Origin: Deltaproteobacteria bacterium
GTDB taxonomy: Bacteria; JAUYMQ01
DNA length: 32,166 nucleotides
Direction: 5' to 3'
Assembly: GCA_030698575.1 (NCBI GenBank)
Contig: JAUYMQ010000100.1
Location: 1-32,166, forward strand
A program made the translations under genes and the position numbers. The notes under the pieces are model-generated. The model did not search any database and was not told where the DNA came from. It was given only the letters and a program-made list of their open reading frames with translations. Numbering within the stretch: the first letter of the stretch is position 1; each line of letters starts with the position of its first letter. Shown here piece by piece: positions 1 through 32,166 of the stretch.

Positions 1-1
1 A

Positions 2-1072
2 GAGGCCCTCGCCGAACGGGGGCACGATGTGCGCCTGGCGGCATACGCCGGCGGCGAGCGGCTCGCCTGCCGCGTCCCGATCCGCCGCATTCCGTCGCTT
101 CCGGGCGCCGGGCGCCTGCGCTCGGGACCCTCTCTCGCGAAGCCCCTGCTCGACGGGGCGCTTCTCTTCACGGTCCGCAGGCTGGCCCGCGAGTTTCGCC
201 CCGACGTCATTCACGCGCACAACTTCGAGGGAGCGGCCGTCGCGCTGGTCTCCGGCGCCGCGCCGGTCGTGTATCACGCCCACGGTCTCCTTTCGGCGGA
301 GTTGCCGGTCTACCTGCCGCAACTGTTCTCCACCGCGTCCCGCCTGCTCGGCGCAGCGGTCGACCGGTCACTCCCGCGCCGCGCGGCGGCCACGGTCGCG
401 CTCACCGGGGCTGCGGCGCGGGCCCTCGTCGCAGCAGGCGCGCCGGCACGCCGCGTTCACGTCATCCCGCCGGGAATCGCCGTGACGGCGGTCGATGTCG
501 CGGCGTCTGCGGCGCTCCGGGCCCGGTTCGTGGGCCCGGCGGAGTCGCTGTTGGTCTACGCCGGTAACGCGGATGCCTACCAGGAGATCGGGACATTGCT
601 CGACGTCGCGGCGATGCCCGGCTCTCCGACCGAGGCGCGCTATGTCTTCGCCCTCACGGGCGGCGCCCGGGATCTGCCGGCCGCGGCCCGGGCGCGAGGG
701 CTCGAAGGCCGCGTGCATTTTCTCGATTCAGACTGGGAGGAAACGGCACAGCTCCTCGCGGCTTGTGACGCTGCCGTCGTTCCGCGCTCCGATCCCCACG
801 GCTTTCCCATGAAGCTTCTGAACGTTCTCGCGCTGGGCGCGCCGGCGATCGTCCACCGCGGATGCGCGCACGGACTCGAGGACGGGGTGAACGCGCTCGT
901 TGCGGATGGCGCGGAAGGTTTCGCGCGCGCTCTCGGGCGAGTCTTGGATGATCGGGCGGGGGCGCGCCGCATCGGCGAGGCTGGCCGCCGCCACGCGCGA
1001 AAGCACCACGCCTGGGATGATCTCGCCCCGCGACTGGAGGCGGTGCTGGCGGATGCGGCGGCCGCGGGCTAG
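2..1072 (+). CDS. Glycosyltransferase family 4 (GT-B fold), 5'-truncated
   Basis: Frame is open from the window edge (EALAERGHDVRL..., a typical GT4 N-terminal motif). Contains RPDVIHAHN, VVYHAHG, VHVIPPGI and GFPMKLLNVLALGAP; stop TAG at 1070-1072. Confidence 0.85.
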   Translation, partial: EALAERGHDVRLAAYAGGERLACRVPIRRIPSLPGAGRLRSGPSLAKPLLDGALLFTVRRLAREFRPDVIHAHNFEGAAVALVSGAAPVVYHAHGLLSAELPVYLPQLFSTASRLLGAAVDRSLPRRAAATVALTGAAARALVAAGAPARRVHVIPPGIAVTAVDVAASAALRARFVGPAESLLVYAGNADAYQEIGTLLDVAAMPGSPTEARYVFALTGGARDLPAAARARGLEGRVHFLDSDWEETAQLLAACDAAVVPRSDPHGFPMKLLNVLALGAPAIVHRGCAHGLEDGVNALVADGAEGFARALGRVLDDRAGARRIGEAGRRHARKHHAWDDLAPRLEAVLADAAAAG

Positions 1073-1210
1073 CGTTGGCCGACAGAAGCCTGGCAGCAGG
1101 TCCGAGTCCGGGCCCCCCTCCCTTGAATCCTTCGCATGGGGAGGGCGGGCGGTGGGCGAGGGCCTAGATCCGTTGGGCCGGGCCCGGATGGCCCAGGATG
1201 AGAATCTCAA

Positions 1211-4200
1211 TTGGCGCGTGAAGACCCACTGAAGAATCTGCTCGACGAGGCGCTGGAGGGGCGCGGCCCCTTGCGCCTCACGGGCCTGGCCGGCTCAGCC
1301 GGGGCCTATCTGCTCGCGCGGCTCCTGGCTCATCGGGGGATGGGCGGCCGCGGGCCGCTACTCGCCCTCTTTCCCGACGCCGAGGCCGCGGTCACCTTCA
1401 CCCAGGATCTTCGCTTCTTTGCTCGCGAGGCCGGGCTTCCTGACGCCACGTCGCGCATCCTCCATCTCCCGCCCTGGGAGATACTCCCTTACGACCGCCT
1501 TTCACCTCACCGCGGAACCTCCTTCGACCGGCTCACCGTCCTCGCGCGGCTCGCAGTCCCGCCGCCCACGCCCCGGGGGCCCGAGGGAACAGTCCTCGCG
1601 GTGATCACCGATGCGCGCTCACTGGCCCAGCGGGTGATGGCACCCGAGGCGCTCCGACGCGCGGCTTTCGATCTGGAGGTCGGCCAGGAGATTGATCGGG
1701 ATCAGCTCCTCGCGCGCTTGACGGTGTCGGGCTACAGCGGGGGTCCGCTTGCCGAAACCCGCGGGGAGTTCAGCGCGCGCGGCGGTCTCGTGGACGTCTT
1801 TCCCATCGACGCGGCGGATCCAGTCCGCATCGAGCTGGACGCCGACCGTATCGAGCGCTTCCGCCCCTACGATCCCGAGACGCAGCGCAGCCTCACCGGG
1901 CGGGCGGCCGCCGGGCGTGGGGTTTCCAGCGAACGGATACAGATCCTTCCCGCCCGCGAAGTCGTTTTTGACCACGACACGGTGGGCCGGTCGAAGGAGG
2001 CCGTCCGCGTGCGCCTGTCGGATCTCGGCTTCACGCTCGAGCAGCGCGTCGAGGTGCTTTCCGATCTCGAGCGCGCCATTTACCATCCCGGGGCCGAGTT
2101 CCTGCTTCCATTGCTCGACCCACCGGCCGTGCCCGTCACCGCCTATCTCGGCGCGCGGCCCATCCAGATCCTGTTCGAGCCGATCGAAATCGAAACAGCG
2201 CTCGAAAAACACGCGGAGGAGATCGCCCGCGGCCTCGAGCGCGCCAGGGAGAGCGGCCATCTCTACCTGGAGCCGGGCGCACTGTGGCGCACGCCGGCGG
2301 AGGTGCTCCGCGATCTTCCCGCGGCCCGCATCGAGGTCTCGGCCCTGCAGATCGACACCGCCGCGGATGCGGCCTCGGGCGAGGAGACGCCAGGCGGGCG
2401 GAGGCTCACCTTCGAGGGGAATGCCGATCTCCGATTGAAGCTCGAGGAGAGCCACACGAAGGCCCACCCCCTGCTTCCCCTCGCGCAAGCGATGGAGGCC
2501 TGGCGTGACGAGGGCGACGCGATCGTTCTCGTTGCAACCACCGTGGGAAGCGCGGACCGGCTGCGCCGCCTGCTCGAGGGGTACCGCCTGGAACTCCCGG
2601 TCTGGACGGACGGATCGCCCGTGGAAACAAGCGCGGGCGAGGGGCTCCGGGCCGGCATCGCGCTGGGGCCGCTCTCGGCGGGATTCCGGTTTCCGCAAGG
2701 CCGGCTGGCGCTCGTTACGGAGGCGGAGATCTTCGGGCCCCGGCGCCGCATGCACGGGCGCGCTACCCGGCGCGAGCAGGTCGCCGAAGCTTTCGGCACG
2801 CGCCTGGAGGATCTCAAGGCTGGCGACTATCTCGTTCACCGGGACCATGGCGTGGCGCGCTACCACGGGCTCGTCCATCTGGCTGTGGGCGAGGAGGAAG
2901 GCGATTTTCTCCAGCTCGAGTTCGCCGCCAACGACCGGCTCTATCTCCCCGTCCGGCGCGTTCACCTCGTGCAGCGTTACGTGGGGGCGGACGATGCAAC
3001 GCCGCGGGTCGACCGGCTTGGCGGCACGGCGTTCCTGCGGGCGAAGGGCAAGGCGGCGCAAGCAGTGCGAGCGATGGCGCGGGAGCTCCTGGAGGTGCAC
3101 GCCGCGCGTAAGGTGCTCCGGCGGAAATCCTACGGCCCCGCAGATGAATCCTACGAGGAATTCGAAGCGCGTTTTCCCTACGAGGAGACGCCGGATCAGC
3201 AGAAGGCAATCGATGAGACGCTGGCCGATCTCGAGAGTCCCCGCCCGATGGATCGGCTGGTGTGCGGCGACGTGGGCTACGGCAAGACCGAGGTGGCGAT
3301 GCGCGCCGCCTTCAGGGTGGTCGGCGCGGGGAGGCAGGTGGCGCTTCTGGTCCCCACGACCATTCTCGCGCTCCAGCACCATCAGACTTTCAGCGAGCGC
3401 TTCAAGGACTACCCGGTCGTTATCGAGGAGCTGTCGCGCTTCAAGTCGGCGAAGGCGCAGAAGGAGATCATCGCGCGGCTGGCCGAAGGCAAGGTGGACA
3501 TTGTCGTGGGAACCCACAGGCTTCTCGCCAAGGACGTCGCCTACAAAGATCTGGGCCTGCTCGTCGTGGATGAGGAGCAGCGATTCGGCGTCCGGCACAA
3601 GGAGCAGATCAAGCAGTCGCGGAAGCTCGTGGATGTGCTCACCCTCACCGCCACGCCAATCCCCCGAACGCTGCACATGTCGCTCGTCGGCCTCCGGGAT
3701 CTGTCGGTGATCAACACGCCGCCCGAGGACAGGCTGGCCATCCGCACGTTCGTGATGCACTGGGATGAGGGAACGGTCGCCGAGGCGATCCGGCGCGAGC
3801 GCGCCCGGGGCGGGCAGGTCTTCTTCGTCCACAACCGCGTGCGCACAATCATGGAGGCAGCCGACGGCCTGAAGAGGATGGTGCCGGAAGCCAGGGTGGT
3901 CGTAGCGCACGGCCAGATGCATGAACGCCAGCTCGAGCGGGTGATGCTCACCTTCCGGCGGGGCATGGCGGACGTTCTTGTTTCGACCTCGATCATCGAG
4001 AACGGCCTCGATCTTCCGAACGTCAACACGCTGCTCATGGAGCGCGCCGACCGATTCGGGCTGGCGCAGCTCTATCAGATGCGCGGCCGCGTGGGGCGCG
4101 GATCGCACCGCGCCTACGCCTACTTCTTTGTCCCCCGGGCCACGTCGATCAGCCGCGACGCGCGCAAGCGCCTGGCCGCGCTCCAGGAGCTTGTGGAGCT

Positions 4201-4801
4201 GGGTTCGGCGTTCAAGCTGGCGGCGCACGATCTCGAGATCCGGGGTGCGGGGAACCTTCTGGGTGCTGACCAGTCGGGGCACATCGCGGCGGTTGGCTAC
4301 GAGATGTTCGCCGAGCTGCTCGAGCGAGCCGTCCGCGAGATGCAGGGCGAGACCGTCGAGGAAGAGGTCGAAGTCGAGATTGACCTGAAGATCCCTGCGT
4401 TCATCCCGGAGGGCTACGTCGCCGACACGAGTCAGCGCCTCGCGGCCTACCGGCGGCTGTCGCTCGCGGGGAACGAGGAGGACGTCGGCGAGATCGAATG
4501 GGATCTGGCCGATCGCTACGGGGCGCTGCCTGAGGAGGCACTTTATCTCCTCGGCGCGGTTCGGGTGCGGCTGCTGGCGCGCTCCCTTGGCGTCAAGACG
4601 GTCGAGCGGCACGGCCGTGAACTGGTCGTGACCTGGAGCGATCCCGGGAAGGTCAGTTCCGGGCGGATCGTCGAGATGGTCCGCGACTCGGAGGGCGAAC
4701 TGCGGCTTTTGCCCGACAACCGCCTGCGGCTCTACATGCCGGGCAAAGCCCCGAAAACAGTGCTAGAATCCGCCAAAAACCTATTGCAAAGCGTCAGTTA
4801 G
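1211..4801 (+). CDS. mfd: Transcription-repair coupling factor
   Basis: UvrB-homology region (GEFSARGGLVDVFP), CarD-like RID (GDYLVHRDHGVARY), helicase motifs DRLVCGDVGYGKTEVA, DEEQRFGV, TATPIPRTL, QMRGRVGR, and TRG motif DLEIRGAGNLLG. TTG start is approximate. Confidence 0.98.
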   Translation: MAREDPLKNLLDEALEGRGPLRLTGLAGSAGAYLLARLLAHRGMGGRGPLLALFPDAEAAVTFTQDLRFFAREAGLPDATSRILHLPPWEILPYDRLSPHRGTSFDRLTVLARLAVPPPTPRGPEGTVLAVITDARSLAQRVMAPEALRRAAFDLEVGQEIDRDQLLARLTVSGYSGGPLAETRGEFSARGGLVDVFPIDAADPVRIELDADRIERFRPYDPETQRSLTGRAAAGRGVSSERIQILPAREVVFDHDTVGRSKEAVRVRLSDLGFTLEQRVEVLSDLERAIYHPGAEFLLPLLDPPAVPVTAYLGARPIQILFEPIEIETALEKHAEEIARGLERARESGHLYLEPGALWRTPAEVLRDLPAARIEVSALQIDTAADAASGEETPGGRRLTFEGNADLRLKLEESHTKAHPLLPLAQAMEAWRDEGDAIVLVATTVGSADRLRRLLEGYRLELPVWTDGSPVETSAGEGLRAGIALGPLSAGFRFPQGRLALVTEAEIFGPRRRMHGRATRREQVAEAFGTRLEDLKAGDYLVHRDHGVARYHGLVHLAVGEEEGDFLQLEFAANDRLYLPVRRVHLVQRYVGADDATPRVDRLGGTAFLRAKGKAAQAVRAMARELLEVHAARKVLRRKSYGPADESYEEFEARFPYEETPDQQKAIDETLADLESPRPMDRLVCGDVGYGKTEVAMRAAFRVVGAGRQVALLVPTTILALQHHQTFSERFKDYPVVIEELSRFKSAKAQKEIIARLAEGKVDIVVGTHRLLAKDVAYKDLGLLVVDEEQRFGVRHKEQIKQSRKLVDVLTLTATPIPRTLHMSLVGLRDLSVINTPPEDRLAIRTFVMHWDEGTVAEAIRRERARGGQVFFVHNRVRTIMEAADGLKRMVPEARVVVAHGQMHERQLERVMLTFRRGMADVLVSTSIIENGLDLPNVNTLLMERADRFGLAQLYQMRGRVGRGSHRAYAYFFVPRATSISRDARKRLAALQELVELGSAFKLAAHDLEIRGAGNLLGADQSGHIAAVGYEMFAELLERAVREMQGETVEEEVEVEIDLKIPAFIPEGYVADTSQRLAAYRRLSLAGNEEDVGEIEWDLADRYGALPEEALYLLGAVRVRLLARSLGVKTVERHGRELVVTWSDPGKVSSGRIVEMVRDSEGELRLLPDNRLRLYMPGKAPKTVLESAKNLLQSVS

Positions 4802-4812
4802 GCTGGTAGGGT
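4784..4812 (+). promoter_or_regulatory. Putative sigma70 promoter embedded in the mfd 3' end
   Basis: TTGCAA(4784-4789)-N17-TAGGGT(4807-4812) with extended -10 TG and an A-tract upstream; about 70 bp before the PPIase ATG. Confidence 0.55.
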
Positions 4813-4881
4813 CGGCGCCTCGCGAAACGTCTTCCGACCCCGTCTATCCTGATATGACCCTCCATCCACAGAGGAACGATC

Positions 4882-5886
4882 ATGTCGCGCTTTTTTCGAT
4901 CTGGCTTGATGGCAGTGGTGATCCTGAACATCGCTCTGGCGCTTTTCGCGTGCAGCCCCGACAAGGGGGGCGAGGAAGCCTCCCGGGAGGAAGGCGGGGG
5001 TGAGGTGGTGGCTTCCTACGGAGGCCACAAGCTCACGCTCGAGGAATTCGAGGCGGAGGTGAACAAGCTCCCGGAGCAGGTGAGGCCCATGCTTTCATCG
5101 CCCGATCGGCGCAAGCAGTTTCTGGAGACCTTCATCCTTAGCCAGCTCCTGATCGACGAGGCCAGGAAGAAGGGGCTCGACAAGGATGAGGAGATACGCA
5201 CCCAGGTCGAAGAGACCGAGAAGCGGCTTCTCCTCCAGCGCGCCTACGGCGACCTCCAGCAGGCCGTCGCCGTCAACGACGAGGAGATCAACGCGTATTT
5301 CAACGCGAATCCCGACGAGTTCTCCACGTCGGAAATACGGGCGAGTCACATTCTCGTCGAGGACGAGGCCACGGCGAAGGACCTGTTGACCAAGGCGAAG
5401 GCCAACCCGGACTCCTTCGAGAAACTCGCCAAGGAGTATTCGAAGGACACCGCCACCGCGTCCAACGGCGGCGATCTCGGCTTCTTCGGCCGCGGGCGGA
5501 TGGTGCCCGACTTCGAGGATGCCGCCTTCGTCCTGGTCGAGCCGGGCGAAATCTCGGAGGTGGTGAAGAGCCCCTTCGGCTACCACATCATCAAGCTGAC
5601 CGAGAAGAAGGAAGGCGAGAAGAAGCCCCTCGACCAGGTGAAGGAGCAGATTCGCGTCAAGCTTCTGCAGCAAAAGCAGGAGAAGAGCGTCGAGGAGTAT
5701 TTCGAGAAGCTGAAGGCCGACAACCAGGTGCGGATCAACGACGAGGTCCTTGCCAAGCTTTCCAATGCGCCTGCGGGCGCCGGGCAGTCGTATCTGCCAG
5801 GGGTTGGCGGCGGAGATGAGGCTCCGGAAGCCGGTGAAGCGCCCACGGAGGCGCCGGCGGAAGGTCCGGCGGAGGGGCAAGAGTGA
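4882..5886 (+). CDS. PrsA/PpiC-type parvulin peptidyl-prolyl isomerase lipoprotein
   Basis: SD GAGGA; lipobox LALFA-C; parvulin motifs IRASHILV, GGDLGFF, MVPDFE, SPFGYHII; acidic EAP/EGP-repeat tail. Confidence 0.9.
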   Translation: MSRFFRSGLMAVVILNIALALFACSPDKGGEEASREEGGGEVVASYGGHKLTLEEFEAEVNKLPEQVRPMLSSPDRRKQFLETFILSQLLIDEARKKGLDKDEEIRTQVEETEKRLLLQRAYGDLQQAVAVNDEEINAYFNANPDEFSTSEIRASHILVEDEATAKDLLTKAKANPDSFEKLAKEYSKDTATASNGGDLGFFGRGRMVPDFEDAAFVLVEPGEISEVVKSPFGYHIIKLTEKKEGEKKPLDQVKEQIRVKLLQQKQEKSVEEYFEKLKADNQVRINDEVLAKLSNAPAGAGQSYLPGVGGGDEAPEAGEAPTEAPAEGPAEGQE

Positions 5887-6878
5887 CCGAGAGGCGCAGG
5901 GGACCACGCATTCGAGTCCGCACGCTTCCAGCCCTGGCGGTGCTGTTGCAAGCGCTTCTCTGGGCGGCGCCTTCCGGGGGCGAGATCGTCGACGGCGTGG
6001 CCGCCATCGTAAACGACGACATCATCACGCTGAGCGAGGTCGACGCGGCGGGCGCGCCGATCTACCAGGAGATCATGAGGCGGTACGGCGACGAGGCGCA
6101 ACCCGAGATCGCGCGGGCCCGGCGTGAGGTGCTCGATCAGCTAATCAATCAGAAGTTGATGGAGCAGGTGATCGAAAAGTACGACATCACCGCCAGCGAG
6201 GGAGAGATCGACACTGCCATTGAGGACGTGAAGCGGCAGAACGGGATCACTCACGCAGATCTCCTGGAGGCGCTCCAGCGCGAGGGGATCACGTACGACG
6301 AATACCGCGACCAGGTGACGAAACAGATCCAGCGGACCAAACTCATGCGCCGCCAGGTTCGTGGCACGAAGGACACAAGCGACGCCGGCGCGCGCAAGTA
6401 CTACGACGAGAACCCTGAACTCTTCCAGCTGGGTGAGGAAGCGATGGTGGCGCATATTCTCATCGCCACGCCGCCTGCCGCACCGCCCGAGGAGAGGGCG
6501 GCGGCGCGAAAGAAAGCCGCGGCGGCCCTGGCAAGGCTGAATTCGGGGGAGGATTTCGGCGAGCTGGCCAAGAAGGTTTCGGCAGGCCCGACGGCGGCCC
6601 AGGGCGGTTCTCTCGGCTACATTCGCCGGGGGGACACGGTGCCGGATTTCGAGGACGCGGTCTTCTCGATGAAGAAGGGCGAGACGAGCGGGGTGGTGGA
6701 GACCAAGATCGGCTACCACGTCATTCGCGTCGAGGACAAGAAGCCTTCCCGCACCATCAGCTTCGAGGAGTCGAAAGAATCGATCAAGCGCCGGATGGCG
6801 CAGGAGGAGATCGAGACCGATTTTCAGGAGTGGCTCGAAAAGCTTCGAACCAGCGCATACGTCGAAAAGAAATTGTAA
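5883..6878 (+). CDS. surA: SurA-like periplasmic chaperone with a single parvulin domain
   Basis: Signal peptide followed by EIVDGVAAIVNDDIITLSE (SurA N-terminal motif); VAHILI, GGSLGY, GYHVI; GTGA overlap with the upstream gene; directly upstream of pdxA. Confidence 0.8.
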   Translation: MTERRRGPRIRVRTLPALAVLLQALLWAAPSGGEIVDGVAAIVNDDIITLSEVDAAGAPIYQEIMRRYGDEAQPEIARARREVLDQLINQKLMEQVIEKYDITASEGEIDTAIEDVKRQNGITHADLLEALQREGITYDEYRDQVTKQIQRTKLMRRQVRGTKDTSDAGARKYYDENPELFQLGEEAMVAHILIATPPAAPPEERAAARKKAAAALARLNSGEDFGELAKKVSAGPTAAQGGSLGYIRRGDTVPDFEDAVFSMKKGETSGVVETKIGYHVIRVEDKKPSRTISFEESKESIKRRMAQEEIETDFQEWLEKLRTSAYVEKKL

Positions 6879-6887
6879 CCCGGAACC

Positions 6888-6916
6888 GGGGGGCTTCGGC
6901 CCCTCGTTGCTTTTTT
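6888..6916 (+). terminator. Putative intrinsic terminator after surA
   Basis: GGGG-CTTCGG-CCCC hairpin (C-UUCG-G tetraloop) followed after a few nt by a T6 run. Confidence 0.55.
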
Positions 6917-6955
6917 GAACGCCGCCGTAGACGGGATGGCCAGGGAGGGCGCAGG

Positions 6956-7966
6956 ATGAAACCGCGGGTCGCCATCACGATGGGCGAGCCGGCCGGCGTC
7001 GGCCCGGAGGTGGTGGCGCGCGCCCTGGCGGACCGCCGGGTCTGGGAAGTCTGCGCCCCGATCGTAATCGGTCACCGGCGGCTTCTCGAGCAGGCGGCAA
7101 AGGCTCAGTCGCTCGAGGTGCGTTTCGTCGACGAGTTGCGCCCCCGCGCCGCAGCCGGGCCGGATGACGTGCCGGTGCTCCTGGGGGAGCTTTTTGATCC
7201 CGCGCTCGTGACCCCCGGCAAGCCGACCCCGGAGACTGGCCGTGCCGTCATTCGCTGGATCGAGGAAGCCGTGCGCCTGGCGCGCGGGGGAGAAGTGGAG
7301 GCGATGGCCACCGGTCCCATCGACAAGGCCGTGCTTAGCCGCGCGGGCTTCGGCTTCCCTGGCCACACGGAGTTCCTGGGCGCGCTCTGCGAGACTCCCC
7401 GGCCCGTCATGATGCTCGCGAGCCCTCGCCTGCGCGTGGTGCTCGCGACCATCCATATCCCTCTCTCGGCGGTTCCGGGACAGCTCGAGGCAGCCGATCT
7501 TCCGGGTCTTCTCCGGATCACTGATGCCGCCCTCAGGCGGGACTTCGCCCTCTCCCGGCCCCGCATTGCCGTGGCCGCCCTCAATCCGCACGGGGGCGAA
7601 GGCGGGATGTTCGGCGACGAGGAGGAGCGTCTCATCCGCCCCGCGGTGGAGGGCGCGCGCCGGGCCGGGATCGACGCCGTCGGACCCCTCCCGGCCGACA
7701 CACTTTTCTTTCATGCCCGCGAGGGGGCCTGGGACGCCGTGGTCTGCATGTACCACGATCAGGGCCTTATCCCGCTCAAGATGGACGGCTTCATGGAGGG
7801 AGTAAACGTGACGCTGGGCCTTCCCATCGTGAGGACCAGCGTCGATCACGGGACCGCCTACGACCTGGCGGGCACGGGCCGGGCGGATCCGGAAAGCCTC
7901 GTGGCGGCCCTCCGCATGGCCGCCGAGGTGGCTACCAATCGGGCTCGGATCGCCAAAAACTCTTGA
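6956..7966 (+). CDS. pdxA: 4-hydroxythreonine-4-phosphate dehydrogenase
   Basis: MKPRVAITMGEPAGVGPE, FPGHTEFL, ALNPHGGEGG, PADT, MYHDQGLIPLK, NVTLGLPIVRTSVDHGTAYD; SD GGAGG before ATG 6956. Confidence 0.96.
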   Translation: MKPRVAITMGEPAGVGPEVVARALADRRVWEVCAPIVIGHRRLLEQAAKAQSLEVRFVDELRPRAAAGPDDVPVLLGELFDPALVTPGKPTPETGRAVIRWIEEAVRLARGGEVEAMATGPIDKAVLSRAGFGFPGHTEFLGALCETPRPVMMLASPRLRVVLATIHIPLSAVPGQLEAADLPGLLRITDAALRRDFALSRPRIAVAALNPHGGEGGMFGDEEERLIRPAVEGARRAGIDAVGPLPADTLFFHAREGAWDAVVCMYHDQGLIPLKMDGFMEGVNVTLGLPIVRTSVDHGTAYDLAGTGRADPESLVAALRMAAEVATNRARIAKNS

Positions 7967-8002
7967 AAAATCCTTGATCTTTGTAAAGGGGCAAGGTATT
8001 TG
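7963..8002 (+). promoter_or_regulatory. Possible sigma70 promoter for the small acidic gene
   Basis: AT-rich patch; TTGATC(7974-7979)-N17-TATTTG(7997-8002), with an imperfect -10. Confidence 0.35.
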
Positions 8003-8125
8003 AGGGATGGTTTTCGAGGGGGAAGCCATCGCCGTCAACGCCGGAGCGGGCGCCCGCGCGCGACGCCGGCCACCTCTGGAGGGACACCCGCAGCGGCGCG
8101 GCGGGGGAGCCCGAGGGTAACGCAC

Positions 8126-8371
8126 ATGCTCAAGAAGGAAGACATCATCGCCCAGATCGACGCCCGCCTGAGGGGCGATATCGACGATGAGGAACTGGTC
8201 ACCTGGGCGCACCAATGTTTCCTGGACGACGACGCCGGCGAGAACGCCTACGACGAGGAGTGGGATGACGTGATCGACGATGTCGTCTACCGCCTCCAGG
8301 CCTCCGATGAGCCAGACAAGGAACTTTCGGAAGAGACGTTGAAAGAGCTGCGCCAGAAGCTGATCGAATAG
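8126..8371 (+). CDS. Small highly acidic hypothetical protein (81 aa)
   Basis: SD-like GAGG before ATG 8126; strong GC3 codon bias; helical-looking sequence with 27 D/E; terminator downstream. Confidence 0.8.
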   Translation: MLKKEDIIAQIDARLRGDIDDEELVTWAHQCFLDDDAGENAYDEEWDDVIDDVVYRLQASDEPDKELSEETLKELRQKLIE

Positions 8372-8396
8372 CGCGGCCTCCGGGACGGCGCGCGGC

Positions 8397-8424
8397 GGGG
8401 AGGGGCCATCAACCCCTCCCCTTT
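8397..8424 (+). terminator. Putative intrinsic terminator
   Basis: GGGGAGGGG-CCATCAA-CCCCTCCCC perfect 9-bp stem followed by TTT. Confidence 0.6.
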
Positions 8425-8471
8425 CGATTCCGGATCGGGCTCCCGGCTCGCGCCGCGGGCGCGGCCCCCTG

Positions 8472-8480
8472 TGCTAGACT
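8472..8480 (+). promoter_or_regulatory. Extended -10 promoter element (likely leaderless transcript)
   Basis: TGCTAGACT (TGn-TAGACT) ends 6 nt before ATG 8487; no SD is present. Confidence 0.55.
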
Positions 8481-8486
8481 GCCCCC

Positions 8487-9139
8487 ATGTGCCCCACCGA
8501 TCTCCCCCTTTTCGGCCGGTTCGCCGCCGATCACGGGCTCGCCACGAAGCCCGAGGGGTGCGTCATCCGCGAGGAGCAGGGGGGCGATGGCGAGCTTTTC
8601 ATCATTCCGCCCAATTCCGAGGTGATCTCCGGGGCGCAGCTGGCCTTCGCGATCGTCTGGGCAACCGTCTGGACTTCCGCCATTGCGATTTACGTCGCCG
8701 TCCCGAACGCCCACGGCGCGATCTTCAATTTCTTCGCGCTCCTGGCCGGGGTAGCAGGCGAGTATCTGGCGCTCTTCGTTCTCTACTCGGCGCTTGCCGC
8801 GCGCATGGCTGTCGAGCGGATCCTGGTGGGGCCCGGGGGCATCGCGCAGCAGATCCGCCTCGGGCCGCTCCGGCGCACCCGCCGAATCGCGCTCCCGCTT
8901 GTCCGCGAGTTCCGGGTCGACGCGTTTCCCGCGCCCCGGCGAGGGCCCCGCGGTTTCGCCGCCCGGCTCTACTTGCTTCACGGTGAACCGCCCGCCCCGG
9001 GAGCTCCCGGGAGCCGTCACGGCTTCCGCCCCCTTCCGATGGCCGAGGGCGCACGGGATGCCGACAAGGCCTGGCTCGCCTCCCGGCTGAACGAGCAACT
9101 CTGTACCTACCGACGCCGGAAGGAATCCCTGACGACCTG

Positions 9140-9140
<1 letters not shown>
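8487..9140 (+). CDS. Hypothetical membrane protein (2 TM helices plus a beta-rich, PH-like C-terminal domain)
   Basis: Hydrophobic segments [21 protein letters not shown] and [22 protein letters not shown]; its stop overlaps the uvrA start (TGATG). Confidence 0.7.
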
Positions 9141-11968
<2,828 letters not shown>

Positions 11969-11997
11969 GGGGGCCGCGCGAGGCCCCGGCCCTATCC

Positions 11998-12783
11998 GTG
12001 GATACGAGGCGAAGCTTGAAGCGCATCCTGCTTGCAGCCCTGCTTGCTCAAACGCTTCTTTTTGCGCCCCCGGGGTTTTCTGCGCCGGGGAAGGAAGACC
12101 CCGGCGCTTCGCCACCGGCGGATCCCCATCCTTCACCACGGCTCGAATCCTTCTACGACATCGCCTCGTCGACGCCCTGGGAGCTCAGGCGCATCGATGC
12201 CGACAACGCTTCCATCCTCGGCATTCGCATAGGCGACGCCCTGGGGCATATGAAGCGGACGCTGGGCAAGCCGCAAGCCAAACGAGTCGAGAAAATAGGC
12301 GGCGTGGTTGACCATACGGTATACCGTTTCGAGAACCTCGAGGTCCGCGTCGACGCCGACGGCCGCATCTCGCGCATAAGGTTGATGGCGAGTGGCGCAC
12401 GGGTCATGAAGAACGGCATCGAGACGCTCATGAGCGATTTCAGCGAGACCCGCATGCGCAAGGTTCTGGGCTGGAACTACCATCGCAAGCTCAAGCGGGT
12501 GTATGTCTGGCCGATCAGCCGCTCGAAGTTCAGGCAGGACAAGGACCGGGAACGGCTGCTGAACAGCGTTCAGCAGTACTACAAGCTCGATTCCGTCGAG
12601 GAGGCCGAAAAGCGCATCATCCGCGCCTGGGATACCGTATACCTTTACCCGGAACGCGGCATCCGGATGCGGGTGTACAGCAACATTCCGGTGTCGGGGC
12701 GATTCAAGGCCGATTTCGTGCTCATCAAGCCTCCGCCGCCACCCGCCCCCGAAGCGAAGGCCCCAGATTCCTCTGCGGGCTGA
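11998..12783 (+). CDS. Hypothetical exported protein
   Basis: Signal peptide (KRILLAALLAQTLLFAPPGFS-A), Pro-rich ends, ILGIRIGD...LGKP motif reminiscent of BLIP/BamE-like folds. Start is GTG 11998 or TTG 12016. Confidence 0.7.
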   Translation: MDTRRSLKRILLAALLAQTLLFAPPGFSAPGKEDPGASPPADPHPSPRLESFYDIASSTPWELRRIDADNASILGIRIGDALGHMKRTLGKPQAKRVEKIGGVVDHTVYRFENLEVRVDADGRISRIRLMASGARVMKNGIETLMSDFSETRMRKVLGWNYHRKLKRVYVWPISRSKFRQDKDRERLLNSVQQYYKLDSVEEAEKRIIRAWDTVYLYPERGIRMRVYSNIPVSGRFKADFVLIKPPPPPAPEAKAPDSSAG

Positions 12784-12788
12784 AAAGC

Positions 12789-12818
12789 TTGACGGAAGCC
12801 GGGGGCTTCGCCTAGCCT
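12789..12818 (+). promoter_or_regulatory. Putative sigma70 promoter of the barrel-FecR unit with a palindrome in the spacer
   Basis: TTGACG(12789-12794)-N18-TAGCCT(12813-12818); spacer contains GAAGCC-GGG-GGCTTC. Confidence 0.45.
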
Positions 12819-12920
12819 ACCGTCGGGCCAAGCCAGAGCTCCCGGAGTGCCGGATCATTCAGAGTCTGGGCGGAGCCTGGCCGCAGGCTGGCCGGCATCC
12901 GGCGCCGAGAGGAGGGTGCT

Positions 12921-14360
12921 ATGAAGGGAATAGCTTCCATCTGCCTGCCCCGCTGCGAGCGTTCGACTCTCCTGCAGGGCGTGATGTTCCTCGGGCTCGC
13001 CTTCACCTGGCTCTTCCTTGCGGGCTCGGCCCGCGCGGACGAGCTGGCCGAGATCGCCTTCACCGAGGGACTTGTCGCCGTCAAGACCGGAGCGCCGGAA
13101 GAGGCGGTCGAACGGCTCGGCGAGGCGACGCAGCGGAACCCTGAGGACGCCGTCGCCTGGTACTGGCTGGGGGTGGCGCACGCCCGGCTGGATGAGAAGG
13201 AGGCGGCGCTCGAAGCCTTCGATCGTGCCCTCGCGCTCGACCCGCGGTTCGCCGAAGCCTCCTATGCCCGGGGAAACGTCCTCAACAGCCAGGGAGACGA
13301 GCGGGAGGCCAAGCTCGCGTGGGATCAGGCTGCAGCCCTGGCTCCCGGTTCGGACCTGGCCCGAAGGGCGCGTGAAATGGGCGACGTGCCGCGCCCCCCC
13401 GATGCGTCCGGACGAGACTGGTATGCCGACGCCGGGATGGGGGTCGAGTACGATACGAACGTCTTCCTTTATCCCAACCAGGGCGATGCCCCTGTGGTCG
13501 GGGGGATCGGCGGGAAGCGCTACCGCCCGAGTGATCCGATCCAGGACACCCGCTTCGTCTTCTACGTCGACGGCGGCTACCGGCTCTTCGGTGGCGACAA
13601 CTGGTCGATCAATACCCATCAGTCGTTTCAGGCTGGCGTCCAGGCGCGAAGCGAGGATGTGAATTATGTCGAGTACAGGCCGTCTCTTTCGCTGCTCTAT
13701 GACGCCGACCCGCTGACCTTCGGCCTGAGCTACACCTTCACGCTCTTCGGGCTGGGCGGCGAGGTCCTCAGTGTCAGCCATGAGGTGGAGCCGAGCGTGA
13801 CGCTCAGGGAGGGCAACCGGAGCTACACGCGCCTGTTCTACCGTTACACGCGCAATGACTTCGTGGATGACGTCGCGTCGAATTTTGATCTTTCCGGGAA
13901 TGATCACCGCGTGGGAATAGACCAGTATCTTCTGCTCTTCGACCGGAGAGGCTATGCGCGCCTGGGGGTGGAGTTTCGACGGGATCTCACCGACGGATCG
14001 GAGTATTCGGGAAGCTACACGACCCTTGGCGGCGAGATCCTGGCCCCGATCCCCGGCGACGCCACTCTGCGGCTGGAGGCCGCGCAGCGCTGGGCGGACT
14101 TCGACAATGACAGCGCCTTCAGCATTCCCAACACAGTGTTCTTCGTAATGGGCCCGACCTTCAACCGCACCATCGTGCCGGTGCGCACGGGTGATCCGAA
14201 GAACGAAATTCTCACCACCGTAAGCGCGACCGTATCGCGCGAGTTCGGGGATCACTGGAGCGCCTCAGCGCGCTACATCTATTCTGTGAATCAATCGACC
14301 ATCCAGACGTACGATTACAACCGGAGCATCTTCTCTGTTTTCGCGAACTACCGTTTCTGA
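12921..14360 (+). CDS. TPR-containing outer-membrane beta-barrel protein (Slam/DUF560-like architecture)
   Basis: SD GGAGG; signal peptide ending SARA; TPRs (AWYWLGVAHARL...ALALDP); barrel begins WYADAGMGVEYDTNV; amphipathic aromatic strands; C-terminal beta-signal VFANYRF. Confidence 0.85.
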   Translation: MKGIASICLPRCERSTLLQGVMFLGLAFTWLFLAGSARADELAEIAFTEGLVAVKTGAPEEAVERLGEATQRNPEDAVAWYWLGVAHARLDEKEAALEAFDRALALDPRFAEASYARGNVLNSQGDEREAKLAWDQAAALAPGSDLARRAREMGDVPRPPDASGRDWYADAGMGVEYDTNVFLYPNQGDAPVVGGIGGKRYRPSDPIQDTRFVFYVDGGYRLFGGDNWSINTHQSFQAGVQARSEDVNYVEYRPSLSLLYDADPLTFGLSYTFTLFGLGGEVLSVSHEVEPSVTLREGNRSYTRLFYRYTRNDFVDDVASNFDLSGNDHRVGIDQYLLLFDRRGYARLGVEFRRDLTDGSEYSGSYTTLGGEILAPIPGDATLRLEAAQRWADFDNDSAFSIPNTVFFVMGPTFNRTIVPVRTGDPKNEILTTVSATVSREFGDHWSASARYIYSVNQSTIQTYDYNRSIFSVFANYRF

Positions 14361-14405
14361 TCGCCACGAATGGGCGACATCACCGCCGATGCAAGGAGAA
14401 TCTTC

Positions 14406-15251
14406 ATGAGTCATTCACGACTTGGCGCCCTCGCCGCCGGGCTTGCGGTCCTGAGCATGCTCTCGGCTCCCCCCGCCCTCGCCCAGGCGGTGGGCAAAAG
14501 CGTTGCGACAGTGGCGGAGAGGGCCCTCCCGGCGGAGGTGAAGCGGTCGGGGCAGACCGACTGGGCGGAGATCGAGGACGGGGGTGAAGTCCTTCTCGGT
14601 GACACGCTCCGCACCGGCGAGGGCGGCAGGCTCAAGATCGTGTTCAACGACAAGAGCATCATGATCCTGGCCGAGAACACCCTGCTCGAGATTACCCAGC
14701 ACGTCTATGATCCGGCCGCCAAGGAGCGCACGTCGCTCTTCAAGCTCTATGAGGGAAAGGTGCGAGCGATTGTGGGTGAGCTGTTCGGGGCCCAGTCGAG
14801 GTTTGAGATCGAGACGCCCGTGGCAGTGGCGGGCGTGAAGGGCACCGACTTCGAGACTCATCACCCGAAACCCTGCAGCACGGTTTACACACAGCTCGGC
14901 GACTCGTATGCCAGGAACGTCAATCCGGCCGTCAGTGGTGACGTGGTCGTACCGGGCGGATTCATGACGACCATCTGCGAGGGCGCGAAGCCCACGGACC
15001 CGGTGGAGGCTTCGGAGGAGTTCCTCGAGGGGACGATCCCGCTGCGGGGGCTCGACACGACGCGGCCTGGAACGCCGCCCATGGACGGCTTTCCGCCGCT
15101 TGGGCCGGACAACCAATTGCCTGGAAAGCCCAACATCCCTCCGGGTCCGCAGCCGAACATTCCACCCACGAGCACGGGCGGGCTGCCGCCAGGTGGCGCG
15201 CCGGTCACGCCGCCGCCGCCCAGGCCCATCGTGAACAACACGATGCAGTAA
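14406..15251 (+). CDS. Exported FecR-domain protein with Pro-rich C-terminal tail
   Basis: SD AAGGAG before ATG 14406; signal peptide ending ALA-Q; FecR motifs GDTLRTG, FNDKS..LAENT, LYEGKV, FEIETPVAVAGVKGTDF. Confidence 0.88.
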   Translation: MSHSRLGALAAGLAVLSMLSAPPALAQAVGKSVATVAERALPAEVKRSGQTDWAEIEDGGEVLLGDTLRTGEGGRLKIVFNDKSIMILAENTLLEITQHVYDPAAKERTSLFKLYEGKVRAIVGELFGAQSRFEIETPVAVAGVKGTDFETHHPKPCSTVYTQLGDSYARNVNPAVSGDVVVPGGFMTTICEGAKPTDPVEASEEFLEGTIPLRGLDTTRPGTPPMDGFPPLGPDNQLPGKPNIPPGPQPNIPPTSTGGLPPGGAPVTPPPPRPIVNNTMQ

Positions 15252-15295
15252 TCCCTCATCGCCGCGTGCCGCGCGCGCGGCGCGTCCCGGAATGG

Positions 15296-15330
15296 ACAGA
15301 AGCCCGAGGGCGCCCCCCTCGGGCTTCTGT
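15296..15330. terminator. Perfect 15-bp hairpin between the FecR and cyclase genes
   Basis: ACAGAAGCCCGAGGG-CGCCC-CCCTCGGGCTTCTGT; only a weak U tail follows. Confidence 0.6.
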
Positions 15331-15413
15331 TATGCCGGGCTGCCTCAAGTTCTCGGGAACGTGTTAAGGTTGGCTTGCTGGAGCGTTACACCCCGCCTCT
15401 GGGAGAGGAATAG

Positions 15414-17582
15414 ATGCGTGGCTGGCTGAGCCCGAGCGGCTGGAAGATCGGCCTTGCTTGCGCCGTCATATCGCTGGCTCTCTGGTACGCGGGCATTGCC
15501 TTCCTGCAGGACATCGAACTCAAGACCGTCGATGCGCGTTTCCGTCTCCGCGGCGTTCGGGATGTCAGCGATCGGGTGGTGATAGCCGCCATTGACGAAC
15601 GGAGCATCGACGCGCTCGGGCGATGGCCCTGGCCCCGGTCGGACATCGCCGCGCTGGTCGACAGCCTGAAAGACCTCGGCGCGCGCGTCATCGCCTTCGA
15701 CATCGTTTTCGCCGAACCTGAGCGAAACCACCCCGAAAACGATCAAATGCTGGCCGAATCGATCGAGCGGGCCGGCAACGTCGTGCTCGGTTACTACTTC
15801 CGCACGGCGCAGAAACGGCGGTATGCGGGCCCGACGAAGGGTCCTCCGGACGACCTCGCCAAGGAAATAGCCGTGGAGGAGGCGAAGCGCTTCAACCAGG
15901 CCCTCGCGGCGGTGTCAACCTCGCAGGTCTCGATCCTGCGGATGACCGAGGCGCCGCGAACGCCCGGGCAGTGCTCGGGCGTGGAGCCCAACATCCCCAT
16001 CATTGGCGGCGCATCCAAGGCCATGGGTTACTTCAGTATTCAGCCCGACATAGACGGCGTGGTGCGCCGCATCCCGCTTGTGCTCTCCTGTCGTGACGAC
16101 TACTACACCTCGCTCTCTCTCCGAGCCACGTCGGCTTATCTCGGCAACGCCCCGATCGCAATCGATCTCCGGAGAGACGGCATCCGATCCCTCACCGTCG
16201 GCCCGGGGCGCGTGAAAGTGGACGAGGCGGGCTTTCTGCGCGTCAACTTCCCGGGCCCTGCGCAGTCCTTCGCGTATTACTCCGCGGTGGATCTCATCCG
16301 CAAACGCGTCAACCCCGACGCGGTGCGCGACCGGCTGGTTATCGTCGGCTCCACAGAACTCGGCATCGAGGATATCCGTCCGACCCCCTTCGGCCCGGTC
16401 GTTCCGGGGCCGGAGGTCCAGGCGGCGGCCATCGAGACCATTCTCCGTGGATCTTTCATCCAGCGGGACAACGCCATCATTCTTGCCGACGTGCTCATGG
16501 TGTTCATCCTCGGCGTGGGGCTTGGCGGACTGTTCGGCCGCCTGCCCAGCGCCGTGCACCGTGCCGAGGCTTTTCTTCTTGCATCCATCCTGTTCATCGC
16601 CTGGCAGGGGTTCTCCTTCGGAAAGCTCGGGCTGCAGTTCAACACCCTTTACCCGGGCATCTCCCTCGGCCTCACCTACCTCGGCGTCAGTCTTTATGAG
16701 GCCTTCGGCATCGAGGCAAGCAGCCGCCGGACGCGCGCGGCCTTCGAGGCCTACGCGCCCCCGGAAGTCGTAGAAATGATCGTCAAGGATCCGGCGCGGC
16801 TGGTGCTCGGGGGAGAGCGGCGTGACATCTCGGTCCTGTTTTCGGACATCGAGGGCTTCACGACGCTCTCCGAGGCCCTCGCGCCGGAAGAGGTCGTGCG
16901 GCTGCTCAACACCTATCTCACACCCATGACCGAACTGGTGTTCGAGCACGGCGGCACGCTCGACAAGTACATCGGCGACGCCATCATGGCCATCTTCGGA
17001 GCGCCGATCGACGCGGCTGACCATTCCGAACGCGCATGCCGGACCGCGCTCCAGATGATGAAAGCGCTCGACGCGTTGAAGGATCAGTCCTGGTTCGATC
17101 GTGGCTGGCCCGACATACAGATCAGGATCGGCGTCAGCTCGGGTCCCATGGCGGTCGGGAACATGGGTACCGACATGCGGTTCGCCTATACCGCCATCGG
17201 CGACGGCGTGAATCTGGCGTCGCGGCTGGAGGGACTCAACAAGGATTACGGCAGCCGCATTCTTATCAGTGAGTTCACGCGCGATCAGTTGAAGACGGTG
17301 TTTTCCGTGCGAGAGATTGATGTGGTGCGCGTGCGTGGAAAGCGGGTGCCTGTGCGCGTGTACGAACTGCGCGGTGAAGGAGTCCCATCGATGGAGGAGG
17401 CGCGCTTCATCAGCGACTTCGAAGAGGGGCTGAAGGCCTTCCGATCCCAGCGTTACGATCTTGCCCGCGAGCGCTTCCGCTCCTGCCGGGAGCAGCAGCC
17501 CGAGGATGGCCCCGCGCGAGTGATGCTGGCGCGGTGCGACGCGGCCGAGAGGAAGCAGGATCTCGAAAAGGCGGCGCTCTGA
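15414..17582 (+). CDS. CHASE2-domain class III adenylate cyclase
   Basis: N-terminal TM; CHASE2 motifs (IDERSI..LGRWPWPR, FDIVFAEP, DIDGVVRR, PGPEVQA); three TMs; catalytic FSDIEGFT, DKYIGDAIMA, YTAIGDGVNLASRLEG (Lys/Thr indicate ATP specificity); TPR-like tail. Confidence 0.95.
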   Translation: MRGWLSPSGWKIGLACAVISLALWYAGIAFLQDIELKTVDARFRLRGVRDVSDRVVIAAIDERSIDALGRWPWPRSDIAALVDSLKDLGARVIAFDIVFAEPERNHPENDQMLAESIERAGNVVLGYYFRTAQKRRYAGPTKGPPDDLAKEIAVEEAKRFNQALAAVSTSQVSILRMTEAPRTPGQCSGVEPNIPIIGGASKAMGYFSIQPDIDGVVRRIPLVLSCRDDYYTSLSLRATSAYLGNAPIAIDLRRDGIRSLTVGPGRVKVDEAGFLRVNFPGPAQSFAYYSAVDLIRKRVNPDAVRDRLVIVGSTELGIEDIRPTPFGPVVPGPEVQAAAIETILRGSFIQRDNAIILADVLMVFILGVGLGGLFGRLPSAVHRAEAFLLASILFIAWQGFSFGKLGLQFNTLYPGISLGLTYLGVSLYEAFGIEASSRRTRAAFEAYAPPEVVEMIVKDPARLVLGGERRDISVLFSDIEGFTTLSEALAPEEVVRLLNTYLTPMTELVFEHGGTLDKYIGDAIMAIFGAPIDAADHSERACRTALQMMKALDALKDQSWFDRGWPDIQIRIGVSSGPMAVGNMGTDMRFAYTAIGDGVNLASRLEGLNKDYGSRILISEFTRDQLKTVFSVREIDVVRVRGKRVPVRVYELRGEGVPSMEEARFISDFEEGLKAFRSQRYDLARERFRSCREQQPEDGPARVMLARCDAAERKQDLEKAAL

Positions 17583-17597
17583 AGCGTGAGGTGCGGG

Positions 17598-18221
17598 TCA
17601 GCTTTCGTAGACGACCAGATCTATCTCGTAGCCGCAGGCCTCGATGTTCTCGAGAATCCGATCGAAAGCAGGCGCCGCGATGGTGAGCACCACGTCCAGT
17701 CCGGAATCGTGCAACCGGAGATGGCGTTCGGCCCTCAACAGGCGGCCGCCGCGGTCGAGGACGATCTGGCAGATCCGATGGAACAGCTCGGGCTTCCGGG
17801 GAATGGTCAGTTCAATCCGCGCGCGCCGGTCGTGCTGGCTGGCGACCTCGATGAGCGCCTCGATGACGTCGCTCTCAGTGATAATTCCCACAAGCCTTTT
17901 CCCGCGCAGCACGGGTAGCCCGGCAATGTGATGCTTGCGGAACAGCCGTGCGGCTTTCTCGACGTAAGTTTCAGGCGAGACGGTGATGACCGAGGCAGTC
18001 ATGTAGTCCGCGACCGGGCGCTCGAGCGATGAGAGCGTGCCACCGGCTCGCGCGGTGGCCGAAAGAATGTCCCGCTCGGTGATGATGCCGACCAGCTCGC
18101 GCGCCTTCACGACGGGAAGGTGGCGCACGTCATTCTTCGCCATCAGATTGCAGGCGTAACGCAAGCTGGATTCGGGAGTCACGGTGATAGGTCGGCGGCT
18201 CATGCGGGACGAAACCTGCAT
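17598..18221 (-). CDS. AcuB-like CBS-pair plus ACT domain protein
   Basis: SD GAGGA before ATG 18221; two CBS domains (VRHLPVV..LVGIITERDI; IAGLPVL..LVGIITESDV) followed by an ACT-like domain (ARIELTIPRKPE). Confidence 0.85.
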   Translation of the reverse strand: MQVSSRMSRRPITVTPESSLRYACNLMAKNDVRHLPVVKARELVGIITERDILSATARAGGTLSSLERPVADYMTASVITVSPETYVEKAARLFRKHHIAGLPVLRGKRLVGIITESDVIEALIEVASQHDRRARIELTIPRKPELFHRICQIVLDRGGRLLRAERHLRLHDSGLDVVLTIAAPAFDRILENIEACGYEIDLVVYES

Positions 18222-18411
18222 GTCGGTCCTCAATCGCGTGGTGTGGTCGCATCCTACGCGCGCGTTCGAGACGGGTGCAAGAGCAAAGGGCCTGAAGTGC
18301 GTCGATTTCAAGTTCGTTCCTGCATGCGTTCCGATTCCGGTATATGCGCGCCCGCTTGACGCCCCCCTGCTAGACCGCGCCTAGGAAGTCCTCGCAAGTT
18401 GCTTCACGGAT

Positions 18412-18444
18412 AAAGAAAATCCCCCTTCGAAATCGAAGGGGGAT
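18412..18444 (-). terminator. Intrinsic terminator of the enoyl-CoA hydratase gene
   Basis: ATCCCCCTTCGA-AA-TCGAAGGGGGAT inverted repeat followed on the minus strand by TTTCTTT. Confidence 0.8.
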
Positions 18445-18474
18445 CAAAAGCCGGCTGTTTCTCCGCTGTCCGCC

Positions 18475-19269
18475 TCAGCGGCCCTGAAACTTCGGATCGC
18501 GGCGTTCCATCAACGCGGTCGCGCCCTCCCGGAAATCTTCGGTCGTCAGGAGCGTGCTCTGGGCGAGCGCTTCCAGTTCCATGCCGCTCTTCTTGTCGAG
18601 CCCCTGGGCGCGATCGATGAGGCGCTTGGCCAAACCCACGGCCAGCGGCGCGTTCCGGGCGATCTCCGAGAGCAACCTGCGCGAACGGGGAAGGAGGTCG
18701 GCCGCGTCGACAACGTGGTTGACAAGACCGATCGTGTGCGACTCCCCGGCGGTCAATAGCCGGCCAGTCAGAATGATCTCCTTGGCCCAGGCCGGGCCGA
18801 CGGTCCGGAGCAGGCGTGTGGTTCCCCCTACGTCCGGAATCAAGCCCACGCGCACTTCGGGCAGACCGACGAGCGCCTCGCGTTCGGCAATCCGGAAGTC
18901 GCAGGCCAGGGCCAGTTCCAGTCCGAGGCCGACGCAGTGGCCTTGAATCGCCGCGACGATGGGCTTCTCCAGATCCTCCATTTCGTTGAAGCGCCCCTGG
19001 AGCCCATTCAACTTGGTCCGGAAGTCCGCCATGGTCGCGTTCACGGCGACCGATGAGCCCAGCCAGGCCGCGTCGATGCCGGCTGAGAAGGCCTTTCCCT
19101 CGCCACGCAGCAGGATGCCTCGCACATCCCGGTCGTCCCGCGCTTTCTCGAAGGCCTTGCTCAGGGCATCGAGCACGTCTCCGTTCAGCGCGTTGCGCTT
19201 CTCCGGGCGGTTCAGCGTGATGGTCAGAATCTGCGAATCGAGTTCGGTGAGAACGAGCGGTTCGGCCAT
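18475..19269 (-). CDS. Enoyl-CoA hydratase/isomerase (crotonase family)
   Basis: SD AAGGAG; ITLNRPEKRNAL, FSAGID, GLGLELALACDFR, GLPEVRVGLIP (both catalytic Glu present), DFREG...RDPKFQGR. Confidence 0.95.
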   Translation of the reverse strand: MAEPLVLTELDSQILTITLNRPEKRNALNGDVLDALSKAFEKARDDRDVRGILLRGEGKAFSAGIDAAWLGSSVAVNATMADFRTKLNGLQGRFNEMEDLEKPIVAAIQGHCVGLGLELALACDFRIAEREALVGLPEVRVGLIPDVGGTTRLLRTVGPAWAKEIILTGRLLTAGESHTIGLVNHVVDAADLLPRSRRLLSEIARNAPLAVGLAKRLIDRAQGLDKKSGMELEALAQSTLLTTEDFREGATALMERRDPKFQGR

Positions 19270-19281
19270 GGGACACTCCTT

Positions 19282-19329
19282 CCTTCGTGCTGGCCTTCGT
19301 GCTGGCTTTCGTGCTGCCGTTCGTGCGGG
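19282..19329. repeat. Four tandem 12-bp repeats (core TTCGTGC)
   Basis: CCTTCGTGCTGG CCTTCGTGCTGG CTTTCGTGCTGC CGTTCGTGCGGG, adjoining the SD of the hydratase gene. Confidence 0.9.
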
Positions 19330-19399
19330 CATCTTGCGGATACGGGCTTTCCGAGCCGGCCCCGACCCGGGGATGCGCGCAGCGCTCCGCAAGATGCCC
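19327..19399. repeat. Perfect 14-bp inverted repeat with 45-bp spacer
   Basis: GGGCATCTTGCGGA (19327-19340) and TCCGCAAGATGCCC (19386-19399). Confidence 0.9.
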
Positions 19400-19502
19400 C
19401 GGGCCGGATGTGGCATGTTGGCACGGGGGTGAAAAACCGGCAACCTGTCGGCCGGTAGGACGCGGACGCGCTGGAACGCGCGCCCGCGAAAGGGAGGAAC
19501 GC

Positions 19503-20441
19503 ATGCCGCGGTTCGGCGCGCACATGTCCGTGGCGGGCGGCGTGGAACTCGCCTTCGAGCGAGGAAAGCGCGTCGGCTGCGAGGCGATGCAGATATTCAC
19601 GAAGAACGCGAACCAGTGGAACGCGCGTCCGCTGGATGCCGGTGTGGCGGAGCGGTTCCGGAAGGCTGCGCGCGACAGCGGCATCCGGCCGCTTCTTGCG
19701 CACGACTCCTACCTGATCAATCTGGGGTCACCCCGGTCGCCGTTGTTGCGAAGGTCGCGCGCGGCTCTGGAGGACGAGCTGCAGCGGGCGGAGGCCCTCG
19801 GCCTCGACTATCTCGTGATTCATCCGGGAGCCGCTGTGGGAGGGTCGAAAGACGATTGTCTGCGGCGGATCGCCGAGTGCATCGACGATGTGCACGGCCG
19901 CACCTCCGGCTTCCGCGTGAGGATCCTCCTCGAGAACACGGCCGGGCAGGGAACCGTGGTTGGCCACCGGCTGGAGCATCTCGCGCGGATCATCGATGCG
20001 GTGGATGAGCCCGGGCGGCTTGGCGTCTGCATCGACACCTGCCATCTCTTTGCGGCGGGCTATGATTTTCGTGATGCGAAAGGCTACGCCGCAACCATGA
20101 AGGAGATCGGGCGAGTTCTTGGATTTCGCCGCGTGAAGGCCTTCCACCTGAACGACTGCAAGAAGGATCTGGGCTGTCGCGTGGACCGGCACGAGCATAT
20201 CGGCCGGGGCTTCATTGGACAGGAAGCCTTTCGCCTGATCGTTTCCGACAGCCGGTTCCGGGCGACGCCGATGATCCTCGAAACGCCGAAAGGAGACGAC
20301 GGATTCGGCATGGACATCGAAAACCTGACGCTGCTCAGGCGGCTGGCCGGGCGGACGAGCGGTGGGGGTGGGGCCGGGGGATTGCTTCAGCGCCCCTCAG
20401 CTGCGCGTCGCGATGACCCGCGCGGAGGCGGTGGAACGTGA
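19503..20441 (+). CDS. nfo: Endonuclease IV (AP endonuclease)
   Basis: SD GGAGGA; FGAHMS, QIFTKN, HDSYLINL, HPG, ENTAG, DTCH, HLND, DRHEHIG, LETP; Gly/Arg-rich C-terminal extension. Confidence 0.96.
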   Translation: MPRFGAHMSVAGGVELAFERGKRVGCEAMQIFTKNANQWNARPLDAGVAERFRKAARDSGIRPLLAHDSYLINLGSPRSPLLRRSRAALEDELQRAEALGLDYLVIHPGAAVGGSKDDCLRRIAECIDDVHGRTSGFRVRILLENTAGQGTVVGHRLEHLARIIDAVDEPGRLGVCIDTCHLFAAGYDFRDAKGYAATMKEIGRVLGFRRVKAFHLNDCKKDLGCRVDRHEHIGRGFIGQEAFRLIVSDSRFRATPMILETPKGDDGFGMDIENLTLLRRLAGRTSGGGGAGGLLQRPSAARRDDPRGGGGT

Positions 20442-20668
20442 GCGATCTGCTGAACGTCAGCATCGAGGTGAGGGACGATGCCGATCTCTCCGATCTGCGG
20501 GCGCTGCTGCGCGACCGGGGAGCTTCGGTCATCACGTCGCGGGCGGCTGCCGCCGGGCGGCTGGAGTTTCTTGTCGTGATCGAAGCGGAGCAAGTCGAAG
20601 GGCTGGCCGACGTCCTGCCGGCCGGCGCGACCTGGCGGCGAACGGGCGTGCGGGGGAATCTCTCCTGA
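20438..20668 (+). CDS. Small hypothetical protein (76 aa), possibly ACT/ferredoxin-like fold
   Basis: GTGA overlap with the nfo stop; SD GGAGG upstream; beta-alpha-beta-beta-alpha hydrophobic pattern. Confidence 0.6.
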   Translation: MSDLLNVSIEVRDDADLSDLRALLRDRGASVITSRAAAAGRLEFLVVIEAEQVEGLADVLPAGATWRRTGVRGNLS

Positions 20669-20698
20669 CGGGGCCGCCGGGCGTCGAGGGAGGGGCGG

Positions 20699-22681
20699 CT
20701 AGTCCGACGATTGGACCAGCGCTGTTCGAGCCGGAGACGCATCTGGGAGCGAGAGGCTGACTTCCTCGATCAGCGCGCGAATGTAGCGCGAGGGGACAGC
20801 GAAGTTGAGCCCGGTCAATGCGACCTCTTCCGATTCACGAACGATGAAGGTGTTGATGCCGACGACCTCTCCCTGGAGGTTGAGCAGCGGGCCACCGGAA
20901 TTGCCGGGATTGATGGAAACGTCGGTCTGAAGGAAGTCCACGCCGTTGCGCATACGGCGGGTGGAGCTGATGATCCCCTTTGTGACCGTGTGCATGAGCC
21001 CCATGGGCGCGCCGATGGCGATCACGTCGTCCCCGGCGCGCAGCGGCGCCGCCGCGACGTAAAGGAAGGGGAGATCGCGCCCGCCCGTCCGCAGGATCGC
21101 CAGATCGCTCAGACGATCTTGCGACAGGATCCGCGCGCGCCGGCTCCCGTGCTCGGGAACACTCACCATGATCTTGTGGGCCCCCTCGATGACGTGAAGA
21201 TTGGTGACGACGATGCCGTCGGGACGGATGAGGGCGCCCGATCCGTAGGCCCGCTTTCCATCGCCGAGCTGAGCGGTGATCATGACGACGGCGCGCTCGC
21301 TGCGCGAAACGACCGCAGGCAACGAGCCGGGTTCGGTCGCTTCGGGGACGTACACCGAAGCCGGCCGTGTCTGGATGTCGAGCTGCAGCGGATCGTCGTC
21401 GTCCTCGAGGCGAAAACTGGTTGCCAGGCGGGTCAGCTCCGAACGCACCTCATCGAAGACGCCGTCGCCTGCGATGCCGAGCAGGAGATAGCGCTGTCCG
21501 CCCGCCACGTAGCAGGTGATGAGGAAGCTTTTCCGGCCATCCTCAAGCGAAACGGAGACAACCTCCTGGGCGCCGATCAGCCCGCCCGCCGACACGCTCT
21601 GCTCCTGGTAAACGGTCGGTTCGCGGCCGAGGGCCTTCAAGCGGCTCGCGCTTTCCGAAAGACACGCCTCCGCACTCCCCGTGTTTTCCTCAACAAGCAC
21701 GATCATCCGCGCAAACCCGTCCGCGCGCACGAGTTCGAGATCGGCTTCCGGCTGACCCGCGATCGGGCGGGGCGCTCCGAGCCCGTGCCAGTCGTCGTTC
21801 GGCCGGCGAAGCGTGTAGCCGTAGGCTGCTCCCTGAAGCAGCCGCTCTTCCTCCCAGCGGCTGATCCCTCGCCATGCGCCGATGATAAGGGAAGTGGAGA
21901 GGATCGCCGCAAGCGAGAGGCCGACCGCCGCGTGCAGGCCGCCCCCGGGACGGAAGGAAGCACGGACCGGGCGGCTCATGAGAACGGTCGCGGCCAGCGC
22001 GGACAGTCCGATGGCCGCCATGCCGCCGGCCAGCGGCGCCCAGGCTGCCTCGAGCGCGGCCCAGGTCATGCCGGCCAGCGCTGAAAGCGAAAGAAGAGCG
22101 AGAAGCACGAGTGCGGCCCGCCTCGCCCAGGACCGCATGGCAAGGAGCCCGGCGCCGATGACCACCCCCGGAGCGTTCAGCGACAGGAGGCTTGTGGCCA
22201 TAATCCCGGCGGCCACGGCGCGCACACGGCGCTGGACGTCGCGGGGCGTGACATCCTGGAGGCGTATCTTGACCGGGGGAGCGTCGGCGGTGGCGGTCGC
22301 GGCTGCTACCGTCGTCGCCCTGCCCTCCCGCGTCGCGGCTGCCGCCTGCACGTGCTCGATGAGCAGGCGCTGCTCGAGGGCCGGGAGCCAGACCCCGCCG
22401 TCCTGAGAGACGAGATCTTCCCAATCTACCCGTTCCTCGCCCATCCACTTCATGAGGCCGGCGAGCGGGACGGGCCCGAAAACGCCGGTGGTCACCTCGA
22501 CGAACCAGCGATCGCGGGCGGGCTCGTCATCGGGAGGGATCTCACCCGCGCCGCCGAAGCGCTCGGGCGCCCGCGGATCGAAGATCGTCCGGCAAAAGGG
22601 GCAGCGAGCCAGGGCGTCGGGCGCGAGCGACTCGTCGGCCGTCTCCCAGCTGGCGTCACAGGCTGGACAGTGAGGTGTCAT
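20699..22681 (-). CDS. Membrane-anchored trypsin-like (S1C/HtrA-type, PDZ-less) serine protease with N-terminal zinc ribbon and GYF_2 domain
   Basis: CPAC...CPFC; WFVE..GVFGPV...DLVSQDG..WLP (GYF_2); about 4-5 TM segments; PsbP-like beta-sheet region; catalytic triad VTNLHV / DLAIL / QTDVSINPGNSGGPL. Confidence 0.88.
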   Translation of the reverse strand: MTPHCPACDASWETADESLAPDALARCPFCRTIFDPRAPERFGGAGEIPPDDEPARDRWFVEVTTGVFGPVPLAGLMKWMGEERVDWEDLVSQDGGVWLPALEQRLLIEHVQAAAATREGRATTVAAATATADAPPVKIRLQDVTPRDVQRRVRAVAAGIMATSLLSLNAPGVVIGAGLLAMRSWARRAALVLLALLSLSALAGMTWAALEAAWAPLAGGMAAIGLSALAATVLMSRPVRASFRPGGGLHAAVGLSLAAILSTSLIIGAWRGISRWEEERLLQGAAYGYTLRRPNDDWHGLGAPRPIAGQPEADLELVRADGFARMIVLVEENTGSAEACLSESASRLKALGREPTVYQEQSVSAGGLIGAQEVVSVSLEDGRKSFLITCYVAGGQRYLLLGIAGDGVFDEVRSELTRLATSFRLEDDDDPLQLDIQTRPASVYVPEATEPGSLPAVVSRSERAVVMITAQLGDGKRAYGSGALIRPDGIVVTNLHVIEGAHKIMVSVPEHGSRRARILSQDRLSDLAILRTGGRDLPFLYVAAAPLRAGDDVIAIGAPMGLMHTVTKGIISSTRRMRNGVDFLQTDVSINPGNSGGPLLNLQGEVVGINTFIVRESEEVALTGLNFAVPSRYIRALIEEVSLSLPDASPARTALVQSSD

Positions 22682-22744
22682 TCCGTCCGTGCATCCGCGC
22701 GAAAGGTTCCGGGGGGACAGGGAATACGTTTCAGAGGTTATCGG

Positions 22745-22793
22745 CGGAGTTGCGGGCGGGGTTGAGGGCTGGGTTGCCGGACCGGATTGCGGG
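22745..22793. repeat. Degenerate 12-bp tandem repeat, four copies
   Basis: CGGAGTTGCGGG CGGGGTTGAGGG CTGGGTTGCCGG A CCGGATTGCGGG; TTG at 22750, 22762, 22774 and 22787. Confidence 0.65.
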
Positions 22794-22804
22794 AGGTGAG
22801 GGTT

Positions 22805-23398
22805 TCAGCGGGAGAGCGCCTTCTCCCACCGGATACGGCAGGGGTAGCGCTCGAGGCCGGGCTTCCAGGCAGCCATTTCAAGCTCCGTGGCGGAGCCGCC
22901 GGCCAGCTCGACGGTCTTGTTCAGGAAGCCCTGCGCGATGAGATAGAGCGGGTAGGGAAGATCGGGAAAATCCTCGATGTCCATGTCGACATAGTTCGAG
23001 TCCTGCGGCGCCGCCGCCTTTGGCGGTATTGCATAGTTCACCTTGCCGAAGTTGAAGCAGTTCTTCCAGAAGACGGGAAAGAGCTTCAGGGTCGCCGCTG
23101 GATCGCCCGGCTTCAGATACATGCTGTAGGGGCCCATGAGCAAGGAGGAGGCCATGAACTGCCCCATTCCGCGAGCGGCGTCGTCCTGCGCGTTAGAGAG
23201 CTTGTTGAAGATGACGTCGAGCGTGCGCTCGTAAACTTCGTAGGGATACCAGGAGCTGGGGAGAATGTAGGACATAACGACTTCACGGATCTCGGGCGAG
23301 AATTCCTCGAGCAGGCTCTCGTCCTTGGCGCGCCGCAGGATTCGAACATGCTGGGCGACCAGCGTTCCCTTGGCCTTGCGAGGCTCCCGTTCTGCCAT
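22805..23398 (-). CDS. DUF2378/TIGR02265-like cytoplasmic protein (H-NOX/V4R-like ligand-binding fold)
   Basis: Purine-rich SD before ATG 23398; KAKGTL, ILPSSWYPYE, ARGMG, FWKNCFNFG and C-terminal CRIRW pattern recalled from this myxobacterial family. Confidence 0.65.
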   Translation of the reverse strand: MAEREPRKAKGTLVAQHVRILRRAKDESLLEEFSPEIREVVMSYILPSSWYPYEVYERTLDVIFNKLSNAQDDAARGMGQFMASSLLMGPYSMYLKPGDPAATLKLFPVFWKNCFNFGKVNYAIPPKAAAPQDSNYVDMDIEDFPDLPYPLYLIAQGFLNKTVELAGGSATELEMAAWKPGLERYPCRIRWEKALSR

Positions 23399-23487
23399 CC
23401 CCTCACCTCTCGTGGATACTCTCGATCCATCGGTCCGGAAGGGGCAGGGCTTGAGCGGGCGAGGCGGGAGGGGGCACTGGAGGGGGG

Positions 23488-24165
23488 TCAGTTCGTGGCG
23501 GGCTCGGCCTGGGCTGTACCGGCCTCTGTCAACCCGGAGTCGGAGAACTTCGCAAGATCTTCGCCGATGCGGGTGGCCACACTGTCGCAAATCGCCAACA
23601 TCTGTCCATGCAGGAGTCCCCGGATCGGGCCGTAGACGAGTCCTCCCGTCCAGACGGGGATCTTCTGGAGCCCCTGGTTGCGGACCTGCTCGTGACTCGA
23701 CTCAACCAGGAGCTTGCCCGTCCTTCCATCATAAATCTTCACGCGCATCCCGACGCGGGCCACGGATTGGATCAGGTAATAGCTTCGGTCCCGGGCGAAG
23801 AGTTCGGGCTGGATCACGAGGTCCGCAGCCAGCGCCTGTCCGGCGCGGGCCATCTCCGCCTCGCCCTCGACCGGCCCTTCGCTGAGCGGAATCGCGCGAT
23901 CAACGCGCGGAAGGGAAATTAACTGATAGGCGTCTTGCGGGATTTTCATCGCGAGGCACCCGCGAACTTCTTCCAGGAGGTCGTAGCTGAAGTCGGGCAC
24001 TTCCTCCCCTTCAGCGGGGCTCGCCGGAATCACGGGAAGCAGCACCGCGCGCCACGGCGGTGGCCCGGAAGGATTGCCGGTTTTCAGGTAAACCGGTTCC
24101 GAGGCGCACCCTGCCGCCAAGAGCGCCAGCACCGCGAGCGCGGTGGTGGTTCCGGAACGCGTCAT
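23488..24165 (-). CDS. Lipoprotein, DUF799/CsgG/TolB-N-like fold
   Basis: Lipobox LAAG-C; AVLLP, VDRAI, GQALAADLVI, KIYDGRTGKLL; ATGA overlap with the upstream paralog. Confidence 0.75.
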   Translation of the reverse strand: MTRSGTTTALAVLALLAAGCASEPVYLKTGNPSGPPPWRAVLLPVIPASPAEGEEVPDFSYDLLEEVRGCLAMKIPQDAYQLISLPRVDRAIPLSEGPVEGEAEMARAGQALAADLVIQPELFARDRSYYLIQSVARVGMRVKIYDGRTGKLLVESSHEQVRNQGLQKIPVWTGGLVYGPIRGLLHGQMLAICDSVATRIGEDLAKFSDSGLTEAGTAQAEPATN

Positions 24166-24953
24166 CTAACGCCCCCCGCCCCACTTGCGAGGGCCCCGCC
24201 GTCCCCTTCGACCTCCGCTGCCTTCTCCAGGCTTCCGCCCGTTTCATCGAGGGGCTCCGGGATGGTCTCGAGGAGTTTGCGAACCGCCACGTCGGCGGTG
24301 CGGCGGTAGGCCGCGGGCAGGTCCTTGTTCTTCGGCTCCTCCATCCAGATGTCAGCGACGAAAAGATTGATGAACATCCCTCCCCGCGCTCCTTCCCACA
24401 GCCGCCCCGACCAAAGCACGTCGCCGGTGCTCGCCTCGACCAGTCGGAACGTCCCCTCGTAAACTGTGTGGGAGTAGACGTAGAGCGTCATGTTGCGGGT
24501 GCGTTTCACGTCGCAGTAGAGCAGTACTTCGGCGCCCGTGATTCTGCCGAGCGTGTCCGGGTTCATGCCGGGGATCTTGTCGGGCGTGATTCCCGCCTCC
24601 GCAAGCCGCCCGTCGACGTCCGCGAGCGGCACGACGCCGTAGCTGCGCAGCCGGCTGAGCGCCAGATCGAAGCTCGCGCGGAGCGTGTCGATGGCCTCCT
24701 CGCGCTCGGCGTTCGTGCCCTGCTCGGCGACAAAGGGAAGCACGGCGATCCTGCCCTGGCTGGTCTGCATGCGATCCTGCGCGCCGCCCACCGTGACGCT
24801 CGACTCGTAAAAGGGAAGCGGATAGATGCGATGGGCCCACTCCCAGCTGCAGCCGGGCAGGGCGAAAAGGAGAATCAGGATCGAGATGACGAGCGCGGGT
24901 CGCGGAGCGATAGCGGCGCGATCTGAGTCGGGTGTGGCGTGGGGGGAGGGCAT
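24162..24953 (-). CDS. Lipoprotein, DUF799/CsgG/TolB-N-like fold
   Basis: Lipobox ALPG-C; IAVLPF, YGVVPLADVDGRL, LGRITGAEVLLY, RLVEASTGDVLW. Confidence 0.8.
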   Translation of the reverse strand: MPSPHATPDSDRAAIAPRPALVISILILLFALPGCSWEWAHRIYPLPFYESSVTVGGAQDRMQTSQGRIAVLPFVAEQGTNAEREEAIDTLRASFDLALSRLRSYGVVPLADVDGRLAEAGITPDKIPGMNPDTLGRITGAEVLLYCDVKRTRNMTLYVYSHTVYEGTFRLVEASTGDVLWSGRLWEGARGGMFINLFVADIWMEEPKNKDLPAAYRRTADVAVRKLLETIPEPLDETGGSLEKAAEVEGDGGALASGAGGVR

Positions 24954-24962
24954 AGGGCGCGG

Positions 24963-24992
24963 AGTCTAGGCGATAGGGTGCCTCGGTGTCAA
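24963..24992 (-). promoter_or_regulatory. sigma70 promoter for the lipoprotein genes (near-leaderless)
   Basis: Minus strand TTGACA(24992-24987)-N18-TAGACT(24968-24963), 9 nt before ATG 24953; no SD. Confidence 0.65.
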
Positions 24993-25001
24993 CGGACCTC
25001 C

Positions 25002-25030
25002 TTGATCTACCCCGCAGGGCCTTCTATTCT
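25002..25030 (+). promoter_or_regulatory. sigma70 promoter for the TPR-parvulin gene (near-leaderless)
   Basis: TTGATC(25002-25007)-N17-TATTCT(25025-25030), 8 nt before ATG 25039; no SD. Confidence 0.65.
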
Positions 25031-25038
25031 CCCCCAGC

Positions 25039-26712
25039 ATGAAGCGCGCATTGCTATTCTCCGCCCTCCTCCTGCTGGCCGACGCCTTTTCGCTGCCCGT
25101 GCCCGCGCTCGTTTTCGCTGCCACCGATGACGTGCCTGAATCGCTTCGTGAGGCAGGCGAAGCGCTGGGCCGGGAGGTTCCGGAGTCGCCGAAGGAGGGC
25201 GAAGATGAAGCGGCGCCCGCCCGGGCAGTTCCGCCCGAGGTGCAGGCGATTCTCTCCAAGGGGAACCGCTTCTATGCTCTGGGAGATTACGACGCCGCCC
25301 GGGTGCAGTATCTCGAGGCAATCAGAAAGGATCCGGGATCTCCCGAGGGCCACTACGGGCTCGGGATGACCTACCTCGCGCTGGGCGATGTGAACGCGGC
25401 GATCATCGCCTGGCGACGAGCCGGCGGGGTCGATTCGGTGACTGCGGGGCTGTTCGACGAGTTCCGGAGTTTCCGCTCCGCGCGCGACGCGGTGCAATCG
25501 CAGCTCATGGCCACCCGCCGAAGCCAGGCTGAGGCGGTGGCGCGCGAGGAGCAGCCGGTGAGCGAGCGCTACGTGGGGCGCGGCGCGAGCGGGCTCTTCG
25601 ATTCATCCAACCGGGCCATGCTTGGGCGCCTCGACATTCCGCCGGAAGAGGAGACGGATACCCGGGCGCAGGATGGCGAGCTTCCTCCGCTGGGCAACAC
25701 CGCCTTTCCCCCGCCCCCGGATGCCGTCGCCGGGGAAGATCTTGCTCAGGAGCAGCTCCCGAGAGCCGCCACGGAAATGCCGCTCTCGGTTCAGAACGTG
25801 CCCGACACGCCGCGACCCGGGGGGCCGGCGCCTCCGGCCGTCGCCGCTCTCAGCCCCGAGCAGGCCGCCGACCCGAAGGCGCGGGGCATCTACTATGTCC
25901 AGACCGGAAACGATCAGGGCGCGGTGACCGCCTTCGAGGAGGTCCTGGCCACGGACCCGCGCGACAGCGATGCACTGAGCTACCTGGCCGGGCTCTATCT
26001 GGCGGGCGGGCGCGCCGACGATGCGGAAGGGGCCTACAAGCGCCTCGCCCGGCTCGAGCCGGCCTCGAGCGTGCCTCTCACCAACCTGGGAGGTCTGTAC
26101 TTGAATCTCGGCCGATTCGATGAGGCATCGACGACGCTCCAGGAGGCGCTGCGGCTCGACCCGTCGGATTCGCTGGCCATCAACAACCTGGCGGGCGTCT
26201 ACTACAAGACGGGCCGTGTCGATGACGCCGTCCGCGAGCTTAATCGGGCCATCGAGATCAATCCGGAGGATCTGAACTCACATAACAACCTGGCGGGCAT
26301 CTACTACCGCCAGGAAAGATTCGAGAAGGCCATCGAGGAGCTGCAGAGAATCCTGTCTCTCGATCCCTCGCACGCTGTTGCTGCCGCGAACCTCGAGGAA
26401 GCCTACAAGCGCAAGCGTGAGTTCGAGTCCGCCCGCAGTGAGCGGAAAATGCGGGCGCGCCAGATCGTGCTCCCTTCCGAGGAGGAAGCGAAGGCCGTTC
26501 GCGCGGAGATTCAGGACGGAAATGACTTCGTGCGGCTCGCCCGCGAGCGGAGTATCGATCAGACGGCGGCGAAAGGCGGCGATCTCGGTTTCTTCGACAA
26601 GGGCGATCTGGACAGCGAGGCGGAGGAAGCCATCCGCAAGCTCGCCCCCGGCGAGATCTCCGGTGTGGTGAAAACCCCCGGCGGCTACAGCATTTTTCAG
26701 CGGCTCGACTGA
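25039..26712 (+). CDS. Exported TPR-repeat protein with C-terminal parvulin-like domain
   Basis: Signal peptide MKRALLFSALLLLA; two TPR clusters (GHYGLGMTY; NNLAGVYY, NNLAGIYY) separated by a Pro/acidic linker; ARQIV...GGDLGFF...KTPGGYSIF. Confidence 0.88.
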   Translation: MKRALLFSALLLLADAFSLPVPALVFAATDDVPESLREAGEALGREVPESPKEGEDEAAPARAVPPEVQAILSKGNRFYALGDYDAARVQYLEAIRKDPGSPEGHYGLGMTYLALGDVNAAIIAWRRAGGVDSVTAGLFDEFRSFRSARDAVQSQLMATRRSQAEAVAREEQPVSERYVGRGASGLFDSSNRAMLGRLDIPPEEETDTRAQDGELPPLGNTAFPPPPDAVAGEDLAQEQLPRAATEMPLSVQNVPDTPRPGGPAPPAVAALSPEQAADPKARGIYYVQTGNDQGAVTAFEEVLATDPRDSDALSYLAGLYLAGGRADDAEGAYKRLARLEPASSVPLTNLGGLYLNLGRFDEASTTLQEALRLDPSDSLAINNLAGVYYKTGRVDDAVRELNRAIEINPEDLNSHNNLAGIYYRQERFEKAIEELQRILSLDPSHAVAAANLEEAYKRKREFESARSERKMRARQIVLPSEEEAKAVRAEIQDGNDFVRLARERSIDQTAAKGGDLGFFDKGDLDSEAEEAIRKLAPGEISGVVKTPGGYSIFQRLD

Positions 26713-26856
26713 GATCCGGCGCTCACCCCTCCGCCACGCCGGGCTTGCCCCCAAACTGTATTGATCCAGAACCACTGCGGGTGTATAAAATCCGCCATAC
26801 CACGCGCCCCCTCCCGGGAGCGCTGTTTTTTCCTGCCCGAATCCCCCCCCCCGCTC

Positions 26857-26891
26857 TGCCCAAATATTGGGCGGTGACTCAAATTTCATCA
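26857..26891. promoter_or_regulatory. Putative NtrC-type enhancer sites
   Basis: TGCCCAAATATTGGGCG (26857-26873) resembles TGCAC-N7-GTGCA; a weaker dyad TGACTCAAATTTCATCA lies at 26875-26891; about 100 bp upstream of the -24 box. Confidence 0.55.
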
Positions 26892-26968
26892 CGGTACCCG
26901 GTGGTGCGCGGCGGTCGTGCGGTACACGAAACCGCGGCCAAGCCGGAAGAATCGACAAGCGGCAGACA

Positions 26969-26985
26969 TCGGCACGCTTCTTGCT
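26969..26985 (+). promoter_or_regulatory. sigma54 -24/-12 promoter of porin-PII
   Basis: TCGGCACGCTTCTTGCT (GG-N10-GC). Confidence 0.8.
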
Positions 26986-27078
26986 GAACAGACCGTGTTT
27001 TGCACCGGGAGCCGCCGGGGAGCGCGTGACGAGTGTGTCGACGCCTGAATCCACGGGAAGCCAAGGGGAGGAGATTCA

Positions 27079-28497
27079 ATGGAGACGCTCGGAAAGGCAA
27101 CGATCGGAAGCGCAATGAAGGCGTTTCGCCGGGGGGTCGTCGTTGCAACCAGCTTGGCGACGACCGCCGTTCTTGTTCCAGCCGCGTGGGCCGGTGATCC
27201 GTCGAACACCGAGATGGTCAAAGAGTTCCAGAACATGAAGAGCGAGATCCGGGCGCTCCAGCAGAAAACCAACACCCTGGAACTGCGGAACGCGGAGAAG
27301 GACAGCCAGATCAAGTCGCTCGAGGGCCAGGTGCAGAAGACGAACGAGGATCTCACCGGCATGTCGGCCTACAACTTCGTAAAAGACGTCGAGGTTTCCG
27401 GCTACGTTTCGACCATCTTCACGGACACGCTGACAAACCCGAGCGATCAGACACGGCGGCTCGGCGTGTTCGAGACCAACTCGCACAGCTTCAACAACTC
27501 GGCCTTCAAGCTGGTGTTCGAGAAGCCGACCTCGAACGAGAGCCGGGCCGGCTTCCGCGTGGACATTCTGAGCGGCGAGACGGGACGCCTTCTCGGAAAC
27601 GCTACCTCGGACGTTCCCACTGGAAGCACGGGGCTCGACGACTTCGAACTGGAGCAGGCCTACGTGACCTACAAGGCCGACCTCGGCGACGGGCTCGACA
27701 TCTACGCCGGCAAGTTCGTGACGCTCCTCGGCGCGGAGGTCATCGAGAGCCCGCTCAACTACAACATCAGCCGATCCATTCTCTTCGGCTTCGCGATTCC
27801 CTTTACGCATACCGGCATTCGCGCGACCTATCCCCTCACCGACAAGATCAGCGTAACGGCGGGCGTGAACAACGGCTGGGACAACAACGATGACCTGAAC
27901 CACGGCTACAGCTATGAGGGCCAGGTGGCCTGGTCGCCGAACGACGACTTTTCCCTCTCGGTGAACGGTATCTGGGGACCGGAGCAGGTGGGTATCGAGC
28001 GGCGCAAGCGCGGCGTGGTGGACGTCGTGGCGAACTGGACCCCGACGGACAAGCTGACCTTGATCGGCAACTTCGACTGGGGCCACGAGTCGGGCGTCAC
28101 CGTTACCCACGAGAACATCATCTACGTGACGGAGCCCGACCCCAACGCGGTTCCACCATTCTCCTCCAATATGATCACCGCCGTAGATCAGTCCTATAAC
28201 AGCAAGACGGTGGCCGACTGGTACGGCGGCGCGCTGGTGGCGAACTACCAGTTCACCGACCGGTTCGGGCTTGCAGGCCGCGCCGAGTACTTCGTGGACG
28301 CCGACGGATCGCGCACGGGCTTGTCTCAGGACCTGTGGGAGTTCTCGGTCACTCCCGCCTTCTGGGTGACGCCGAAGCTCCTCGCGCGCCTCGAGTTCCG
28401 CACCGATCATTCGAGCGATAAGTATTTTCTGCAGGGATCCCAGCCGGCCAATCACCAGGAGACGGTGTTCGGCGAAGTTGCATACCTCTTCCCTTGA
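27079..28497 (+). CDS. Outer-membrane beta-barrel porin (BBP2/OmpL-like) with N-terminal coiled coil
   Basis: SD GGAGGAG; signal peptide ending AWA; heptad segment; VSGYV, EQAYVTY, GKFVTLLGAEVIES..NYNISRS.LF..IPFTHTG, GVNNGWD, RLEFRTD; ends YLFP. Alternative start at 27115. Confidence 0.88.
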   Translation: METLGKATIGSAMKAFRRGVVVATSLATTAVLVPAAWAGDPSNTEMVKEFQNMKSEIRALQQKTNTLELRNAEKDSQIKSLEGQVQKTNEDLTGMSAYNFVKDVEVSGYVSTIFTDTLTNPSDQTRRLGVFETNSHSFNNSAFKLVFEKPTSNESRAGFRVDILSGETGRLLGNATSDVPTGSTGLDDFELEQAYVTYKADLGDGLDIYAGKFVTLLGAEVIESPLNYNISRSILFGFAIPFTHTGIRATYPLTDKISVTAGVNNGWDNNDDLNHGYSYEGQVAWSPNDDFSLSVNGIWGPEQVGIERRKRGVVDVVANWTPTDKLTLIGNFDWGHESGVTVTHENIIYVTEPDPNAVPPFSSNMITAVDQSYNSKTVADWYGGALVANYQFTDRFGLAGRAEYFVDADGSRTGLSQDLWEFSVTPAFWVTPKLLARLEFRTDHSSDKYFLQGSQPANHQETVFGEVAYLFP

Positions 28498-28502
28498 CCT
28501 GA

Positions 28503-28889
<387 letters not shown>

Positions 28890-28937
28890 TCCGTCGCGAC
28901 ACAACCGAGCGAGGGTGGGCGGTCGAGCCCGCCGCGG

Positions 28938-28968
28938 AAAGGCAGGCCTTCGGGCCTGCCTTTGCTTT
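28938..28968 (+). terminator. Intrinsic terminator after the first PII gene
   Basis: AAAGGCAGGCC-TTCG-GGCCTGCCTTT followed by GCTTT. Confidence 0.85.
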
Positions 28969-29025
28969 GGGCCTCCCAAACCGCTCCGGGAGTTGCCCGG
29001 CCGTCCGTGCGGGGCGTCCCGATGC

Positions 29026-29061
29026 TGCTTAAAAACTGTGCAGCTGCCTCTGGCCTGCGCA
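29026..29061. promoter_or_regulatory. Putative NtrC-type enhancer sites for amtB
   Basis: TGCTTAAAAACTGTGCA (29026-29042) and a weaker TGCCTCTGGCCTGCGCA (29045-29061). Confidence 0.65.
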
Positions 29062-29097
29062 GGGCACACCCGGCGGCCGGCACAAAAAGGTCTTGTA

Positions 29098-29110
29098 AAT
29101 CAAGAGTTTT
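29098..29110 (+). promoter_or_regulatory. Putative IHF site
   Basis: AATCAAGAGTTTT, one mismatch from WATCAANNNNTTR, with an upstream A-tract; lies between the enhancer and the sigma54 box. Confidence 0.5.
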
Positions 29111-29124
29111 TTGGACTTCCGGGT

Positions 29125-29141
29125 CTGGCACGGACATTGCT
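29125..29141 (+). promoter_or_regulatory. sigma54 -24/-12 promoter of amtB
   Basis: CTGGCACGGACATTGCT, matching TGGCAC-N5-TTGCW. Confidence 0.9.
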
Positions 29142-29257
29142 TTGGGGAGAGCGGGGTTCACATATCTGTTCCAGTCCATCGACCCTCGGGGACGACGAGG
29201 CGGGCCTGGCGCCGGACAATCGAGCCGGAAAGGTCGGGCCCCTGACAGGAGGTAGAC

Positions 29258-30667
29258 GTGAGGCGCCTTGAACGAATACTCAGCGCAACCGCATTCGGGG
29301 CGCTGCTGACGATTTTGCTTCCCGTAGCGGCGCTGGCCCAGGAAGAGGCTGTGGTGGACAGCGGTGACACGGCGTGGATTCTCACCTCGTCGGCGCTCGT
29401 TCTGATGATGACCGTTCCCGGCCTGGCCTTCTTTTACGGCGGCCTGGTCCGGGGAAAGAACGTGCTCTCGACGCTCATGCACAGCTTCGTGATGATGGGT
29501 ATTGTGTCGGTATCCTGGATCCTCTGCGGCTACTCGATCGCCTTCGGTCCGGACGTCGCGGGGCTGTTCGGCAACCCGCTGACCCATCTCGGGCTGAAAG
29601 GGATCGGGCCGAATGACGTCTCGGGGTCGATACCGACTTATGCCTTCGTGGTCTTCCAGCTCATGTTCGCGATCATCACGCCGGCGCTCATAAGCGGCGC
29701 CATCGCGGAGCGGATGAAGTTCAAGGCTTACTTGCTCTTCATGATTCTCTGGGCCACGTTCATCTACGCGCCGCTCTGTCACTGGGTGTGGGGCGGCGGC
29801 TGGATCGCCGAGAAGTGGGGAGCCCTGGACTTCGCGGGGGGCACGGTCGTGCACATCTCCTCGGGCGTGAGCGCGCTGGTTGCCGCGATACTGCTCGGCC
29901 GCCGCCGTGGCCACGGTTCCGAGCCCATGCCTCCGCACAATCTCGCCTACTCCGTCCTCGGAGCCGGCCTGCTGTGGGTGGGCTGGTTCGGCTTCAACTC
30001 GGGAAGCGCGCTCGCCTCGAACAGTCTCGCGGCAACGGCGTTCATCACGACGAATACGGCGACCGGCGCCGCGGTGCTCGGATGGATGTTCACAGAGTGG
30101 ATCCACCGCGGCAAGCCGACAATGCTCGGTGTAGCCTCCGGTGCGGTGGCGGGCCTGGTGGCCATTACGCCGGCGGCGGGCTTCGTGAGCCCTATGGCCG
30201 CCATGCTCATCGGAGTCGTTGCGGGCGGTCTGTGCTACGGGGCAGTGAACCTGAAGGCCAGGTTCGGCTATGACGACGCGCTCGACGTGGTTGGCGTGCA
30301 CGGCGTCGGCGGGACCTGGGGAGCTCTGGCGACGGGCGTGTTTGCCTGGACAGCCATGAACGACGGCGGGAGCAACGGGCTCATCCACGGCAATCCGGGC
30401 CTGCTGCTCACCCAGCTCAAGGCGGTCCTGGCTACCTGGATCTTCTGCGGCGTGGGCACCTTCGTGCTGCTGAAGATCACCGACATGATCGTTGGACTCC
30501 GCGTCAACGACGAGGACGAGGTCATGGGGCTCGACATCACACAGCACAGCGAACAGGCCTACACCGGCGCGGGTTTCGGTGGCTCGGTCATGGGCATGGT
30601 GGGCAGCCATCAGCCCAGCGTGGAGAAGCCCGCGGCGCTGGGAATACCTGCCCGCAGCACGCCCTGA
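29258..30667 (+). CDS. amtB: Ammonium transporter
   Basis: SD AGGAGG + GTG; signal peptide; GDTAW, PGLAFFYGG, FQLMFAIITPAL, HWVWGGGW, DFAGGTVVH and GVHGVGG (twin His), WFGFNSGS. Confidence 0.98.
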   Translation: MRRLERILSATAFGALLTILLPVAALAQEEAVVDSGDTAWILTSSALVLMMTVPGLAFFYGGLVRGKNVLSTLMHSFVMMGIVSVSWILCGYSIAFGPDVAGLFGNPLTHLGLKGIGPNDVSGSIPTYAFVVFQLMFAIITPALISGAIAERMKFKAYLLFMILWATFIYAPLCHWVWGGGWIAEKWGALDFAGGTVVHISSGVSALVAAILLGRRRGHGSEPMPPHNLAYSVLGAGLLWVGWFGFNSGSALASNSLAATAFITTNTATGAAVLGWMFTEWIHRGKPTMLGVASGAVAGLVAITPAAGFVSPMAAMLIGVVAGGLCYGAVNLKARFGYDDALDVVGVHGVGGTWGALATGVFAWTAMNDGGSNGLIHGNPGLLLTQLKAVLATWIFCGVGTFVLLKITDMIVGLRVNDEDEVMGLDITQHSEQAYTGAGFGGSVMGMVGSHQPSVEKPAALGIPARSTP

Positions 30668-30823
30668 GGGGCAGTCTGATCCGCTTCGGAGGGGCGGCGA
30701 GCGCAAGGCGCCGTCCCTTCGGTGCATCGACGAAGGCCGATGGAAGCCGGGCGTTTTCAGGCCGGGTGCGCTCTGCCGGAGCGGGATCGGTACCGGCAGC
30801 CCCGGGCCCTCATGGACAGTTGA

Positions 30824-31264
<441 letters not shown>

Positions 31265-31404
31265 GGGAGCGCGGCGGCGCCGGGTTCGAAACGCCGAATG
31301 CCGGCGTGCCACGCCCGGTTTGTATGACAGCGAATAGTGAATTCTCGGCCTGCTCTCCCGGATCGGGACCCGAGTACATTGGATCGAAGAAGGAGAAAAA
31401 GAAG

Positions 31405-32166
31405 ATGACCCCGAAAGAGGTACTCGCGTTTGCCAAGAAGAACAGTGCCGTCATGCTGGATCTCAGGTTCATGGATTTTCCGGGCTTGTGGCAGCATTTC
31501 TCGGTGCCGATCGATGAGCTGAACGAAGGAAGTTTCGAGGATGGTTTCGGTTTCGATGGTTCCAGCATCCGGGGCTGGCAGCCCATTCATGCGAGCGACA
31601 TGCTCGTCGTTCCTGATGGCACGACAGCCGTCATGGACCCGTTCTGCCAGCATCCCACGCTCACGATGATCTGCGACATCGTCGACCCGATCACCCGCGA
31701 GAGGTACTCGCGTGACCCGCGCAACATCGCCCAGAAGGCCGAGGCCTACGTCCGGTCGACGGGAATCGCCGACACGATCTACTTCGGCCCCGAGGCCGAG
31801 TTTTTCATCCTGAACGACGTCCGCTTTGCGAACAGTCCCGAGCACGCCTTCTATTACATCGATTCGATCGAGGCGAACTGGAACACCGGGAAGGACGAGA
31901 AGCCTAACCTCGGCTACAAGCCCCGCTACAAGGAAGGCTATTTCCCGGTTCCCCCGATGGACCGCTTCCAGGACTTGCGCACAGAGATGGTGCTCGAGAT
32001 GCAGAAGGTCGGGATCGTTGTCGAGGCGCAGCATCACGAAGTAGCGACGGCCGGCCAGGCCGAAATCGACATGAAGTTCTCGCCCCTCACGAAAATGGCC
32101 GACTACCTCATGTGGTACAAGTACTGTATCAAGATGGTGGCCTTCCGCCACAACATGACTGTCACC
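31405..32166 (+). CDS. glnA: Type I glutamine synthetase, 3'-truncated
   Basis: Absent from the ORF track because there is no stop in the window. SD AAGGAG; my translation MTPKEVLAFAKKN..DLRFMDFPGLWQH..FDGSSIRGWQPIHASDM..DPRNIA..YFGPEAEFF..KEGYFPVPP..HHEVATAGQAEID. Confidence 0.97.
   Translation, partial: MTPKEVLAFAKKNSAVMLDLRFMDFPGLWQHFSVPIDELNEGSFEDGFGFDGSSIRGWQPIHASDMLVVPDGTTAVMDPFCQHPTLTMICDIVDPITRERYSRDPRNIAQKAEAYVRSTGIADTIYFGPEAEFFILNDVRFANSPEHAFYYIDSIEANWNTGKDEKPNLGYKPRYKEGYFPVPPMDRFQDLRTEMVLEMQKVGIVVEAQHHEVATAGQAEIDMKFSPLTKMADYLMWYKYCIKMVAFRHNMTVT

Follow-up and report, generated by a model that had tools for sequence, protein, structure and literature searches.

Three genes lie in a row on the forward strand of the window (the whole stretch of DNA that was analysed, 32,166 nucleotides), as seen in Table 1. 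P0001 encodes a TPR-barrel protein, P0002 a FecR-fold protein and P0003 a CHASE2 cyclase. The first-pass annotation had described three co-oriented genes of this kind, and all three reading frames were found on the + strand. P0001 and P0002 are separated by 9 nt and P0002 and P0003 by 162 nt. The annotation had also claimed that an ECF sigma factor and a TonB-dependent receptor are missing, and neither was found among the window ORFs scanned with Pfam, a scan that covered the small ORFs in part. No phosphodiesterase was found among the scanned ORFs either. The gene for P0005 was retained at its position only in the close relatives L006, L007 and L098 among loci L006-L112, and it is probably outside the signalling system.

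Table 1. Positions of the genes and domains discussed in the text
Feature	Position	Strand	Description
P0005	11998..12783	+	Secreted protein that matches no Pfam or NCBIfam family; gene lies between uvrA and P0001
P0001	12921..14360	+	479 aa; predicted outer-membrane barrel of 14 strands, preceded by a signal peptide and a periplasmic TPR domain; distantly related to Slam/T11SS (DUF560)
TPR region of P0001, aa 41-155	13041..13385	+	Helix pairs in the model; Pfam TPR_2, TPR_11, TPR_16
Barrel of P0001, aa 167-479	13419..14357	+	EYDTNV motif on the first strand; YRF at the C-terminus
P0002	14370..15251	+	293 aa; exported FecR-fold protein (Pfam FecR, model, Foldseek)
C-terminal tail of P0002, aa 230-293	15057..15248	+	Proline-rich, low-confidence (pLDDT 51-79)
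P0003	15414..17582	+	722 aa; CHASE2 receptor, predicted class III (K/T type) adenylate cyclase; short helical C-terminal tail

The N-terminus of P0001 is signal-peptide-like, and Pfam places TPR repeats at residues ~48-153. In an AlphaFold2 model with a mean pLDDT of 75.1, residues 41-155 form helix pairs and residues 167-478 contribute 14 long beta strands; the chain ends in NYRF. The top Foldseek matches were all outer-membrane barrels, namely BcsC (9b8a, E 2.7e-12), CymA, OmpG, PelBC and PgaA, so the earlier description of P0001 as an outer-membrane TPR/beta-barrel holds. A profile of the barrel part found 803 representatives (E<=1e-3). One possible explanation of these matches is that P0001 forms a channel for exopolysaccharides or solutes, comparable to BcsC/PgaA/PelB or CymA/OmpG, and that its closeness to the genes for the FecR protein and the cyclase is functionally meaningless. 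Polysaccharide exporters likewise consist of TPR plus a barrel. However, the TM-scores of the Foldseek matches were low (0.35-0.46), and the P0001 model has 14 strands, whereas the barrels of BcsC and PgaA have 16.

P0002 carries a FecR domain (PF04773) at residues 78-164 (E 2.7e-14). An alternative start at 14406 (M13) would give a 281-aa form, as in record P0069. The protein has a single N-terminal hydrophobic segment, which is signal-peptide-like, and no lipobox. Its model shows a beta-rich fold at 44-205 with pLDDT >90, for which the nearest Foldseek matches were the periplasmic domains of anti-sigma factors, 4m0n (E 4.4e-7) and PupR (6ovk_R, E 1e-5). In the tail, short motifs (PTDTGGLP-like and P-I-x-N-N-T) were retained among the 32 homologues' tails inspected. 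The domain and the fold could mean that P0002 acts as a FecR-type anti-sigma regulator in the classical sense, working with a TonB-dependent receptor on an ECF sigma factor encoded elsewhere. Against this, neither an anti-sigma N-domain nor a further membrane segment was found in P0002 by Pfam, hydrophobicity or the model, which agrees with the earlier claim of an exported FecR protein that lacks the anti-sigma N-terminus. Also, genes for ECF sigma factors or TonB-dependent receptors, missing from the window ORFs scanned, were not recurrent beside the pair in other genomes. We regard an anti-sigma role as extremely improbable. P0001 and P0002 do resemble the FecA-FecR-FecI system, which likewise couples a barrel in the outer membrane to a periplasmic FecR-fold domain and passes information across the envelope, but the window system has no TonB-dependent receptor, anti-sigma N-domain or ECF sigma factor, and its output is a cyclase.

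P0003 contains a CHASE2 domain (PF05226) at residues 20-369 (E 6.5e-61) and a Guanylate_cyc domain (PF00211) at residues 470-650 (E 5.3e-29), with hydrophobic segments at 12-30 and ~348-402. In an alignment of 25 cyclases, D478, D522, N600 and R604 were invariant and K518 and T593 nearly so. We take D478 and D522 to be the metal-binding aspartates, K518 and T593 to specify adenine, and N600 and R604 to be the transition-state residues. The catalytic motifs are thus intact, as had been annotated. Both the membrane/CHASE2 layout and the catalytic residues place P0003, by its sequence, among the CHASE2 receptor class III adenylate cyclases of the CyaK/CyaD type. It is the only CHASE2 protein in its genome, which also has one strong FecR protein, encoded by the adjacent gene.

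The first-pass annotation had proposed phylogenetic profiling of the triad, and this gave a positive result. The cluster was retained in 3/3 genomes of its own lineage. In the phylum of genome G004, the barrel was present in 59 genomes of a 301-genome sample; a FecR gene adjoined it at 32 of the 40 best-scoring places, and CHASE2 was in the locus at 9 of the 40. At the other 31 no CHASE2 gene lay within ~7 kb, and many barrel-FecR pairs are of this kind. In the phylum of genome G003, 11 genomes of a 251-genome sample had the barrel, and the 12 places fetched showed an adjacent FecR gene in 10 and a CHASE2 cyclase in 4. Only three families recurred in these neighbourhoods: the barrel in 50 loci, FecR in 39 and the CHASE2 cyclase in 15. 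The next most frequent family was seen in 7 loci. Gene order varied between barrel-FecR-cyclase, cyclase-barrel-FecR (L079) and FecR-barrel-cyclase (L105) with the linkage kept. The three-gene linkage therefore recurs in several phyla. At the genome level, a CHASE2 protein was encoded in 56/59 genomes with the barrel vs 121/242 without it in the phylum of G004 (odds ratio 18.7, Fisher p 1e-11, uncorrected for relatedness or genome size). Starting from the other side, a diverse sample of 80 CHASE2 cyclases had flanking FecR genes in 28 cases; none is nearby in 52/80 and the barrel is absent in 76/80, so CHASE2 cyclases are generally independent of both partners. These neighbourhoods also bear on the channel explanation. 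No polysaccharide synthase or other family is recurrent beside the barrel, and the frequent adjacency of FecR in both phyla speaks against a meaningless position. Together with the structural differences noted above, this leaves a channel highly improbable.

The closest experimentally studied system is that of Sinorhizobium meliloti, in which an outer-membrane protein acts upstream of the CHASE2 cyclases CyaK and CyaD1/D2 and is required for the cyclase response (PMC7529298, PMC13001267). Directly upstream of cyaK (locus L089), and overlapping its start, is a gene for a 1190-aa protein with FecR at 66-160, TPR at ~420-590 and, at the C-terminus, a faint match to a barrel. Because of its length and position we take this protein to be NsrA, and the window then resembles an NsrA-CyaK system divided over separate genes. 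FecR, TPR, an outer-membrane barrel and a CHASE2 class III cyclase lie side by side in both, and P0003 and the S. meliloti cyclase are alignable over 85% of their length at ~32% identity. NsrA and CyaK are both required for signal 1, and the NsrA barrel is placed at aa 600-1200, with only the barrel loops surface-exposed (PMC7529298). The correspondence drawn in the first-pass annotation stands at the domain level, since one S. meliloti chain holds FecR, TPR and barrel; at the level of barrel homology it found no support. The P0001 barrel profile gave -0.7 bits (E 0.039) against the 1190-aa protein, in which the barrel takes up ~600 aa, and thus detected no homology; BLASTP aligned the two proteins in their TPR parts only. 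No match to a P0001-type barrel was found in two S. meliloti replicons. The order also differs, as FecR-TPR-barrel is a single chain in S. meliloti whereas the window has two genes in the reverse order, TPR-barrel and then FecR. A stand-alone FecR protein, SMc02177, is encoded beside cyaD1; it is a cAMP/Clr-induced target and is dispensable for plant-signal perception ex planta (PMC5498481). In S. meliloti, SMc02177 works downstream of, or beside, the cyclase.

The system proved less new than had been assumed. In Campylobacterota, a cAMP cluster with a CHASE2 cyclase, a phosphodiesterase, a FecR-domain protein and a TPR protein has been described (mBio 2022, PMC9239204). The triad of the window recurs there at loci L102, L105, L106 and L107, in which a P0001-related TPR-barrel is accompanied by a CHASE2 cyclase and a FecR protein, and L102 also encodes a PDEase_II-GAF-HD protein. 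The Campylobacterota cluster differs from the window in its phosphodiesterase and in its FecR partners, which are longer (~400-990 aa) and in some cases have TbpB_B_D-like ends. In the portion of PMC9239204 available to us, the TPR protein is neither termed a barrel nor related to Slam. In Burkholderia, FecR proteins flank CHASE2 histidine kinases (PMC5192318). The Burkholderia 'BiofilmReg' operon and the P. aeruginosa PA4035-type pair are like the window in having an exported FecR-domain protein directly before a CHASE2 receptor, but they differ in their histidine kinase output and the LysM on the FecR protein, and the portion of the same paper available to us reports no TPR-barrel (PMC5192318). 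The split set is therefore real and the system partly known already. What appears to be new, judging from profile comparisons, is that the barrel is distantly related to Slam/T11SS and that some FecR partners elsewhere carry a Slam-cargo domain.

We propose that P0001, P0002 and P0003 work together as a single envelope signalling module, a split counterpart of NsrA-CyaK, and we judge the chances of this reading to be roughly balanced. The domain make-up, the gene linkage and the genome-level co-occurrence are established here; we infer which proteins touch, which way the signal runs and what the cue is. The 14-strand barrel of P0001 would be embedded in the outer membrane and the attached TPR domain would face the periplasm, and P0002, with its FecR fold and long proline-rich tail, would be the dedicated partner of P0001. 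P0003 would lie in the inner membrane, where its periplasmic CHASE2 domain would govern the cytoplasmic class III cyclase and thus the production of cAMP. A presumed cue, at the outer membrane or outside it, would be reported by the barrel-FecR unit. The FecR protein, bound to the barrel, the TPR domain or both, would act on CHASE2 as the putative ligand named in the first-pass annotation, shift its state and so change cAMP synthesis. Several results argue against such a module. NsrA and P0001 have barrels with no detectable homology and a reversed domain or gene order, most of the G004-phylum barrel places (31/40) have no CHASE2 gene within ~7 kb, and most of the diverse CHASE2 cyclases have neither a FecR gene nearby (52/80) nor a barrel (76/80). 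The behaviour of SMc02177 also counts against it, and kinship of the barrel with Slam translocons suggests export instead of relay.

This kinship was seen indirectly, through relatives of P0001, since P0001 has no PF04575 match at E<=0.01 in Pfam; the whole genome has none at E<=10, a search in which the control likewise gave no match. With a profile of the window's close family alone, a bona fide SlipAM protein (PF04575, E 9.5e-25) scored E 6.3e-10, and with broader profiles 6.4e-17 and 5.6e-26. The hhalign probability was 92.7%, and among 98 distant relatives, PF04575 was found in 26 and TPR_Slam in 42 (E<=0.01). The Slam barrel has 14 strands. P0001 therefore shares with Slam/T11SS an N-terminal periplasmic TPR domain, a 14-strand barrel, a partner gene directly downstream and profile-level homology. 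The differences are that the partner of P0001 has a FecR fold and no C-terminal eight-strand cargo barrel, and that P0001 is linked to a CHASE2 cyclase whereas Slam is linked to TonB-dependent uptake. At some loci, FecR proteins directly after such barrels end in the Slam-cargo domain TbpB_B_D (L100, E 3.4e-11; L108, E 1.5e-4; L109, weak at E 0.013).

The Slam/T11SS kinship and the cargo domain in some FecR partners make export a serious alternative to a periplasmic adaptor, and the FecR protein may be an exported one. P0001 would then be a type 11 (Slam-like) translocon that takes its FecR client to the cell surface as a binding protein or effector, and the CHASE2 cyclase would belong to the same pathway but would not be fed by periplasmic FecR. 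Instead, it may control the barrel-FecR pair via cAMP, or monitor export. The finding that SMc02177 is a dispensable cAMP/Clr target fits this explanation, as do the nearest named NCBIfam relatives of P0002, the Leptospira proteins LipL45 and Lsa33 ('surface adhesin'), for which its scores fall well short of the family cut-offs. However, a TbpB_B_D-like domain is absent from P0002 and its close relatives, in which the FecR fold is followed only by the proline-rich tail; P0002 also lacks a lipobox, and P0001 has no PF04575 match. In addition, the FecR part of NsrA is fused N-terminal to the TPR, and surface exposure there is limited to the barrel loops (PMC7529298). Export alone also leaves the presence of CHASE2 in 56/59 barrel-bearing genomes unexplained. 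Overall, we consider export possible but rather doubtful.

A bolder proposal, which we regard as unlikely, would combine export with the signalling module. FecR-fold proteins would be widespread, undescribed clients of Slam-like barrels beyond the classical Proteobacteria, and CHASE2 would receive its long-sought input from the barrel-FecR pair. FecR would be held or threaded by the barrel, its conserved proline-rich tail would span the periplasm like the spacer of TonB, and its occupancy or release would be read by CHASE2 and turned into cAMP. The main text of a T11SS cargo survey (PMC12282271) never mentions 'FecR', and two other T11SS papers have it solely as a neighbouring iron regulator.

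No input to the CHASE2 domain is known according to Pfam text quoted in PMC5192318, and no study of a CHASE2 structure or ligand was found in the literature searched. A dedicated barrel-FecR pair that tracks CHASE2 across phyla, and that is fused in S. meliloti into a genetically proven upstream receptor, therefore offers specific candidates for that input and a simple set of three genes that lends itself to reconstitution. Kinship with Slam extends the type 11 family past its hemophores and surface lipoproteins in host-associated Proteobacteria. It points either to the recruitment of a secretion-type barrel into signalling or to a coupling between cAMP signalling and the export of surface proteins. 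If the combined proposal is true, this would be cell-surface signalling in which a second messenger replaces the sigma factor.

The three co-oriented genes described by the first-pass annotation were found as plus-strand open reading frames (ORFs) exactly where it had placed them. The window corresponds to contig C198; its genome totals 4.13 Mb in 653 contigs, and the collection has just three species genomes for this phylum. The surroundings are housekeeping ones, with mfd, two SurA-like genes, pdxA and uvrA upstream, a convergent CBS-pair gene downstream, and amtB and glnA at the far end. As the annotation had also stated, neither an ECF sigma factor nor a TonB-dependent receptor was found among the window ORFs scanned. 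A promoter and terminator scan of positions 11800-18500 gave counts no higher than the shuffled level.

P0001 (479 aa) has a signal-peptide-like start and TPR repeats by Pfam. Its AlphaFold2 model (mean pLDDT 75.1) consists of helix pairs at residues 41-155 and then 14 long strands spanning 167-478, and its top Foldseek matches were outer-membrane barrels with or without TPRs (BcsC, CymA, OmpG, PelBC, and PgaA). P0002 is 293 aa long, or 281 aa if it starts at M13 as in the database record P0069, and has a single, N-terminal hydrophobic segment and a FecR domain (E 2.7e-14). Its residues 44-205 form a confident beta-rich fold, nearest by Foldseek to anti-sigma factor periplasmic domains (4m0n and PupR, 6ovk_R), while the tail at about 230-293 is proline-rich and of low confidence, with short motifs kept across homologues. 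P0003 (722 aa) combines CHASE2 (E 6.5e-61) with a cyclase domain of class III (E 5.3e-29). In an alignment of 25 relatives, D478, D522, N600, and R604 never vary and K518 and T593 almost never do; we take these to be the residues that serve metal binding, substrate, and the transition state in a K/T-type adenylate cyclase. P0005 was ruled out as a fourth component because it is present only in close relatives.

Features of the window and of loci fetched from other genomes
Feature	Location	Strand	Description
P0001	window 12921-14360	+	TPR and outer-membrane barrel
P0002	window 14370-15251	+	FecR protein
P0003	window 15414-17582	+	CHASE2 cyclase
P0005	window 11998-12783	+	secreted protein, between uvrA and barrel gene
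TPR/porin pairing	window 25039-28497		TPR and PPIase protein (557 aa), then BBP2 (OmpL-like) porin (472 aa); second TPR/outer-membrane pairing, by profile unrelated to P0001
Peptidase protein	window 20699-22681	-	660 aa; trypsin-like peptidase domain C-terminal, long N-terminal part without family
ORF	window 18404-19684	-	426 aa; no Pfam or NCBIfam family
SlipAM member	L101:7329-8879		full-length, E 9.5e-25; reached by barrel profile
Giant protein	L066:609-6380		two-partner-secretion (TPS) domain; gene precedes FecR-cyclase
Giant protein	L040:3844-7893		TPS domain; gene precedes CHASE2 cyclase
ORF	L065:2-6439		2146 aa; grouped with giant proteins of L066 and L040
FecR fusion	L046:3266-7816		Bradyrhizobium; FecR fused to cadherin-like and Big_9 repeats, with RTX
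FecR fusion	L074:1703-7780		Bradyrhizobium; FecR fused to cadherin-like and Big_9 repeats
Broken CHASE2 cyclase	L116:3954-6140		adjoins barrel-FecR pair; broken over several overlapping frames, one genome

The linkage of these genes is much tighter when viewed from the barrel than from the cyclase. Neighbors were counted with custom HMMs, which weaker FecR or barrel relatives may escape (the FecR HMM detects both Sinorhizobium meliloti FecR proteins), and CHASE2 adjacency was counted inside the fetched locus windows, with 150 of 348 CHASE2 matches listed. The cyclase-first sample comprised 80 loci from many phyla, the best matches to a 25-sequence CHASE2 cyclase alignment. A FecR gene was present in 28 of the 80 and in 19 was no more than 400 nt from the cyclase gene (20 and 12, respectively, of the 49 loci flanked by 3 kb or more on either side), and the barrel was present in four (L016, L017, L060, and L079). 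CHASE2 receptors also occur without the barrel-FecR pair.

The first barrel-first sample was 301 genomes drawn from the phylum of genome G004, 59 of which had a barrel at E<=1e-5. At the 40 best-scoring places outside G004, the 35 weaker of 77 matches being left out, FecR adjoins the barrel in 32 cases, nearly always immediately downstream on the same strand, and a CHASE2 protein was in the locus in nine, with one more (L130) just beyond the edge of the fetched stretch. Among 251 genomes sampled from the phylum of a Sulfurimonas MAG (G003), 11 had a barrel match, and at the 12 places fetched FecR was adjacent in 10 and a CHASE2 cyclase was found in four. All three genomes of the window's own small phylum keep uvrA, P0005, the barrel, and FecR, plus the cyclase where the contig extends, and one of them has two barrel-FecR pairs. 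A metagenome search with the close-family alignment A1 gave only nine near relatives; FecR adjoins the barrel in seven, and the cyclase is present in three where the contig runs on, the contigs of L092 and L099 being too short to judge its presence.

Neighbor clustering returned the barrel (50 loci), FecR (39), and the CHASE2 cyclase (15) as the only recurrent families, the next being found in 7 loci. Gene order differs by lineage (barrel-FecR-cyclase, cyclase-barrel-FecR, or FecR-barrel-cyclase), and the linkage is kept in every one. By phylogenetic profiling, a check the first-pass annotation had named, the linkage was recurrent and a CHASE2 protein was encoded in 56/59 barrel-bearing genomes vs 121/242 barrel-less genomes of the 301 (odds ratio 18.7, Fisher p 1e-11, uncorrected for relatedness or genome size). 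Therefore, given the FecR adjacency, the recurrent families, and this co-occurrence, the core of the system is the barrel-FecR pair, often beside a CHASE2 gene and nearly always with CHASE2 in the same genome.

Several close relatives have a tandem barrel-FecR-barrel-FecR-cyclase order, so duplication takes in the whole pair but leaves out the cyclase. These are the end of L007 with L008 (contigs C107 and C109 of genome G002), L093 with L098 on one metagenome contig, and the proteins P0014/P0019 with P0081/P0088 on one 9784-nt contig. P0095 (193 aa), in which N-terminal FecR-protein sequence is joined to the last barrel strands (...YNRSIYSLFASYRF), is likely an assembly chimera across such a repeat. 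The broken L116 cyclase is possibly a frameshifted or decaying copy.

Other partners were also seen beside CHASE2. The TPS-domain giants, from some beta- and other proteobacterial loci, are another secretion-type partner adjoining it, and the Bradyrhizobium FecR fusions (1500-2000 aa) lie immediately upstream of CHASE2 cyclases. A four-gene row recurs in Calditrichota, Ignavibacteria, and Bacteroidota (L024, L053, L058, and L068), consisting of an unknown protein of ~390 aa, a FecR protein of ~230 aa, a second unknown of ~830 aa, and a CHASE2 cyclase. The two unknown proteins, which in L053 matched no Pfam family, may stand in for the barrel there. In L025, L037, L039, L043, L054, and L071 the CHASE2 cyclase has another CHASE2 protein ~3-4 kb upstream of it. 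CHASE2 cyclases on contigs titled Woesearchaeota archaeon (L029 and L033, the latter with a FecR gene) and on one binned as an ultra-small bacterium (Saccharimonadales, L062) are probably on mis-binned contigs of diderm bacteria.

At E<=1e-3 a barrel-only profile matched 803 representatives among 1.84 billion proteins, 203 of them at E<=1e-10; for most of the 150 representatives listed, the match falls in the C-terminal half of a ~430-550-aa protein. All 10 relatives sampled had N-terminal TPRs and three had a weak match to SlipAM (PF04575, DUF560), the family of Slam or type 11 secretion (T11SS) barrels; among 98 relatives scanned, PF04575 was found in 26 and TPR_Slam in 42 (E<=0.01). The gene after that of the L101 SlipAM protein encodes 1168 aa with a C-terminal TbpB_B_D, the domain typical of Slam cargo. 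The SlipAM protein itself was matched at both barrel ends by a profile of the close family only (E 6.3e-10) and by wider profiles at E 6.4e-17 and 5.6e-26, and hhalign gave a probability of 92.7%, with the EYDTNV motif aligned to YDTNA. Over 82 loci and the window, the barrel profiles matched 8 of 6646 ORFs, each a TPR-barrel. Since P0001 did not reach a threshold match to the Pfam PF04575 model, by sequence comparison we class it as a distant Slam relative, not a family member. A SlipAM search of the window's own genome gave no match but carries no information, because the control likewise matched in no genome. A solved Slam structure was sought by sequence and none was found; the A1 profile had no meaningful PDB match.

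This kinship favors a different reading, in which the barrel is Slam-like and secretes the FecR protein as its client, a reading we consider rather unlikely. It is also favored by TbpB_B_D ends on FecR proteins encoded right after barrels, in L100 (E 3.4e-11) and L108 (E 1.5e-4), and more weakly at the same gene position in L109 (E 0.013) and L060 (E 0.63, not significant alone), all four matches ending 10 residues or fewer from the C-terminus. P0002 and its near relatives leave no space for this domain; only the proline-rich tail comes after their FecR fold.

On S. meliloti pSymB, the gene that overlaps the cyaK start codes for a 1190-aa 'FecR domain-containing protein' with Pfam matches to FecR (66-160), TPR (~420-590), and, faintly, a C-terminal barrel. 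PMC7529298 describes NsrA as an outer-membrane receptor required together with CyaK for signal 1, with its barrel at residues 600-1200. The pSymB protein is presumably NsrA, because length and position agree. FecR, TPR, and barrel thus stand in one chain there and in two genes in the window, and such a fusion is a classical argument for parts working together. The first-pass idea of a split-component version fits this fused protein, but its domains run in the opposite order to the window genes and the barrels do not match, that of NsrA being twice as long and missed by the profile of the window barrel. SMb20495 was rejected as a P0001-type barrel, pSymB having no barrel match (best E 0.13). 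At a second S. meliloti CHASE2 cyclase locus there is a convergent FecR gene of 295 aa. According to PMC5498481, SMc02177, a FecR-domain protein near cyaD1, is a cAMP/Clr target needed for secondary-infection control and dispensable for signal perception. Of the published results, this one speaks most clearly against a general rule that FecR is the input, and it also favors secretion of the FecR protein.

The trio most likely forms a trans-envelope module with cAMP as its output. The barrel-FecR unit would be positioned at the outer membrane and the CHASE2 cyclase in the inner membrane, with cAMP read by the two proteins of this genome with cNMP-binding domains, which are candidate readers. 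An outside-in relay from the barrel-FecR unit to the cyclase has about an even chance of being correct, given the genetic data on NsrA, the fused protein, and the co-occurrence. The conserved 60-residue proline-rich tail, if extended, would be long enough to bridge the periplasm. Complex prediction pairing the FecR fold (39-240) with the periplasmic part of CHASE2 (32-352) scored 0.02 (mark 0.32) in a run without controls and speaks neither for nor against binding. Relay and secretion could also be combined, with a client held in or passed through the Slam-like barrel being what CHASE2 reads.

Parts of this picture have precedents. PMC9239204 notes the TPR/FecR/CHASE2 triad for Campylobacterota, PMC5192318 reports FecR beside CHASE2 kinases, and NsrA-CyaK is known from genetic studies. 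In the literature searched, which left most subscription journals and supplements outside, we found no report relating the TPR protein to Slam/T11SS barrels, describing FecR proteins with Slam-cargo ends, or showing how large and widespread the barrel-FecR family is. 'FecR' does not occur in the main text of a T11SS cargo survey (PMC12282271), and two other T11SS preprints mention it only as a neighboring iron regulator. The system is real and conserved, and the first-pass outline of it was largely right, with the relay as a proposed mechanism. It is a form of a known type divided over separate genes, and its kinship with a secretion system was not expected.
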